From positions 22,455 to 86,454 of the forward strand of contig CAAGEZ010000017.1 in assembly GCA_900768995.1 (NCBI GenBank): a stretch of DNA of 64,000 nt. The letters run 5' to 3'. The DNA comes from Oscillospiraceae bacterium (lineage in GTDB: Bacteria; Bacillota; Clostridia; Oscillospirales; Ruminococcaceae). Below are positions 1 to 64,000 of this stretch, in pieces. The position numbers and the translations under genes are program-made. Positions within the stretch are counted from its first letter, which is position 1. Every line of letters starts with the position of its first letter. Below the pieces are notes generated by a model. It ran no database searches and had not been told where the DNA came from. It saw only the letters and a list, made by a program, of their open reading frames with translations.

Positions 1-600
1 AAGGCTGCCGATCTCCTCAATTTTTTCCCTGAGCATCTCCTCACGCTCTGCCTTTTCTTTACGTTCAAGGGTGAGTTTTTTCAGCTTTCGGGATATTTCC
101 TGAAGCTGCTTGAAGCTTTCGTGATACTCCTCAGTCTGCTTTTCAAGTCCGCCGTAGCTATCAAGAATGGAAAGGTGCTTTTCGGGATTCATAAGTATCT
201 GATTATCGTGCTGACCGTGGATATTTACAAGGCACTCCCCTATTTCACGGAGCACGGAAACCGTTGATGCCCTTGAATTTACCCTTGCGATACTGCCGCC
301 GTCGGAGTTTATCTCTCTTGTGAGTGTAAGCTGACCGTCCTCGTGGGATACACCAAGCTCATCAAGACGTTGACACACATTATCGGAAAGCCGGGTAAAA
401 AGTGCGGAGATAACAGCCTTGTCACAGCCTGCACGGACGATATCCTTAGTTATCCTCTGACCGAGAACGGCGTTTATTCCGTTTATCAGAATGGATTTTC
501 CCGCACCTGTTTCGCCCGTGAACACATTGAAATGATCCGAAAACGGTATGGAAGCCTCTTCAATTATAGCAAGATTTTTTATATAAAGCTCACTGAGCAT
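1..600 (-). CDS. recN: DNA repair protein RecN, N-terminal part (the gene continues past the window start). The minus-strand translation begins MLSELYIKNLAIIEEASIPFSDHFNVFTGETGAGKSIL.
   Basis: Hand translation of the reverse complement of 1-600 gives the RecN N-terminus with a Walker A motif (GETGAGKS). The ATG is at 600-598. This ORF is not in the supplied track because it is cut by the window edge. Confidence 0.85.
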   Translation of the reverse strand, partial: MLSELYIKNLAIIEEASIPFSDHFNVFTGETGAGKSILINGINAVLGQRITKDIVRAGCDKAVISALFTRLSDNVCQRLDELGVSHEDGQLTLTREINSDGGSIARVNSRASTVSVLREIGECLVNIHGQHDNQILMNPEKHLSILDSYGGLEKQTEEYHESFKQLQEISRKLKKLTLERKEKAEREEMLREKIEEIGSL

Positions 601-1045
601 TCAAATCACCCTTTTTATCGTTGAAGATAACGCTTTGCATTTCCTTTACAAAAGCGGCTGCGTCCTTTTCGGAGCGCATAAGCACGAATATCGTATCATC
701 GCCCGCAAGAGTTCCCACAACTCCGCTGAATCCAAGCTTGTCAAACATTGCGCAGGCGGCATTTGCCATTCCTGCGTGGCACTTGAAAACCACAGTGTTA
801 AGGGCATAATCAACGGAGTTTACCGATTCCCTTATCAGTGCGGGAATTTCCGCAGAGCTTTTCTGCGGCACATAATAGCGGTCCTGCTTTTTTATCAGCC
901 CAAGCTCCTTGATGTCACGGGAAAGCGTTGCCTGAGTAACATCAATGCCACGCCTTAAAAGCTCTTCACGAAGCATTTCCTGAGTTTCAACGGAGCTGTT
1001 TTTAACTATCTCAAGAATTATCCCGTGTCTTTCCGATTTAACCAT
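590..1045 (-). CDS. argR: Arginine repressor ArgR
   Basis: ETQEMLREELLRRGIDVTQATLSRDIKELGLIK matches the ArgR winged-helix and the C-terminal oligomerisation domain. I chose the internal start MVKSERHG, which has a GAGGT ribosome-binding site 8 nt upstream; the longest ORF reaches 1060. Confidence 0.85.
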   Translation of the reverse strand: MVKSERHGIILEIVKNSSVETQEMLREELLRRGIDVTQATLSRDIKELGLIKKQDRYYVPQKSSAEIPALIRESVNSVDYALNTVVFKCHAGMANAACAMFDKLGFSGVVGTLAGDDTIFVLMRSEKDAAAFVKEMQSVIFNDKKGDLNAQ

Positions 1046-1056
1046 AGAGACATACC

Positions 1057-1917
1057 TCAAATATCCTTAATTGGATTCAAAAGCTTTTTGTTGACGGAAT
1101 TGAAAAATGAATTTCCCTGTATATCAATGAGCCGCAGAAATTTTTTTGAGCGTGTAATGAAAAGCTTGTCGTCCTTTTCGGCGCTTTCCTTTATCTGACC
1201 GTCAATGCTGAGATACAGAGGCGTGTTGTCCCTTGACCTGAACGTTACCTCAAGCTTTTTTTCGGTGGAAAAAAGCATTGTCCTCGATACAAGAGAATGG
1301 GGACACACAGGTGTCATCTGAATGCATTCAAGCCCAGGTTCAAGGATAGGTCCCCCTGCGGACAAGGCGTATGCGGTGGAGCCTGTGGGAGTTGAAAAGA
1401 TAACTCCGTCCGCTCTCAGGGTACTCACATTTGTGCCGTTTACAGAAACAAAATAGTCTGCAAGCCTGCCAAACTGACTTGATATCACGATATCGTTCAG
1501 AGCCGTGAATGTGTCCTTTTTTCCGCCGCCCACAAATTCGCAGTCCAACATCATACGGTTTTCAACAGTGTAATCCCCGCTCATAAGCTTTGACAGGTTA
1601 TAAAGCTCGTCAGGCTCCATAGATGCCATAAATCCGAGACGTCCCGTGTTTATCCCAAGTAGGAGCTTGTCATATTCAGCGGCATATGCAGAGGCTTCGA
1701 GAATAGTTCCGTCACCGCCCACAGCGATTATCAGGTCACAAAGCTCCGCAGCCTCTTTCACAGGCATAAATTTCACGTATTTCTTTACGGGAAAACGTTC
1801 TTTCAGATTATCCCCGCAGAATATCTCAAAACCCATATTATGAAGCATAGAGCAGACCTTGCCCGTGGTCTCATATGCATTTTTTTTTGAAAAATTAGGC
1901 CATATCACAGTTTTCAT
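1057..1917 (-). CDS. nadK: NAD+ kinase
   Basis: The GGDGTIL motif and the NGxxLGF(M) region are typical of the NadK/PpnK family, and the length fits (286 aa). Confidence 0.9.
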   Translation of the reverse strand: MKTVIWPNFSKKNAYETTGKVCSMLHNMGFEIFCGDNLKERFPVKKYVKFMPVKEAAELCDLIIAVGGDGTILEASAYAAEYDKLLLGINTGRLGFMASMEPDELYNLSKLMSGDYTVENRMMLDCEFVGGGKKDTFTALNDIVISSQFGRLADYFVSVNGTNVSTLRADGVIFSTPTGSTAYALSAGGPILEPGLECIQMTPVCPHSLVSRTMLFSTEKKLEVTFRSRDNTPLYLSIDGQIKESAEKDDKLFITRSKKFLRLIDIQGNSFFNSVNKKLLNPIKDI

Positions 1918-1930
1918 AATATGATTCCTT

Positions 1931-2722
1931 TCACGCCTTTTTAAAGCTCTTATGGGCTTTTGAAACTATTTCGGCACAGTCAACAGGTTTACCGATGACA
2001 CTGCCTTTTACAGCATATATAAGGTATTCGATATTTCCGTCGCCGCCCTGAATGGGAGAATGATCCGCTCCCATTACGGTCAGACCGTTTTGTGCGCAGA
2101 ATGAAACTATATCGCTGAACACTGCCCTGTGCACCTTATCGGAACGGACGATTCCGTTCTTGCCGATATCCGCCCTGCCGCATTCAAACTGTGGCTTTAC
2201 GAGCATAACAGCCTGACCGTTATCGCAAAGCAGCTTCACAATTTTCGGAATGACCTTTTTGAGCGATATGAACGAAACATCTGTGGAAATGAACTGTATC
2301 TCCCTGTCAAGCTCAGAGGGCATCAGGTCTTTTATGTTAACACCCTCCATATTCTTAACACGCTTATCATTTAGCAGCTTTTCATCAAGCTGACCGTGCC
2401 CCACATCTACCGCATAAACATATTCGGCACCGTTTTGGAGCATACAGTCCGTAAAGCCGCCTGTTGACGCTCCGATGTCCATACACACAAGTCCGTTCAC
2501 CGATATTTTGAAGCTGTCAAGAGCCTTTTCAAGCTTTAGTCCTCCCCTGCCAACATACTTGGGCAAGGGGGCACAGAGAGCAACATTATCATTCTCAGAT
2601 ATCTCCTTTGACGGCTTCGTCACAACGTTTCCGTTGACGGTAACTCCACCCTCGGATATCATTCTTTTGGCTGTTTCACGGCTTTTCACAAGTCCGCTTT
2701 CAGACAAATATACATCAAGCCG
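1931..2722 (-). CDS. tlyA: TlyA-family rRNA 2'-O-methyltransferase (the so-called hemolysin A)
   Basis: MRLDVYLSESGLVKSRETAKRMI is an S4 domain and is followed by the FtsJ-like methyltransferase motif DIGASTGGFTDCMLQNGA. I chose the start at MRLDV; the longest ORF reaches 2782. Confidence 0.85.
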   Translation of the reverse strand, partial: RLDVYLSESGLVKSRETAKRMISEGGVTVNGNVVTKPSKEISENDNVALCAPLPKYVGRGGLKLEKALDSFKISVNGLVCMDIGASTGGFTDCMLQNGAEYVYAVDVGHGQLDEKLLNDKRVKNMEGVNIKDLMPSELDREIQFISTDVSFISLKKVIPKIVKLLCDNGQAVMLVKPQFECGRADIGKNGIVRSDKVHRAVFSDIVSFCAQNGLTVMGADHSPIQGGDGNIEYLIYAVKGSVIGKPVDCAEIVSKAHKSFKKA

Positions 2723-2738
2723 CATAACTTCCTCCGAA

Positions 2739-4622
2739 TTATATAAAATCAGAAATTTTCTTCTCAATTCCTGCTTTGTCAAGGGAAAATCTTTTCAAAG
2801 CACTTTCGGTCTTTGCCTGCTTGACAAAGCCGTGTATCGCATTTATGTTTATGTCACCCTTATAGTCCTTTGCAGTAAGAGCGACTGTGAGATGTTCACC
2901 GATGCTGCCGTTCTGAAGAGCTTCTTCAAATATGATGATTTTATCGTATTTCATACAAAGGTCAATGACGCTGCTTTCAATGGGGAATATTTTCACAAGC
3001 TTCAATACATCTGTATCAAGTCCGTCGGCCCTTACAGCTTCGCATACCGTGCCGCCTGTCCGTCCGTAGCCTATGGCAAGATTTTTGCTGCCGTGTCCCT
3101 CAAAACAGAACATATTATTTTCGTCAAGCTTCATTTTCACATTGCTCTGAGCACCTCTCGGATATCTCACAGCTGCCACCGAAGGTGTGTCATATAAAGC
3201 CTTTCTGAGACAAAGCCGCAGTTCGTCATAATCCGACGGAGAATAGACAGTGATGTTCGGGATACAGGTGAGCATTGGAACATCAAAAAGTCCCTGATGA
3301 GTTTCACCGTCTTCACCCACTATTCCTGCACGGTCGATGCCAAGAACAATATGTGTTCTGCTTATGGCAGCATCGTGTATTATCTGGTCATAGCCACGCT
3401 GCAAAAAGCTTGAATACACCGCAAAAACAGGCAGCATTCCGCTTACCGCAAGACCTGCCGCAAATGTAACTGCGTGCTGTTCGGCAATGCCAACATCGAA
3501 AAATCTTGATGGGCAGGCTTCCGCAAATTTATTAAGTCCCGTTCCGTATTTCATCGCCGCAGTAATGGCGCAGATACGCTTGTCGGAAGTTCCGAGCTTT
3601 GCAAGCTCATCACCGAAAACAGCAGAAAAGCTGTCACTGCTTATAAATTCAGGATTTCCCTGCTTTATAGCTTTAGGTGCAAGACCGTGGAATGCTCCCG
3701 GATTTTTCTCAGCAGGACGATAGCCCTTGCCCTTGACGGTGTTTACGTGAACCAGCACAGGCTTTTTCGCCGCTTTTGCCGCTTCAAGGGTCTCCTCAAG
3801 GCTTTTTAAATTGTGACCATCAACGGGACCCAGATATACAAATCCAAGATTTTCAAACATTGTTGCTCCCGCAGGCTGACCGTTTGAACGGTAGAGCATC
3901 CACCTTACAGCGTCCTTTGAGGCAAGCATAAGCTCCTTGACGGGCTTTCCCACAATGGGAGTTTTGTCAAGAATATTCTCCACATTTTTCTTAGCTTCAA
4001 CATACGCTTTTCTTCCTCTGAGAGAAGAAAGGTATTTTGCAAGAGCACCTACATTTTTTGATATGGACATCTCGTTGTCATTAAGTATAACGATAAGATT
4101 GTCGTCACTTTTGCCTGCGTTGTTAAGTCCCTCGTAGACCATACCGCCTGTGAATGCACCGTCTCCGATAACGGCGATAACGTTGTGGTCGTCGCCTTGC
4201 AGTCTCATTGCCTTTGCAATTCCGCAGGCGGCGGAAATTGAATTGCTGCTGTGACCGCTAATAAAGATGTCGTGCTCGGATTCGGTAGGCTTTGCAAAGC
4301 CCGATATCCCACCCTCTGTCCTCAGTGTTGAAAAATCATTCAAGCGTCCTGTGAGGAGCTTGTGGGTGTATGCCTGATGACCAACGTCCCAGATTATTCT
4401 GTCAAAGGGAGATTCAAAAACACGGTGTATAGCCATTGTAAGCTCCACTGTGCCGAGGTTTGAGGCAAGATGTCCGCCGTTTTCGGCAACTGTGTCTATA
4501 AGTATCCCTCTAATTTCCCTGCAAAGGCTTATGCACTGAGGTATGGAAAGCTTTTTCAGGTCATTTGGGAGATCAAGGTCTTTGAGCCTTACAGTTGTAT
4601 TGTCATTCATAATTATGACCAT
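2739..4622 (-). CDS. dxs: 1-deoxy-D-xylulose-5-phosphate synthase
   Basis: GGHLASNLGTVELTMAIHRVF and DVGHQAY are thiamine-diphosphate-binding motifs of Dxs, and there is a transketolase-like C-terminal domain. 627 aa. Confidence 0.95.
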   Translation of the reverse strand: MVIIMNDNTTVRLKDLDLPNDLKKLSIPQCISLCREIRGILIDTVAENGGHLASNLGTVELTMAIHRVFESPFDRIIWDVGHQAYTHKLLTGRLNDFSTLRTEGGISGFAKPTESEHDIFISGHSSNSISAACGIAKAMRLQGDDHNVIAVIGDGAFTGGMVYEGLNNAGKSDDNLIVILNDNEMSISKNVGALAKYLSSLRGRKAYVEAKKNVENILDKTPIVGKPVKELMLASKDAVRWMLYRSNGQPAGATMFENLGFVYLGPVDGHNLKSLEETLEAAKAAKKPVLVHVNTVKGKGYRPAEKNPGAFHGLAPKAIKQGNPEFISSDSFSAVFGDELAKLGTSDKRICAITAAMKYGTGLNKFAEACPSRFFDVGIAEQHAVTFAAGLAVSGMLPVFAVYSSFLQRGYDQIIHDAAISRTHIVLGIDRAGIVGEDGETHQGLFDVPMLTCIPNITVYSPSDYDELRLCLRKALYDTPSVAAVRYPRGAQSNVKMKLDENNMFCFEGHGSKNLAIGYGRTGGTVCEAVRADGLDTDVLKLVKIFPIESSVIDLCMKYDKIIIFEEALQNGSIGEHLTVALTAKDYKGDININAIHGFVKQAKTESALKRFSLDKAGIEKKISDFI

Positions 4623-4682
4623 TCCTTTTTAAGAGCTTATGATAAGCTCTGTCTGAAAATCATATTTCCAAACATTGTCAGT

Positions 4683-5189
4683 TTATATGTTCATCGGCAT
4701 AATGAAAGCAAGAATTATTCCGAGAAAAGCACCGCTTACGACCTCAAAGGGAGTATGTCCCAGATATTCCTTCATAACCGCAAAGCCTGTGTTTGCAGCC
4801 TGAGCAATATCTTCAAGGGGTTTCCCCGAGGAAGCGGGGCGGCTTTCTAGGATACGGTTTATCCTGTTGATAGCCTTTGCGTGCTGTCCCGCAGCTCTGC
4901 GGACGCCCATTGCATCATACATTGTGATAAGCGCCACAATGCACATAATAGCAAACGGGGTCGAAGCAACGCCGTCAACACGGTAAACTCCCACAGCCGC
5001 CGAGCATACCATTGCCGAATGTGCACTTGGCCAGCCGCCTGCTCCGAAGAGCCTTTCCACGCTGAATTTTTTGTACTTTATCAGGTTGATGATCGTCTTC
5101 AGGAACTGAGCAACACACCAGCCTACAATGGAAGTTACAAGGATATAGTTGTAATATTCCGACATTTGATAACATTCCCTTTCGATCAA
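4683..5189 (-). CDS. Divergent PAP2-family (acid phosphatase/haloperoxidase-related, DUF212) membrane protein
   Basis: GWPSAHSAM and several predicted transmembrane segments. It occupies the conserved position between dxs and ispA. The start is uncertain. Confidence 0.6.
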   Translation of the reverse strand: MIERECYQMSEYYNYILVTSIVGWCVAQFLKTIINLIKYKKFSVERLFGAGGWPSAHSAMVCSAAVGVYRVDGVASTPFAIMCIVALITMYDAMGVRRAAGQHAKAINRINRILESRPASSGKPLEDIAQAANTGFAVMKEYLGHTPFEVVSGAFLGIILAFIMPMNI

Positions 5190-6067
5190 TATTCCCGTTT
5201 CAGAAGATATGCTGTGAGCTGTGATAAGAAATCGCTGTCGGGAAAGCTTTCAGCGATAGACACAGCCTTTGCGGTAAGCTCCTCAGCCTTTTTCTCAGCG
5301 GCATCAAGACCGAACACAGCAGAATATGTAGCCTTGTTAAGATCGGCATCGCTGTGAACAGGCTTTCCGAGAAGCTTTTCGTCAGCCGTGATATCAAGGA
5401 TATCATCGACTATCTGGAAAGCAAGTCCCAGTGCCTCAGCATATTTCTCAGCCGCAGGTATCATATCATACCTTTCGGCACAGATACAGCCCATTACACA
5501 GGCGCATTTTATAAGAGCGCTTGTTTTCATCGAATACATTTTCAGAAGAAGCTCTGCGTCAAAGGGCTTGCCCACGTTCTGAACATCAACGGTCTGACCG
5601 CCGATCATTCCCATAACGCCAACAGATTCCGACAGAACCCTTATCACCCTTATCCTCTGTTCAAAAGACAGCTTTTCATCAGATGAAATGACCTCGAAAG
5701 CATAATTTTCAAGAGCATCTCCAGCAAGCAGAGCAATATCCTCTCCGAACTGCTTGTGACAGGAGGGCTTTCCTCTGCGGAAATCATCATTGTCCATACA
5801 GGGCAGATCGTCGTGGATAAGGGAAAATGTGTGTATCATTTCAAGAGCACAGGCAGAATCCAGAGCCTTTTCCTCGCTGCCGCCGAAAATGCGTGCAAAT
5901 TCCGTTGCAAGAACGGGTCTGATACGCTTTCCGCCAGCCGCAAGTGAATATTTCATAGCCTGCGCACAGATAAGCTGATGGGAAGCATTCTTTTCGGTGT
6001 AAACGCCCATAAGCTCTTCAAGTCTGCCGTTTATGAGCTGTGCACGGCGTTCAAGAATTTCTTTCAT
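5186..6067 (-). CDS. ispA: Farnesyl diphosphate synthase (geranyltranstransferase)
   Basis: The first and second Asp-rich motifs LIHDDLPCMDNDDFRRG and FQIVDDILD are present. I chose the start at MKEIL. Confidence 0.9.
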   Translation of the reverse strand: MKEILERRAQLINGRLEELMGVYTEKNASHQLICAQAMKYSLAAGGKRIRPVLATEFARIFGGSEEKALDSACALEMIHTFSLIHDDLPCMDNDDFRRGKPSCHKQFGEDIALLAGDALENYAFEVISSDEKLSFEQRIRVIRVLSESVGVMGMIGGQTVDVQNVGKPFDAELLLKMYSMKTSALIKCACVMGCICAERYDMIPAAEKYAEALGLAFQIVDDILDITADEKLLGKPVHSDADLNKATYSAVFGLDAAEKKAEELTAKAVSIAESFPDSDFLSQLTAYLLKREY

Positions 6068-6068
6068 A

Positions 6069-6254
6069 TTATAATTCCTCCGCACTTGTGACCTTCATAA
6101 CCGATTTTTCGGCTTCATCAAGGAGCTTTTTGCACTTTGCAAGCTCGTCTGCGCCGCTTTTGTAAAGCTCAACTGCTTCTTCAAGGGGAATATCTCCCTC
6201 CGAAAGCCTGCCGATTATTTCATCAACGTGTTTAACGGATTTTTCAAAGCTCAT
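6069..6254 (-). CDS. xseB: Exodeoxyribonuclease VII small subunit
   Basis: 61 aa with LEEAVELYKSGADELAKCKKLLDEAE, an XseB helix, lying directly downstream of xseA. Confidence 0.85.
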   Translation of the reverse strand: MSFEKSVKHVDEIIGRLSEGDIPLEEAVELYKSGADELAKCKKLLDEAEKSVMKVTSAEEL

Positions 6255-6269
6255 TATGACTTCTCCTTT

Positions 6270-7457
6270 TTATTTTACGATAACAGCACCTGCTTCATTG
6301 TCCGCAAACCTGACCGTTATCCTGTCCCCTTCCGAAAGCTCATCTGCCGACTTTATAAGCTCATTTTCCTTATAAACAAGGCTGTAGCCCCGTGACATAA
6401 TTTTCAGAGGACTGAGCGAATCAAGGGCGGCGGCTCTTGAACCGATGACAGCCTTTTTCTTTTCAATGCAGCTTTTCATCGCTTCCGAGAGCCTTATCTC
6501 ATTAGATGCAAGCTTTTCCCTCATTGCGGACAATGCTGCCGAAGGAGCATAATTTTTCAGCTCTGATTCAATTGCCATAAGCTCGTGCCTTTTGCGTGCT
6601 ATGAACGTGGCAAATGCATTGTCGAGAGCATTTTTATATGAATCAACTGCCGCCGAAAGTGACGCTGTATCGGGAACTGCAAGCTCTGCCGCAGCCGACG
6701 GCGTGGGGGCACGGAGATCGGATACAAAATCAATGAGAGTGGTATCCGTTTCGTGACCTACCGCAGATATAACGGGTGTGTTCATTGCAAAGACCGTGCG
6801 GGCGATCTTTTCGCTGTTAAATGCAAAAAGATCCTCGGGAGAGCCTCCGCCACGTCCGCAGATGATAACGTCACAGCCGCTTGAATCCGCAAATTCAAGA
6901 GCTTCGCAAATCGAATCGACAGCATATTCCCCCTGAACCACGCAGGGAAAAACAATAGCCTCGCAGAACGGATAACGCCTGCCGATAATATTCAGTATAT
7001 CCCTTAAAGCAGCTCCGCCCTTAGCCGTAACTATGCCCACACGCTTCGGAAATTTCGGCAGGGGCTTTTTATAAACAGGCTCAAAAAGTCCCTCCGACGC
7101 AAGCTTTTCTTTTAATTGTTCAAAAGCAAGATACTGAGCGCCGATGCCATCGGGCTGGATATCCGTAACATAAAGCTGATAAACGCCGTCACGTTCAAAA
7201 ACCTGCAAGCTGCCCATAACGATCACATTCATACCGCTTTGAGGCATAAATTTAAGGGAAGCCGCATAGCTGCTGAACATCACAGCTTTTATTGATGATG
7301 TGCTGTCTTTAAGGGTGAAATAAAAGTGACCCGTCCGCATATGGTGGGTAAAGCCCGATATTTCGCCCTTTACAAGAAGTCCTCTGAGCTTTGTGTCCTC
7401 TTTTATTTTAAATGACATATAGCGGTTAAGCTGGGAAACTGTCAGAATGCTGCTCAT
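6270..7457 (-). CDS. xseA: Exodeoxyribonuclease VII large subunit
   Basis: N-terminal OB-fold region (MSSILTVSQLNRYMSFKIKED, then VKGEISGF) followed by the catalytic domain, 395 aa. The xseA-xseB-ispA order is conserved. Confidence 0.9.
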   Translation of the reverse strand: MSSILTVSQLNRYMSFKIKEDTKLRGLLVKGEISGFTHHMRTGHFYFTLKDSTSSIKAVMFSSYAASLKFMPQSGMNVIVMGSLQVFERDGVYQLYVTDIQPDGIGAQYLAFEQLKEKLASEGLFEPVYKKPLPKFPKRVGIVTAKGGAALRDILNIIGRRYPFCEAIVFPCVVQGEYAVDSICEALEFADSSGCDVIICGRGGGSPEDLFAFNSEKIARTVFAMNTPVISAVGHETDTTLIDFVSDLRAPTPSAAAELAVPDTASLSAAVDSYKNALDNAFATFIARKRHELMAIESELKNYAPSAALSAMREKLASNEIRLSEAMKSCIEKKKAVIGSRAAALDSLSPLKIMSRGYSLVYKENELIKSADELSEGDRITVRFADNEAGAVIVK

Positions 7458-8407
7458 TTAAACTGCCTTTCATAAGTATAATATGCATACAGTGCAATTC
7501 CTGCGGCGTTATCGCAGGAAAATTCGGGAGCGGAGAAATATACATCGTCAAATCTTTTTCTGAGCAATTCTTTTATATAGCCATTTGACATAACTCCACC
7601 CGCAAATATCACAGGGAGCTTTCCGTATTTCTCATAGGCATAAGAGGTCATTTCGCTTACAGATGAATAAACGGCATTAAGTATAAATCTCGCCGTATTT
7701 TCGGGAGTTTCGCCCCCTGCAAGCATAGCCTGAGCCTTGTTCTCAAATCCGGAGAGACAGCAGGAACCATTTCGCATAACAGCCTTCGCTTTGATGTTCT
7801 TATCCGATTTTTCAGCCAGCTTTTCAAGAGCGGGACCGCAGGGAAAATCAAGCCCCAGCATAAGTCCTGTGCGGTCTATGAGCTGACCTGCTTTAAGGTC
7901 GAGAGATGATGCTGTTTCAGTGACTTTGATAAGCTCATTTTCATCAGGCTCACAGTAAAGACAGTCGGTAGTGCCGCCGCTTACGTGAAAAGCAATGAAC
8001 GGTGAATTTATCATAGAAAGCCTGTCCGCCGAATACAGTGCCGCAAGAATATGTCCTATTTGGTGAGATGTCTTGTAAACAGGAATGCTGTTTACCGCAC
8101 CGATGCTGTCCCCAAGCCCCTCTCCGCAGAGAAAGCATGGCATATAGGAGCCCTCGATATTTCTCGGACGAAATGACGCTCCGACTGCGCATATTTTATC
8201 TTTCCCGTTATAATCGGCAAAAAGCTTTGTGACCATTTCGGGGAGCTGTTTTGTATGCTGAAAGACCGCATCGCTCTGACGGAGACCCGCTTCGCCGCTT
8301 TTTACCGAAAGCAGCTTTTTTCGTGATAATACCACACCGCCGTCACTGTTAAAAAGTGCCGCAGATGTAGTGTAATTGCTGGTGTCAAGACCTAAAAAAA
8401 GCGGCAT
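7454..8407 (-). CDS. Glycoprotease (peptidase M22, Kae1/TsaD-like ASKHA fold) family protein
   Basis: LGLDTSNYTTSAALF is an ASKHA phosphate-1 type N-terminus. A gene of this family commonly sits between nusB and xseA in Clostridia. Whether it is catalytically competent cannot be judged here. Confidence 0.55.
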   Translation of the reverse strand: MPLFLGLDTSNYTTSAALFNSDGGVVLSRKKLLSVKSGEAGLRQSDAVFQHTKQLPEMVTKLFADYNGKDKICAVGASFRPRNIEGSYMPCFLCGEGLGDSIGAVNSIPVYKTSHQIGHILAALYSADRLSMINSPFIAFHVSGGTTDCLYCEPDENELIKVTETASSLDLKAGQLIDRTGLMLGLDFPCGPALEKLAEKSDKNIKAKAVMRNGSCCLSGFENKAQAMLAGGETPENTARFILNAVYSSVSEMTSYAYEKYGKLPVIFAGGVMSNGYIKELLRKRFDDVYFSAPEFSCDNAAGIALYAYYTYERQFK

Positions 8408-8859
8408 TATTCCTCGTCTCCCTGAGACTTTTCGGGTATGTTCTTCTCGGGTATATTTCCGCTGCGGGCAAAAGAACCGAGAACGCCGTTGACAAAGTGC
8501 TTGTCAGCGTCAAATGCATATTTCTGAGTAAGTAAAACAGCCTCGCTTATGGCAACGCTTACGGGAACGCTTTCCTCGTAAAGGCACTCATAAACCGCAA
8601 GTCTAAGTACAGCAAGGCTTACCTTGCCTATTCTCTCCACCTTACGCTTTTCGCTGTACTGTGAGATTATTTCGTCAAGCTCATCAGCCTTTTCGGTAAC
8701 TGTCTTGAAAATGCGGCAGACCTCGTCGTTAAAATCATATTCGTCTGCGTCCTTAGCAAACTCGATTATCTCATCGCAGGTGTCGTCTCTGAACAGCTTT
8801 TCAAAAATAAGTAGAAATGCAGCTTCTCTGATGTGACTTTTCTTTAATGCTTTACCCAT
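8407..8859 (-). CDS. nusB: Transcription antitermination factor NusB
   Basis: AVLRLAVYECLYEESVPVSVAISEAVLLTQKYAFDADKHFVNGVLGSFAR is the NusB fold, and the gene lies upstream of xseA. Confidence 0.9.
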   Translation of the reverse strand: MGKALKKSHIREAAFLLIFEKLFRDDTCDEIIEFAKDADEYDFNDEVCRIFKTVTEKADELDEIISQYSEKRKVERIGKVSLAVLRLAVYECLYEESVPVSVAISEAVLLTQKYAFDADKHFVNGVLGSFARSGNIPEKNIPEKSQGDEE

Positions 8860-8912
8860 ATTTTAAATATCCTTTCCCGTGATCAGATGTTATACAAGCC
8901 TTAAAGCCTGTG

Positions 8913-8939
8913 AGAATACCGAAAAAATTTCGGCATTCT
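8913..8939. terminator. Stem-loop GAGAATACCGAAA...TTTCGGCATTCTA between spoIIIAH and nusB, a possible terminator or attenuator.
   Basis: An 11-bp stem with one mismatch; the flanking U-tract is weak. Confidence 0.3.
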
Positions 8940-9030
8940 ACAGGCTGCTTTTATACCTGCTGCTTTAGTATGTAAAAGCGGCAAATATATTCACTATTTC
9001 TATTATATCACATCTTCGGGAAATACACAA

Positions 9031-9615
9031 CTACTTAACTTCAAAAATTCTGATATTTTCCGAAGGAATTGTAACCTCTGTTAACAAAATATCTTTTATC
9101 TGTGCAGCTTCATCTGCGGCAAGCCCCTCTGAGCGTACAACTATGCTTGCAGTCTCGCCGTCCAGATACACAACGCAGTCCTCAAAGCCCTGTGCCTTGA
9201 TGAGTGATTCGATCTTGCTCTCGCTTTCGGAAAGCTGTGAAAGGTTCACTGCCTCCATTGTGTAAGCCGCATTTTCCTCTTCGGTAAGATCGCCGCCGTT
9301 TAAAATAGCCGATAAGGTCTGAACGGCATCATCACGGGAAGTCATTCTCGAAAGCCTTGCCTGAGCGAAATAATCGGAAGTGTCTACATCGACAGAGACT
9401 TCCTTGACCTCATCGGGGCTGTCCGAATTGACAAATGCAGCCTCGCCGTAATTTACTCCCCTGCTTTCGCCCGACTGGGACATATCTGCATTTGCGGCGA
9501 TCTCATCGCCAACCTCAGAGAACACGTAGTTCATATACACCGCAATTCCGAGAACAAGTGTGAGACCTGCAAGGATTATCTGCTTTTTTCCGATAATAAG
9601 ATTTGGTTTGCGCAT
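9031..9615 (-). CDS. spoIIIAH: Stage III sporulation protein AH
   Basis: An N-terminal transmembrane segment and a YscJ/FliF-like C-terminal domain, in the last position of the spoIIIA operon. Confidence 0.8.
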   Translation of the reverse strand: MRKPNLIIGKKQIILAGLTLVLGIAVYMNYVFSEVGDEIAANADMSQSGESRGVNYGEAAFVNSDSPDEVKEVSVDVDTSDYFAQARLSRMTSRDDAVQTLSAILNGGDLTEEENAAYTMEAVNLSQLSESESKIESLIKAQGFEDCVVYLDGETASIVVRSEGLAADEAAQIKDILLTEVTIPSENIRIFEVK

Positions 9616-9641
9616 AACTGATTCCTCCGTTTTATAAAAAA

Positions 9642-10163
9642 TTATTCCATAGCGGCAACGTATATCCTGCCTGCGGGTATGCCGAGGACTGCCGTTACTG
9701 TCCGGTATATCTCCTCACGCACCCTGTCGGACTTTCCGCCGCCGCAAACTACCGCAACACCTGTTATGGCAGGAGTGTTCACCTGCCTTAGCAGTGCTTC
9801 TTCGCTGTTTCCGTTTCTAACCGTAACATATTCGTTTTCGGTCTTTTTGCCGTTTATCTTTTCAGCCTGTGCGTATATGTATTCCTCTGTAGAGCTGAAA
9901 GATATCATAACCTTTACATCTCCCACCCCGTCTATGGCGGAAAGAAGCTCTTCGAGCCGCCGTTCGGTGTCCGAGTTGTAGTCTGTCCAAACGTTTGACG
10001 CAGGTTCGGTGACGATGGTTTCCTTTGGTTCTTCATTTTTATTACCTCCGAAAAAAAGTATCATAAGCATTCCCGCAATACCCACTGCGGCAGCGGCTGT
10101 CATTGCCTTTTTGCTGCCTGTGAGCCTGCTGTAAAACTCTTTTAATCTGTCAGGAATATTCAT
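9642..10163 (-). CDS. spoIIIAG: Stage III sporulation protein AG
   Basis: Position in the operon, an N-terminal transmembrane segment, and the conserved C-terminus ending ...IPAGRIYV. Confidence 0.8.
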   Translation of the reverse strand: MNIPDRLKEFYSRLTGSKKAMTAAAAVGIAGMLMILFFGGNKNEEPKETIVTEPASNVWTDYNSDTERRLEELLSAIDGVGDVKVMISFSSTEEYIYAQAEKINGKKTENEYVTVRNGNSEEALLRQVNTPAITGVAVVCGGGKSDRVREEIYRTVTAVLGIPAGRIYVAAME

Positions 10164-10659
10164 TGACTGTATCCTCCGCTTTTACATTCACAAACGAACT
10201 GTCTATGCCCAGAGCCTGTGAAGCTGCTTTTTCAGCCGCTTTGATCTGTGAGCTGTTTTCGATAATAATTTCTGCTCCTGTAATAGATATGCTGCCGTCT
10301 GCGGAATTATTTATATCTACGGATATTTTTATTGGTTTTATCCCACGTGATGCAAGCTCATTACCAAGGCTCTCGCTGATATTCGCACTAATGAGCCTGT
10401 CGGTCTGACTGTCGTATATTTCAGAGTAATCATCGGGGATATTTTCCGTAAAATCAAACATATCGCCGTCAAGCTGTATATCCGCAAAGGGAGCGGCTAT
10501 CACAAGGATAAGTATGAGGGAGAATATCATATTTATCTGCCCCGAAAACTTTTCAGAGGGGGTCATATTTTTTAGCACCGAGAAAATTATCCCCAGCACA
10601 CAGGCAGATGCTGCCGAAGCGCAGAGCATATCCATAGGCATTCTCCTCCCTTTATGCAT
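10150..10659 (-). CDS. spoIIIAF: Stage III sporulation protein AF
   Basis: Position in the operon and two N-terminal transmembrane segments. Confidence 0.75.
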   Translation of the reverse strand: MHKGRRMPMDMLCASAASACVLGIIFSVLKNMTPSEKFSGQINMIFSLILILVIAAPFADIQLDGDMFDFTENIPDDYSEIYDSQTDRLISANISESLGNELASRGIKPIKISVDINNSADGSISITGAEIIIENSSQIKAAEKAASQALGIDSSFVNVKAEDTVNEYS

Positions 10660-11803
10660 TCACAGTGCCCATACCCGCCGCCATAAGTATAACGGTGGAT
10701 ATCACGAACATCACCGCAAAGCAGGCAAGCACCGCAGCGGTCAGGGAAAGCAGAGAGGAAGTGCCCTTGAAAAACACTCCAAGCTCCTTTACCCCAAACA
10801 TTTCCGCAGCAGCCTCTCCCGCAGACAGGGCAAGATACAGGCATAGGGTCTCAAGTACGGGCGGCAGCAGCATTATGCACAGTGCGATTATGCCGAAGGC
10901 CCCCGCCGCACCTCTCAGAAGTCCAAGCCCCGACCGCATAGTTGAATATGCGTCCGCAACGGCACTGCCCACCACGGGTACAAAATTTGATACCACAAAT
11001 TTTGCTGCCTTGACCCCGAGAGTGTCCGCCGATGCACCGACTATGGACTGTATGGAAAGCAGACCCGTAAACACGGTCATTGCAAAGCCGAGGAAAAGGG
11101 ATACCGCTTTTTTCAGAAGTCCTGTAACGGAGGAAAGGCTGAACGAGGGATTGATAGCGTCAATTATGCTCATAGCCGTGCAGACCGATATGACAGGCAT
11201 AAGTATATCGGAAGAAAGCCTTACCGCCGCCTCCGCAATAAGCAGGACTATGGCATTGTAGCTCACCGATGAAGCCGCATTGCCCGCCGCCGCAGATATC
11301 CCCGCAAATATTGGAACATAGCAGAGCATAAATTCACTGCCGCTTCTAAGCGTTTCGGCACAGCTTTTTATACAGCTGTCCACGGACGGTATCGTAAGTG
11401 TTACTGCCGCCATTACCGCCACCGCTCTGTAAAGCTCAGTGCCGCCCTTGTTCCCGAGTGAATCCGCAGCCGCACCCGAAGCAGCTCCAAGTATCACCAC
11501 CGAAAGTATCAGCCCAAGGAGCTTTATAGGTGCTGCGGCGCTGTGCTTTAGCTTTTCGGTCATATATGATATGACCGTTTTGGGTGTGAGAGCTGTAATG
11601 CTGTCAGGGTCATCGGGAGAGATGCCGTTATCTTCAAGAAAATCCGCCGCATCATACGGCAGTGCTTCGGAAATGCTGTCAACGCCGTATTCCTCTGCAA
11701 GCTCACCCACAGAGATATCCTCTGCCGAAACACTTTGAGATATGAACACCGCCGTGAGCAGTGAGATGATAAACGCCGTTAAAATTATTAAACACCGTCT
11801 CAT
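10652..11803 (-). CDS. spoIIIAE: Stage III sporulation protein AE
   Basis: A large polytopic membrane protein with a signal peptide. I chose the start at MRRCLIIL, which has a GAGGAAAG ribosome-binding site; the longest ORF reaches 11869 and would overlap spoIIIAD. Confidence 0.8.
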   Translation of the reverse strand: MRRCLIILTAFIISLLTAVFISQSVSAEDISVGELAEEYGVDSISEALPYDAADFLEDNGISPDDPDSITALTPKTVISYMTEKLKHSAAAPIKLLGLILSVVILGAASGAAADSLGNKGGTELYRAVAVMAAVTLTIPSVDSCIKSCAETLRSGSEFMLCYVPIFAGISAAAGNAASSVSYNAIVLLIAEAAVRLSSDILMPVISVCTAMSIIDAINPSFSLSSVTGLLKKAVSLFLGFAMTVFTGLLSIQSIVGASADTLGVKAAKFVVSNFVPVVGSAVADAYSTMRSGLGLLRGAAGAFGIIALCIMLLPPVLETLCLYLALSAGEAAAEMFGVKELGVFFKGTSSLLSLTAAVLACFAVMFVISTVILMAAGMGTVNA

Positions 11804-11813
11804 TTTTCTTTCC

Positions 11814-12209
11814 TCAATATATAAGTTCAAGGGCAAGCCCTGCCGTTTTTTCAAACAGTGGCAGTGCAAGTATCAAAAGTGCTGTTTTCCCTGCCATTTC
11901 AGCCTGCACCGCAAGAGTTCCCTCGCCGCTGTCACGGCATATGTCCGATGCAAGCTGGGTCAGACAGCATATTCCAAGACCTTTGAGCATTATTGTGAGA
12001 TATGTCTCATCTGCCGATATCCTGCTGTACATATCCTCTATCCGCTCGATCACGGGCACAAGGCAGCCGATAACAGCGGCTGATATGACCACCGCTGCGG
12101 CTATTTTTATAAGCACGCCGTATTCCTTTGCACCGTTGTCAAAAACACGGCACATTACAGCTGCAAATATGCACACTCCCGCTATGATAATAAGCTTATC
12201 CGCCGTCAT
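11814..12209 (-). CDS. spoIIIAD: Stage III sporulation protein AD
   Basis: A 131-aa membrane protein in the expected operon position. Confidence 0.8.
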   Translation of the reverse strand: MTADKLIIIAGVCIFAAVMCRVFDNGAKEYGVLIKIAAAVVISAAVIGCLVPVIERIEDMYSRISADETYLTIMLKGLGICCLTQLASDICRDSGEGTLAVQAEMAGKTALLILALPLFEKTAGLALELIY

Positions 12210-12211
12210 AG

Positions 12212-12406
12212 CTATATACCGAAGGTCTCACGGACGGTCTCGAACAGAGCGCCGATCTCGCTTATCATAAGCATAAGCACCACCACAAGCCCCGCAAGGG
12301 TGGTCATTAGAGCCTGCTCGTCCCGCTCCGCTTTTTTGAGAAGTATGTTCAGCACCGCCACGATTATCCCCACGCCTGCCACCTTGAAAATAAGCTCGAT
12401 ATCCAT
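12212..12406 (-). CDS. spoIIIAC: Stage III sporulation protein AC
   Basis: A 64-aa protein with two transmembrane segments, in the expected operon position. Confidence 0.8.
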   Translation of the reverse strand: MDIELIFKVAGVGIIVAVLNILLKKAERDEQALMTTLAGLVVVLMLMISEIGALFETVRETFGI

Positions 12407-12428
12407 TTTGTTTTATCGTCCCTTCTGA

Positions 12429-12950
12429 TCACACAAGCATTATGGCAATAAATGCACCCGCCACGGCTCCAAGTGCTCTGTAGAGCTTTCCTTTGGCAAT
12501 ATACTGCTCCCGTGCCTCGCTTATGAGCCTGTCCGTTTCATCACAAAGCCCTGTGAGCGCACAGAGCTGACCGTCGCTGTCGCAGGAACCAAGGATTCTG
12601 CCCGTTCTTGAAATAACGGATAAATCTTCTGCCGTAAGCTCCCCCGAATTTTCCGATATTGCCTTTTCCCAAAGCCCGTCAAAGGTCATTTCGCCGTCAT
12701 CAAAGCATTTTGTTGAATATTTCTGCAAGAATGCAATAAAGCCAAGGTCGGAAAGCTCATTATTTTCCGAAAGTCTGCGAATGATCTCCGAAACCTCAAG
12801 GGCCTCATAGCGTATCATTAGCCGCAGAGCTTCAAGCATTATCCGTACCTGTTTCAGCGTTTTAAGCCTTTTTTTCAGACTTTCCGCCGCAAATGAACCT
12901 GCCGCCACAGATGCGGTCAGAAGAAATACAGTTCCCACAAGCCTTATCAT
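12429..12950 (-). CDS. spoIIIAB: Stage III sporulation protein AB
   Basis: 173 aa, in the expected operon position. Confidence 0.8.
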   Translation of the reverse strand: MIRLVGTVFLLTASVAAGSFAAESLKKRLKTLKQVRIMLEALRLMIRYEALEVSEIIRRLSENNELSDLGFIAFLQKYSTKCFDDGEMTFDGLWEKAISENSGELTAEDLSVISRTGRILGSCDSDGQLCALTGLCDETDRLISEAREQYIAKGKLYRALGAVAGAFIAIMLV

Positions 12951-13870
12951 TTTCCCTCACCGCCCTCTCTCGGCTTTATAATTTCCTCCGACCTGTATAT
13001 CCGACTTATCTGCCTGTCCCGGATAAATGCTGCATATTCAAAAGCTTTGCAGGCGATAAGCGGATAAACACTGCTGCTTATAAGCTCTCTGATGCTGCCG
13101 CTGTGCATAGTTGCACCGATCTTCACGCCGCTTATCCACGCTCTTTTCAATGCCGCAATATCGTCATCAGCGCCTATCTCATCGCAGAATATCATTCTCG
13201 GAGACATTACTCTTACCGCTGAGGCTATCCCGTCGGATTTTGAAAACCCGCTGAATACATCTGTGTTTACACCAACGTGATTATTGTGATTTCCGCCGCT
13301 GACGGAGGCTATCTCAAATCGCTCGTCAATGAGTGACACGGGAAGCCTGTCCCCCACCTGACGGCAAAGGTCTCTGAGCACAGTGGTCTTTCCCGAACAG
13401 GGTTCACCGAATATGATAATGCTTTTAAGACCATTTTGCATAACCGCAGACATAATTTCATCTGCTGCACCGATTACCTCTCCCGCTATCCTGAAATTTA
13501 TGCCGTTTATGTATTTGAGATTTTCGATTTTCCCCGATGATGAATATACTGCCGTTCCGCAGAAGCCTGCTCTGTGACCGCCCGCCACCGTTACAAAGCC
13601 GTTGTTTATCTGATTCTGGCAGCTGTGTATGGAATATCGGCAGACCGCTTCAAAGCAGTGGCGTATGTCCTCGATAGTCACCCGAAGTGCTTTTTCTGGG
13701 ACTGATGCAAATGTGCCGCTTTCCGTGATATATGCATATTTATCCGGGAGTGTCACGGCAAGGGGTTCTCCCGCACGGAGCCGTATTTCGCTGATATTCC
13801 CGTTTACCGCCGACAATGCTTTTGCTGTCCGAGGAGAAAAATATCTCAGAACATTTGATACTGCCGTCAT
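12947..13870 (-). CDS. spoIIIAA: Stage III sporulation protein AA (secretion-type ATPase)
   Basis: Walker A motif GEPCSGKTT, with N-terminus MTAVSNVLRYFSPRTAKAL. I chose the start at 13870, which has a GGGGAAG ribosome-binding site; the longest ORF reaches 13954. Confidence 0.85.
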   Translation of the reverse strand: MTAVSNVLRYFSPRTAKALSAVNGNISEIRLRAGEPLAVTLPDKYAYITESGTFASVPEKALRVTIEDIRHCFEAVCRYSIHSCQNQINNGFVTVAGGHRAGFCGTAVYSSSGKIENLKYINGINFRIAGEVIGAADEIMSAVMQNGLKSIIIFGEPCSGKTTVLRDLCRQVGDRLPVSLIDERFEIASVSGGNHNNHVGVNTDVFSGFSKSDGIASAVRVMSPRMIFCDEIGADDDIAALKRAWISGVKIGATMHSGSIRELISSSVYPLIACKAFEYAAFIRDRQISRIYRSEEIIKPREGGEGK

Positions 13871-13947
13871 TTTAAGCTTCCCCGTCCTTTCCTTGTTTGT
13901 ACATTCTATTCGGACAAGGTTCCTTTTATTCTTAAAATAATATGCTA

Positions 13948-13976
13948 TTGACATTTAGATGTATCTGTTATAAAAT
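13948..13976 (+). promoter_or_regulatory. Sigma-A-type promoter TTGACA, 17 nt, TAAAAT, upstream of the sigma-fusion gene at 14063.
   Basis: An exact -35 hexamer at 13948-13953 and a -10 TAAAAT at 13971-13976 with 17-nt spacing, about 85 nt upstream of the ATG. The ribosome-binding site is AAGGAG at 14050. Confidence 0.55.
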
Positions 13977-14062
13977 AATTTAACGGATTTTTTCAAAACC
14001 ACCAAACCTTGCATTCTGATATGCGACTGTATAAGTGAAAGCTTTCAAACAAGGAGTTCATT

Positions 14063-15718
14063 ATGAACAAATATCAATTAACAGAATATGCCGAGCTTCT
14101 GTTCAGTACGGCAGTTTACAAAACAGAGAATATCACAGATGCAGAGGATCTGGTTCAGGATACATTAATAGCGGCACTTGCGGCAATAGAGCAGAAAAAA
14201 GAGATCAGTGACCCTAAGGGCTGGCTTATGACTGTTCTGAACCGCAGATATTATGATATGCTGAGACGCAAATACCGCAAGCCGCTTGTGAGCTTCGATG
14301 TGATAGAGGATATTCCCGAAAATAATGCTGTATGGGACAAGATAGAAAGCTCTGAGGCAGCGGAAAATATACGCCGCTCACTCAGCAGTCTTGTAAGTCT
14401 TTACAGACAGGTAATGGTGCGGTATTATATGCACAATGAAAGCATCAGACATATCGCCGATGCCCTCGGTATTCCCGAAAATACTGTAAAATCCCGTCTT
14501 GATACAGGAAGAAAGCATATCAGAAAGGAATTTGGTATGGAAAATTATACTAAGCAAAGCTATGAACCTGAGCAGCTCTGGCTGTGCAACAGCGGAAAAA
14601 GCGGTCTTAACAATGAGCCTTTTTCTCTTGTGGGAAATAACAGGATAGAAATGAATCTGCTCATACTGGCATACGAAAAGCCTGTGACTGTCCCCGAGCT
14701 TGCAAAGGCTATCGGGATTTCCACAACTTATATTGAACCAATAGTTGACAAGCTTGTAACAGGTGAGCTTATGAAGCGTGTCTCAGACAAGGTATATACA
14801 GACTTCATAATCTATACCGAAAAGGACAGGACTGCAAACAACAGGCTTGAAAGAGAAATAGCGGATAAATGCTATAAAGGGGTATGGGAAATAGTTGACA
14901 GCGGTTTTGACGAGCTTAGGCAGGCGGATTTTTATTGTAAGCTCACATCATCTCAGCAAGAAAAGCTGGAAAGCTTTTTTGCGGTGAGAACTGTTCAGGC
15001 TGCTGTAAACAATGTAAGAAATCAAGTTTCGGGAACTTATCCCTTTGAAAGCTATCCCGACAGAAAAAACGGCGGCAAATGGTTTGCTATGGGAAACAGG
15101 TATCCGAGCTCATATGACTGGAAAAAAGAATATCATAAATATTCAATAAGCGGAGAATCGGTTCAGCAGCTTGACAATTACTGCGGTGCAAAAGCCATAG
15201 TTTCCTGCGAGTATGACTGTGACTTGGGCAAAACTCACAGCGGTTACGGCGGCGACGGCGATCTACCGTTCAAAATGGACGGTATTGATGTCGTAAAAAT
15301 GCTTTATGCACTTCATAAGGGTAAGGAAGATGACCTGCCCATAATAAATACCCACTGCTTTGAAAACACAGACGGTCTTATCAGAATGGGATTTCTCGAA
15401 AGAGATAAAAACGGTCAGGTCATAAATGCGGTCCCTGTTATAGGAATGGCTGATCGTTGGGAGCTTTACAAACTTTCGGAAAAGTATGATAATATCATTT
15501 CAAACAGCTTTGAAAAAGAATTTATGCGGCTTATGAATGACCCTGTCAAGCTGCCCGAACATCTCAGGTCTGTACCCGAATGGCAGAGATATATGTGGTG
15601 CTGTTCATCTCTCACGATGATGATAATACTTAACGCTCATAACAGCGGGTTGTTTTTTTGTGGAAGAGATCTGGAAAGAAGTCCTGTTCCGGCAAAATTT
15701 ATTGCAGTTGATATATAA
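14063..15718 (+). CDS. ECF-type sigma-70 factor (regions 2 and 4) fused to a roughly 380-aa C-terminal extension of unknown function.
   Basis: Residues 1-165 carry sigma-70 region 2 (EDLVQDTLIAALAA...GWLMTVLNRRYYDMLRRK) and region 4 (IRHIADALGIPENTVKSRLDTGRKHIRK). The rest contains a winged-helix-like stretch (LILAYEKPVTVPELAKAIGISTTYIEPIVDKLVTGELMKRV) and Cys/His clusters (CEYDCDLGKTHSGYGGDGD, HCFENTD, WCCSS). Confidence 0.7.
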   Translation: MNKYQLTEYAELLFSTAVYKTENITDAEDLVQDTLIAALAAIEQKKEISDPKGWLMTVLNRRYYDMLRRKYRKPLVSFDVIEDIPENNAVWDKIESSEAAENIRRSLSSLVSLYRQVMVRYYMHNESIRHIADALGIPENTVKSRLDTGRKHIRKEFGMENYTKQSYEPEQLWLCNSGKSGLNNEPFSLVGNNRIEMNLLILAYEKPVTVPELAKAIGISTTYIEPIVDKLVTGELMKRVSDKVYTDFIIYTEKDRTANNRLEREIADKCYKGVWEIVDSGFDELRQADFYCKLTSSQQEKLESFFAVRTVQAAVNNVRNQVSGTYPFESYPDRKNGGKWFAMGNRYPSSYDWKKEYHKYSISGESVQQLDNYCGAKAIVSCEYDCDLGKTHSGYGGDGDLPFKMDGIDVVKMLYALHKGKEDDLPIINTHCFENTDGLIRMGFLERDKNGQVINAVPVIGMADRWELYKLSEKYDNIISNSFEKEFMRLMNDPVKLPEHLRSVPEWQRYMWCCSSLTMMIILNAHNSGLFFCGRDLERSPVPAKFIAVDI

Positions 15719-15777
15719 ATAATATGAAAAGCGGCTTGCCTTTTTACAGACAAGCCGCTTTCTCTATGCATATTAAA

Positions 15778-16791
15778 TTATTTAAGCTCGTAAAGGCTCA
15801 TTTCGCTTTCCTGACGCTTGGGTCTGCCCATAAGCTCACGAATAGCGTCTCTGGGGCTTGCGCCGTTATAAAGCACATCATAGCATTTTTCAGTGATAGG
15901 CAGGCATATCTTGCACTTTCTTGACAGCTCATAGGCTGCCTTGGTGCAGAAATATCCCTCAACAGTGCCGACCTGCTTTACAGCCTCTTCGGGGTCAACG
16001 CCCTGTCCGATAAGTATGCCCGCACGTCTGTTTCGGCTGTGCATACTGGTGCAGGTAACGATAAGATCGCCTATTCCCGAAAGTCCCGCAAAGGTCTTTT
16101 CCTTGCCGCCAAGAGCAATTCCGAGACGGGTTATCTCCCACATACCTCTTGTCATAAGAGCAGCCTTTGTGTTGTCACCGAAGCCCATTCCGTCGCATAT
16201 TCCTGCGCAAAGAGCAATAATGTTCTTCATAGCTCCGCCAATCTCACAGCCGATAACGTCATCATTGTTGTAAATTCTGAGAGTGCTGTTTGACATTACG
16301 GTCTGAACATATTCAGCCTGTGCGGGTATCTCGGAAGCGGCAATTACGGTGGTGGGCATTCCTATAGCCACTTCCTCAGCGTGGGAAGGACCTGTGAGAA
16401 CTACTATCTTCTTGCCTGTTTCCTCAAAAATAACCTGACTGATGAATTTGAGCGAACCGCCCTCAAGTCCCTTGCCTGTGTTGACAACGACGCTCTTTTC
16501 GTCAATATAGGGAGCGGCTTCCTTTGCCACATCTCTTACAAAATTAACGGGAATACCGAAAATAACAAGATCCTTGCCCTTTGCTTCGGATATATCATCG
16601 GTAAGGCGAATTTCCTTGCTTATCTTTACGCCGGGGAGCTTTGCCTTGTTTTCGCCGTCACGTCTGATATCATCAAGCTCAGCCTTGAATTTTGACCATA
16701 CGGTAACATCGTGGCCCATTCCGTTAAGCATCACCGCAAGACTGAGTCCGAATCCGCCTGAACCGAGAACGATTATATCTGCCTTTTCCAT
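15778..16791 (-). CDS. gpsA: NAD(P)H-dependent glycerol-3-phosphate dehydrogenase
   Basis: Rossmann N-terminus IIVLGSGGFGLSLAVML and the conserved GpsA C-terminal domain. Confidence 0.9.
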   Translation of the reverse strand: MEKADIIVLGSGGFGLSLAVMLNGMGHDVTVWSKFKAELDDIRRDGENKAKLPGVKISKEIRLTDDISEAKGKDLVIFGIPVNFVRDVAKEAAPYIDEKSVVVNTGKGLEGGSLKFISQVIFEETGKKIVVLTGPSHAEEVAIGMPTTVIAASEIPAQAEYVQTVMSNSTLRIYNNDDVIGCEIGGAMKNIIALCAGICDGMGFGDNTKAALMTRGMWEITRLGIALGGKEKTFAGLSGIGDLIVTCTSMHSRNRRAGILIGQGVDPEEAVKQVGTVEGYFCTKAAYELSRKCKICLPITEKCYDVLYNGASPRDAIRELMGRPKRQESEMSLYELK

Positions 16792-16808
16792 AGTAATTCC
16801 TCCTTGAA

Positions 16809-17516
16809 TTATTTCACTTCGTCCGAATCATTCATAACGCCCGTGTCTTTTTTCTTGCTGCCGAATTTATTTTCGGTGCCGTTTTTAAGTCTCCGGATAT
16901 TTGAACGGTGCATATAGATAAGCAGTATGCTGGTGCAGAGCACAAGTCCCGTATGAAGCAGGGCACGTGGAGCGCCGATGTCATATATAAAATAATGAAC
17001 GCAGAATGTTATTATGGGATATACCGCAGCCGCAAGTATGGAGCCAAGGGAAACATACCTCGATATGGCAACAACTATCGCAAAGAACGGGATAACGATG
17101 CAGAATGTTACAGGGTCGATGACCAGCAGAATCGAGCAGGAAACGAGCACGCCCTTGCCGCCCTTGAAGCCGTAATAAAGGGGAAAAATGTGACCGATGA
17201 TTGAGAAAAGTCCCGATATGTAGCCGATAGCACGGCGGTCAATAAAATATACGCTCTCAAAATTCGCTCCGAGAAGAAGCTTTGCAATAGTTATTGAAAG
17301 GAATGCGGCGATAACGCCCTTTGCAAGGTCGCCTATGAGAGTTATAAGAGCAGGAACCTTGCCGTAGCAGCGCAGGGTGTTTGTAAGCCCTGCGTTCTTG
17401 CTTCCGTGCTCACGGATATCCTCGTGCTTTAAGAGCTTTACGGTTATAATTGCGCTGTTGCAGCTTCCGAGAAGATAGGAAAGAACTGCGGTTATGAGCA
17501 ATGTCAGTATCAGCAT
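16809..17516 (-). CDS. plsY: Glycerol-3-phosphate acyltransferase PlsY
   Basis: GSCNSAIIT and GSKNAGLTNTLR are PlsY motifs, in a polytopic membrane protein. The start is uncertain. Confidence 0.85.
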   Translation of the reverse strand: MLILTLLITAVLSYLLGSCNSAIITVKLLKHEDIREHGSKNAGLTNTLRCYGKVPALITLIGDLAKGVIAAFLSITIAKLLLGANFESVYFIDRRAIGYISGLFSIIGHIFPLYYGFKGGKGVLVSCSILLVIDPVTFCIVIPFFAIVVAISRYVSLGSILAAAVYPIITFCVHYFIYDIGAPRALLHTGLVLCTSILLIYMHRSNIRRLKNGTENKFGSKKKDTGVMNDSDEVK

Positions 17517-17561
17517 ATTAAAATTACCTCTTGTCCCCACGGAGCTGCTGCTCCGAAAGGT

Positions 17562-18890
17562 TTATTTTGTGTCGCTGTTATCACGTTCCCTGATAACGAA
17601 GCGGACGGGAGTGCCTGTAAGTCCGAAGGTCTGACGTATCTGATTTTCGATGTATCTCTGATAAGAGAAATGGAAAAGGTCAGCACGGTTTACAAATACA
17701 ACGAACGTTGGAGGCTTTGTGGAAGCCTGCGTCATATAGTAAATTTTCAGTCGTCTTCCCTTGTCGGAGGGGGGCTGTACCCTCGTTGTGGCATATGAGA
17801 GCACATCATTCAGCATACCTGTGGTTATTCTCATACTGTTCTGAGAATTTACGCTGTTGATGAGAGGGAAAAGCTTGTCGATACGCTGTCCTGTCTTTGC
17901 GGAAATGAAAATGAAAGGCACATAGGACATAAAGCTGAACTTTTCTTTCAGGTCATTGGTGAAATCCTCCATTGTGTTGGAGTCCTTTTCAACAGCGTCC
18001 CACTTGTTTACCGCAACGATGCAGGCCTTGCCCTGCTCGTGAGCATAGCCCGCAACCTTGGAATCCTGATCGGTAAAGCCAACAAGGGCATCAATGACGA
18101 TAACGCATACATCGGAGCGGTCAACAGCCATATAAGCTCTCAGAACGCTGTAATGCTCGATTTTTTCAGTTACCTTGGACTTTCTTCTGATTCCAGCTGT
18201 GTCGATAAACACGTACTTGCCGTTTTCATTCTCGATAACAGTATCCGTAGCGTCACGGGTGGTTCCTGCAATATCGGAAACGATAACTCGCTCCTCGCCG
18301 GCAATGCGGTTGATGAGTGAGGATTTTCCGACATTAGGCTTTCCGATAACGGCAACCTTTATATATTCCTCGTCATATTCATCAGTCTCGCCCTCTGGGA
18401 AATACTTGAAAACCTCGTCAAGAAGATCGCCAGAGCCGTGACCGTGCTGAGCGGAAACTGCGATAGGGTCGCCAACACCGAGGTTATAAAACTCGTAGAA
18501 CTCAGGAGGAGGATCACCGATGCTGTCACATTTATTTACAGCAAGGATTATGGGCTTTCCACTTTTCTGGAGCATTGAAGCCACTTCATAGTCATCGGCA
18601 GTGACGCCGCAGCGGATATCGGTGAGAAAAACAATAACGTCGGCTTTCTCAATTGCGACCTGTGCCTGCCGTCTCATCTGAGCAAGGATTATATCCTCGC
18701 TGGCAGGCTCGATTCCTCCCGTATCAACTATCATAAACTCCCTGTTTCGCCACTCGCATTTTGAATAAATACGGTCACGGGTAACGCCGGGAGTGTCCTC
18801 AACAATGGACAGACGCTTGCCTGTCAGCTTGTTGAAAAGGGTGGACTTGCCCACGTTTGGGCGGCCCACTATTGCAAGAATAGGCAGCAT
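17562..18890 (-). CDS. der: Ribosome-biogenesis GTPase Der (EngA)
   Basis: Tandem GTPase domains (GRPNVGKS and GKPNVGKSS) followed by a KH-like C-terminal domain. Confidence 0.95.
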   Translation of the reverse strand: MLPILAIVGRPNVGKSTLFNKLTGKRLSIVEDTPGVTRDRIYSKCEWRNREFMIVDTGGIEPASEDIILAQMRRQAQVAIEKADVIVFLTDIRCGVTADDYEVASMLQKSGKPIILAVNKCDSIGDPPPEFYEFYNLGVGDPIAVSAQHGHGSGDLLDEVFKYFPEGETDEYDEEYIKVAVIGKPNVGKSSLINRIAGEERVIVSDIAGTTRDATDTVIENENGKYVFIDTAGIRRKSKVTEKIEHYSVLRAYMAVDRSDVCVIVIDALVGFTDQDSKVAGYAHEQGKACIVAVNKWDAVEKDSNTMEDFTNDLKEKFSFMSYVPFIFISAKTGQRIDKLFPLINSVNSQNSMRITTGMLNDVLSYATTRVQPPSDKGRRLKIYYMTQASTKPPTFVVFVNRADLFHFSYQRYIENQIRQTFGLTGTPVRFVIRERDNSDTK

Positions 18891-18920
18891 ATATTACCTT
18901 CCTTTCAAATTCAAAAATAT

Positions 18921-20216
18921 CTATCTTCCAAGAATGGCGTCAAGCAGAGCACCGCCGTCATTTTCCGAAAAGCGGAGACTTACGCCAAGCTTTTTTTCCA
19001 CGTCTGATATAGTAAGATCATCAAGAAACAGGTCGCCGTCGTGGATTACCATTGATTTTGAGAGAAGAAGCTCTGTTCCTATCTCCTTGTCACTGAGCTG
19101 GTCAATGATATCCCCTGCCGTAAGAAGTCCTGTAACGGTTATTGTTTCTCCGAAAAAGTGATTTATTATTTTATAGACCCTGCATTTAAGCCCGAATTTT
19201 TCCTCGGCAGCGTGAGCAAGCTTTGCTATCATATCATAAGCCGCCGCACCTGTGGCGATTGAAACATTGCGGTCGATTTTTTCATCGGGTTCAGCATTCA
19301 GTGCATCGAAAAATTCATCATAAAGTGACCGCATCATTCCGACACCGTTTTCGTACTGAGGATATTCCTCATAAAAATCAGCATCTGGCAGCGGTCTTCC
19401 CGCCGTAAGATAAAACTCGTCCGAGGGGAAAACAAGTCTTGTTCCGTATTTATCAAGAAATTTACGCTGAAATTCCTCAATAATGTCGATTGCCCTGCCT
19501 GCGCCCTCTTTATCAAACATCGTGAGAGGAAAAAGCCCGTCACGGAATTTGGTAAGCCCAACGGGAACGATCGCAACGCTGCTCACATTCGGCATAAGAT
19601 TTCCGAGATCTGTGAGCGTTCTTTTGAGCTCGTCGCCGTCATTCAGTCCCGGACAGAGGACTATCTGACAGTTCATTGATATTCCTGCTTCCGAAAGCTG
19701 ACGGAGATAATCTATCTTTTCGCCTGCAAAACGGTTATGCATCATTTTGCAGCGAAGCTCGGGATTTGTTGTATGAACGGAAATGTTGATATTGAGCTTC
19801 ATTTTGATGATTCTGTCAATATCTTCCTGCTTGAGGTTTGTCAGAGTTACATAATTTCCCTGCAAAAAAGAAAGTCGTGCATCATCGTCCTTGAAATAAA
19901 GGGTCTCTCGCATTCCTTTCGGCATCTGGTCGATAAAGCAGAAAACACACTTGTTGCAGCAGCTCTGCTTTTTATCCATAAGAAATGTATTAAATTCCAG
20001 TCCAAGGTCGTCATACTCACTTTTACGAATTTTCAGCATAATATGCTTTCCGTTTCGTTCAAGAAGAACTGTGACGATATTTTCCGAGGAATAATACATA
20101 TAATCAAGCACGTCCGATATTTTATGACCGTTTATGGACACAAGAATATCGCCGCTTTTTATCCCGTGCCGTGCAGCGGGAGAATTGGCTGTTACGCCCG
20201 TTATTTCAGCAGACAT
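18921..20216 (-). CDS. PDZ-domain-containing DUF512 / radical-SAM-like Fe-S protein
   Basis: An N-terminal PDZ domain (GVTANSPAARHGIKSGDILVSINGHKI) and the Cys cluster CCNKCVFCF. Genes of this family are conserved upstream of der in Clostridia. Confidence 0.6.
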   Translation of the reverse strand: MSAEITGVTANSPAARHGIKSGDILVSINGHKISDVLDYMYYSSENIVTVLLERNGKHIMLKIRKSEYDDLGLEFNTFLMDKKQSCCNKCVFCFIDQMPKGMRETLYFKDDDARLSFLQGNYVTLTNLKQEDIDRIIKMKLNINISVHTTNPELRCKMMHNRFAGEKIDYLRQLSEAGISMNCQIVLCPGLNDGDELKRTLTDLGNLMPNVSSVAIVPVGLTKFRDGLFPLTMFDKEGAGRAIDIIEEFQRKFLDKYGTRLVFPSDEFYLTAGRPLPDADFYEEYPQYENGVGMMRSLYDEFFDALNAEPDEKIDRNVSIATGAAAYDMIAKLAHAAEEKFGLKCRVYKIINHFFGETITVTGLLTAGDIIDQLSDKEIGTELLLSKSMVIHDGDLFLDDLTISDVEKKLGVSLRFSENDGGALLDAILGR

Positions 20217-20291
20217 ATGACCTCCGCAAACATTACTCTAAGAAAAAAGCAGAGAAGGATCGCTCCTGCTCTGCTTTCTGAGGAAACAAAA

Positions 20292-20474
20292 TCACGCTTC
20301 CTTCTTAATTACCTCAACGCCCTTGTAATATCCGCAGTTCTTGCAAACCTTGTGAGGAGCGGTAAGCTCGCCGCAGTGTGAGCATCTTGAAAAAGCGGGG
20401 GTGTCCAGCTTCCATACAGCGGAACGTCTCTTGTCACGTCTTGCCTTGGAAACCTTTCTCTTTGGTACTGCCAT
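20292..20474 (-). CDS. rpmF: 50S ribosomal protein L32
   Basis: MAVPKRKVSKARRDKRR together with a CxxC...CxxC zinc ribbon. Confidence 0.95.
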   Translation of the reverse strand: MAVPKRKVSKARRDKRRSAVWKLDTPAFSRCSHCGELTAPHKVCKNCGYYKGVEVIKKEA

Positions 20475-20561
20475 TATTCAGCACCTCCTTATCATTTAAG
20501 ATAATCAAATTCCTGACAGCCTACAACGTATTTGAATACGTATAAGCATATAAGCATTCTG

Positions 20562-21026
20562 TTATTCACAGTTGCAGTCGGAAATGTTCAGATCCGCACC
20601 GCATTTCGGACACAATCCCTTGCAGTCCTCTTTGCAGAGCAGCTTTGTCGGCATCTGCAGCAGAATGTCATTTACGGCAAGCTCGTCCAAATCAAGCTTA
20701 TCATTTTCAGTCACAACATATTCGTCATTATCGCTGTTAAGACTTCTGACAAGAATATGCTCGAAATCAAAAGAATAGCTTCGTTCAAACTTGCAAAGAC
20801 ATCTGTCACATTCGGCACTTATGGTAAAATCAGCATTGTAGCTGAGAGTAACTACACCTGCACGATTCTGCACAGTACCTTTCAGATTAACAGGACCGAT
20901 AAAGCTATAACCATTTATTTCATCCAGCCTGTCACGGGAAAGCTCACAGGAAATGTCAAGCTTTTCGCCGATGATCTCATAAAGCTGTTTTAAGCCTATA
21001 ACCATGATACGCTCCTGCACCAACAC
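20562..21026 (-). CDS. yceD: YceD/DUF177 family protein (large-subunit rRNA accumulation protein)
   Basis: The CDRCL...CKEDCKGLCPKCGADLN cysteine motifs, and a position immediately upstream of rpmF. Confidence 0.8.
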   Translation of the reverse strand: MLVQERIMVIGLKQLYEIIGEKLDISCELSRDRLDEINGYSFIGPVNLKGTVQNRAGVVTLSYNADFTISAECDRCLCKFERSYSFDFEHILVRSLNSDNDEYVVTENDKLDLDELAVNDILLQMPTKLLCKEDCKGLCPKCGADLNISDCNCE

Positions 21027-21090
21027 ACAAGCTATATTATATCACAACGAAAATGATATGTCAATAGTCTGTGGAAATTTTTTTCCTGAT

Positions 21091-21501
21091 TTACTTGATA
21101 GCAAACTTTGTAACGCTGTCGGGAAGATCAGCCTTGTCAGCGGAAACAGTGAATACTACGTTAACATCGCTGCCGGTGAGCTTGTCGATCTTGGCGAGAA
21201 GAGCACCGAGAGCCTCGTAATCAGCTCCGCCGATCTTGAGGATAGAATCTACGAAGATATCCTTGATATCGTAGTTGCCTGCGAGGAGACCTGCAACGAG
21301 ACCAAAGAATGCCTCGAAGGAATAGATGCAGTTCTTGTCGGTGTCAACGATTCTTACGGTGTGACCGATATCGTATCTGAGCTTGTCGCTCTTATCAATG
21401 CAGACAACATAGCCGTCGGTGTTCTGGGAAGCAGCATTGATCATATCAATGAGTATCTTAGTCTTACCTGAGCCCTTATTACCTGTAATAATCTTTACCA
21501 T
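21091..21501 (-). CDS. Small hypothetical P-loop protein
   Basis: A Walker-A-like GNKGSGKT near the N-terminus. I chose the start at MVKIIT, which has a GGAG ribosome-binding site. I could not recognise a family. Confidence 0.4.
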   Translation of the reverse strand: MVKIITGNKGSGKTKILIDMINAASQNTDGYVVCIDKSDKLRYDIGHTVRIVDTDKNCIYSFEAFFGLVAGLLAGNYDIKDIFVDSILKIGGADYEALGALLAKIDKLTGSDVNVVFTVSADKADLPDSVTKFAIK

Positions 21502-21654
21502 AATAACTCCATTCTCAGCGGCGGAAAGTATTTTTTTGGAATCCTGCGGCAGACCCCTCAAAGCGCCGCTGTGCAGCTCTGAGGACTGATGAAAGCTATT
21601 TCATCACGCCGCCCTATTCCGTCTATCATCACCCTTTGAGGGTTGAAGCCTTTT

Positions 21655-22995
21655 TTATCTGCCGAGCTTTGCTTCGAGAGCAGACTTCTGATCTTCATAG
21701 CCTGGCTTGCCGAGGAGAGCGAACATATTCTTCTTGTAGCTCTCAACGCCGGGCTGGTTAAAAGGATTGATGCCAAGCATATAACCGCTTACAGCGCAAG
21801 CCTTTTCAAAGAAATAAACCATATATCCGAAGCTCTTTTCGGTGGTATCCTCAAGCTCAAGAACGATGTTAGGAACATTGCCCTCAGTGTGAGCAAGGAT
21901 AGTGCCCTCAAAAGCACATCTGTTAACAACAGACATATTCTGATTTGTGAGGAAGTTCAGACCGTCAAGATTCTGAGCGTCATTCTCAAGGAAGAAATCC
22001 TGCTTGGGCTTCTTGATGTCAACAACAGTCTCAAACATTACTCTTGAACCGTCCTGAATGAACTGACCCATAGAGTGAAGATCGGTGGAGAAAATGCAGG
22101 AAGAGGGGTAGATACCTCTGTTGTCCTTGCCCTCGCTCTCGCCGAAGAGCTGCTTGAACCATTCAGCCATCATAGCGAATGAAGGATCGTAAGCTTCGAG
22201 GATCTCAACAGACTTGCCCTTTCTGTAAAGGATATTTCTGATAGCAGCATACTTGTAGCAGTCATTGCTGTCAAAGCCTGCCTTGAGCTCTTCTCTTGCC
22301 TGAGCCGCACCTGCCATAACAGCATCAATGTCGCAGCCTGCAACGGCAATGGGAAGAAGTCCTACTGCTGTAAGAACGGAATATCTGCCTCCAATGTCAT
22401 CGGCAATAACGAAGGTCTCGTAGCCCTCCTTGTCGGAAAGCTCCTTAAGGGTTCCTCTTGCCTTGTCAGTGGTAGCGAAAATTCTTTCCTTTGCGCCTTC
22501 CTTGCCGTACTTCTTCTCAACAAGGTCTCTGAAAACTCTGAATGCAAGGGCAGGCTCGGTAGTTGTACCGGACTTTGAAATAACATTTACGGAAATATCC
22601 TTGCCGTCGCAGATAGAGATGATCTCATTAAGATAAGTAGGGGAAATATTGTTGCCGACATAGTAGATGTCAGGTGTGTCCTTCTTAAGGTTATTGTAAA
22701 GAGGCGACTTCATAAGCTCAATAGCTGCTCTTGCGCCGAGATAGGAACCGCCGATTCCGATAACGATAAGAATATCGGAATTGGACTGTATCTTCTTTGC
22801 AGCAGCCTTGATCCTTGCAAACTCGTCCTTGTCGTAATCAACGGGAAGGTCGAGCCAGCCGAGGAAGTCGTTTCCTGCGCCTGTTCTTTCCTCAAGAGTC
22901 TTTGCAGCAAGCTCAGCCTGAGCCTTGACTGCTTCCATCTCGTGAGGTGCAATATAGCTTTCAAGATATTTGGTATTCAGATGTAAAGGTGCCAT
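21655..22995 (-). CDS. pgi: Glucose-6-phosphate isomerase
   Basis: The 446-aa bacterial short-type PGI, with IGIGGSYLG and the conserved active-site region. Confidence 0.95.
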
Positions 22996-23138
22996 TGTTT
23001 TATCCTCCTTGAAATTTCACATTTCTCTCCAAATGTGACAATCAATCCATATACAAATATTATATTACTATATTTTCAGAGAATTTGCAAGATTTTTTGG
23101 CAACATTAACTTAATAATCAAAAAATTAGTTGATTTAA

Positions 23139-24290
23139 CTAAAATTCGACGATGTATTTCATCATATCTGACAACACATTCAACACACTTTTTTTATCTG
23201 CATTCTCCGCTGCCCTCAGTTCAGCTGTTTTCAGAAGCTTTTCACCGCAGTAAAATCTCAGCTCCCCCACCTTGTCACCTTTTTTTACGGGAGCATATAC
23301 ATATGACGGGAGTATCACCGACGCTTTTATATTATCTTCCGACCCTTTGGCGATAAGGACACTCCCAAGATTTTCAACAGATATGACAGCTTCCCTGACA
23401 CAGCCGTTCTTCACAGCTATTTTTTCGGGCATATCCTCGGGAATTGACAGGCTTTTCACCGTATATCCGCCGAAGCCTATGTCAAGGAGTTCTGCCGCCA
23501 GTCCCAGTGCCCTGTCCTCCTCCTTGCAGTCAAGCACGGCACATACAAGTGACAGCTCATCACGGCGTGCTCCCTCGGCGGCAAAATATCCGGACGATGG
23601 CCCCATTCCGCATTTAAAGCCTACAGAGCCTTTGTATCTGTGCCCCATTGGATTTGAAGTGACAAGCTGGACCTTGCCGTCCTTTATTTCTTCAAGCCTT
23701 GTGACGAATATATCTGTAAGCTCATCGTGCTTTGATAGCTCGCAGAGAAGCAGTGCAGCATCATATGCGGTGGTGTGCTGTGCATCATCATTATAGTATC
23801 CAGTACATTCGGTAAAAACCGTATCAGTCATACCAAGCTCCGAAGCTCTTGCATTCATAAGCTCGGTAAATTTTTCCTCTGTCCCGCCCACCTTTTCAGC
23901 AAGAACGCAGGAGGCATCATTGGCATTACCGATTATCACGCCTTTTAGCAGTTCGCTGACAGTAGATTTCTCCCCCGGCATAAGCCATATCTGTGCCCCC
24001 TGCTTTGAATTTGCGTTCTCACTTGCGGCGATCTCGGTGTCAAGTGTCAGCTCTCCCCTGTCCATAGCTTCCGCTGTCAGCAGCACGGTCATAAGCTTAT
24101 TGAACGAGCCCATATGCACAGGCGCTCTGCTGTTTTTTTCACGGATAACTGTCTTTGTGGTAGGTTCCATAAGAACGTAGCATTCCTTATAGTCTGTTTC
24201 TGCCTTATCCTGTGCCGATATTGCCAATGTCTGTGAGAACATTATTATAGTGCTCGTTAAAAATGCAGCAGTCTTTCTGAATATCTTCAT
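23139..24290 (-). CDS. D-alanyl-D-alanine carboxypeptidase (serine-type, low-molecular-weight penicillin-binding-protein family)
   Basis: A signal peptide, a SxxK motif (SFNK), and a C-terminal PBP5-like domain. Confidence 0.8.
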   Translation of the reverse strand: MKIFRKTAAFLTSTIIMFSQTLAISAQDKAETDYKECYVLMEPTTKTVIREKNSRAPVHMGSFNKLMTVLLTAEAMDRGELTLDTEIAASENANSKQGAQIWLMPGEKSTVSELLKGVIIGNANDASCVLAEKVGGTEEKFTELMNARASELGMTDTVFTECTGYYNDDAQHTTAYDAALLLCELSKHDELTDIFVTRLEEIKDGKVQLVTSNPMGHRYKGSVGFKCGMGPSSGYFAAEGARRDELSLVCAVLDCKEEDRALGLAAELLDIGFGGYTVKSLSIPEDMPEKIAVKNGCVREAVISVENLGSVLIAKGSEDNIKASVILPSYVYAPVKKGDKVGELRFYCGEKLLKTAELRAAENADKKSVLNVLSDMMKYIVEF

Positions 24291-24352
24291 ATAAATTACC
24301 GTCCTTTCCCGTACATTCTATGACGAAAAGGACAGGTTTAGGACAGACAAAA

Positions 24353-24388
24353 GCGGCTGCCCGAATAAACAGACAGCCGCTTTATTTT
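24353..24388. terminator. Rho-independent terminator GCGGCTG...CAGCCGC followed by a T-run.
   Basis: A GC-rich stem with U-tracts on both strands, lying between the D,D-carboxypeptidase gene and the HPr-like gene. Confidence 0.6.
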
Positions 24389-24411
24389 ACATTAAATATT
24401 CAGTTTACCGA

Positions 24412-24642
24412 TTATTCAACGATATACTGCTTGATCTTCTCAAAGAACTCGGAAGCATCATCGGTGTGAGCTTCAAGAGCGATGGGCTTGGAAAGATCGA
24501 GGCTGAAAATACCCATAATGGACTTAGCGTCAACAGCGTATCTTCCGGAAAGAAGGTCAACGTCATAATCGCAGAGGGAAACCTCAGAAACGAAATTCTT
24601 TACATCATTGATAGTTGCAAGCATAATAGTAGTCTTTTTCAT
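24412..24642 (-). CDS. HPr-like (PTS phosphocarrier fold) protein that lacks the catalytic His15.
   Basis: GRYAVDAKSIMGIFSLDL aligns with the HPr Ser46 region (GKTVNLKSIMGVMSLGI). The GIHARPA His15 region is replaced by INDVKNF. Confidence 0.55.
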   Translation of the reverse strand: MKKTTIMLATINDVKNFVSEVSLCDYDVDLLSGRYAVDAKSIMGIFSLDLSKPIALEAHTDDASEFFEKIKQYIVE

Positions 24643-24754
24643 AACAACCCATCCTTTCGGTGTTCATAAAAATATCCGGAAAACCGCAGGATCTGTAATT
24701 TTGCAGCTTCCTTGATATTAAGAATAACAGTTTTTTACGATTAAGTCAAGAGGA

Positions 24755-24783
24755 TTTGCAATTTTTTTTATTTTATTGTATAA
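24755..24783 (+). promoter_or_regulatory. Putative sigma-A-type promoter TTGCAA, 16 nt, TATAAT, upstream of mtaB.
   Basis: Hexamers read directly from the sequence. The ribosome-binding site is GGAGGA at about 24840. Confidence 0.45.
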
Positions 24784-24852
24784 TAGCATATAGCCCTAAA
24801 AAACTAAAAGGTTTTCAGTATGCATCTTACACAAAAATTCTTGGAGGATTTT

Positions 24853-26214
24853 ATGTATATTTACTTTATAACCTTCGGCTGCAAGGTCAACACATACGAA
24901 ACGGCTTGTATGACTGCGGCATTTGAAGCGGAAGGTTTTACGCCTACTCTTGAAAAAAATCTTGCGGATATATTCGTCATAAACTCCTGCACAGTGACAT
25001 CTGAAAGCGACAGCAAGCTGAGACAGACACTCAGAGGTCTGCGGAGAGATCACCCCGATTCGGTCATAGTGCTGACGGGCTGCTATCCTCAGGCATTCCC
25101 AGATGAAGCGGCTGCGGAGGAATGTGCGGATATAGTCACGGGAACCAAGAACCGAAGCAATATTGCAAGGCTTGTGAAAAATTATCTTGATGACAGGGAA
25201 AGAGTCTGTTCTGTTGCTCCATATTCGTCAGGAGACGGCTTTGAGGTTATGTCTGCGGACAATATTGAGGGTCACACCCGTGCATTTATGAAAATTCAGG
25301 ACGGCTGCAATGCTTTCTGCACCTACTGCATTATCCCCTATGCCCGTGGACGTATCCGTTCAAAGCCTGTCGAAGATATTGTTTCTGAGGCAAGAAAGCT
25401 TGCGGAGAATGGTTACAGGGAGATAGTCCTTGTGGGGATAAATCTTGCGTTTTATGGCGCTGAGTTCGGGAAAGACCTTGCAGATGCGGCGGAGGCTGTA
25501 AACAGCGTTGACGGCATTGACAGAATACGTCTCGGGTCTCTTGAACCCGAAAAAATGACCAATGAAATGCTTATGCGGCTTGCGGCACTGCCTAAATTCT
25601 GCCCTTCTTTCCATTTGTCCCTCCAGAGCGGCTGCAATAGGACGCTCAAAGCGATGAACCGAAGGTACACCGCCGAGGAATACGCCGAACTCGTTGACAG
25701 GATAAGACACATTTTCCCCGACTGCGGCATTACCACTGACGTAATGGCGGGTTTTCCGGGTGAGACAGACACTGACCACAAGGAATCAGTGGAATTTATA
25801 AAGAAGATAGGCTTTTCAGATATCCACGTGTTCCCATATTCACGTAGAAAGGGTACGAAAGCCGACCTTATGGACGAACAAGTCCAGAACGAGATAAAAA
25901 AGCAGAGAGCCAAGGAGCTTGCCGAAGCAGGAGCTGTTTGTCGGCAGAAATTTCTGCAAAGCCTTGTGGGAAAAGAGTTTCCCGTTCTTTTTGAGAGAGA
26001 AAAATCCGACGGGATCCACCACGGATATGCTCCAAATTACACTCATATAAAAATTTTAACAAAAAATTCAGAAAAAAGTTTGCGTAAAATGATTTTTTAT
26101 GTTAAAATAGATAAGATAGGAGAAAATTGCTGTTTTGGTGAAATTTTGCCCGAACGCAGTATTCTCGACACCAACATTCGACACCAACATATAATAAAGG
26201 GGAGTATCTTACTT
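24853..26214 (+). CDS. mtaB: tRNA threonylcarbamoyladenosine methylthiotransferase MtaB (MiaB-like radical SAM). It has no in-frame stop and reads straight into purL.
   Basis: FGCKVNTYE (UPF0004 domain), the radical-SAM cluster CNAFCTYC, and a TRAM-like C-terminus ending YVKIDKIGENCCFGEIL. I chose the start at MYIYFITFGCKVN. The frame continues without a stop to 29922. Confidence 0.8.
26166..26191 (+). repeat. 13-bp perfect tandem duplication (CGACACCAACATT followed by CGACACCAACATa) at the mtaB/purL junction.
   Basis: Read directly from the sequence. Removing one copy restores an in-frame TAA TAA at the end of mtaB. Confidence 0.9.
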
Positions 26215-29200
26215 ATGCCAGTTTACCGAATTTATGTTGAAAAAAAACCTGAATTTGCCTCTTCGGCAAAGACCCTTCTTTCAGATGTGAAAACAGCCCT
26301 CAGACTGGATTCGCTCCGCTCGCTGCGTGTCATCAACCGCTACGATGCAGAGAATATCTCGGAAGAGAATTTCAACTATGCAGCAGGAAACGTTTTTTCC
26401 GAGCCTGCCGTTGATGTGACCTACAGAACTCTTCCCAAGCTTGCTAACGATGAAAGAGTTTTTGCGGTGGAGTATCTCCCCGGTCAGTTCGATCAGAGAG
26501 CCGATTCCTGCGAGCAGTGTATCCAGATCCTTACTCAGGGCGAGCGCTGCAAGGTCCGCAATGCACGTGTTTACATCACTCAGGGCACTATTTCCGATGA
26601 TGAATTTGAAGCTCTCAAAAAGTACATCATCAACCCTGTTGAAAGCCGTGAAGCATCTCTCGACGAGGTGGACACTCTTGCTGTAAAGTATGATATCCCC
26701 GAGACTGTCGAAACTCTCACAGGCTTTATAACTATGGACGATCTCGGTCTTGCCGATTTTGTTACAAAGTACAGACTTGCTATGGATTTCGATGACCTCA
26801 AGTTCTGCCAGAGCTATTTCCGTGACACCGAAAAGCGTGACCCCACTATCACTGAAATTCGTATGATAGATACATACTGGTCCGACCACTGCCGTCATAC
26901 CACATTCTCAACTATCATCGACAATGCAAATATTGACGCTGATTACATCAGAAAGACATACAACGAATATATCGACGCAAGAAAAGAGCTTGGCAGAGAA
27001 AACAAGCCCATTACCTTAATGGACATTGCCACAATTGCCGCTAAGAAGCTCAAAAAAGAAGGCATTCTCAAGGACCTTGACGAGTCTGAGGAGATAAATG
27101 CCTGCTCCGTAAAGATAAAGGTCGATGTTGACGGCGAGCTTCAGGACTGGCTCCTTATGTTCAAGAACGAGACCCATAACCACCCCACTGAGATTGAACC
27201 TTTCGGCGGTGCTGCAACCTGTCTCGGCGGTGCTATCAGAGACCCTCTCTCGGGTCGTTCCTATGTTTATCAGGCAATGCGTGTAACAGGTGCGTCCAAT
27301 CCCCTTGTGCCTGTTGAAGACACTATCCACGGCAAGCTTCCTCAGAGAAAGATCACAGTCGGCGCAGCAAACGGCTACAGCTCCTACGGAAACCAGATCG
27401 GTCTTGCCACAGGTCACGTTGCAGAGGTTTATCACCCCGGGTATGTGGCTAAGAGACTGGAGATAGGTGCAGTTGTAGGCGCAGCTCCTATGGAGAATGT
27501 TGTAAGAGAAGTTCCCGAGCCCGGTGACGTTATCATTCTCCTCGGCGGACGCACAGGACGTGACGGCTGCGGCGGCGCAACAGGCTCCTCCAAGTCCCAC
27601 ACAGAGCAGTCCCTTGAAAGCTGCGGTGCAGAGGTTCAGAAGGGTAATCCTCCCGAGGAAAGAAAGCTCCAGAGGCTTTTCCGTGACCCCGAGGTCACTC
27701 ATATGATCAAGCGCTGCAACGACTTCGGCGCAGGCGGCGTTTCCGTTGCTATCAGTGAGCTTACAGACGGTCTTGTTATCGACCTTAATGCCGTTCCCAA
27801 GAAGTATGACGGTCTTGACGGAACAGAGCTTGCTATTTCCGAGAGCCAGGAAAGAATGGCTGTTGTTATCAGAAAGTCTGATATGAAGAAGTTTATGGCT
27901 GCGGCTGCCAAGGAAAACCTTGAAGCAACAAAGGTCGCAGACGTTATGGAAGAACCCCGTCTTAAGATGAAGTGGAACGGCAAGGTCATTGTTGATCTTT
28001 CAAGAGAGTTCCTTAACTCCAACGGTGCAGAAAAGCACACAAATGTACAGGTTCCCCTTCCTATAACCGTTCAGCCCAAGTCTTACACAGACTGCCCCGA
28101 CAGCTGGTACACTCTTATGACAAACCTCAACGTATGCTCTCAAAAGGGTCTTGTTGAGCGTTTCGACTCCACTATCGGCGCTGGCACAGTTCTTATGCCC
28201 TACGGCGGCAAATATCAGCTCACTCCCACTCAGGCAATGGCTGCAAAGATACCAGTTCTTAAGGGTCAGACCACTACCTGCTCCCTTATGGGCTGGGGCT
28301 ACAATCCTTATGTAAGCGACAAGAGCCCTTACCACGGCGCTATGGCAGCTGTAATTGAGTCCGTTTCCAAGGTCATCGCAGCAGGCGGAAGCTACAAGAA
28401 CTGCTGGCTCACATTCCAGGAATATTTCGAGAGAACCCAGAACAATCCCACAAGATGGGGCAAGCCTTTTGCGGCTCTTCTCGGCGCATACAAGGCTCAG
28501 ATTGAGCTTGGCTGCGGAGCTATCGGCGGCAAGGATTCGATGTCGGGTACATTTGAAAATATCGACGTTCCCGCAACTCTCGTTTCCTTTGCAGTTTCTA
28601 CCGCAAGCAGCAAGAAAATAATCTCTCCCGAATTTAAAAAGGCAGGCAACAAGGTTATTTACATCACTCCCGATTATGATGAAAACGGTCTGCCCAAGTG
28701 GGACAGCGTAAGAAGCGTATTTGAGCGTGTTGAGGCACTCATTTCCGAGGGCAAGGCACTTTCCGTATGGTCTGTCGGTTTTGGCGGCGTTGCTGAGGCT
28801 GTTGCAAAGATGTCTCTCGGAAACAGAATAGGTTTCAAGTTTGATAAGAAGCTTGACAAGGATACCCTTTTCTATTCAAGATACGGTTCATTCGTTATCG
28901 AACTTGACGGCGATCCATTTACAGCAGAAAAGGTTATCGGTACAACAACCGATTCCTACACTATCGACTGCAAGGATTATGTTGTCGATATGGCTGATCT
29001 TCAGAAGTCGTGGGAGGACAAACTCGAACCTGTATTCCCCTGCAATATAAAGACTGAGAGCAAGCCTGCCAAGATATACACATACACCGCACACGACACT
29101 GTTCAGCACGCTTCCGCATTTGCAAAGCCAAAGGTTCTTATCCCTGTATTCCCCGGCACAAACTGCGAATACGATACAGCACGTGTATTTGAAAGAGCAG

Positions 29201-29922
29201 GAGCTGTTCCTGAGGTCGTTGTTATCAAGAACCTTTCCGCATCTGCCCTTGAGGACAGTGTTAAGTATGTTCAGAAGGCAATCAAGAAATCTCAGATAAT
29301 TATGATCCCCGGCGGCTTCTCAGGCGGAGATGAGCCTGACGGTTCAGGTAAATTCATCACTGCATTCTTCCGTAATCCCTCTATCAAGGAAGCTGTTACT
29401 GACCTTCTTGAGAACAGAGACGGACTTATGCTCGGTATATGCAACGGTTTCCAGGCTCTTATCAAGCTGGGACTTGTTCCTTTTGGAAAAATCGTTGATA
29501 TGACCGATGATTCTCCTACACTCACATTCAACACCATTGCAAGACACCAGTCTATGATGGTTTCCACAAGAATCGCTTCCAACAAGTCTCCTTGGCTTGC
29601 AGGCTGCGAGGTTGGCGATATCCACAAGATCGCTATTTCACACGGTGAAGGACGCTTTATTGCATCTCCCGAACTTATCAAGCAGCTTGCTGACAACGGT
29701 CAGATCGCTACTCAGTATGTTGACCTTGACGGTTCTCCCTCTATGGATATCCGCTTCAACCCCAATTCTTCCTTCGATGCAATTGAGGGTATCACATCTC
29801 CCGACGGACGTGTTCTTGGAAAGATGGGTCACAGTGAGCGTATCGGCACTGACATCTGCAAGAATGTTCCCGGCAACAAGGATCAGAAAATATTTGAAAG
29901 CGGCGTAGCTTACTTCAAGTAA
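26215..29922 (+). CDS. purL: Phosphoribosylformylglycinamidine synthase, single-chain large form (fused PurS-like, PurL and PurQ-like domains)
   Basis: Its own ribosome-binding site (AAAGGGGAG) lies 9 nt before ATG 26215. FGAM-synthase motifs are present, with a C-terminal glutamine-amidotransferase domain (GICNGFQAL) and GHSERI near the end. 1235 aa. Confidence 0.9.
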   Translation: MPVYRIYVEKKPEFASSAKTLLSDVKTALRLDSLRSLRVINRYDAENISEENFNYAAGNVFSEPAVDVTYRTLPKLANDERVFAVEYLPGQFDQRADSCEQCIQILTQGERCKVRNARVYITQGTISDDEFEALKKYIINPVESREASLDEVDTLAVKYDIPETVETLTGFITMDDLGLADFVTKYRLAMDFDDLKFCQSYFRDTEKRDPTITEIRMIDTYWSDHCRHTTFSTIIDNANIDADYIRKTYNEYIDARKELGRENKPITLMDIATIAAKKLKKEGILKDLDESEEINACSVKIKVDVDGELQDWLLMFKNETHNHPTEIEPFGGAATCLGGAIRDPLSGRSYVYQAMRVTGASNPLVPVEDTIHGKLPQRKITVGAANGYSSYGNQIGLATGHVAEVYHPGYVAKRLEIGAVVGAAPMENVVREVPEPGDVIILLGGRTGRDGCGGATGSSKSHTEQSLESCGAEVQKGNPPEERKLQRLFRDPEVTHMIKRCNDFGAGGVSVAISELTDGLVIDLNAVPKKYDGLDGTELAISESQERMAVVIRKSDMKKFMAAAAKENLEATKVADVMEEPRLKMKWNGKVIVDLSREFLNSNGAEKHTNVQVPLPITVQPKSYTDCPDSWYTLMTNLNVCSQKGLVERFDSTIGAGTVLMPYGGKYQLTPTQAMAAKIPVLKGQTTTCSLMGWGYNPYVSDKSPYHGAMAAVIESVSKVIAAGGSYKNCWLTFQEYFERTQNNPTRWGKPFAALLGAYKAQIELGCGAIGGKDSMSGTFENIDVPATLVSFAVSTASSKKIISPEFKKAGNKVIYITPDYDENGLPKWDSVRSVFERVEALISEGKALSVWSVGFGGVAEAVAKMSLGNRIGFKFDKKLDKDTLFYSRYGSFVIELDGDPFTAEKVIGTTTDSYTIDCKDYVVDMADLQKSWEDKLEPVFPCNIKTESKPAKIYTYTAHDTVQHASAFAKPKVLIPVFPGTNCEYDTARVFERAGAVPEVVVIKNLSASALEDSVKYVQKAIKKSQIIMIPGGFSGGDEPDGSGKFITAFFRNPSIKEAVTDLLENRDGLMLGICNGFQALIKLGLVPFGKIVDMTDDSPTLTFNTIARHQSMMVSTRIASNKSPWLAGCEVGDIHKIAISHGEGRFIASPELIKQLADNGQIATQYVDLDGSPSMDIRFNPNSSFDAIEGITSPDGRVLGKMGHSERIGTDICKNVPGNKDQKIFESGVAYFK

Positions 29923-29945
29923 TACTGACTTTATAGCAAAACAAC

Positions 29946-29990
29946 AGCGAGCCTTTCTTCATATTGAGGAAAGGCTCGCTGTGTTTATAT
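29946..29990. terminator. Bidirectional rho-independent terminator shared by purL and cotJC.
   Basis: A perfect 12-bp stem (AGCGAGCCTTTC / GAAAGGCTCGCT) with an 11-nt loop, flanked by U-rich sequence on both strands. Confidence 0.75.
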
Positions 29991-30000
29991 TATGCTGACA

Positions 30001-30597
30001 TTATTTGTCAAACTCGGGATTGAATGCATAGAAATTCTTTGAATTAAGATTATCCTGAGTTATGCGGAGAGCTTCGCCAAAACGCTGAAAATGCACAATT
30101 TCCCTTTGTCTGAGGAACTTTATCGGGTCACGGACATCGGGATCATCGGCAAACCTGAGGATATTGTCATAAGTCGTTCGAGCTTTCTGCTCTGCCGCCA
30201 TATCTTCGTGAAGGTCTGTGATAACATCGCCCTTCGACTGGAAATATGCTGCTGTAAACGGCACTCCTGCTGCGGACTGAGGATAGATCCCAAGAGTATG
30301 GGCTACATAATACGAATCCATTCCGCCCGCCTTTATCTGCTCGGGAGTAAGTCCTTTGGTGAGCTGGTATACGATTGCTGAGATCATCTCAACGTGTGCA
30401 AGTTCTTCCGTACCAATATCTGTCATAATCCCCTGCACCTGAGCATAAGGTGCGGTGTATCTCTGACTGAGATATCTCTGAGATGCAGCAAGCTCACCGT
30501 CAGCACCGCCGAGCTGTTCAACTATCATCTTAGCAAGCAGCGGATTTTTATTCTTAATGTTTACGGGATACTGCAAGCGCTTTTCATAAACCCACAT
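30001..30597 (-). CDS. cotJC: Spore coat protein CotJC (manganese-catalase family)
   Basis: Dimetal-catalase motifs (EELAHVEMI and later glutamates), in the third position of a cotJ operon. Confidence 0.9.
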   Translation of the reverse strand: MWVYEKRLQYPVNIKNKNPLLAKMIVEQLGGADGELAASQRYLSQRYTAPYAQVQGIMTDIGTEELAHVEMISAIVYQLTKGLTPEQIKAGGMDSYYVAHTLGIYPQSAAGVPFTAAYFQSKGDVITDLHEDMAAEQKARTTYDNILRFADDPDVRDPIKFLRQREIVHFQRFGEALRITQDNLNSKNFYAFNPEFDK

Positions 30598-30599
30598 AA

Positions 30600-30857
30600 T
30601 CAGTTAGCCTCCTTTTCCCAGGGCCAGGGACCCTTTACCCAGTCGAAAATATTTTCACAGTCCGACTGGAGAGGAGAAATGGGTCCAAAAAGATTTGCAT
30701 ATGCTGCTGCTGTCCGTTCACGGAGCTCCTTGTATTTCCTGAACGCCCTCAGACCGTTGGGACAGGTAGGGTGTGTGTCAAGGTAAAGCTGAAGCTCGTA
30801 TAAATAAAAATCATACATCTGCAATGCATAAAGCAGCTGCCTTTTCTTATTTTCCAT
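30600..30857 (-). CDS. cotJB: Spore coat protein CotJB
   Basis: LYELQLYLDTHP plus the conserved FGP. Confidence 0.85.
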   Translation of the reverse strand: MENKKRQLLYALQMYDFYLYELQLYLDTHPTCPNGLRAFRKYKELRERTAAAYANLFGPISPLQSDCENIFDWVKGPWPWEKEAN

Positions 30858-31062
30858 ATGTCTGCACCCCTTCCCTGCCTAAAAAAGGAAGATCAAGACT
30901 TGGGAAAATAGTACCCTTGGCAAGAGCTGTATTTTCAGCATAAGTCTCATCCCAACTCTGATACGGCACATAAGCCATAGCAAGAGGCATATTTTCGGGT
31001 AACCGTCTTTTAGGAACCGTCAGTTCCTCAGCAGAGCATTTTGAATATGAGTTATTGTTCAT
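30847..31062 (-). CDS. cotJA: Spore coat-associated protein CotJA
   Basis: AMAYVPYQSWDETY is the CotJA signature. Confidence 0.8.
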   Translation of the reverse strand: MNNNSYSKCSAEELTVPKRRLPENMPLAMAYVPYQSWDETYAENTALAKGTIFPSLDLPFLGREGVQTYGK

Positions 31063-31196
31063 AGCCTGCTCCTTTCAAAAAATTATGAGCATATAAGCTC
31101 ATTAATATCATATTCAGAAAGCTCCAGAATGTCACTGTGTCCATAAATGAAAAGTCGCCGCAGATATTGCTCCGCAGCGGCTATGTATGATTTACT

Positions 31197-31730
31197 TTAT
31201 TCTCTGAACGTTTCAAGCAAAATATTAAACAGTATCAGATAAATGCTGTCCGAGCAGACCGCACATATGATTCCTCCGATAATGACCGAAAGTCTGCTTT
31301 TGGTATTTTTCACCCTGTTTACTTTTATCTCCGGCGCCAAAACAAATATTGCAGCAGTAGCGGCAATATGAAAAATGATTCCGATAATAACCCACCATAC
31401 CGCAGTGTATCTGAAAATGGAGTAAAGGAAAATACAGCCCACCATACCGATTATATTTATGATAAGATGAACCGGCACGGATATATCTCTGCTCAGCGCC
31501 TTAGTTCCGATGTAGCAGGCAGGGAATGTAACAGCTGCTGCAAGAGCCGCAAGGAAAAGAGTGCTTCCTATATTTGACGCAAAGAAAAGGGAGTAAAACT
31601 CCATCGGAAAAATAAACCAGAGTATGACCCATAGAAGTGCGGCCGCTGCACAGACAATGGCTGCGATACCTTTTCTTTTCAAAGTAAAATATCTTTCTTT
31701 TTTCTCGTTTTCATTCATTTTAATGTACAT
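31197..31730 (-). CDS. Hypothetical polytopic membrane protein
   Basis: 177 aa with five or six hydrophobic helices. I could not recognise a family. Confidence 0.5.
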   Translation of the reverse strand: MYIKMNENEKKERYFTLKRKGIAAIVCAAAALLWVILWFIFPMEFYSLFFASNIGSTLFLAALAAAVTFPACYIGTKALSRDISVPVHLIINIIGMVGCIFLYSIFRYTAVWWVIIGIIFHIAATAAIFVLAPEIKVNRVKNTKSRLSVIIGGIICAVCSDSIYLILFNILLETFRE

Positions 31731-32035
31731 ATCCTTTCGGAGTGATATGAGAATATTTTATCATAATATCTCATTTAAGTCAACTGTATTTTTATTTGAA
31801 ATCGTCAATTTTAGCTCAATATATTTATACTGCTAAATATGTTTAAACACGTTAAACGTTTAAGAATCGCAAAAAATAAATGTTCATATTTTATTATCAC
31901 AAATACTGTTGAAAACCTTTTTATATGATGTAAAATAACTGTCAGTGCCTGAAAAAAGCAAGGAGGTTTTCGGGCTTAACGGAACGTAAAATACAGCTTG
32001 AAAAAGTCTTTACAAAAAAGGGGGAACAGTTAAAT

Positions 32036-33778
32036 ATGTTTCAGATCAAATGGCTATGGGAAAATCTGAAAGGCTACCGTGCGGTGTATGTGCTTGCGCT
32101 CTGCCTGACCGTTGTGTGTCAGTCAATGTACATCATAACCCCGCATTACAGCAGCAGGATAGTCGATGAATACATCTACGGAGAACACGCTGCCGAAAAT
32201 CTTTCATCAAATCCCAACGGACTCATTGCGCTTGTTATAGCAATGATAGGCTTCACACTTCTGCGGACGATCATTACATACACCTCTGGAATATGCTACG
32301 AAAAAGCATCTCAGGGAATAATCTACAAGGTCCGCAACTATCTTTTCGCCAATGTTCAGAGACAGGACGCAGACTTCTTTGACAAAAACCGCACAGGCGA
32401 CCTTATGACCCGTCTCAGCGGCGACCTTGATATGGTCCGTCACTCCATTGCCTGGATAATCAAATCAATACTTGAATGCTTCATACTTTATACGGCATCT
32501 GTTGTATTTTTCTTTTCAATAGACTGGCTTATGGCACTGTGTATGATAGCTCTTACCCCTGTGATATTTGCAATTACAATGGCTTTCAGGAAGGTCATCG
32601 GTCCAAAATACGTTGAACAGAGAGACAGGCTTTCGGAAATGAACACGGGCGCTGAGGAAAATATTTCGGGAAACCGTGTTGTTAAGGCTTTTGCACGTGA
32701 GGATTACGAGGAAGCAAAATTTGACGCTCAGAACAAAAAATATTCCGACGCAAACAAAGCCGCTTCCCTGCTCTGGCTGAAATTCTTCCCATACATCGAA
32801 GTCACAGCTCAGGGACTTTCCGTTGTACAGATCCTCGCAGGCGGACTTTTCGTTATAAGCGGAAGAATTACCGTGGGCGAATACACCGCATTTTCGGGAC
32901 TTATCTGGACAATGTCCAACCCTATGAGAATGCTTGGAAATATCGTGAACGATCTTCAGAGATTCGTTGCTTCGCTCAATAAAATTATCGAGATATACTA
33001 TTCCCGTCCCCTTATCGTTGACCGTGCGGACGCTGTGGATAAGAGCGAACGCTTTGATGGCTCTGTTGAGTTTGACAATGTAACGTTTTCCTACAACAAA
33101 AAAAATCCCGTGCTGAAAGACATCTCATTCAAGATAAAGCCCGGGGAGACTGTTGCTATAATGGGTCCCACAGGTTCGGGAAAGACCACGCTTATAAATC
33201 TTATCTCCCGAATGTACGATGTCGACAGCGGAAAGGTAATGGTTGACGGAGAGAATGTACGTATGCTGAAGCTCAGTCAGCTGAGAAGAAATATCGGCGT
33301 TGCATCTCAAGACGTGCTCCTTTTCTCGGACACCATTGAGGGAAACATCGCTTTCGGTAACAGCTCAATGTCCGATGATGATGTGCACAAATATGCATCT
33401 CTCGCAGCGGCTGATGATTTTATCCGCAAGACCTCCGACAGCTATGACACCATAATCGGTGAAAGAGGCGTGGGACTTTCAGGCGGTCAGAAGCAGAGAA
33501 TATCTCTTGCAAGAGCGTTGGCTGTAAAGCCCTCCGTGCTTATCCTTGATGACACAACATCGGCTGTGGATATGGAGACGGAAAAGTACATTCAGAACAG
33601 TCTCAGAAATCTTGATTTCAAGTGCACCAAAATAATCATTGCTCAGCGAATCTCCTCCACAAAGGACGCTGACAAGATAATCGTTCTCCGAAACGGCACT
33701 ATTGAGGACATCGGAACTCACGATGAACTCATCAGCCGTAAGGGATATTACAGAGAGGTCTATGACCTCCAGACCTGA
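32036..33778 (+). CDS. ABC exporter, fused permease and ATPase (type I exporter, subunit 1 of a heterodimer)
   Basis: An N-terminal six-helix transmembrane domain, then Walker A (GPTGSGKTT), the signature LSGGQKQR, and Walker B ILDD. Confidence 0.9.
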   Translation: MFQIKWLWENLKGYRAVYVLALCLTVVCQSMYIITPHYSSRIVDEYIYGEHAAENLSSNPNGLIALVIAMIGFTLLRTIITYTSGICYEKASQGIIYKVRNYLFANVQRQDADFFDKNRTGDLMTRLSGDLDMVRHSIAWIIKSILECFILYTASVVFFFSIDWLMALCMIALTPVIFAITMAFRKVIGPKYVEQRDRLSEMNTGAEENISGNRVVKAFAREDYEEAKFDAQNKKYSDANKAASLLWLKFFPYIEVTAQGLSVVQILAGGLFVISGRITVGEYTAFSGLIWTMSNPMRMLGNIVNDLQRFVASLNKIIEIYYSRPLIVDRADAVDKSERFDGSVEFDNVTFSYNKKNPVLKDISFKIKPGETVAIMGPTGSGKTTLINLISRMYDVDSGKVMVDGENVRMLKLSQLRRNIGVASQDVLLFSDTIEGNIAFGNSSMSDDDVHKYASLAAADDFIRKTSDSYDTIIGERGVGLSGGQKQRISLARALAVKPSVLILDDTTSAVDMETEKYIQNSLRNLDFKCTKIIIAQRISSTKDADKIIVLRNGTIEDIGTHDELISRKGYYREVYDLQT

Positions 33779-33796
33779 CAAAAGGGAGTGATATAA

Positions 33797-35569
33797 ATGG
33801 CAAGAAACAAATTTGATGTTGATGAAGAGCTTGAAAGCCCTTTTGACATACGACACTTTAAACGTGCCCTGAAATATGTTGCCCGCTATAAAAAGCAGGT
33901 AATCATTTCAATGATACTCAGTATTTTTGCGGCAGTCATCGGTCTGTTTGCTCCTCTCATAACCCAGAGGGCACTTGACGTGACCATTCCCGCAGGAAAC
34001 AAGACGGAGCTTATCATACTTTCAGTGCTGCTTCTCCTGTCAATAATCATAAGCGTGGAATTTTCCGCAGTGCGTGCAAGAATTATGACAAAGGCAGGTC
34101 AGGATATGGTTTACGATATCCGAAAAGACCTCTTTGAGCACCTCCAGCAGCTCCCATTTGAGTATTATGACACCCGTCCCCACGGAAAGATACTTACCCG
34201 TGTCATAAACTATGTAAACAGCGTTTCCGACCTGCTCACAAACGGACTTATCACCTTTGTTCTCGAGCTTTTCAATATTCTTTTCATAATCGTTTTTATG
34301 TTCATCGTATGCTGGCAGCTTGCCCTTGTTGTGCTTGCGGGAATGCCCCTTTTCATTCTGTTTATGTTTGCCATAAAAAAGGCTCAGAGAAGAGCCTGGC
34401 AGGGAGTTTCAAACAAGTCATCAAACCTTAATGCATATCTCCACGAGGGTCTTGTGGGCGTAAGCATTACTCAGAGCTTTGACCGTGAAAAGGAAAACGA
34501 GGAGATCTTTGACAGGCTTTCCGTTGAATATCGCAAGGCGTGGATGAAAGCAATATATTTTTCCAACGCTGTATGGCCCGTTGCAGACAATATTTCCATT
34601 TGGGTAAACGGTGCTATATACCTTGTAGGTCTCCTTGCACTCGGCCCCGCAGCAGGCATTACGGTAGGTACTATCGTTGCGATGACAGGCTATTCGGGAC
34701 GTTTCTGGCAGCCTATTATGAACCTTTCAAACCTCTACAACACCTTTGTTAACACGATCGCATATCTTGAAAGAATTTTCGAGACAATGGATGAGCCTGT
34801 TACCGTTGCCGACAAGGAAAATGCCACAGAGATGCCCAGGATAAAGGGCGATGTTTCCTTTAAAAATGTCACATTCGGATATGAAAACAGTGTTAACGTT
34901 CTTGAAAATCTTTCCTTTGATGTAAAGGCAGGACAGAGCGTTGCACTTGTAGGACCTACGGGTGCGGGAAAGACCACTATTGTTAATCTCATATCGAGAT
35001 TTTACAATTTAAACGGCGGTCAGGTGCTTATTGACGGTCAGGATATTTCCGATGTTACCCTTAAATCGCTCCGTTCGCAGATGGGCATAATGCTCCAGGA
35101 CAGCGTTATTTTCAGCGGAACTATCCGTGATAATATCCGCTATAGCAGACTTGATGCCACCGATGAGGAGATCCGTGCCGCCTGCAAGATCGTTGGCGCA
35201 GATGAGTTTATAAACGAGATGCCCAAGGGTTATGACACTATTGTCAAGGAACGTGGTTCTTCACTTTCTCAGGGTCAGAAGCAGATGATAGCCTTTGCAA
35301 GAACTATTCTTGCAGACCCGAAGATATTGGTTCTTGACGAAGCCACATCTTCCATTGATGCTAAGACCGAAAGATATATCCAGCAGGGCATTGACCACCT
35401 GCTCAAAGGCAGAACTTCATTCATCATTGCCCACCGCCTTTCCACCATAAGAAGCTGCGACAAGATAATGTATATCTCCGACAAGGGCATTGCAGAGTCG
35501 GGAACACACGACGAGCTTATGGCTAAAAAGGGCCTTTACTACAAGCTTTGTATGGCACAGTCACTTTGA
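33797..35569 (+). CDS. ABC exporter, fused permease and ATPase (subunit 2 of a heterodimer)
   Basis: Same architecture as subunit 1 (GPTGAGKTT, LSQGQKQM, LDEATS), lying 19 nt downstream of it. Confidence 0.9.
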   Translation: MARNKFDVDEELESPFDIRHFKRALKYVARYKKQVIISMILSIFAAVIGLFAPLITQRALDVTIPAGNKTELIILSVLLLLSIIISVEFSAVRARIMTKAGQDMVYDIRKDLFEHLQQLPFEYYDTRPHGKILTRVINYVNSVSDLLTNGLITFVLELFNILFIIVFMFIVCWQLALVVLAGMPLFILFMFAIKKAQRRAWQGVSNKSSNLNAYLHEGLVGVSITQSFDREKENEEIFDRLSVEYRKAWMKAIYFSNAVWPVADNISIWVNGAIYLVGLLALGPAAGITVGTIVAMTGYSGRFWQPIMNLSNLYNTFVNTIAYLERIFETMDEPVTVADKENATEMPRIKGDVSFKNVTFGYENSVNVLENLSFDVKAGQSVALVGPTGAGKTTIVNLISRFYNLNGGQVLIDGQDISDVTLKSLRSQMGIMLQDSVIFSGTIRDNIRYSRLDATDEEIRAACKIVGADEFINEMPKGYDTIVKERGSSLSQGQKQMIAFARTILADPKILVLDEATSSIDAKTERYIQQGIDHLLKGRTSFIIAHRLSTIRSCDKIMYISDKGIAESGTHDELMAKKGLYYKLCMAQSL

Positions 35570-35576
35570 TATTCTG

Positions 35577-35606
35577 AGCTGCGGAGAAAAATCCGCAGCT
35601 TTTTTA
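35577..35606 (+). terminator. Rho-independent terminator after the ABC pair.
   Basis: AGCTGCGGA gaaaaa TCCGCAGCT followed by TTTTT. Confidence 0.8.
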
Positions 35607-35647
35607 CATAAATTAGTTATTTGCACCAAAAACGTAATATTTTGTTA

Positions 35648-35676
35648 TTGAACATTGGTCAACAATATGATATAAT
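35648..35676 (+). promoter_or_regulatory. Sigma-A-type promoter TTGAAC, 17 nt, TATAAT, upstream of the GGDEF gene.
   Basis: Hexamers read directly. The ribosome-binding site is GGGAGG at 35698. Confidence 0.5.
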
Positions 35677-35711
35677 AAAAGAAAAAATGGTGCTTTAAGG
35701 GAGGCATATAT

Positions 35712-37631
35712 ATGAGACGTAAATGCATTGCTGTCTGCGTGACAGGCTATAACTGGGAATACGAGACAAGAGTTGTAAAAGGCATCAATGAAAAATGCGC
35801 CGAGCTTGACATAAATACCCTTATTTTCGCAACGCTTATAAAGCGGCCTCCACTTAATGTTGACCGCAAGCTGCCCGAAAGCGTCATAAGGGGCGAGTCG
35901 GAAATATTCAATCTCATAAACTATGACCTTATCGACGGCATAATTATTCTCGGTGATTCCATAATTTCTGAAAATATCATTGATGATATAACCGAAAAAG
36001 CGGCGCAGAAGAATATCCCTGTGGTCAATGTAAATGACCCGAAGCATAAGCTTTACAGGAATATTATCCTCAGTGACAAGACGGCTATGGAGTTTGTTAT
36101 GCGTCATCTTATCGATGTGCATCATCTTACAAAGATAAACTTCATCGGCGGTTTCCCCGGAAATTTGCAGACCGAAGAACGCCTTGCGGCATATAAAAAA
36201 GTCCTTTCGGAGCACAATATTCCCATTGAAGAGAGTAGGATAGCATACGGCGAATTCTGGACAAAAGCGGCAAAATGCACCGAAGAGTTTATGACATCGG
36301 ATGATAAGCCCGAAGCCATTGCCTGCGCCAGCGACACTATGGCGATCTTTGCAATGGACTATCTACAGAACAACGGTTATAAGATACCCGAAGATATTAT
36401 CGTTACTGGCTTTGACGGCATTGAGGACTGCGAGCGCTACTCTCCTACCCTTACGTCTGTCCGCAGGGGTTTTGTATCTGCGGGAAAAAGGGCTGTTGAG
36501 ATCATCGCAGATATCTGTAACGGCAAGCCCACTGATGAAACATACGAAATCGATTCCGAGCTTATACTAATGCAGAGCTGTGGCTGTGTTCCGAAAAATG
36601 AAAAGCATATTTTTGATTATTCGGGCGAAAAATACGGAATTGAAAACTCTGACCTTGAATTTCGCTCATACATACACGATATGAATACCGATTTTGCGGC
36701 GGTAACAAATCCCGAAGAGCTGTTTTATGCCGCAAAGCAGAGTGCGGAATATTTCAAGCTCAAAAAGCTTTTCATATGCCTGTGCTCCAATATCGAACGT
36801 GACACAAACAAGCTTGACAAGGATAATCTTATTTCCGATTTCAAGGGTATTTCCGACACAATGGTCAATATGTTCAGCTTTGGAAGCGATGTGCCCATAG
36901 AGTACAAATTTCCTGCATCACAGCTTGTTCCCGAGGATATTTTAAGTGGTGACAAGCCCGTTGTATTTGCCTTTTCTCCCCTTTATTTCAAGGACACATT
37001 CCTTGGATATCTGGCATATGAGCCTTCCTGCTTCAAGGGCAGAGGAGAGAATTTTGCGACTTGGATAATGACCCTTTCCAACAACACAGGCAGCTTTTAT
37101 ATGAACAAAAAGCTGGAGCTTGTGGTGGAGCAGCTTGAAAGTCTTTACGTGAGAGACCCCCTCACAGGGCTTTACAACAGGCGTGGTATGGCAAGATACG
37201 GCAAAGAGCTGCTTGATAAGGCGAAAAAAGCAGATTCCTGCCTGACGGTCGTATGCTCGGATATCGATAATCTTAAACCTATCAATGATCTTTACGGCCA
37301 CGAAGCGGGAGACAATGCAATTATGCAGACTGCAAAGGCTATTTCATCTGCAATGCCTGCAAGTGCGGTATGTGTGAGAACGGGCGGAGATGAATTCTGT
37401 ACTGTGCTCGACTGCTGCTCGGACGATAAAATAAAATGCATCATTGAAAAAATCGACAAAATTCTTGATGACTACAATAACACAAGCAGTCTTCCCTATA
37501 AGATAGGATGCAGCTGCGGTTCATATTCAATGAAAGCAAGGGAGACTGAATCGGTGGAAAAAATAGCCGCATTTGCCGATGAAGAGATGTACAAGGTCAA
37601 AACAAGAAAAAAGGCTATGAGAAAAATGTAA
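35712..37631 (+). CDS. Cytoplasmic diguanylate cyclase with an N-terminal LacI-type periplasmic-binding-protein-fold sensor domain and no DNA-binding HTH.
   Basis: The N-terminal roughly 300 aa resemble a LacI/RbsB-type ligand-binding domain (IAVCVTGYNWEYE, VVNVND, GFPGNLQTEERLAAYKK, TGFDGIED). The C-terminus is a GGDEF domain (RDPLTGLYNRRG, RTGGDEFCTV). No transmembrane segment is predicted. Confidence 0.75.
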   Translation: MRRKCIAVCVTGYNWEYETRVVKGINEKCAELDINTLIFATLIKRPPLNVDRKLPESVIRGESEIFNLINYDLIDGIIILGDSIISENIIDDITEKAAQKNIPVVNVNDPKHKLYRNIILSDKTAMEFVMRHLIDVHHLTKINFIGGFPGNLQTEERLAAYKKVLSEHNIPIEESRIAYGEFWTKAAKCTEEFMTSDDKPEAIACASDTMAIFAMDYLQNNGYKIPEDIIVTGFDGIEDCERYSPTLTSVRRGFVSAGKRAVEIIADICNGKPTDETYEIDSELILMQSCGCVPKNEKHIFDYSGEKYGIENSDLEFRSYIHDMNTDFAAVTNPEELFYAAKQSAEYFKLKKLFICLCSNIERDTNKLDKDNLISDFKGISDTMVNMFSFGSDVPIEYKFPASQLVPEDILSGDKPVVFAFSPLYFKDTFLGYLAYEPSCFKGRGENFATWIMTLSNNTGSFYMNKKLELVVEQLESLYVRDPLTGLYNRRGMARYGKELLDKAKKADSCLTVVCSDIDNLKPINDLYGHEAGDNAIMQTAKAISSAMPASAVCVRTGGDEFCTVLDCCSDDKIKCIIEKIDKILDDYNNTSSLPYKIGCSCGSYSMKARETESVEKIAAFADEEMYKVKTRKKAMRKM

Positions 37632-37674
37632 TGGCTTTTGCCGTAAGGAGGCGGTCTGACTGAGATATGCGGTT

Positions 37675-38484
37675 TTGTGCACGGCGCTGGGAATTGCTTT
37701 CGCAGTCAGCACCGCTTCATACATATACGTGACCCGTGACGGCGAGTATAGGGCTGATATCAATGAAAGGCTCATTTATGCCGAGCTTGAAGCGGATATG
37801 CACAGGCGTTTCGGCGGTTACAGCATTGAAGAGCTTTGCGAAGGCTATGCCCCTCCGAAATCATTCCTCGGGCAGACCGAGATACATATGACCGTGCTTA
37901 ATCAATACCCGGAGCTGCCTGTGGGCTGCGAGATAACCTGTGCGGCGGCTATGCTGGATTTTTTCGGGTATTCTATTGACAAATGCGACCTTGCGGACAA
38001 TTATCTGCCGAAAGACAGCGAATTTACGGAAAAGGACGGTGTGCTTTACGGTCCCGACCCGAAAAAGGTCTTTGTGGGAGACCCATACGGCAAGGGATAC
38101 GGCTGCTATGAAGATGTTATTGCAAATGTGCTGAACGATTATTTTTCCTCCCACGGCTCCGAAAACAAGGCTGTGATACTTGAGGACGCAAGCTCTGCTG
38201 ACCTTGAAAGACTTCTTGACGGCGGCGTTCCCATAATCGTGTGGGCATCGATCGATATGAAGCCGTACAAATACAACGCTGTTTCAGAGTGGCAGACCCG
38301 TGACGGCGACACTGTTATGTGGCTCAGCAATTCCCACACGCTGATACTGACAGGCTATGACGCTTCATATTACTACTTTATGGACTGTTCTGACAAGTCG
38401 GAGATACAGCGTTATCCCAAGGAAACATTCCTCAGCAGGTGGAAAGAAAACGGCAAACAGAGCGTTACGGTGAAGATACGGTGA
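37675..38484 (+). CDS. Peptidase C39-like (papain-fold, YvpB-type) protein
   Basis: A catalytic Cys region GCEITCAAAMLDF and a His region SNSHTLILTGYD, behind an N-terminal hydrophobic segment. The start is probably TTG at 37675, or CTG at 37660. It is likely co-transcribed with the GGDEF gene. Confidence 0.6.
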   Translation: MCTALGIAFAVSTASYIYVTRDGEYRADINERLIYAELEADMHRRFGGYSIEELCEGYAPPKSFLGQTEIHMTVLNQYPELPVGCEITCAAAMLDFFGYSIDKCDLADNYLPKDSEFTEKDGVLYGPDPKKVFVGDPYGKGYGCYEDVIANVLNDYFSSHGSENKAVILEDASSADLERLLDGGVPIIVWASIDMKPYKYNAVSEWQTRDGDTVMWLSNSHTLILTGYDASYYYFMDCSDKSEIQRYPKETFLSRWKENGKQSVTVKIR

Positions 38485-38501
38485 AAAATCCTGTAAAGCT
38501 A

Positions 38502-38530
38502 TTGCATTTTTTCGCCTAAAGTGGTATAAT
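38502..38530 (+). promoter_or_regulatory. Sigma-A-type promoter TTGCAT, 17 nt, TATAAT, upstream of the COG0523 gene.
   Basis: Hexamers read directly. Confidence 0.5.
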
Positions 38531-38546
38531 TATATATTGCAGGAAA

Positions 38547-38595
38547 TTATCTGCATAATATGATAAAGGTCGGAAGCTTTATTCTATAAGCTTCC
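38547..38595 (+). promoter_or_regulatory. Two operator-like elements in the COG0523 leader: an imperfect palindrome TTATCTGCATAATATGATAA, and a perfect 8-bp inverted repeat GGAAGCTT-N8-AAGCTTCC.
   Basis: Read directly. Both lie between the -10 element and the ribosome-binding site. The TTATC...GATAA arms resemble a Fur/Zur-family half-site. Confidence 0.35.
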
Positions 38596-38618
38596 ATAAA
38601 TAGAAAGGAATGTTAACT

Positions 38619-39872
38619 ATGGCTAATTCAAAAAAGCTTGTTCCCATTACCCTGCTCACAGGCTACCTCGGTGCGGGCAAAACTACTCTTATCAACCACG
38701 TCCTCAACAATCAGGAGGGCTATAAGTGTGCCGTTATCGTTAATGATATCGGTGAGGTAAACATTGATGCCGAGCTTATACAGAAGGGCGGTACAGTTAC
38801 TCAGAAGGACGATAACCTCGTTCCCCTTTCAAACGGCTGCATTTGTTGTACCCTTAAGGTCGATCTTATGAATCAGATTGCCGATCTCATCAAAACAGGC
38901 AAGTTTGACTATATCCTCATTGAAGCAAGCGGAATCTGCGAGCCTATGCCTATCGCTCAGTCAATTTCTGTCCTTGAGGGCAAGGCTGACAAGAAGTATC
39001 CTCCTATCTGCCGTCTTGACAACATCGTTACCGTTGTTGATGCGCTGAGAATGGCTACCGAATTTGGCTGCGGCGACAATCTTCTCAAAGAAAACATTGA
39101 CGAAGAGGACATCGAAAATCTTCTTATCCAGCAGATCGAGTTCTGCTCCACAATTATCCTCAACAAGGTTGACAAGGTAACTCCCGAGCAGCTTGGCAGA
39201 GTTAAGGCTATGATAAAGGTACTCCAGCCCAAGGCAAGAATTATCGAGGTAAGCTTCGGCAAGGTGGCTGTTTCCGATATACTCAACACAGGTGCATATG
39301 ACTTTGAAGAAGCAGCAACTTCCGCAGGCTGGGCACAGGCATTTGAAGAAGCAGGCAAGGAAGATGAGCACGAACACGAGCATCATCATCACCACGACCA
39401 CGATGATGACGATAATGATGACCACGATCACGAGCATCATCATCACGAGCACGGCGAAGGCTGCACCTGCGGTCACTGCCACAATGACGAAGAGGGCGAA
39501 GCCGAGGAATACGGCATCGGCACATTCGTATACCGCCGCCGTCAGCCCTTTAACAAGGACAAGCTCCAGGAATGGGTAGGCAACTGGCCTAAAAGCATTA
39601 TCCGCTGCAAGGGTATGCTTTGGTTCTCCGATGACCCCGAAAATGCATTCGTATTTGAGCAGGCAGGCGTTCAGATAACAGCAACAGGCTCAGGCAAATG
39701 GTTTGCGGCTGCTCCCGAAAAGGAGAGGAAGCGTCTCTTGAAGCAGTACCCCGAAATTGCTGAGGACTGGGACGAAAAGTACGGCGACAGAGAGATAAAG
39801 CTTGTTTTCATCGGTCAGAAGATGGACAAGCAGGCTATCTGTGACAGCCTTGACAAGTGCCTCGATGAATAA
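38619..39872 (+). CDS. COG0523 / CobW-family metallochaperone GTPase (ZigA/YeiR-like) with a His-rich insert
   Basis: A GTPase P-loop GYLGAGKTT, a CxCC metal motif GCICCTL, and the His/Asp-rich low-complexity stretch EHEHEHHHHHDHDDDDNDDHDHEHHHHEH. I chose the start at 38619, which has an AAAGGAA ribosome-binding site; the track ORF begins at 38610. Confidence 0.85.
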   Translation: MANSKKLVPITLLTGYLGAGKTTLINHVLNNQEGYKCAVIVNDIGEVNIDAELIQKGGTVTQKDDNLVPLSNGCICCTLKVDLMNQIADLIKTGKFDYILIEASGICEPMPIAQSISVLEGKADKKYPPICRLDNIVTVVDALRMATEFGCGDNLLKENIDEEDIENLLIQQIEFCSTIILNKVDKVTPEQLGRVKAMIKVLQPKARIIEVSFGKVAVSDILNTGAYDFEEAATSAGWAQAFEEAGKEDEHEHEHHHHHDHDDDDNDDHDHEHHHHEHGEGCTCGHCHNDEEGEAEEYGIGTFVYRRRQPFNKDKLQEWVGNWPKSIIRCKGMLWFSDDPENAFVFEQAGVQITATGSGKWFAAAPEKERKRLLKQYPEIAEDWDEKYGDREIKLVFIGQKMDKQAICDSLDKCLDE

Positions 39873-39887
39873 TCACGTATAAAGCCA

Positions 39888-39934
39888 AATCCCGATGATA
39901 TCTGAAATTTTTTCGATATCATCGGGATTTTTTT
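39888..39934. terminator. Rho-independent terminator, probably bidirectional.
   Basis: A 15-bp stem AATCCCGATGATATC / GATATCATCGGGATT followed by TTTTTTT. Confidence 0.85.
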
Positions 39935-40082
39935 ACTTATTATTTTTACTGCATTTGTTACAGCCCAAACAGCCTGAACAACCTCCGCAGCCGCCTTTTT
40001 TACGTGAAACTATCATATATCTCACCGCACAAAAAAGGAGCACGAAAATTATTATCAAAGCAATTATATCAGCCGCTGTCAT
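39933..40082 (-). CDS. FeoB-associated Cys-rich small membrane protein (49 aa). It is not in the supplied ORF track.
   Basis: Hand translation of the minus strand gives MTAADIIALIIIFVLLFCAVRYMIVSRKKGGCGGCSGCLGCNKCSKNNK*, one transmembrane helix and a CxxC-rich tail, immediately downstream of feoB. An alternative start at 40091 would add MIH. Confidence 0.65.
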   Translation of the reverse strand: MTAADIIALIIIFVLLFCAVRYMIVSRKKGGCGGCSGCLGCNKCSKNNK

Positions 40083-40100
40083 ATGTATCATACCCTTTCA

Positions 40101-42116
40101 TCAGAATATGAGCATTCCGATATTATACACCGCAAATGCAGCCACCCAAGCGGCAGCGCACTGAATAAGAACAAAGAAAAGTGCCGCAAAAGATGAGTTC
40201 ATCTCACGTCTTACAGCCGCCACCGCCGCAACGCAGGGGGTGTAAAGAAGTGAGAAAACAAGGAAGCTTACCGCTGTCATAGGTGTGAACATTCCCTGAA
40301 GTATTGCAGGAAGCAGGTCGGAAGAGCCTGCGCCTGAGAGCACGGACAATGTTGATACCACCGCTTCCTTTGCGGTAAAGCCTGTGATAAGTGCCGTGGA
40401 AATTCTCCAGTCGTTGAAGCCGAGGGGAGCAAATATTGGTGCAATTATCTTTCCAAGTGCCGCAAGGAGGCTATGCGAGCTGTCTGTGACCACATTGAGC
40501 CTTGAATCAAAGGACTGCAGGAACCAGATTATAACCGAGGCGGTGAAAATTACGGTAAATGCCTTTGTGAGGAAGTCTTTCGCCTTGTCCCACATAAGCA
40601 GCACCACGCTTTTGGGTGACGGCAGGCGGTAATTGGGTAGCTCCATAACAAAAGGAACGGGGTTGCCTTTAAATCTTGTCTTATTTAAAATTATGCCGTA
40701 AATTATGCCGCATATCATTCCGAAAAAGTAGAGACAGACCATTACAAGAGCACTGTGATTCGGGAAAAATGCCATTGCGAAAACCGAATATATTGGCAGC
40801 TTTGCACTGCACGACATAAACGGGGTGAGGAAAACGGTCATTTTTCTGTCACGTTCGGAGGAAAGTGTTCTTGTCGCCATAATTGCAGGAACGGAGCAGC
40901 CGAAGCCGATTATGAGCGGCACAAATGAACGTCCCGAAAGACCTATCTTACGGAGCAGGCTGTCCATTACAAAAGCCACTCTCGCCATATATCCGCTGTC
41001 CTCCAGCATCGACAGGAAGAAAAACAGTGTAACTATTGTAGGCAGGAAGCTGAGAACGCTGCCGACTCCCGCAAATATTCCGTCAATTATAAGACTGTGG
41101 ATAACAGGATTCAAGCCGTAAACGGTAAGTGCATTATCGGCAGCGACAGTCACTGCGGCAATGCCCGAAGTGAGCAGGTCGCTTAAGAATTTTCCGATAA
41201 CTCCGAAGGTGAGCCAGAAAACCGCCATCATAATAAGTATGAACATCGGTATGGCGAGATATCTGTTGGTAAGCACGCTGTCTATCTTCACACTGCGGAT
41301 ATGCTCCTTGCTCTCACGGCATTTCACAACAGCATGGTCGCACACATTTTCGATGAAAGTGTATCTCATATCGGCAATAGCGGCGTTCCTGTCCATTCCT
41401 ATTTCCGTCTCCATTTCGGTAACGCTGTGCTCTATCATTTCAAGCTCGTTCTCATTAAGCTCAAGCTTTTCTTTGATTGCAGGGTCAGCTTCGATAAGTT
41501 TTGTGGCGCAAAATCTTCTGCCAAGCCCCGCTTTATCGGCGTGATCCTCGATTATGTGGCAGACTGCGTGAATACATCTGTGAACTGCGCCGCTGCAATA
41601 ATCTATTTTTCCTGGCGGGATACGCTTTTTTGCGGTGTTCACGGCAGTCTCGATAAGCTCCTCAACGCCGTCATTCTTAGCAGCCGATATTGGCACAACA
41701 GGCACACCAAGCCTTTCGGAAAGCTCCGTTATGTTTATAGTGCCGCCGTTGTTTCTTACCTCGTCCATCATATTGAGGGCAAGAACCATAGGTATTTTCA
41801 GCTCACTGAGCTGTAATGTAAGATACAGGCTTCGCTCAATATTTGTGGCATCAACAATGTTTATTATCCCGTCAGGCTTTTCGTTTATGAGGAAATCACG
41901 GGTAACTATCTCCTCAATGGTGTAGGGACGAATGGAATAAATTCCCGGGAGGTCAACAACCGTGCAATCCTTATATTCCTTTACAACGCCGCTTTTCTGC
42001 TCAACTGTGACACCGGGAAAATTTCCCACGTGCTGATTTGAGCCTGTGAGCTGATTAAAAAGCGTTGTCTTTCCGCAGTTCTGATTTCCTGCAAGTGCAA
42101 AAACCATTTGCAGCAT
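40101..42116 (-). CDS. feoB: Ferrous iron transporter FeoB
   Basis: An N-terminal G-domain (ALAGNQNCGKTTLFN), a gate domain, and a polytopic membrane domain. 671 aa. Confidence 0.95.
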   Translation of the reverse strand: MLQMVFALAGNQNCGKTTLFNQLTGSNQHVGNFPGVTVEQKSGVVKEYKDCTVVDLPGIYSIRPYTIEEIVTRDFLINEKPDGIINIVDATNIERSLYLTLQLSELKIPMVLALNMMDEVRNNGGTINITELSERLGVPVVPISAAKNDGVEELIETAVNTAKKRIPPGKIDYCSGAVHRCIHAVCHIIEDHADKAGLGRRFCATKLIEADPAIKEKLELNENELEMIEHSVTEMETEIGMDRNAAIADMRYTFIENVCDHAVVKCRESKEHIRSVKIDSVLTNRYLAIPMFILIMMAVFWLTFGVIGKFLSDLLTSGIAAVTVAADNALTVYGLNPVIHSLIIDGIFAGVGSVLSFLPTIVTLFFFLSMLEDSGYMARVAFVMDSLLRKIGLSGRSFVPLIIGFGCSVPAIMATRTLSSERDRKMTVFLTPFMSCSAKLPIYSVFAMAFFPNHSALVMVCLYFFGMICGIIYGIILNKTRFKGNPVPFVMELPNYRLPSPKSVVLLMWDKAKDFLTKAFTVIFTASVIIWFLQSFDSRLNVVTDSSHSLLAALGKIIAPIFAPLGFNDWRISTALITGFTAKEAVVSTLSVLSGAGSSDLLPAILQGMFTPMTAVSFLVFSLLYTPCVAAVAAVRREMNSSFAALFFVLIQCAAAWVAAFAVYNIGMLIF

Positions 42117-42131
42117 TCCTTTCTGATTTTG

Positions 42132-42359
42132 TTATTCTTCGGGCTTTACAGTTATCTGTTTTGCTTCTTCAAGACGGAGCGTGAGTTCATATCCACGAAG
42201 ATGTATCTCGATAGGGTCGCCCATCGGAGCGGCTTTTCTTACTGTTACACGTGTCCTTGGGATAAGTCCCATATCAAGCAGACGGCATCTCAGTGCACCC
42301 TCTCCCCCGACCTGAACTATAACTGCGCTCTTTCCTATAGGCAGCTTGTCAAGAGTCAT
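42132..42359 (-). CDS. feoA: FeoA family protein
   Basis: A 75-aa SH3-like FeoA (KLPIGKSAVIVQV...VTVRK) immediately upstream of feoB. Confidence 0.9.
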   Translation of the reverse strand: MTLDKLPIGKSAVIVQVGGEGALRCRLLDMGLIPRTRVTVRKAAPMGDPIEIHLRGYELTLRLEEAKQITVKPEE

Positions 42360-42377
42360 TTTATCAGTCCTTTCATA

Positions 42378-42401
42378 TAGTGTTAGAATAATCTAACACT
42401 A
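42378..42401. promoter_or_regulatory. Fur-family operator-like palindrome TAGTGTTAGAAT / AATCTAACACTA upstream of feoA.
   Basis: A 24-bp near-perfect inverted repeat (11 of 12) ending 19 nt upstream of the feoA start codon. The core TTAGAATAATCTAA resembles the 7-1-7 Fur box. Confidence 0.5.
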
Positions 42402-42446
42402 TGATGCGTATAAAATATCGGCGTTATAGGCTTTCATAATTTTTCG

Positions 42447-43292
42447 TTATGAAAGCCTGCATAATGCCGTAAAATAATTCTTTTGTTTTAAGACTTTCTG
42501 TGCTTTGACGGCAACATTTTCCGACTCGAACAGCCCGAAAACCGCCGAACCGCTGCCCGTCATTGCCGAGCATACCGCACCGTTTTCTGTCATTATCCTT
42601 TTTATGTTCGTGACCTCTTCAAGGCTTGTCACATCATCAAAAATATTCCGACAGAATGGAGCAATATCGGTCAGCGAAGAAACATTTCCGAAGATTTGTT
42701 TTATCCCCGAAATGCCGATGCCACTGCCAAGAGAATCGATCTTGCCGAATGCTTCTGCCGTGCTGATGCCCGCCTTACCTTTTCCGATAAGTACACAGCC
42801 GCATATAGCAGGTAGTGGCTCAATTATCTCGCCTATTCCCGTGCAGTAGCCGCAGCCGCCTTTTATGCAGAACGGAATATCTGCGCCTATCCTTGCACCT
42901 ATTGAAATAAGCTCACCTTCGGAAAGTCCTGTCTCAAACAGTCGGTCAAGTCCTGTAAGAACGGCCGCACCGTCGGCACTTCCGCCGCCCATTCCCGCCT
43001 GTGACGGTATCCTTTTGATAATGTCTATGCTGACTCCCCCACTGCTTATTCCTGTTTTATCAAAAAAAGCAGCGGCACATTTATATGCAATGTTTTTCTC
43101 ATTACAGGGAATAAGCGGATCGGAACAGGATATTTCTATCCCGCTCCTGTCCGTTTTTTTCAGCGTTACCGTGTCACAAAGGGAGACCGTGTGCATAACG
43201 GTCTCAAGCAGATGATAGCCGTCAGCCCTTTTTCCCGTGACATCAAGATAAAGATTTATCTTTGCTTTTGCATTCAGAACAAGGCTGTCCAA
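42447..43292 (-). CDS. ispE: 4-diphosphocytidyl-2-C-methyl-D-erythritol kinase
   Basis: KINLYLDVTGKRADGYH and a GHMP-kinase motif PSQAGMGGGSADGAA. Confidence 0.9.
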   Translation of the reverse strand: MDSLVLNAKAKINLYLDVTGKRADGYHLLETVMHTVSLCDTVTLKKTDRSGIEISCSDPLIPCNEKNIAYKCAAAFFDKTGISSGGVSIDIIKRIPSQAGMGGGSADGAAVLTGLDRLFETGLSEGELISIGARIGADIPFCIKGGCGYCTGIGEIIEPLPAICGCVLIGKGKAGISTAEAFGKIDSLGSGIGISGIKQIFGNVSSLTDIAPFCRNIFDDVTSLEEVTNIKRIMTENGAVCSAMTGSGSAVFGLFESENVAVKAQKVLKQKNYFTALCRLS

Positions 43293-43305
43293 TGCGCCTC
43301 TCCTT

Positions 43306-43872
43306 TCAGCTTATAAAAAATCCGCAGACGTAGCTTTCTTTCGGGCAGAAATCACCGATAGAGCGGACCTTTGAGGGCGTTCTGCGGTTGGAAAACCTGT
43401 TGCAGACATCAAATCCCTCTCCGTTATTGACAACTGCCACATAATGAAGCAGTGAACGCTTTGGTTTTGCCACCCAGTAGCACAATATGCCCACTCTGAC
43501 AGCTCCCATTACCTTTACAAAATCGTCATAATCCGACGCTTTTACCGCAGGAATACGGCATTTTTTGAAAAGCTCCTCTGCCTTTCTGTGATCAGTGCCG
43601 AAGATACCGCCAAGCCTCAGAGCATAGCAGTCAATGCCAAGAGCAATGAGGGAAATGTCAGTTTTGTGCCCTGCCGAAAGCAGTGCATTGTATATTGCAA
43701 TAGCTCCGCAGCCGTTGTGGGACATCTTGCAAAGTCCCATACGGTAATTTGAAACGGCGCATTTTCTCTGCCCGTTTATAAGCCCCGCAGGCTTGCGCAT
43801 ATGACTGTTTTTCTCATAATTGCGCCTTGCAAGGGAGGGAGCTTTTTCAAGAAGCTCATCTGCGGTCATCAT
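43306..43872 (-). CDS. Hypothetical protein with a papain-like Cys/His signature, possibly a BtrH/C39-like fold.
   Basis: SHNGCGAIAIYNAL (Cys preceded by Gly) and a later HYVAV. The start codon overlaps the aminotransferase stop codon (TGATG). The family is uncertain. Confidence 0.4.
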   Translation of the reverse strand: MMTADELLEKAPSLARRNYEKNSHMRKPAGLINGQRKCAVSNYRMGLCKMSHNGCGAIAIYNALLSAGHKTDISLIALGIDCYALRLGGIFGTDHRKAEELFKKCRIPAVKASDYDDFVKVMGAVRVGILCYWVAKPKRSLLHYVAVVNNGEGFDVCNRFSNRRTPSKVRSIGDFCPKESYVCGFFIS

Positions 43873-45062
43873 CAGCCGTTTTCCTTTTTCTGCTTGTCCA
43901 GATCGGCAAGGAATTCCTTGATTCGGTCTATGGCGGTCATAATGTGCTTAAGGGAGTATGCATAGGAGATTCGGATATATCCCTCGCCGCACTCACCGAA
44001 TGCATTTCCGGGAACTACCGCAACATTATGCTCATAAACCAGTCTCTCGCAGAACTCTTCACTTGTAAGTCCGGTTGACTTGATGCTTGGGAATACATAG
44101 AATGCACCCTTTGGCTCAAAGCAGGTAAGGCCGATATCATTGAGTGCCTTTACAAGCCATCTTCTGCGCATATCGTACTCATCACGCATTTTTACGATGT
44201 CCTCATCGCAGTTTTCCAGAGCCTCAACAGCAGCGTACTGAGAAACCGTGGGGCTGCTCATAATGCCGTACTGATGGATCTTCAGCATCTGCTTGATAAT
44301 GGGCTTGGGACCTGCAACATAACCAAGTCTCCAACCTGTCATAGCATATGCCTTTGAGAAGCCGTTAACGTAAATAGTGTGCTCCTTCATACCCTCAATT
44401 TCAATAATTGAGCAGTGCTTTGTGCCATATGTAAGAGAACTGTATATCTCATCGGAAAGAATGAGGATATTCGTATCACGAATAACCTCAGCAATTGCTT
44501 CAAGGTCGCTTCTTTCCATTATCGCACCTGTTGGATTGTTGGGGAAGGGAAGGATAAGCAGCTTAGTCTTATCGGTTATCTTTTCACGGAGCATTTCGGG
44601 TGTGAGTCTGAACTGAGTTTCCTCAGTGGTCTGAACCGAAACGGGAACACCGCCGCAAAGCGATACTATAGGAGCATAGCAGACAAAGCAGGGTTCAACG
44701 ATAAGAACCTCGTCGCCGCTCTCAATAAGTGTTCTTATTGAGATATCAATGCCCTCAGAGCCGCCTACTGTAACGATTATCTCGTCATTCTCGCAGTATG
44801 AAACTCCTGTATTTTTGCGGATATTCTCGCTGATAGCCTTTCTCAGCTCTGCAAGTCCCGAATTTGCCGTATATTTTGTCTTGCCCTTTTCAAGGGAAGT
44901 TATAGCTGCCTGTCTTACATTCCAAGGAGTCTGAAAATCAGGCTCACCAACACCCAGAGATATAACATTATCCATCTGAGCAGCAATATCAAAAAATTTT
45001 CTTATTCCCGAGGGCTTCATTACCCTGCATTTTTCGGAAATAAGCTTATCGTAATCTATCAC
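43872..45062 (-). CDS. Pyridoxal-phosphate-dependent aminotransferase, class I (aspartate-aminotransferase-like)
   Basis: LGVGEPDF, the NPTG motif, and the PLP-lysine region SKAYAMTGWRLGY. 396 aa. Confidence 0.85.
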   Translation of the reverse strand: MIDYDKLISEKCRVMKPSGIRKFFDIAAQMDNVISLGVGEPDFQTPWNVRQAAITSLEKGKTKYTANSGLAELRKAISENIRKNTGVSYCENDEIIVTVGGSEGIDISIRTLIESGDEVLIVEPCFVCYAPIVSLCGGVPVSVQTTEETQFRLTPEMLREKITDKTKLLILPFPNNPTGAIMERSDLEAIAEVIRDTNILILSDEIYSSLTYGTKHCSIIEIEGMKEHTIYVNGFSKAYAMTGWRLGYVAGPKPIIKQMLKIHQYGIMSSPTVSQYAAVEALENCDEDIVKMRDEYDMRRRWLVKALNDIGLTCFEPKGAFYVFPSIKSTGLTSEEFCERLVYEHNVAVVPGNAFGECGEGYIRISYAYSLKHIMTAIDRIKEFLADLDKQKKENG

Positions 45063-45538
45063 GGAGATACGAAGCCCCTTTCATCTGCGGCTTCCTTTTC
45101 AATGAAGAAGCCTTGTTCCTTGTACTGCTTGAGTACGAAATGTGTGGAGGTAGAAATTACACCCTCCATAGAGGAAAGCCTCTGAGCCACAAAGAGAGCG
45201 ATCTCCTTGTAGTTTGTTCCTCTAAGCGTAACGGCAAGGTCGAATGAGCCTGACATAAGTGTCACGGAATCGACCTCGTCAAATTCCATTATCTTGCGGG
45301 CAAGCTCGTCAAAGCCAAATTCCTTTTTGGGCTTTACCTTTACCTCAATAAACGCAGTTACCGAGTTTTTATCCGCCAGTTCATCATTTATAATAGCGTT
45401 ATAGCCCTTGATAACGCCTTTTTTCTCGTAATCGGCTATCCGTGCCGCGACTTCTTCGGGGGTAATTCCCAGCATTACCGCCAGCTGTTCGTCAGAAAGT
45501 CTTGCATTTCCCTTTAAAAGCTTGATGAGAGAATCCAT
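45059..45538 (-). CDS. Lrp/AsnC-family transcriptional regulator
   Basis: An N-terminal HTH (LSDEQLAVMLGITPEEVAARI) with a RAM-domain C-terminus, upstream of the aminotransferase. Confidence 0.85.
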   Translation of the reverse strand: MDSLIKLLKGNARLSDEQLAVMLGITPEEVAARIADYEKKGVIKGYNAIINDELADKNSVTAFIEVKVKPKKEFGFDELARKIMEFDEVDSVTLMSGSFDLAVTLRGTNYKEIALFVAQRLSSMEGVISTSTHFVLKQYKEQGFFIEKEAADERGFVSP

Positions 45539-45677
45539 AATAATCCTTCCTTTCTTTGGATACCCGAAATCATTTCTCAGATATACTACTTTATTATACT
45601 CTATTTTATGTCATTTGTCTATAGATTTTTATTAATTTTTGCGTCAAACTGTCAATTCAAACTTAACAATACACCAC

Positions 45678-45705
45678 TTGACATTTTGCATCATAGTGGT
45701 ATAAT
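45678..45705 (+). promoter_or_regulatory. Sigma-A-type promoter TTGACA, 16 nt, TATAAT, upstream of the pduL-like gene.
   Basis: Hexamers read directly. It is followed by a roughly 70-nt leader containing a GGCAGATATCGCC / GGCATATCTCC repeat element. Confidence 0.5.
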
Positions 45706-45775
45706 GGATATAGAGTTGGCAGATATCGCCTGTTTTCGGCATATCTCCATAAATTTTGAAAGGTTGGTATTTAAT

Positions 45776-46354
45776 ATGTCAGCAGAATTTATCGTTGAAA
45801 CCTCTGCACGTCACGTTCACGTTACACAGGAAGCTCTTGAGATCCTTTTCGGCAAGGGCGCAACACTTACTAAGAAGAAGGATCTTTCTCAGCCCGGTCA
45901 GTTTGCTTCCGAGCAGAGAGTTGAAGTTGTAGGTCCTAAGAAGTCCCTCGCAAACGTTTCTATCCTCGGACCCGTAAGAAGCGCAAATCAGGTGGAGCTT
46001 TCCGCTACCGATGCACGTTCTATCGGAATCGCAGCTCCTATCAGAGAGAGCGGAGATGTTGCTGGTTCAGGTGCCTGTAAGCTGGTTGGCCCCTGCGGCG
46101 AGGTTGAGCTTTCCGAGGGCGTTATCGTTGCAAAGCGTCATATCCACCTCACTCCCGCAGACGCTGAGGAGCTTGGCGTTAAGGACAAGGAAATTGTTTG
46201 GGTAAAGATCGATACTGAGGGAAGAAAAGCTATCCTCGGTGATGTTGTTTGCCGTGTATCTGACAAGTTTGCAAGAGCTATGCACATCGACACCGATGAG
46301 GCAAATGCTATTTCCGCTCACCCCGGTCTCACTGGCACAATCTACAAGATGTAA
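45776..46354 (+). CDS. PduL/EutD-type phosphate acyltransferase (phosphotransacetylase/propanoyltransferase family)
   Basis: Two PduL repeats with the His motifs SARHVHV and AKRHIHL. I chose the start at MSAEFIV (ribosome-binding site AAAGG); the track ORF extends upstream to 45608. Confidence 0.8.
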   Translation: MSAEFIVETSARHVHVTQEALEILFGKGATLTKKKDLSQPGQFASEQRVEVVGPKKSLANVSILGPVRSANQVELSATDARSIGIAAPIRESGDVAGSGACKLVGPCGEVELSEGVIVAKRHIHLTPADAEELGVKDKEIVWVKIDTEGRKAILGDVVCRVSDKFARAMHIDTDEANAISAHPGLTGTIYKM

Positions 46355-46408
46355 TTTTACCTTAATACATAAAAGGGCTTCTGCATTTTTCGTGCAGAAG
46401 CCCTTTTT

Positions 46409-47734
46409 TCATTCAGATATTGTTTCGGAGGAATTATCACTTATATCAGGTTCAATCAGCATTCCGCTGCTGTCGATAAGCTGCATATAAACAGGCTCGC
46501 TGCTGCAAGTACCGATAACCGAGTCTTTGCCAAGGCTGTCCCCTGTTGATACAAAAAGCTCGTTTAACCCCGATATAAGTATAGTATTGCAGTTTGGAAG
46601 CTCATCAGATTCGCTGTAATTCTCAAGGTCAACAGCGGCGCAAAGCTCACCGTTAACAGTCTCACCCGCAAAAATTACAGTACCCGAAATATTCGGCATA
46701 AATGAAAAATACTGCTCATTATCAAAAATCAGCAAGGTTTTGTCCGTCTCCCCCGATGCCGTAACGCCATAGCGAACTTTTTCAAATTCGGCATTCGGCA
46801 TAATGTCACTTAGTGAAATCTGTGAAACGGCGGTATCGTTATCCTGATAATGATAAGCATAATTTGATGTATTAACATATGATATCAGCTTTTCATTCAT
46901 CACATCGTCTGAGGATTCAAGATAATATTTGCCGACTGATTCCGTATCATTGTCAACTGTCAATGTATCAGCTTCAAGAATATCAAATAAGCTTGATCTA
47001 TACCTGCCGCCGTCATATATAAGCCAGCCGTTATCAGTTCTTTCAGCAAAAAAATCTGTCAAATGATCCGTATGGTGAATGTTGTCATCATTATGTGTAT
47101 GCACAAACAGCGGCATAATATATTCTCTGCCGATCTGAAGCTCTCTTTCTGTGGGATATATCGGTACCGAAACAACGAGTGTTCCGTCAATGCTTGCCTC
47201 CATATCAAGCATAAATGAATCGTCAGCATAAGCCTCCAGCGGCTTTATTGTGTACTTTATTTCTGAACTGTCATATACCTTTGAAACCACATTGAACCTT
47301 AATATCCACTGCCAGTCAACTGTAACATCGTCCTCTTCAATAACACCGATGTTATTTGTCAATATTTCAGCTGCAAGGTTGCTGTCCCCGGATATATTAT
47401 ATTCAAACCTGTCTGTAAGCTCTGAAAGTTTTTGCACAGGACTGTTCTCCTCGATATATTCCGTAAGCTCGGGAGACACATTTCCTGTGCTCTTGCTCAT
47501 AACAGAATCGGACTCAATGCCCTTTGTGCTGATATAAGCCATTGCCGCAAAAACCGCAATGCCTATCACTGCCGCCGCTGAACACATTACCGCAAAACGG
47601 CTGCGATTGTAGGTCGTTTTTATCTTTCGCTTGGCAATAAGTTCATTTTTCTCAAATCTGAACAGACTGTCAAAATCGGCAGGCTTTCCTGCAATGCGGT
47701 CAAACTGTTCGCTGTATTTTTTGTTCCTGCTCAT
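46409..47734 (-). CDS. Putative membrane-anchored anti-sigma factor with a large extracytoplasmic domain
   Basis: A cytoplasmic N-terminal roughly 45 aa, one transmembrane segment (FAVMCSAAAVIGIAVFAAMAYI), and a roughly 370-aa extracellular region. Its start overlaps the ECF sigma stop by 4 nt. Confidence 0.55.
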   Translation of the reverse strand: MSRNKKYSEQFDRIAGKPADFDSLFRFEKNELIAKRKIKTTYNRSRFAVMCSAAAVIGIAVFAAMAYISTKGIESDSVMSKSTGNVSPELTEYIEENSPVQKLSELTDRFEYNISGDSNLAAEILTNNIGVIEEDDVTVDWQWILRFNVVSKVYDSSEIKYTIKPLEAYADDSFMLDMEASIDGTLVVSVPIYPTERELQIGREYIMPLFVHTHNDDNIHHTDHLTDFFAERTDNGWLIYDGGRYRSSLFDILEADTLTVDNDTESVGKYYLESSDDVMNEKLISYVNTSNYAYHYQDNDTAVSQISLSDIMPNAEFEKVRYGVTASGETDKTLLIFDNEQYFSFMPNISGTVIFAGETVNGELCAAVDLENYSESDELPNCNTILISGLNELFVSTGDSLGKDSVIGTCSSEPVYMQLIDSSGMLIEPDISDNSSETISE

Positions 47735-48219
47735 ACCGTTTCCTCCTTTAGAAGCTTTTTCAGTTTTTCCCTGCCCCGCATTATCCTTACCCTGACCGTC
47801 GATTCTTTCATTTTAAGAAGTCCCGCAATTTCCGCCGTTGAAAAGCCTTCATAATAAAACAGATGCAGTGGCACCCGATCCTTTTCGGGCAACTTCATAA
47901 CCGCATAAAACAGATCGCTTTTCTCTCCGAAATCTTCATTATATGAACCCTCTTCGGAAAGATCACAGGCGGTCGTTTTAGAAAACCAGGCTGACCTGAG
48001 CGTATTTCGGCAGGTATTGACGGTGACAGTTATAAGCCACGGTCTGATGTGAGCATCATCGGTGAGCTTATCCATATTCTGATAAAATTTCAAAAAGACC
48101 TCCTGCATAATGTCATTTGCATCGGCACTGTTTTTCATCATCGAAAATGCCACCGCATAAACCGTTTTGCTGTATAGTTCAAAGCAGCTGCGAAAATGCT
48201 GCTGACCTGTCTTGTTCAT
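47731..48219 (-). CDS. ECF-subfamily RNA polymerase sigma factor
   Basis: Region 2 (ANDIMQEVFLKFYQNM...RPWLITVTVNTCRN) and region 4 (FSTAEIAGLLKMKESTVRVRIMRGREKLK). The ribosome-binding site is AGGGGGTG. Confidence 0.85.
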   Translation of the reverse strand: MNKTGQQHFRSCFELYSKTVYAVAFSMMKNSADANDIMQEVFLKFYQNMDKLTDDAHIRPWLITVTVNTCRNTLRSAWFSKTTACDLSEEGSYNEDFGEKSDLFYAVMKLPEKDRVPLHLFYYEGFSTAEIAGLLKMKESTVRVRIMRGREKLKKLLKEETV

Positions 48220-48311
48220 CTGTTTCTCACCCCCTGTTTTTTACTCTCTGATAATAATACAACCGAGCAGCCAAAAATGTTACAATCCGATTGGATTATT
48301 TTATAAAAATA

Positions 48312-48350
48312 AGCGGGCCGCAGATTTTTTCTCTGCGACCCGCAAGAAGT
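48312..48350 (-). terminator. Terminator downstream of the GGDEF-EAL gene.
   Basis: GCGGGCCGCAGA ttttttc TCTGCGACCCGC, an 11 of 12 stem, followed by a U-run on the minus strand. Confidence 0.6.
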
Positions 48351-48357
48351 CTGTGTA

Positions 48358-50907
48358 TTACTGACCTGCCTGGTGCTTTTCACGTTCAAGTCTTTCAGCC
48401 GCCAGCTTGTTGGAATTTTCTTCAAGAGAACGTCTGCTTGGCTTGTGCAGCTCTTCATATGTCTCAACAAATTCCATTGCATCGGAAGCGTTGAGAGGCT
48501 TGCTCATAAGAAAGCCCTGAATGTAGTCACACTTCATTTCAGCAAGTATGTTGTACTGCTCAATGGATTCAACGCCCTCAACAACAGTCTTGATACCGAG
48601 GTTCTTGACCATATCAATGATAGAGCCTGTTATCTGATAATCCTTGTGCTTGCTGCATATCTCGTCAACAAAGGACTTATCGACTTTGAGTGTCTTAATG
48701 GGCATATCCTTGAGATATCCGAATGAAGAGTATCCTGTTCCGAAATCATCAAGAGCAAGGGCGATTCCCATATCGGCAAGCTTCTGAATGGTATCATTGT
48801 TGCCGTCAATAAATTCAACAAGGCTTGTTTCGGTAATTTCCACCTGAATATTAGCGGGATTTACCTGGAACACGTTGATAGTGCGGCGAACCTTGTCAAG
48901 GAAGTCCTTCTTTTTGAGCTGAACGGGAGAAACGTTTATAGACATAATAATGTCGGGGTTTATCTCGTTCATACGCTTTAGGAAACGGCAGCCTGTTTCA
49001 AATATCCATGTTCCTATCTCAACGATCGCACCGGTCTCCTCTGCTATCTGAACAAATGTAAAGGGAGGTACGCTTCCAAGCTCCTCAGACTCCCACCTTA
49101 CAAGGACTTCAAAGCCGTGGATATCGCCGTTCTGAACGGAAATAATGGGCTGGAAGTTAAGAAACATCTCGTTATTTTCAAGGGCCTTATTGAGCTTCTG
49201 AGCAATAGTCGCCTTGCTGAGAACGGTCTGATGAAGAGCAGCGTTATAATAGGAGGTTCTTCCCTTGCCCTTTTCCTTTGCACGGCTCATTGCGATGTCT
49301 GCGTCCCTGAGCAGCATATCGGGGTTGGTATCATCATCTGGATAAATTGAAATACCAACCGAAAACTGCACATAAAGCTTGTCGTTGAGAATCTCGATAG
49401 GCTCGATAAACTCATTTCTCAGATTGATGATAAGTTCATCGATTATGCCGAAATCATCGTTTAGATCAGCAAGGATAACAAATTCATCGCCGCTGAATCT
49501 GAATACTCTGGAAACTACCTTTTTCAGTCTCTGACCGAATATTTTAAGAAACTCATCGCCCTGACGATGACCGAGAGTTTCGGTTATCCACTTGAAATTG
49601 TCAATGTCTATGAAAAGGAGCGCAAATCTCTTTCTCGACTCGTCCCTGCTGACGATAAGGTCTTCTATGTATTCATAAAGCTTGTAGCGGTTCTGGAGGC
49701 CTGTGGTGGGGTCGAGAGTCATATAATCGTTGATGACTGCGTTTTTATCCTGCAAGGTCTGAGCAAGGTCATCAACAGACTTTGCAATAAGACCTATCTC
49801 ATTTTCAGAGGAGGAATTTATTCTGAAATTATAATTGCCCGCTGAGATCTCCGCAATTGAATTGGAGATCTCGGGGATATCCTTTGCCTCGTGGCGGATA
49901 ACATTGAGCGTTGCAATAAGCTCGAGGACGAAAAGACAGGCTAGAATGATTATCTGCTGAGAATACATTCTTGTGAAGCTGCCGTCAGCGACCTTTCCGT
50001 CAAATACGGTAAGAACTTTGAGACCGCCGAAGGACATCTGGCACATAGCATAGCTTGTAGTCTTGCCTGATTTAAATTCGGTGATACTGCCGTTGTTCTC
50101 AACATTTTCGGCAAGCGTAGTCAGGTCATAGTCAGAGCTTACGAGCAGAGAACTCAGCTCCTGCACCTTTTCTGGAGTGCAGAGCACATTGCCTGCATTG
50201 TCATAAACAACCGAATACACGCCATCATTTCTAAGTCTTGCGGATATTTTATCGGAAATAACATCAGCCGAAAGCTCAATTCCCGCACAGCCCACAAATT
50301 CGCCGTCAAGTCTTACGGGCATTACAATAACTATCTGAGAAGCGCAGTCAACAAAGCGCTTGTATGAGCTGTTCATCACGAAAATAATGGGACTGTCGGA
50401 CGATGAATTTTCCGCATCTGAAAACCATTCGTAATCCTCGGGAGAGATATTGCCGGTGACGCCGTTATTAGCAAAGAAACTGCCGTTATTTTCGGAAACA
50501 CACCATATTGCCGCAGGTTTACCCGAGCATATCATAATTTTGTCCATACTCTCAAAGACCTGCTGAGGGTCGGCTGACGATGAGTCATTCAGAAGCTTTG
50601 CCGTCTCAGTTCCACCGGCAAGGAGACGTACAGCGTCGGACATATTGTTTATGTAATCGGTAATTGCATCGGAGGCCGCTTGTGACGAATCCGTTATTAC
50701 CGAATTAACATCACCGCTTATATTGCTTTTTGTTATGATGTAAGTCATTCCCACGAACAGGATAATAAAGATAACGTTAAAAATGGTTATGAGAGCGATA
50801 ATGTGTTTAATAAAGCTTGTCTTAAAAGCATTTTTTACCATAAACTTCCCCGTTTCTGCGGCTTTCCGCACAGGTCCTGCCTGTATGCGGCAATATTTCC
50901 CGCCCAT
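48358..50907 (-). CDS. Membrane sensor protein with an extracellular Cache-like domain, HAMP, a degenerate GGDEF (SGDEF) domain and an EAL domain.
   Basis: A transmembrane segment, an extracytoplasmic region, HAMP, then RFSGDEFVILAD, and EAL-domain motifs (EVLVRWE, QPIISV, DDFGTGYSS). The real start may be the internal MVKNAF at about 50841. Confidence 0.8.
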   Translation of the reverse strand: MGGKYCRIQAGPVRKAAETGKFMVKNAFKTSFIKHIIALITIFNVIFIILFVGMTYIITKSNISGDVNSVITDSSQAASDAITDYINNMSDAVRLLAGGTETAKLLNDSSSADPQQVFESMDKIMICSGKPAAIWCVSENNGSFFANNGVTGNISPEDYEWFSDAENSSSDSPIIFVMNSSYKRFVDCASQIVIVMPVRLDGEFVGCAGIELSADVISDKISARLRNDGVYSVVYDNAGNVLCTPEKVQELSSLLVSSDYDLTTLAENVENNGSITEFKSGKTTSYAMCQMSFGGLKVLTVFDGKVADGSFTRMYSQQIIILACLFVLELIATLNVIRHEAKDIPEISNSIAEISAGNYNFRINSSSENEIGLIAKSVDDLAQTLQDKNAVINDYMTLDPTTGLQNRYKLYEYIEDLIVSRDESRKRFALLFIDIDNFKWITETLGHRQGDEFLKIFGQRLKKVVSRVFRFSGDEFVILADLNDDFGIIDELIINLRNEFIEPIEILNDKLYVQFSVGISIYPDDDTNPDMLLRDADIAMSRAKEKGKGRTSYYNAALHQTVLSKATIAQKLNKALENNEMFLNFQPIISVQNGDIHGFEVLVRWESEELGSVPPFTFVQIAEETGAIVEIGTWIFETGCRFLKRMNEINPDIIMSINVSPVQLKKKDFLDKVRRTINVFQVNPANIQVEITETSLVEFIDGNNDTIQKLADMGIALALDDFGTGYSSFGYLKDMPIKTLKVDKSFVDEICSKHKDYQITGSIIDMVKNLGIKTVVEGVESIEQYNILAEMKCDYIQGFLMSKPLNASDAMEFVETYEELHKPSRRSLEENSNKLAAERLEREKHQAGQ

Positions 50908-51023
50908 TCACATATCTTTTTAAGTATATCATAAAAGAATTAATTTTTCAATAGAAATGTAAAAATATTGTACTCTTTAACAAAAAATTTATGCACTTTA
51001 CAGCATTTTATATATGGTATTTT

Positions 51024-51938
51024 TTACACATTCAAGGTCTGCTTTGATAAAGCTTCACTGTCCGCCCAACGGAGATAAAAATCTCTGTACTCGGAGGTCA
51101 GGCGGGTGTATTTTTTTGTGGCGGCATAAGTTCCGTCGGGGCATTTTTTCATTTTCAGACGGACATAATATCCTCCGTGTTCCCTGCATTCACAGCAGTT
51201 CACAGCCGATGTCTCGCTGTAGAACACCCATTTTTCCCGCTTCATTATCCTGCGGCATCTTGGGCAGCGGAGAAAGGTTATGCGCCTGCTGGACATTGCT
51301 TCCTCAACGCTTTTTATGTTCATATATGTGCGGTAATATTTTTCCTGCTTTTCCTCATTGACCTCTCTGAGCATATCCTCATAGGTGCCGAGAAAGCGCA
51401 CAAAATCCATTTTCAGCCCTATCCTTGCACAATAGACCGCATCATTGAGTGCATCGTGAGCCTTAAGTTCACAGGGAATTTCAAGCGTTTCCGCCGCAGA
51501 TATAAGCGAATACTGTCTGCTGCTGTTCATTATGCGGCGGGCAAATATCTGCTGAAGATCATAGAATTTCGGGTGAGGAGCTTTTATTTTATGTACTGCC
51601 AGATTTGTGTCCAGCATTTTTTCGTCCTCGCTGCCCCAGACAAGTATAACGCTTTCATCTCCGCACCATTTAAGAAATCGGCTGTATGCTTCGGAGAAGC
51701 TCTGTCCGTAGCTTATAGATGCAGCCGAAAGCCCCGTTACCCTGCCCACAGCCGAGTTCATTTTCTTATAGTATTTCGGGATAATGCAGTAATGGATACG
51801 GTCAGTTTCCTGCATATCATCGTTTATTTTCACAGCACCTATACGTATTATCTCCCCGTGGAGAGGTATGGGAGACGTAACCGTTTCCGAATGTCTGCGG
51901 GGCTGGTTCCACTCCATATCAAGAAAGATGTAATTCAC
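51024..51938 (-). CDS. KapD-like DEDDh 3'-5' exonuclease with a C-terminal Cys-rich zinc-ribbon extension
   Basis: Exonuclease motif I FLDMEWN, motif II VWGSEDEKML, and motif III HDALNDAV, which align with B. subtilis KapD. The extra roughly 100 aa include CPRCRR...CCECREHGG. Confidence 0.65.
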   Translation of the reverse strand: MNYIFLDMEWNQPRRHSETVTSPIPLHGEIIRIGAVKINDDMQETDRIHYCIIPKYYKKMNSAVGRVTGLSAASISYGQSFSEAYSRFLKWCGDESVILVWGSEDEKMLDTNLAVHKIKAPHPKFYDLQQIFARRIMNSSRQYSLISAAETLEIPCELKAHDALNDAVYCARIGLKMDFVRFLGTYEDMLREVNEEKQEKYYRTYMNIKSVEEAMSSRRITFLRCPRCRRIMKREKWVFYSETSAVNCCECREHGGYYVRLKMKKCPDGTYAATKKYTRLTSEYRDFYLRWADSEALSKQTLNV

Positions 51939-52369
51939 ACCGTCAATTCCTTTCGGCTCATATCAGCCTGTTTGAGCTTGTATTCCATACGCATAAGCAC
52001 GTCCTTTCGGGTGACAATTCCCGAGAACATTCCCCTGCTGTCAACAACGGGAACAAAGTTCTGCTCGATTATTCTGTTGAAAAGCGTCTCTATATCCGCA
52101 TCTATGGTCACGGATTCAAAACGTGAGCAGTCCGCAAGCTCTGCTACCGTAAGGTCATCTTCATTTATTGCTTCTACATTTTTCTTGTCAAGGATCCGAT
52201 ACAGAAAATCTCTCTCGCTCACAACTCCGATGTACATTCCGTCCCTGTCGATAACAGGGACAGCCGTAAAGCCGTGATCAATAAATTCTTTCAGACCCTC
52301 TTCAGCGGAAAGGTCTCCGTAAATATATGCTACCATTGACTTGGGCTTTAAAAGCATTGCTGTATTCAT
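51935..52369 (-). CDS. CBS-pair domain protein
   Basis: Two CBS motifs (AVPVIDRDGMYIGVVSERD and VPVVDSRGMFSGIVTRKD). Confidence 0.8.
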   Translation of the reverse strand: MNTAMLLKPKSMVAYIYGDLSAEEGLKEFIDHGFTAVPVIDRDGMYIGVVSERDFLYRILDKKNVEAINEDDLTVAELADCSRFESVTIDADIETLFNRIIEQNFVPVVDSRGMFSGIVTRKDVLMRMEYKLKQADMSRKELTV

Positions 52370-52396
52370 AAGTTCATTTCCTTTCAGATAAATAGG

Positions 52397-53413
52397 TCAT
52401 ATTTCGCTGTAGCCGTAGAGGGATATCTTCTCAAAACCGTCAAGAAGAGTATCGATGTGGCTGAACGCAAGGCTTGTTCCCCTTGCAACACATCGTAACG
52501 GGTCATCAGCACTGTATGTATGTATTTTCGTTTCACTTTCAATAAGCTTGTCGATGCCGCCGATAAGAGCACCGCCGCCTGTGAGGATTATTCCGTTTGA
52601 ATGGATATCGCCTGCAAGCTCGGGCGGGGTTATCTCAAGAACGCCCTTTACAGCATCTACCAGTTCATTGGCAATATCTATTATAGCCTTGTAGATGTCA
52701 TAATCGGTCAGCTTTATCTGTGCAGGCAGTCCCGTAACAAGATTTCTGCCCTTGACGGTCATTTCCCTGCTGCCGTCGGGGGCATACACCTGTGCAAGAG
52801 TAATTTTGGCATTTTCAGCCGTTCGCTCGCCTATTAGGATACGGTACTTGTTCTGAACATACTTGATTATGGCAGCGTCTATCTTATTTCCCGCAAGCTT
52901 CACGGAATTTTTGGCGACAATTCCGTTCATAGACATAACTGCGATGTCGGTAGTGCCGCCGCCGATGTCCACGACCATTCGTCCCTTGGCTTCGGAAATG
53001 TCAATGCCTGCACCCATAAGCGCAGCAACAGGCTCTTCTATAAGAAAGACCTTTTGCGCTCCTGCCTGTCTTGCCGCCTCTATGACAGCTCTGCTCTCAA
53101 CATCGGTGATAAGTGAGGGCACGCACATAACTATCCTCGGCATAAGCATCTGCCTGCCCGTTACCCGTCGTATGCACTCTCTCACAAGGCTCTCGGTCAT
53201 ATCGTAATCGGAAATAACGCCGTCGCAGAGGGGGCGTATCACGGCGATATAATCGGGAGCTTTGCCTATCATTCGGTATGCTTCCATGCCAACTGCGATT
53301 ATCTCGCTGGTCTTTTTATTAAAAGCCACCACAGCAGGCTCATAGAAAACAACGCCCTTGTTTTCCATACTTATCATAATGTTGGCAGTGCCTAAATCTA
53401 TTCCTATATCCAT
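52397..53413 (-). CDS. mreB: Rod-shape-determining actin homologue, MreB/Mbl family
   Basis: DLGTANIMI, DIGGGTTDIAV and the actin fold. 338 aa. Confidence 0.9.
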   Translation of the reverse strand: MDIGIDLGTANIMISMENKGVVFYEPAVVAFNKKTSEIIAVGMEAYRMIGKAPDYIAVIRPLCDGVISDYDMTESLVRECIRRVTGRQMLMPRIVMCVPSLITDVESRAVIEAARQAGAQKVFLIEEPVAALMGAGIDISEAKGRMVVDIGGGTTDIAVMSMNGIVAKNSVKLAGNKIDAAIIKYVQNKYRILIGERTAENAKITLAQVYAPDGSREMTVKGRNLVTGLPAQIKLTDYDIYKAIIDIANELVDAVKGVLEITPPELAGDIHSNGIILTGGGALIGGIDKLIESETKIHTYSADDPLRCVARGTSLAFSHIDTLLDGFEKISLYGYSEI

Positions 53414-53690
53414 ATAGAAAGTACCTTCTCTTAATTTTTATGGGGTTCAAAAAATCACACCCCGTAAGTATCATACACAGTTTATCATTTTAATTATAAA
53501 CCTTATTTTATTTAAAGTCAATAGAAAATAATGTGCTGTGTGAAAAAAGGCGGAATATAATATCTGTCGTCTTAACTTAGGGATTTGTTATAGGCATAAT
53601 GCAGTTTCCGCCCTGCTTATTCGTCATAATTCTCTCAGAGTTCACTGTAAAATATGGAATGTAACACACAAAAGAAAGGACTGCTGCAAA

Positions 53691-53996
53691 ATGGGAGTCA
53701 GAATAGAAAAAGCCGAAAGCACGGTCAAAGCAATTTTATGGGGTGAGATAGATCATCACTGCGCACCCGATATCAGAAACCAGATCGATCTTGCCGTGGA
53801 CGAGAATCGCCCAGAAAATCTTATCATAGATTTCGGCGAGGTCACATTTATGGACAGCTCAGGTATCGGTCTTGTAATGGGCAGGTACCAGACTATGAAA
53901 GGCATCGGCGGGAAAGTCACCCTTGAAAACACCCCTGCCCACATCAAAAAGGTAATGCGGCTGGCTGGGCTTGACAGATTTGCAAATATTATGTGA
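53691..53996 (+). CDS. spoIIAA: Anti-sigma-F factor antagonist SpoIIAA (STAS domain)
   Basis: The STAS fold with the phosphorylatable serine in DSSGIGL. It lies upstream of spoIIAB and sigF. Confidence 0.85.
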   Translation: MGVRIEKAESTVKAILWGEIDHHCAPDIRNQIDLAVDENRPENLIIDFGEVTFMDSSGIGLVMGRYQTMKGIGGKVTLENTPAHIKKVMRLAGLDRFANIM

Positions 53997-54009
53997 AAGG
54001 ACGATCATT

Positions 54010-54483
54010 ATGTCTCAGATATTAAACGAAATGCGGGTGGTATTGTCACCCAAAAGCTGCAACGAAGCAGTTGCACGAAGCGTTGTGACCGCCTTTGTGA
54101 TGCAGATGGACCCATCGGTAAGCGAGCTTGCGGACATCAAGACGGCCGTTTCCGAAGCCGTGACAAATTCTATCGTTCACGGCTACAGGAGCTGCACTGG
54201 CAACATTGAGCTTGTGTGCAGGATACTTGACAAAGATATGCTGTACATAAAGGTGCGTGACAAGGGCTGCGGAATTGCAGATGTGAAGCAGGCAATGGAG
54301 CCGCTTTTTACCACTGCCCCTGAGGAAGAACGTGCGGGGCTTGGTTTTGCGGTAATGGAGAGCTTTATGGACAGTGTTTCTGTCAGAAGCGCTGTGGGAA
54401 AGGGTACATCTGTTGTGATGAAAAAGCGCATATTTTCCACATCTCTTGTAAGAACGGGGGCAGCGGAAAATGAACGCAGCTGA
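54010..54483 (+). CDS. spoIIAB: Anti-sigma F factor / serine kinase SpoIIAB
   Basis: A GHKL ATPase with the N-box EAVTNSIVHGY and G-boxes (DKGCGI). I chose the start at MSQILNEM, which has an AAAGGA ribosome-binding site. Confidence 0.85.
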   Translation: MSQILNEMRVVLSPKSCNEAVARSVVTAFVMQMDPSVSELADIKTAVSEAVTNSIVHGYRSCTGNIELVCRILDKDMLYIKVRDKGCGIADVKQAMEPLFTTAPEEERAGLGFAVMESFMDSVSVRSAVGKGTSVVMKKRIFSTSLVRTGAAENERS

Positions 54484-55153
54484 GACCGCCGTTAAGGAAT
54501 GCCGCAACAGGCTCGTGACGGAAAATCTCGGACTGGTACATCTCTGCGCCAACCGTTTCAGAAACAGGGGCATAGAATACGAGGAGCTGTACAGCTCAGG
54601 CTGCGTGGGACTTGTAAAAGCCGCAAATTCCTTTGACGAGGAGCGTGGGGTAAAATTCTCCACCTATGCCGTTCCAGTAATACTTGGGGAAATAAAGCGG
54701 ATATTCCGTGACGGCGGAATGGTCAAGGTCAGCCGAAGTCTCAAGGAGCTTTCTCTGAAAGTGATGCGTGAAAAAACAAGCTTTATCGCTAAAATCGGAC
54801 GTGAGCCATCAGTATCGGAGCTTGCGGAAATAATGGGCTGCGAAGCTGACGACATTGCGGAAGCACTTTCTGCCGCCCAGCCCTGTCTGTCCCTTACGAG
54901 ATACGGCGAGAGCGACGAAAGTGAGGAACAGGATATTCCCTCCCCTTTCAAGGAAACGGACATATATGACAGCATTGCTCTGTCGCAGGCAATGGACAGG
55001 CTTGATGCCGCTGACAGAAAGCTTATTTTCCTGAGATATTTCCGTTCATTTACCCAAAGTCGTGTCGCAGAAGTTCTTGGAATGACGCAGGTGCAGGTAT
55101 CACGGCGGGAAAAAAAGATACTTGCGGAACTGAAAAAAGAACTTTTCGGATAA
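54470..55153 (+). CDS. sigF: Sporulation sigma factor SigF
   Basis: Regions 2, 3 and 4 of a sigma-70 family protein, as the third gene of the spoIIA operon. It overlaps spoIIAB by 14 nt. Confidence 0.85.
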   Translation: MNAAETAVKECRNRLVTENLGLVHLCANRFRNRGIEYEELYSSGCVGLVKAANSFDEERGVKFSTYAVPVILGEIKRIFRDGGMVKVSRSLKELSLKVMREKTSFIAKIGREPSVSELAEIMGCEADDIAEALSAAQPCLSLTRYGESDESEEQDIPSPFKETDIYDSIALSQAMDRLDAADRKLIFLRYFRSFTQSRVAEVLGMTQVQVSRREKKILAELKKELFG

Positions 55154-55157
55154 AAAG

Positions 55158-55190
55158 CGGCTTCGGTAAAATATTCACCGAAGCCGTAAA
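55158..55190. terminator. Bidirectional terminator after sigF and after the cell-wall-binding protein gene.
   Basis: GCGGCTTCGGT aaaatattc ACCGAAGCCG with A/T-runs on both sides. Confidence 0.7.
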
Positions 55191-55209
55191 AAATATTCAG
55201 TCAAATATA

Positions 55210-56106
55210 TCAGCCGAGGTCAACAACATCGTCAAAATCTGCTCCGTCATCGATCTGCTTTGAAAGGTCCTCGGAGAATATCATAGTCATAAGAGTGGAA
55301 CCGTTGTAGAAAAGTCCGCCGTACTGATCTCCCTTGGTATAAACGTAGGTAGATTCATCGCCGTCCTTTGAGGACATTTCATATTTCCAGCCGTCGTCCT
55401 TGAAATACTGCTTGTAATCTTCAAGGTACTTTGAGCCCTTGTCCGAAGCATAGCCGTAGCATACGAGCTTATCATTCTTGTCGAAAAGATAATATTTATA
55501 GTACTTATCATTATCCATAACCATAAGCATAGCATCAACATTTACATATTTGTCATAACCGCCTGCTTTTAGAACCTGATCTCTTGTCATACCCCAGCTG
55601 AGGCCCTTCATAGGAGCTGTGAGGGTCGATGAGCTGTCAGATGCCGAGCCTGACTTCATAACGCCGTCCTTGCCGAAGTCGTAGACCTTGCCGTTTATTT
55701 TCAGCTTGCCTGTTCTCATCTTGCCGTCTTTGCCGAAATAATAGGTCTTGCCGCTGAGCTTTACAAAGCCGGTTCTCATTTTTCCATCAGTGCCGAAGTA
55801 ATATCTGCTGTCGCCTATCTTACTCCAACCTGTGAGCATTTTGCCCTTTTTGGAGGCATTAAAATAGTACTTGTTCTCGCCGATGGTTTTCCAGCCAGTT
55901 ACGGCATAGCCCTTTTTGTCAAAGTAATACTTTGCGCCGTCAATGGTCTGCCAGCCTGTAAGCTTCTTGCCTGTGGTATCGTCCTTGTAGCTGTAGCCGC
56001 TGTCGGATTTCACCCAAACTGCGGAAGCTGATGCGGACATTGCGGGAAGTGCTGATACAGCCATTACTGCTGTAAGGGCAGCGGCTGCTATTCTGCGCTT
56101 TATCAT
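55210..56106 (-). CDS. Secreted protein with tandem choline-binding-type (CW_binding) repeats and a C-terminal domain of unknown function.
   Basis: A signal peptide (AAAALTAVMAVSALPAMSASA) and about six roughly 20-aa repeats of the form TGWxxIxGxxYYF. I chose the start at MIKRR, which has an AAAGGAG ribosome-binding site. Confidence 0.7.
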   Translation of the reverse strand: MIKRRIAAAALTAVMAVSALPAMSASASAVWVKSDSGYSYKDDTTGKKLTGWQTIDGAKYYFDKKGYAVTGWKTIGENKYYFNASKKGKMLTGWSKIGDSRYYFGTDGKMRTGFVKLSGKTYYFGKDGKMRTGKLKINGKVYDFGKDGVMKSGSASDSSSTLTAPMKGLSWGMTRDQVLKAGGYDKYVNVDAMLMVMDNDKYYKYYLFDKNDKLVCYGYASDKGSKYLEDYKQYFKDDGWKYEMSSKDGDESTYVYTKGDQYGGLFYNGSTLMTMIFSEDLSKQIDDGADFDDVVDLG

Positions 56107-56375
56107 ATTACATACTCCTTTTATTAAATAAATTTTATGCATTTATAATTATAACATAATCATATGCAAATGTCAACAAATTTTGTATTATTTTATAAAG
56201 AATTATTCAGACGTGTATTTACAACAAAATGATTCAATAAATTTAAATGTATATTATTTATAAATACAAAAAATATTACAAATCATTGACACGGTTATAC
56301 TGTTGTAATATACTAAAGCTATAAAGCATTCTATGCGCTGAGCATAAATAAAAAACTGCAAAGGAAATCATCACT

Positions 56376-57524
56376 ATGAACGAAAACATTCAAAACACAA
56401 CACCTGAGACATCGACTGAACCTCCTCAGTACAGCTGGGGCGAGCAGAAACCCACGGAAGAAAGCGAAAGTCCGGTAATGCTCCGTCGAAAGATCAAAAA
56501 GGGTTACGGCAAAGCTGCAATGCTCATAATTTGGCAGCAGCTATTCGCTATCATTATTATGGTAATCATATCCTCTGTAATGTCCGTAAAGCTTACGGGA
56601 GCAGTTATGGCGGAAAATCCCGAAATAAGTCCCCAAGAACTAAAACAGGCCGTTACAGACGGATATACTGAATTCCTATCGGGCGAAAATGCAATTTTTG
56701 TCAACGCAGGCACAATGATAGTTGCAAATCTTCTTTCACTTCTCATAGTCTGCGCAGGCAAAAAGCAGTTCAAGCTGAAAAGAACGATCGGGAAAATTGA
56801 TTTGCCCGCTTCGTCGGTAGTCCTCGCCTGCATCGGCATTCTTGGAATACAAGGCGTTTCGATTTTTGTTCAGAACTTTGTTATGAGCCTTACGGGCTAT
56901 ACAGGTTTGAATGAATCAACAGCCTCGGCTATGTCATACACCGACAATATTGCCGCAAACATCGTGCTTTTCTTCTACCTTGTTATCGCCGCACCCGTTA
57001 TTGAGGAGCTTATGTTCAGAGGAACGGCTATGAATCTTCTCGCACCCGTGAGCCGAAAGTTTGCGCTGTTCGCCTCTGCTCTTCTTTTCGGACTTATGCA
57101 CAGCAACTTTAATCAGATATTTAACGGCTTTCTTCTCGGTCTCCTGTTGGGATACATTGCACTTAAAAGCGGCTCGGTCATTACTTCCATTCTCTGCCAT
57201 ATGACTGCAAATCTGAACGCCGCACTTGTTTCATTCATTTTTGAATACAAGCTTGCTCCCTCTATTGGAAGTGATGCAGCTGCAACAGGCGAGATGATCG
57301 TATTTGCCGTTGAAGCTGTGGTAGGAATTATCGCCCTTGTGATACTTCTGAAAAAGAACGGCAAGCTCACCGACAGCGACATCATCGTTCCCGAATATTC
57401 ATACATTTTAGAGGACGGCGATGCCAAAAAGCTTACTTGGCTCACACTTATAAAGTGCCCCTCGTTCTGGGTCGCAGCAGCATACTGCATATTCTCGGCT
57501 GTAATACTTGTATCGGCTGTCTGA
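56376..57524 (+). CDS. CPBP-family (CAAX-protease/Abi) intramembrane metalloprotease
   Basis: The CPBP motifs EELMFRG, FGLMH and HMTANL in a polytopic membrane protein. A promoter TTGACA, 17 nt, TATACT sits at about 56288-56316. Confidence 0.8.
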   Translation: MNENIQNTTPETSTEPPQYSWGEQKPTEESESPVMLRRKIKKGYGKAAMLIIWQQLFAIIIMVIISSVMSVKLTGAVMAENPEISPQELKQAVTDGYTEFLSGENAIFVNAGTMIVANLLSLLIVCAGKKQFKLKRTIGKIDLPASSVVLACIGILGIQGVSIFVQNFVMSLTGYTGLNESTASAMSYTDNIAANIVLFFYLVIAAPVIEELMFRGTAMNLLAPVSRKFALFASALLFGLMHSNFNQIFNGFLLGLLLGYIALKSGSVITSILCHMTANLNAALVSFIFEYKLAPSIGSDAAATGEMIVFAVEAVVGIIALVILLKKNGKLTDSDIIVPEYSYILEDGDAKKLTWLTLIKCPSFWVAAAYCIFSAVILVSAV

Positions 57525-57591
57525 TAATAAAAAAGCCTGTGAAAATATCCTCGGCAATGAGGAATTTTCACAGGCTTTATTTTTTGCAATA

Positions 57592-58044
57592 TCACTTTCC
57601 TGCGGCGATATCGGAGATCACCTTATTGATAAGCTTACCGTCAGCCTTGCCCTTAAGCTCAGCCATAACAGCCTTCATATATGCACCCTTGTTGCCCGAA
57701 GCGATAAGCTCGCCGAACTTTTCCTTTATAAGAGGATAAAGCTCTTCTTCGGTCATCTGTGCGGGAGCAAAGCTCTTGATGATATCATATTTGAGCTTGT
57801 ATTCTTCAAGCTGGCTCTCACATTCCGCAGGGCAGGTATCCACCTGTTCCTTGGCAACTTTAAGTTCCTTGAGAATAACGCTGTCCACCAGCTCGGAAGA
57901 TATGTTATCTCTTGTTCCGCCGTCTATTGCCGCTTTCTTAACAGCCGCAATAAGGGTCTGAACAGCCTCCTTTTTCATAGTATCCTTTGCTTTCATTGCG
58001 TCCTTAAGGGCGGTCTGTAGCTCAGTAAATTCCATAAAAAACAC
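57592..58044 (-). CDS. GatB/YqeY-domain protein
   Basis: 150 aa with the YqeY helical domain (LKDAMKAKD...ILKELKV). Confidence 0.8.
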   Translation of the reverse strand: MFFMEFTELQTALKDAMKAKDTMKKEAVQTLIAAVKKAAIDGGTRDNISSELVDSVILKELKVAKEQVDTCPAECESQLEEYKLKYDIIKSFAPAQMTEEELYPLIKEKFGELIASGNKGAYMKAVMAELKGKADGKLINKVISDIAAGK

Positions 58045-58062
58045 CTCTTTATATTAAGGCAG

Positions 58063-59892
58063 TTATGCCTTGAATTTGAACTTGTTGATATGTCTGTTGA
58101 GGACATTGAACTGGTCGGAAAGCTCACGGGAAACTTCCGCATTCTTCTCTGCCGTAACGGAATTGTCCTTTATGCTGCCGTTGATAGCGTCCATACCGCT
58201 GCTTATCTTTGCGGCAGATTCTGCCTGATCTGCGGCGGAAACGGCAATTCTGTCCATAATATCGGAAACTGTTGAAACTGTCTCGACAACTTTATCAAGG
58301 GATTTTGCGGTGGCATCGGCAAGTGCTGTGCCGTTTCTGACGGAATCAATGGAATTTTCGATAAGCTTTCCTGTCTGAGCGGCAGCTTCAGCGGACTTGT
58401 TTGCAAGGTTTCTGACCTCATCGGCAACCACCGCAAAGCCCTTGCCTGCATCTCCTGCACGGGCAGCCTCAACTGCGGCATTGAGGGCAAGTATATTTGT
58501 CTGGAACGCAATGTCATCAATAACATTGATTATCTTTTCAATCTCAGCGGCAGAGGTCTCTATTTCCTTGATAGCTTCTATCATTCGGCGCATATTGCCG
58601 CTTCCCTGCTCGGCAGCTTCATCGGCTGTTGCGGTAAGCTTTCTTGCGTTTTCGGCTTCCTTTGCATTTTCGCTTATCTTTGCATTTATCTGTGTTACGG
58701 AAGCGGTAAGCTCCTGGATAGTTCCCGCCTCATCGGAAGCATTCTTGGAAAGGACGGCTGTTCCGTCTGAAACGTGAACGGAGCATTCCTTTACGGAAAG
58801 GGCAGCCTTATGGACCTCGCTGAATGTGCCGTTAAGGGAAAATCTTATCTTGTCGAGAGCGTCCTTGATAGTTTCAAAATCTCCCGAATATACCGTGTCG
58901 GAATTTACGAGAAGATCGCCGTCAGCAACAGCTGAAAGGACATTTCTTATATCGGTAATGTATGCATTCAGAGATGTAATAGTGTCGCTTAGCGATGTGA
59001 GCAGAACAAGGGTCTCGTCGTTTCTGTCGGTAACGGGTGATGGTGATTCAAGGTCACCCTTGGAAAGTGCTGCAAGACGGGATATAGCATCGGTAATTGG
59101 CTTTGTTATCTTCTGAGCCGCACTGAGGGAAACGATTATGGCAGCGGCAATAAACACCACGGCAAATGGCAGGATTATTGCAACAGATACCATAAACGGC
59201 TTCATTACGTTCTTATACGGAAGCAAAATGAAAGTATAGCAGGTATCGAAATTTTCAATATACGACCAGCCTGCGAAATATTTTTCACCGCCAAGCGAAA
59301 TTACCTTGACACCCTGTCTTACGATATTATCATAATCATAATTGTTGCGGTTAAGTGAGTCCACAAGCTCTGCGATATCGCTGTAGCTCTTGTCATTCTC
59401 AGCCTTTGCATTAAGGTCATCGCCCTTGGAGATAAGGCTGTTGGAGGTCTCTGAAATAACAGAGCCTGTTTCAGTTGTCACAAAGCCAAATCCACCGTAG
59501 CCATTCGACTCGTCAAAGCTTTTGAATATATAGTTCAGATAATTCTTGTTTTTGGTAATATCAGCGTTGGAAATTGCCGATGAATATGAAATTGTAAGGA
59601 GTTGGAGTTCACTCTTCGATGACGAAGCAACACTGCTGTACATCATAATAAGGTTGAAAACCGTAAGCAGAACGATAGCCGCAAGAACGCCAAGCACTGA
59701 CAGACGGACGATTCGTCCTCTGATAGTTGTCTTTCGTCCGAGAGCAACAGCTTTACCGTCAATAACTATCTTTGCTTTTTCTATATCTTCACGGACCTTC
59801 TGCTTCTTTTCCCTGATCTTTTTAACCTTTTCTTTTTTAGCTTTAGGGAGCTTAGCCTTAGGTTCTTTTTTCTTTCTCTCTGATGCTGCCAT
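58063..59892 (-). CDS. Methyl-accepting chemotaxis protein with a Lys-rich N-terminal cytoplasmic extension
   Basis: N-terminus [26 protein letters not shown], then a transmembrane segment, a periplasmic region, a second transmembrane segment, HAMP, and the MCP signalling domain ([32 protein letters not shown]). The start is uncertain; the track ORF reaches 59940. Confidence 0.8.
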
Positions 59893-60196
59893 ATGTAACC
59901 CAACTTTCAATAGTATATTGTATGATAAATAAGCTGTCATAAATCGACATTTATATATAATTTATTATAGCATACATAATATCTTCTTTTGTTAATTTTT
60001 TTAGTATTTTGTGTTTCCACACAATTATATTAATAAAGTATGCCTATTATTACAGATAATAAAAAGATAAGTTATAGTCAAAACGACCAAGTTGATAAAT
60101 GCATCGGATAAATTTTGCTCAAACTATAGAAATCCGCTGAAAAATGTTGTATAATAAAAATAATTATGCACCGAAAAAATAGAAAGGATCGATATT

Positions 60197-61333
60197 ATGC
60201 CAGCATATCTTGACAATGCCGCTACCACAAAGCCCTGCGATGAAGCTATAAGTGCCTGCCTTGCGGCTATGACCGAAAATTACGGCAATCCCTCATCTTT
60301 ACATAAAGTCGGACTGAGTGCTGAGCTTGCTGTCACCGACGCAAGAAAAGCCATTGCCGCAGCTCTTGTCTGCCAGCCCGAATGCATCACATTTACATCG
60401 GGAGCTACCGAAGCCAACAACACGCTTATTCTCGGAGCTGCCGAGAATTACGGAAAGCGAAAGAAAAAGGTCGTTGTTTCCGCTGTTGAGCACCCATCTG
60501 TCGGTGAAACGATGAAGCTCCTTGAAAAGAACGGTTTTGAGATAGTACGCATCAAGCCCCAGCGTGACGGCTCAATTGATGCGGAGGAGTTTATAAACGC
60601 TGTTGACAGCAGCACTTTCCTTGTCTCCTGTATGTACGTGAACAATGAAACAGGAGCTGTTATGCCCGTCAAGCGAATTTTTAATCAGATAAAGAAGCTT
60701 TATCCAGACTGCATCACCCATTGTGACGCTGTTCAGGCGTTTATGAAGCTACCCATAAAGACTGCTGACCTGGGTGCTGACCTTATCACGGTAAGCGGTC
60801 ACAAGGTACACGCTCCTAAGGGTGTCGGAGCTATGTATATCCGAAAGGGCATCAGGATCGCACCCAGAATGCTTGGCGGCGGTCAGGAAAAAGGGCTGCG
60901 CTCGGGAACAGAATCCGTTCCACTTATAAGCGCATTCGGAGCGGCTGTCCGTGCTCAGCTCCCCACTATCGCAACTGCATATTCCAATGCCGAAGAGCTT
61001 TGCGGACGGCTCAGGAAAAAGCTTTCAGCTCTTGATTACATCACAATAAATTCCAATGCGGAGAACCAGTGCCCATACATTCTCAACTTCTCCGTAAACG
61101 GCATTCGCTCGGAAATTATGCTTCATTTTCTTGAAAGCAAGAACATATTCGTGTCAAGCGGTTCTGCCTGCTCAAAGGGCGGTCACAGCAGCGTGCTCAC
61201 AGCTATGGGAGTTCCCGACAAGACAGCCGATTCGGCTATAAGAGTATCATTTTCAAGAATGTCCTCCTGCGGCGAGGTCGAAGCCCTTGCCACCGCTTTG
61301 CAGGAAGGATATCTTAGCCTTGCGAAAAGATAA
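60197..61333 (+). CDS. Cysteine desulfurase (NifS/IscS-like, class V aminotransferase)
   Basis: LDNAATT, the PLP-lysine motif SGHKVHAPKGVGAMYI, and the active-site Cys in SSGSACS. Confidence 0.9.
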   Translation: MPAYLDNAATTKPCDEAISACLAAMTENYGNPSSLHKVGLSAELAVTDARKAIAAALVCQPECITFTSGATEANNTLILGAAENYGKRKKKVVVSAVEHPSVGETMKLLEKNGFEIVRIKPQRDGSIDAEEFINAVDSSTFLVSCMYVNNETGAVMPVKRIFNQIKKLYPDCITHCDAVQAFMKLPIKTADLGADLITVSGHKVHAPKGVGAMYIRKGIRIAPRMLGGGQEKGLRSGTESVPLISAFGAAVRAQLPTIATAYSNAEELCGRLRKKLSALDYITINSNAENQCPYILNFSVNGIRSEIMLHFLESKNIFVSSGSACSKGGHSSVLTAMGVPDKTADSAIRVSFSRMSSCGEVEALATALQEGYLSLAKR

Positions 61334-61350
61334 ATAAAGGACTGATAATA

Positions 61351-62034
61351 ATGGCGACTTTTCTTGTTGATTTCGAAAATGTTAATTCCTCAGGACTTAC
61401 GGGTATAACGGATTTAGCAGAAAATGATTCGGTATTTATTTTTTATACTCCAAATGCTGCCACGCTTAGCTTTGATGCACACAAAATGCTTATAGAAACA
61501 AAAGCTACCATAAAATATATAAATGTAGCGGCAGGCACAAAGAACGCTCTTGACTTTCAATTGGGTTCATTTTTGGGATATCTTATTGCTTTACACGAAA
61601 GCAGAGAGTTTTTCATAGTAAGCGCTGATAACGGATTTCAGGCTGTAAAAAGCTTTTGGAAGAAATCTATGAAATTTTCAGACATTGAAATAAAGCTGAT
61701 ACCAAATATAAAAAATGCCGTTTCCGCAAAATCAGTCACCCCACCAAAAGAAAAAAAGCTTGTTGAAAGTCCTGATAAAACTGCTGACGAACCGGATATC
61801 TTATCTGAAACTGTAAGGATAAAGGAAATATTCAGCACTGAACGTATTTCAAATAAGAACATCAGATCAATAATTCAGCTTGTGCAATCATCATCAGATA
61901 AACAGCATTTTTATACAAGTATGACAAAAAAATTTGGAATGGAAGAAGGTTTAAAATATTACAAGGCACTTCGCCCTGAATACGTGAACATAAGAAAACT
62001 CTCCAAAGAAGCCATTGATTCCATAAGCAATTAA
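61351..62034 (+). CDS. NYN-domain (LabA-like predicted RNase) protein with a C-terminal OST-HTH/LOTUS-like region
   Basis: FLVDFENV, then KNALDFQLG, then FFIVSADNGFQAV, which matches the NYN fold pattern. The C-terminal 90 aa are helical. It sits between nifS-like and thiI. Confidence 0.6.
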   Translation: MATFLVDFENVNSSGLTGITDLAENDSVFIFYTPNAATLSFDAHKMLIETKATIKYINVAAGTKNALDFQLGSFLGYLIALHESREFFIVSADNGFQAVKSFWKKSMKFSDIEIKLIPNIKNAVSAKSVTPPKEKKLVESPDKTADEPDILSETVRIKEIFSTERISNKNIRSIIQLVQSSSDKQHFYTSMTKKFGMEEGLKYYKALRPEYVNIRKLSKEAIDSISN

Positions 62035-62053
62035 GTATGAAAGGATAAAATAA

Positions 62054-63241
62054 ATGAAAGAAATAATTCTGCTCAAAGAGGGCGAGATCGCTCTCAAGGG
62101 ACTTAACAAGAGAAATTTCGAGGAAGCATTCATCAAAAATCTCCGCCACCGCTTAAAGCCTCTGGGAAAATTCATCTACACCCGTTCGCAGTCTATGATA
62201 TACTGCGAGCCTGCCGATGATACCATTGATATGGACGAAGCCGTTTCAAGAGCTTCAAAGGTGTTCGGTGCCGCCGCAATATGCCGTGCGATGATAACCG
62301 AGAAGGATTTTGATGTAATTACCCGTGATGTTATGGAATACTGCGGTGACGAGCTTTCCTGCGCACGCACATTCAAGGTGCAGGCAAAGCGTTCCGACAA
62401 GCGTTTTCCTATGAGATCGCCTGAGATATGTGCAGAGCTTGGCGGACGTATCCTTGACAGATTTCCCCGCCTTGAAGTCGATGTAAAAAATCCCGATGTT
62501 ACGGTAAATGTCGAAATAAGAGACACAAATGCATATATCCACACAGGAAACAGACCCGCCGCAGGGGGAATACCTGTGGGCACATCGGGCAAGGCTATGC
62601 TTCTCCTTTCCGGCGGAATCGACAGCCCCGTGGCGGGATATATGATGGCAAAGCGTGGAATCGACATTTCCGCTATTCATTATGTCTCTCCACCATATAC
62701 CTCCGACAGAGCACGTCTCAAGGTCGAAAGACTTTGCGAAAAGATAACGCCTTGGTGCGGTGATACCACATTTTACTGTGTGCCCTTTACCGAAATTCAG
62801 GAAGCATTGAGAGACAACTGCCCCGAAGAGCTTTTCACTATTATTATGCGCCGTCTTATGATGGAAATTGCTCAGAGGATCTGCGAGAAAAATGACATCA
62901 CCGCCCTTATCACAGGTGAGAGCGTTGGACAGGTGGCAAGCCAGACTATGGGTGCTATCGTATGCACTGACAATGCCTGCCGTATGCCTGTTTTCCGCCC
63001 CGTTATCGGTATGGACAAGAGCGAAATAACCGCTATTGCACGAAAGATAGACACATTTGACATCTCTATCGAGCCATATGAGGACTGCTGCACAGTTTTC
63101 ACACCCAAGCACCCCAAGACCCGTCCTACCCTTGAAGAGGTCATTGCCGCTCAGAACTCATTTGACTTTGAACCCCTTATTCAGAAAGCGGTTGACGAAA
63201 CAGAGGTCAAGAGATTTACAATAGGTTCGGCTCAGTTTTAA
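62054..63241 (+). CDS. thiI: tRNA 4-thiouridine synthase ThiI (THUMP domain plus PP-loop ATPase)
   Basis: EIALKGLNKRNFE (N-terminal/THUMP) and the PP-loop SGGIDSPVA. 395 aa. Confidence 0.9.
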   Translation: MKEIILLKEGEIALKGLNKRNFEEAFIKNLRHRLKPLGKFIYTRSQSMIYCEPADDTIDMDEAVSRASKVFGAAAICRAMITEKDFDVITRDVMEYCGDELSCARTFKVQAKRSDKRFPMRSPEICAELGGRILDRFPRLEVDVKNPDVTVNVEIRDTNAYIHTGNRPAAGGIPVGTSGKAMLLLSGGIDSPVAGYMMAKRGIDISAIHYVSPPYTSDRARLKVERLCEKITPWCGDTTFYCVPFTEIQEALRDNCPEELFTIIMRRLMMEIAQRICEKNDITALITGESVGQVASQTMGAIVCTDNACRMPVFRPVIGMDKSEITAIARKIDTFDISIEPYEDCCTVFTPKHPKTRPTLEEVIAAQNSFDFEPLIQKAVDETEVKRFTIGSAQF

Positions 63242-63356
63242 ATTCTGCGGTCAATTTAATATTGACAGTTTTGTGTAAATAGAGTGAAATATCGCTCTGT
63301 ATTGTAAAAAAGTACAGGCTGTATTTGATATATGTCACAAAATTTGCGGGCTTTTA

Positions 63357-63385
63357 TTGACATCAGGGGCTAAAAAGTGTATTAT
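63357..63385 (+). promoter_or_regulatory. Sigma-A-type promoter TTGACA, 17 nt, TATTAT, upstream of the sortase gene.
   Basis: Hexamers read directly. Confidence 0.45.
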
Positions 63386-63478
63386 ATAATTATATAGGTG
63401 CCGATAAACGGGGTAAATCTTCACGGCATCTCAGCCTGATGCATAAATTTCCTTTGCATCAGCAGGGAGAAACTTAAA

Positions 63479-64000
63479 ATGTCTATGTCAAAAAGCGCCA
63501 AAAAGGCATATAAAAAAGCTCTTAAGGCAAAGAAAAAAGCAAGAAGAGGACACTGGCTCCTCATACAAAAGGGCGACAGCGTCAAGGAAGTGCTGTCAAA
63601 GCTGTTTACACAGTTTGCGGTGCTGGTGCTCATCGGCTGCGGATTGGTGCTTGCAAATGAATTTAGGCTGTCATTTTCCGCAAAACAGCTGAATGACTCG
63701 CTGAAAGACCTGTATCAGTCCGTTATAAGCCACACTGCCGACGGTCATATAATGGCAGGTGCGGAGGAAATGCTGAAAATAAATCCCGACACTGTGGGCT
63801 ATATCCGCATTGACGGCACAGAGGTGGACTTCCCTGTTGTTCAGACCAACAACAATGAGGACTATCTCAAGACCGCTTTTGACGGCAGCAGCAACAAAGC
63901 GGGAACGGTTTTCCTCGATTACCGAAATGTCCTTACCGCAAATAAACGCTCGGACAATCTTGTTCTTTACGGTCACAACCAGAAGGACAGAACGATGTTC
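63479..64000 (+). CDS. Sortase-family transpeptidase (class-B-like), truncated at the 3' end by the window.
   Basis: A Lys-rich N-terminus, a transmembrane anchor, then GYIRIDGTEVDFPVVQTNNNEDYLKTAFDGSSNKAGTVFLDYRN and the start of the catalytic His region LYGHN. Confidence 0.75.
   Translation, partial: MSMSKSAKKAYKKALKAKKKARRGHWLLIQKGDSVKEVLSKLFTQFAVLVLIGCGLVLANEFRLSFSAKQLNDSLKDLYQSVISHTADGHIMAGAEEMLKINPDTVGYIRIDGTEVDFPVVQTNNNEDYLKTAFDGSSNKAGTVFLDYRNVLTANKRSDNLVLYGHNQKDRTMF

Follow-up and report, generated by a model that had tools for sequence, protein, structure and literature searches.

Within the window, by which we mean the whole 64-kb stretch of DNA that was analysed, one ORF stands apart, as the sequence-only reading of this DNA had said: a 1700-aa frame at 24820-29922, the sole ORF of more than 849 aa (the next longest being 849 aa). 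We revise the start at 24820 that this reading had assigned: the likely start is ATG 24853, giving a gene of 1689 codons at 24853-29922, because a GGAGGA precedes this ATG and all homologues start there (MYIYFITFGC). The fusion gene on record likewise starts at 24853 and encodes 1689 aa. Its product, with a predicted mass of ~186 kDa, is laid out as MtaB (442 aa), the linker RHQHIIKGSILL and PurL (1235 aa), and translation across the junction yields the peptide ILDTNIRHQHIIKGSILLMPVYR, the same one that had been proposed from the sequence. Neither the 1700-aa ORF nor the 1235-aa PurL had an exact match on look-up. The features of the locus, all on the forward strand, are these:

24756-24784, + strand: promoter-like TTGCAA-17-TATAAT upstream of mtaB, with 10/12 matches in a consensus scan
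24853-26178, + strand: mtaB part, 442 codons ending in ILDTNI, of the same extent as free-standing conspecific MtaB
26165-26177, + strand: copy 1 of the 13-bp unit TCGACACCAACAT, read from the sequence and at 100% identity in Tandem Repeats Finder (TRF)
26178-26190, + strand: copy 2 of the 13-bp unit; alignments show one copy missing in all 8 single-copy relatives
26179-26214, + strand: 12 new linker codons, RHQHIIKGSILL, built from the frame-shifted end of mtaB plus what had been the intergenic spacer, as read from the sequence and its translation
26192-26197, + strand: TAATAA, the ancestral mtaB double stop, now out of frame; read from the sequence, and an in-frame stop in the related loci L005-L010 and L012
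26199-26204, + strand: intact purL Shine-Dalgarno GGGGAG, 10 nt before the ATG, conserved across the relatives, sister species (L003) included
26215-29922, + strand: purL, encoding a single-chain FGAM synthase, 1235 codons and complete, by TIGR01857 and by 99% identity to a free-standing 1235-aa homologue (P0001)
29944-29982, + strand: terminator-like hairpin with an 18-bp stem after purL, found by scan

The upstream half of the ORF is an above-threshold member of the tRNA ms2t6A methylthiotransferase family (TIGR01579; MiaB/RimO family TIGR00089). It scored 433.8 bits against TIGR01579, for which the equivalog cut-off is 357.05, and fell below each model's own cut-off for the MiaB and RimO models. 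Pfam placed UPF0004 (PF00919) at ORF residues 14-108 and Radical_SAM (PF04055) at 158-327, and the translation contains FGCKVN, NSCTVT, TGC and CNAFCTYC, which are the expected three-Cys UPF0004 and radical-SAM CxxxCxxC motifs. No match to the Pfam TRAM model was reported in the fusion ORF; TIGR00089 was matched to position 425 of its 429 profile positions, at ORF residue 436. Because the family profile ends there, before the duplication (which begins downstream, at residue ~449), the whole of the conserved MtaB is retained, and the C-terminal (TRAM) region is complete by this profile match.

The downstream half, whose Met (ATG 26215) is residue 466 of the 1700-aa ORF, is a full-length member of the single-chain FGAM synthase family. 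It scored 1901.1 bits against TIGR01857 (cut-off 1057) over residues 5-1234, covering model positions 2-1239 of 1239, and the domains PF18072, PF02769 and PF13507 (linker, AIRS_C and GATase_5) were found in it. The closest PurL homologues (99% to 74% identity) stand alone without exception, with lengths of 1233-1247 aa. The scores for the two halves bear out the original description of the ORF as MtaB followed by a single-chain FGAM synthase.

Judged by consensus scans, mtaB and purL appear to share a single transcript, as a two-gene operon that would run from the promoter-like site upstream of mtaB to the hairpin after purL; the scan detected no promoter-like site close to where the two genes meet. 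Rfam gave no match over the window, so that neither a purine riboswitch nor any other leader RNA was detected at the junction. When the RNA around the purL ribosome-binding site was folded with and without the duplication, neither version formed a significant structure and the duplication changed none (z-scores 0.48 and -1.18); predicted structure there is weak and unaltered, and an effect of the duplication on the accessibility of this site was dropped.

At the extreme 3' end of mtaB, Tandem Repeats Finder called positions 26165-26190 as a single array of period 13, with 2.0 copies, 100% matches and the unit TCGACACCAACAT; the repeat spans 26 bp in total and extends into neither the left nor the right flank. 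Read in the mtaB frame, 26161-26217 is ATT CTC GAC ACC AAC ATT CGA CAC CAA CAT ATA ATA AAG GGG AGT ATC TTA CTT ATG. The perfect 13-bp tandem had been recognized in the sequence-only reading and is real, although the register given for it there (26166-26178 and 26179-26191) lies one base too far to the right, where the second copy is CGACACCAACATA, with A and not T as its last base; the true copies are 26165-26177 and 26178-26190. This is the one perfect tandem of period at least 13 in the 64-kb window, and such a tandem arose in 0 of 100 third-order Markov simulations of the window; the doubled 13-mer is beyond chance expectation.

Removal of one 13-bp copy gives ...AAC ATA TAA TAA AGG GGA G, two stops in a row and then the purL Shine-Dalgarno, as had been claimed, with ATA as the restored Ile codon and not the ATT first given. 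BLAST against L012, a related locus from another assembly, showed the corresponding 13-nt insertion of TCGACACCAACAT in the window at ~26165. The single-copy sequence at the junction reads ...CAACATATAATAA... and the duplicated sequence across it reads TCGACACCAACATTCGACACCAACATATAA; the corresponding k-mers are CAACATTCGACACC for the duplication junction and CTCGACACCAACATATAATAA for the single copy. The borders of the duplication have no flanking microhomology, and the ancestral sequence has no pre-existing repeat. Because flanking microhomology is absent, simple slipped-strand mispairing is not obviously favoured as the origin of the duplication.

The window corresponds to the ENA scaffold BRIT16-1_SAMN02333999_METAG-scaffold_37, a 146-kb metagenome scaffold, with 11,070 of 11,070 bases identical; the assembly comes from a gut metagenome and represents a Ruminococcus-like bacterium. 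We compared it with eight loci from other assemblies, namely L005, L006, L007, L008, L009, L010 and L012 (about 95-97% DNA identity) and the more divergent L011, and the 13-mer is single-copy in all eight. Seven of them (L005-L010 and L012) read GAC ACC AAC ATA TAA TAA AGGGGAG, with an mtaB of 442 aa ending in ILDTNI; in these seven conspecific loci purL is separate, encodes 1235 aa and follows mtaB after a gap of 20 nt. The ordinary two-gene arrangement expected of an unduplicated junction is therefore what the related assemblies have, with a 442-aa mtaB, a separate 1235-aa purL and TAATAA 20 nt upstream of it. In L011 the sequence is ATA CAA TAA, so that the first stop is lost, the second is used and MtaB has 443 aa, purL again being a separate gene for 1235 aa. 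In the sister species (L003 and L004, 81% DNA identity), mtaB ends earlier and there are again two genes. A scan of a genome collection with an invariant 22-mer by the junction had one match, the species representative, which carries a single copy; a JGI metagenome scan for the invariant 22-mer adjoining the junction found no match. The species representative is named 'uncultured Ruminococcus sp.' in the genome collection, and other homologues are named Oscillospiraceae bacterium.

By parsimony, the single copy is the ancestral state and the duplication in the window is derived and private. It also appears to be recent, because both copies are 100% identical. The sequence-only reading had held that relatives with a single copy would make the duplication an assembly error; this goes too far, since the relatives show only that it is derived and private.

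The end of mtaB differs in a further assembly. L002 (sample ERZ15610012, on a SPAdes-style contig), with a PurL 99% identical to that of the window, carries a different perfect tandem, CCAACATAT twice, of 9 bp, which overlaps the same mtaB-end bases and is likewise free of microhomology. This 9-bp duplication is in frame and gives an MtaB of 445 aa ending in ILDTNISNI, followed by TAATAA, with only three residues changed. Among the ten MtaB-containing members listed in the protein cluster, 8 have 442 aa; the others are the 445-aa variant and the fusion. Because of the independent 9-bp duplication in L002 and the loss of the first stop in L011, the mtaB tail appears to be naturally variable, and repeated short duplications in this non-conserved tail suggest a site that is either mutation-prone or tolerant of indels.

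Searches for the same fusion elsewhere were uniformly negative. None of the 120 best homologues is an MtaB-PurL fusion, all being at most 1247 aa. A junction-spanning query of 600 aa, with 300 aa from each half, was run against 1.84 billion representative proteins, and each of the best 150 matches covered the MtaB half only or the PurL half only; because a true fusion would match both halves and rank first, we take it that no fusion is represented there. Three long proteins were considered as fusions and rejected, P0230 (1443 aa) being a PurL with inserts and P0136 and P0231 (639 aa) being MtaB-like proteins with an internal insertion. Literature searches for an MtaB-PurL fusion found none. 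Because the relatives have two genes and neither the homologue search nor the representative search returned a fusion, the window gene is, as far as sequence comparison can tell, not a member of a conserved bifunctional MtaB-PurL family.

We consider it probable that the window carries a recent allele, private to one lineage or sample: a stop-loss fusion produced by the tandem duplication of 13 bp at the very end of mtaB. A replication or repair error would have duplicated one 13-bp segment at the mtaB end. With 13 being 12+1, ribosomes on mtaB would bypass TAATAA in the +1 frame, continue over 12 stop-free codons where the 20-nt spacer used to be and run into purL in its own frame. Both enzyme moieties are complete, the duplication being beyond the conserved MtaB domains. 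Free PurL would probably still be initiated internally from the untouched Shine-Dalgarno and ATG, MtaB would be present solely as the fusion, and the effect on fitness would be expected to be small. Ahead of the purL ATG, 20 codons of the ancestral sequence are free of stops in the purL frame; any +1 indel in the last ~14 mtaB codons would therefore fuse the genes, and the open frame calls for no selection.

The distribution of indels along the locus is consistent with such an allele. The alignment to L012 extends over 21.3 kb at 96.4% identity and contains 13 indels, 12 of them intergenic; only the 13-bp duplication falls in a coding sequence, and there it affects just the final codons, past the family profiles. 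This is the pattern that selection on real variation would leave, unlike random assembly error. Apart from the duplication, a single multi-base indel separates the window from L012; it is intergenic, measures 12 nt and proved on checking not to be a tandem duplication.

The main alternative is a local assembly or scaffolding artefact, in which a 13-bp overlap was duplicated, for example where contig ends met at a strain-variable site, and the 1689-aa protein is not real. We consider this unlikely, while giving it real weight. All other assemblies of the species carry a single copy, and the fusion is recorded, as far as is visible, from one sample's assembly alone: the exact fusion protein occurs on only 2-3 contigs (NCBI, ENA), all of which may stem from sample SAMN02333999. 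The mtaB end is polymorphic among strains, which can break assembly graphs, and in the species-representative MAG a contig ends in adapter sequence ~130 nt before the junction is reached. Short-read metagenome assemblers are documented to make local errors, among them false repeat numbers and sequence duplicated where contigs are joined (PMC7111523); in one worked case, 13 local assembly errors were found in a 1.13-Mb genome (~1 per 90 kb), such errors arising particularly with IDBA-UD (Chen et al. 2020, PMC7111523), and the 'scaffold_N' naming of the record resembles the IDBA-UD style, suggesting a pipeline for which these errors are documented (PMC7111523).

The indirect signs are mixed, and several observations speak against an artefact of this kind. 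De Bruijn assemblers use k-mers of which the larger ones exceed the 26 bp of the repeat, and collapsing or expanding it would be an atypical graph error. The window has an N count of 0, the closest strain is constant across the seam, and binned identity to nine references showed no switch there that would mark a chimeric join of strains. With no other coding indel in 21 kb, the assembly is not generally indel-prone. A random error would be ~85-90% likely to fall mid-gene, whereas the observed spot is among the few that spare both enzymes despite the frameshift. That another sample, assembled with SPAdes, has a different duplication at the same site speaks for genuine variability at the mtaB end.

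It is very improbable that the fusion is a selected bifunctional MtaB-PurL enzyme, or that the duplication is a reversible, contingency-like switch toggling MtaB between free and PurL-tethered forms: in about a dozen strains, two tandem duplications of independent origin do overlap within ~20 bp, the fusion retains every domain and stays in frame, and a perfect tandem duplication can in principle revert through loss of a copy, but no other MtaB-PurL fusion appeared in either protein search described above, the unit is present just twice, where known phase-variable loci carry a repeat tract, the 9-bp variant preserves the frame and alters three residues only, and the ease with which +1 indels yield the same fusion makes selection unnecessary. 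The locus does not have the makeup of a phase-variable (contingency) locus, its ancestral state being free of a repeat and its variants being a 13-bp gain in the window and a 9-bp gain, of another unit, in L002. We give just as little credence to the conjecture that the mtaB 3' end is a true hotspot for short tandem duplications and that the 13-bp allele is reversible and tethers all MtaB to PurL. If a hotspot or switch of this sort did exist, it would imply, for a subpopulation, a change in the ms2t6A modification of tRNA, in purine flux or in both.

Taken as a recent stop-loss allele, the locus illustrates how a tiny indel at a gene end can weld operon neighbours with neither damaged, which is raw material for fusion proteins; its biological importance would be small. 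The practical importance of the mtaB-purL fusion record is greater. The 1689-aa product, present in public protein collections, ties unrelated MtaB and PurL sequences into one 90%-identity cluster, and the record could seed false 'Rosetta-stone' links between tRNA methylthiolation and purine synthesis; flagging it is warranted until reads confirm it.

Among known systems, the single-chain (large) FGAM synthase is itself an ancient fusion of PurS-, PurL- and PurQ-like modules (TIGR01857), and the PurL half resembles it in being full-length, with model positions 2-1239 of 1239 covered; we know of no PurL architecture with an N-terminal radical-SAM methylthiotransferase module. The duplication resembles short tandem-duplication frameshifts attributed to replication slippage or template switching, of which the CTGG hotspot of lacI is the classic example, in that its copies are perfect and head to tail, its length is no multiple of three and it is recent; it differs in that the ancestral mtaB sequence lacks both a repeat and microhomology at the borders. 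Local assembly errors in metagenomes similarly place a small unsupported insertion or duplication in an otherwise correct scaffold and lead to a wrong gene model that spreads to protein databases (PMC7111523), whereas the window is free of Ns, of a chimeric seam and of any other coding indel. The locus also resembles a stop-loss fusion of operon neighbours through a frameshifting indel, the first step towards a 'Rosetta-stone' protein, in which same-strand genes, here 20 nt apart, are joined past the upstream stop with both partners complete. Rosetta-stone fusions proper are defined by conservation in some lineages, unlike the mtaB-purL fusion, which occurs in a single assembly. We class the mtaB-purL fusion as a further case of a familiar type of event, the stop-loss fusion of operon neighbours through a short tandem duplication, and not as a new kind of enzyme.

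A conspecific strain from another sample (ERZ15610012, locus L002) carries a perfect 9-bp tandem duplication, two copies of CCAACATAT, at L002:2961-2978, equivalent to window ~26170-26190. This duplication overlaps the site of the 13-bp duplication but is an independent event, and it is in frame, adding the residues SNI to the MtaB tail. With two different short duplications confined to a stretch of ~20 bp in a set of about a dozen strains, the 3' end of mtaB appears to be a duplication hotspot or an unusually permissive site. Elsewhere in the window, a near-perfect 12-bp tandem of AAATTATGCCGT (1.9 copies, 100% over 23 nt) lies at 40688-40710, in frame inside a long minus-strand open reading frame (40101-42116, 671 aa), and may represent another recent short duplication.

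The 3' end of mtaB also varies at its stop codons. In a more divergent relative (GCA_034101045.1, L011:2470-2485), CAA replaces the first of the two mtaB stops, and MtaB, at 443 aa one residue longer, terminates at the second TAA, showing that the second codon of the double stop serves as a back-up. Separately, the contig of the GTDB species representative (CAMBJF010000169.1) begins with the Nextera adapter sequence GTCTCGTGGGCTCGGAGATGTGTATAAGAGACAG (L009:11-44), which runs straight into the 3' part of mtaB. This contig start, about 130 nt upstream of the mtaB-purL junction, is adapter contamination.

At the protein level, the free-standing PurL P0001 represents a 90%-identity cluster of 247 members that holds both 442-aa MtaB and 1235-aa PurL proteins, apparently because these are chained through the 1689-aa fusion P0121. 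In the database, one doubtful gene model has therefore apparently merged two families that are unrelated.

The opposite strand carries a cotJ operon immediately downstream of purL, which indicates a spore-forming Clostridia lineage:

Window 30001-31100, minus strand: cotJA-cotJB-cotJC (Mn-catalase) operon, from the called genes of locus L001.
Window 30001-30597, minus strand: cotJC (Mn_catalase); equivalent region in L002, 6787-8725.

Collinearity between L002 and the window ends at window 30405, within the cotJC-like Mn-catalase gene, which in L002 encodes 128 aa versus 198, and a gene for a 501-aa large serine recombinase (Resolvase/Recombinase/Zn_ribbon_recom) immediately adjoins the break. 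The L002 contig covers one boundary and stops short of the far side of what looks like an 'intervening element' of prophage-like type interrupting a sporulation gene. Such elements are known for the sporulation genes sigK, spsM and gerE.
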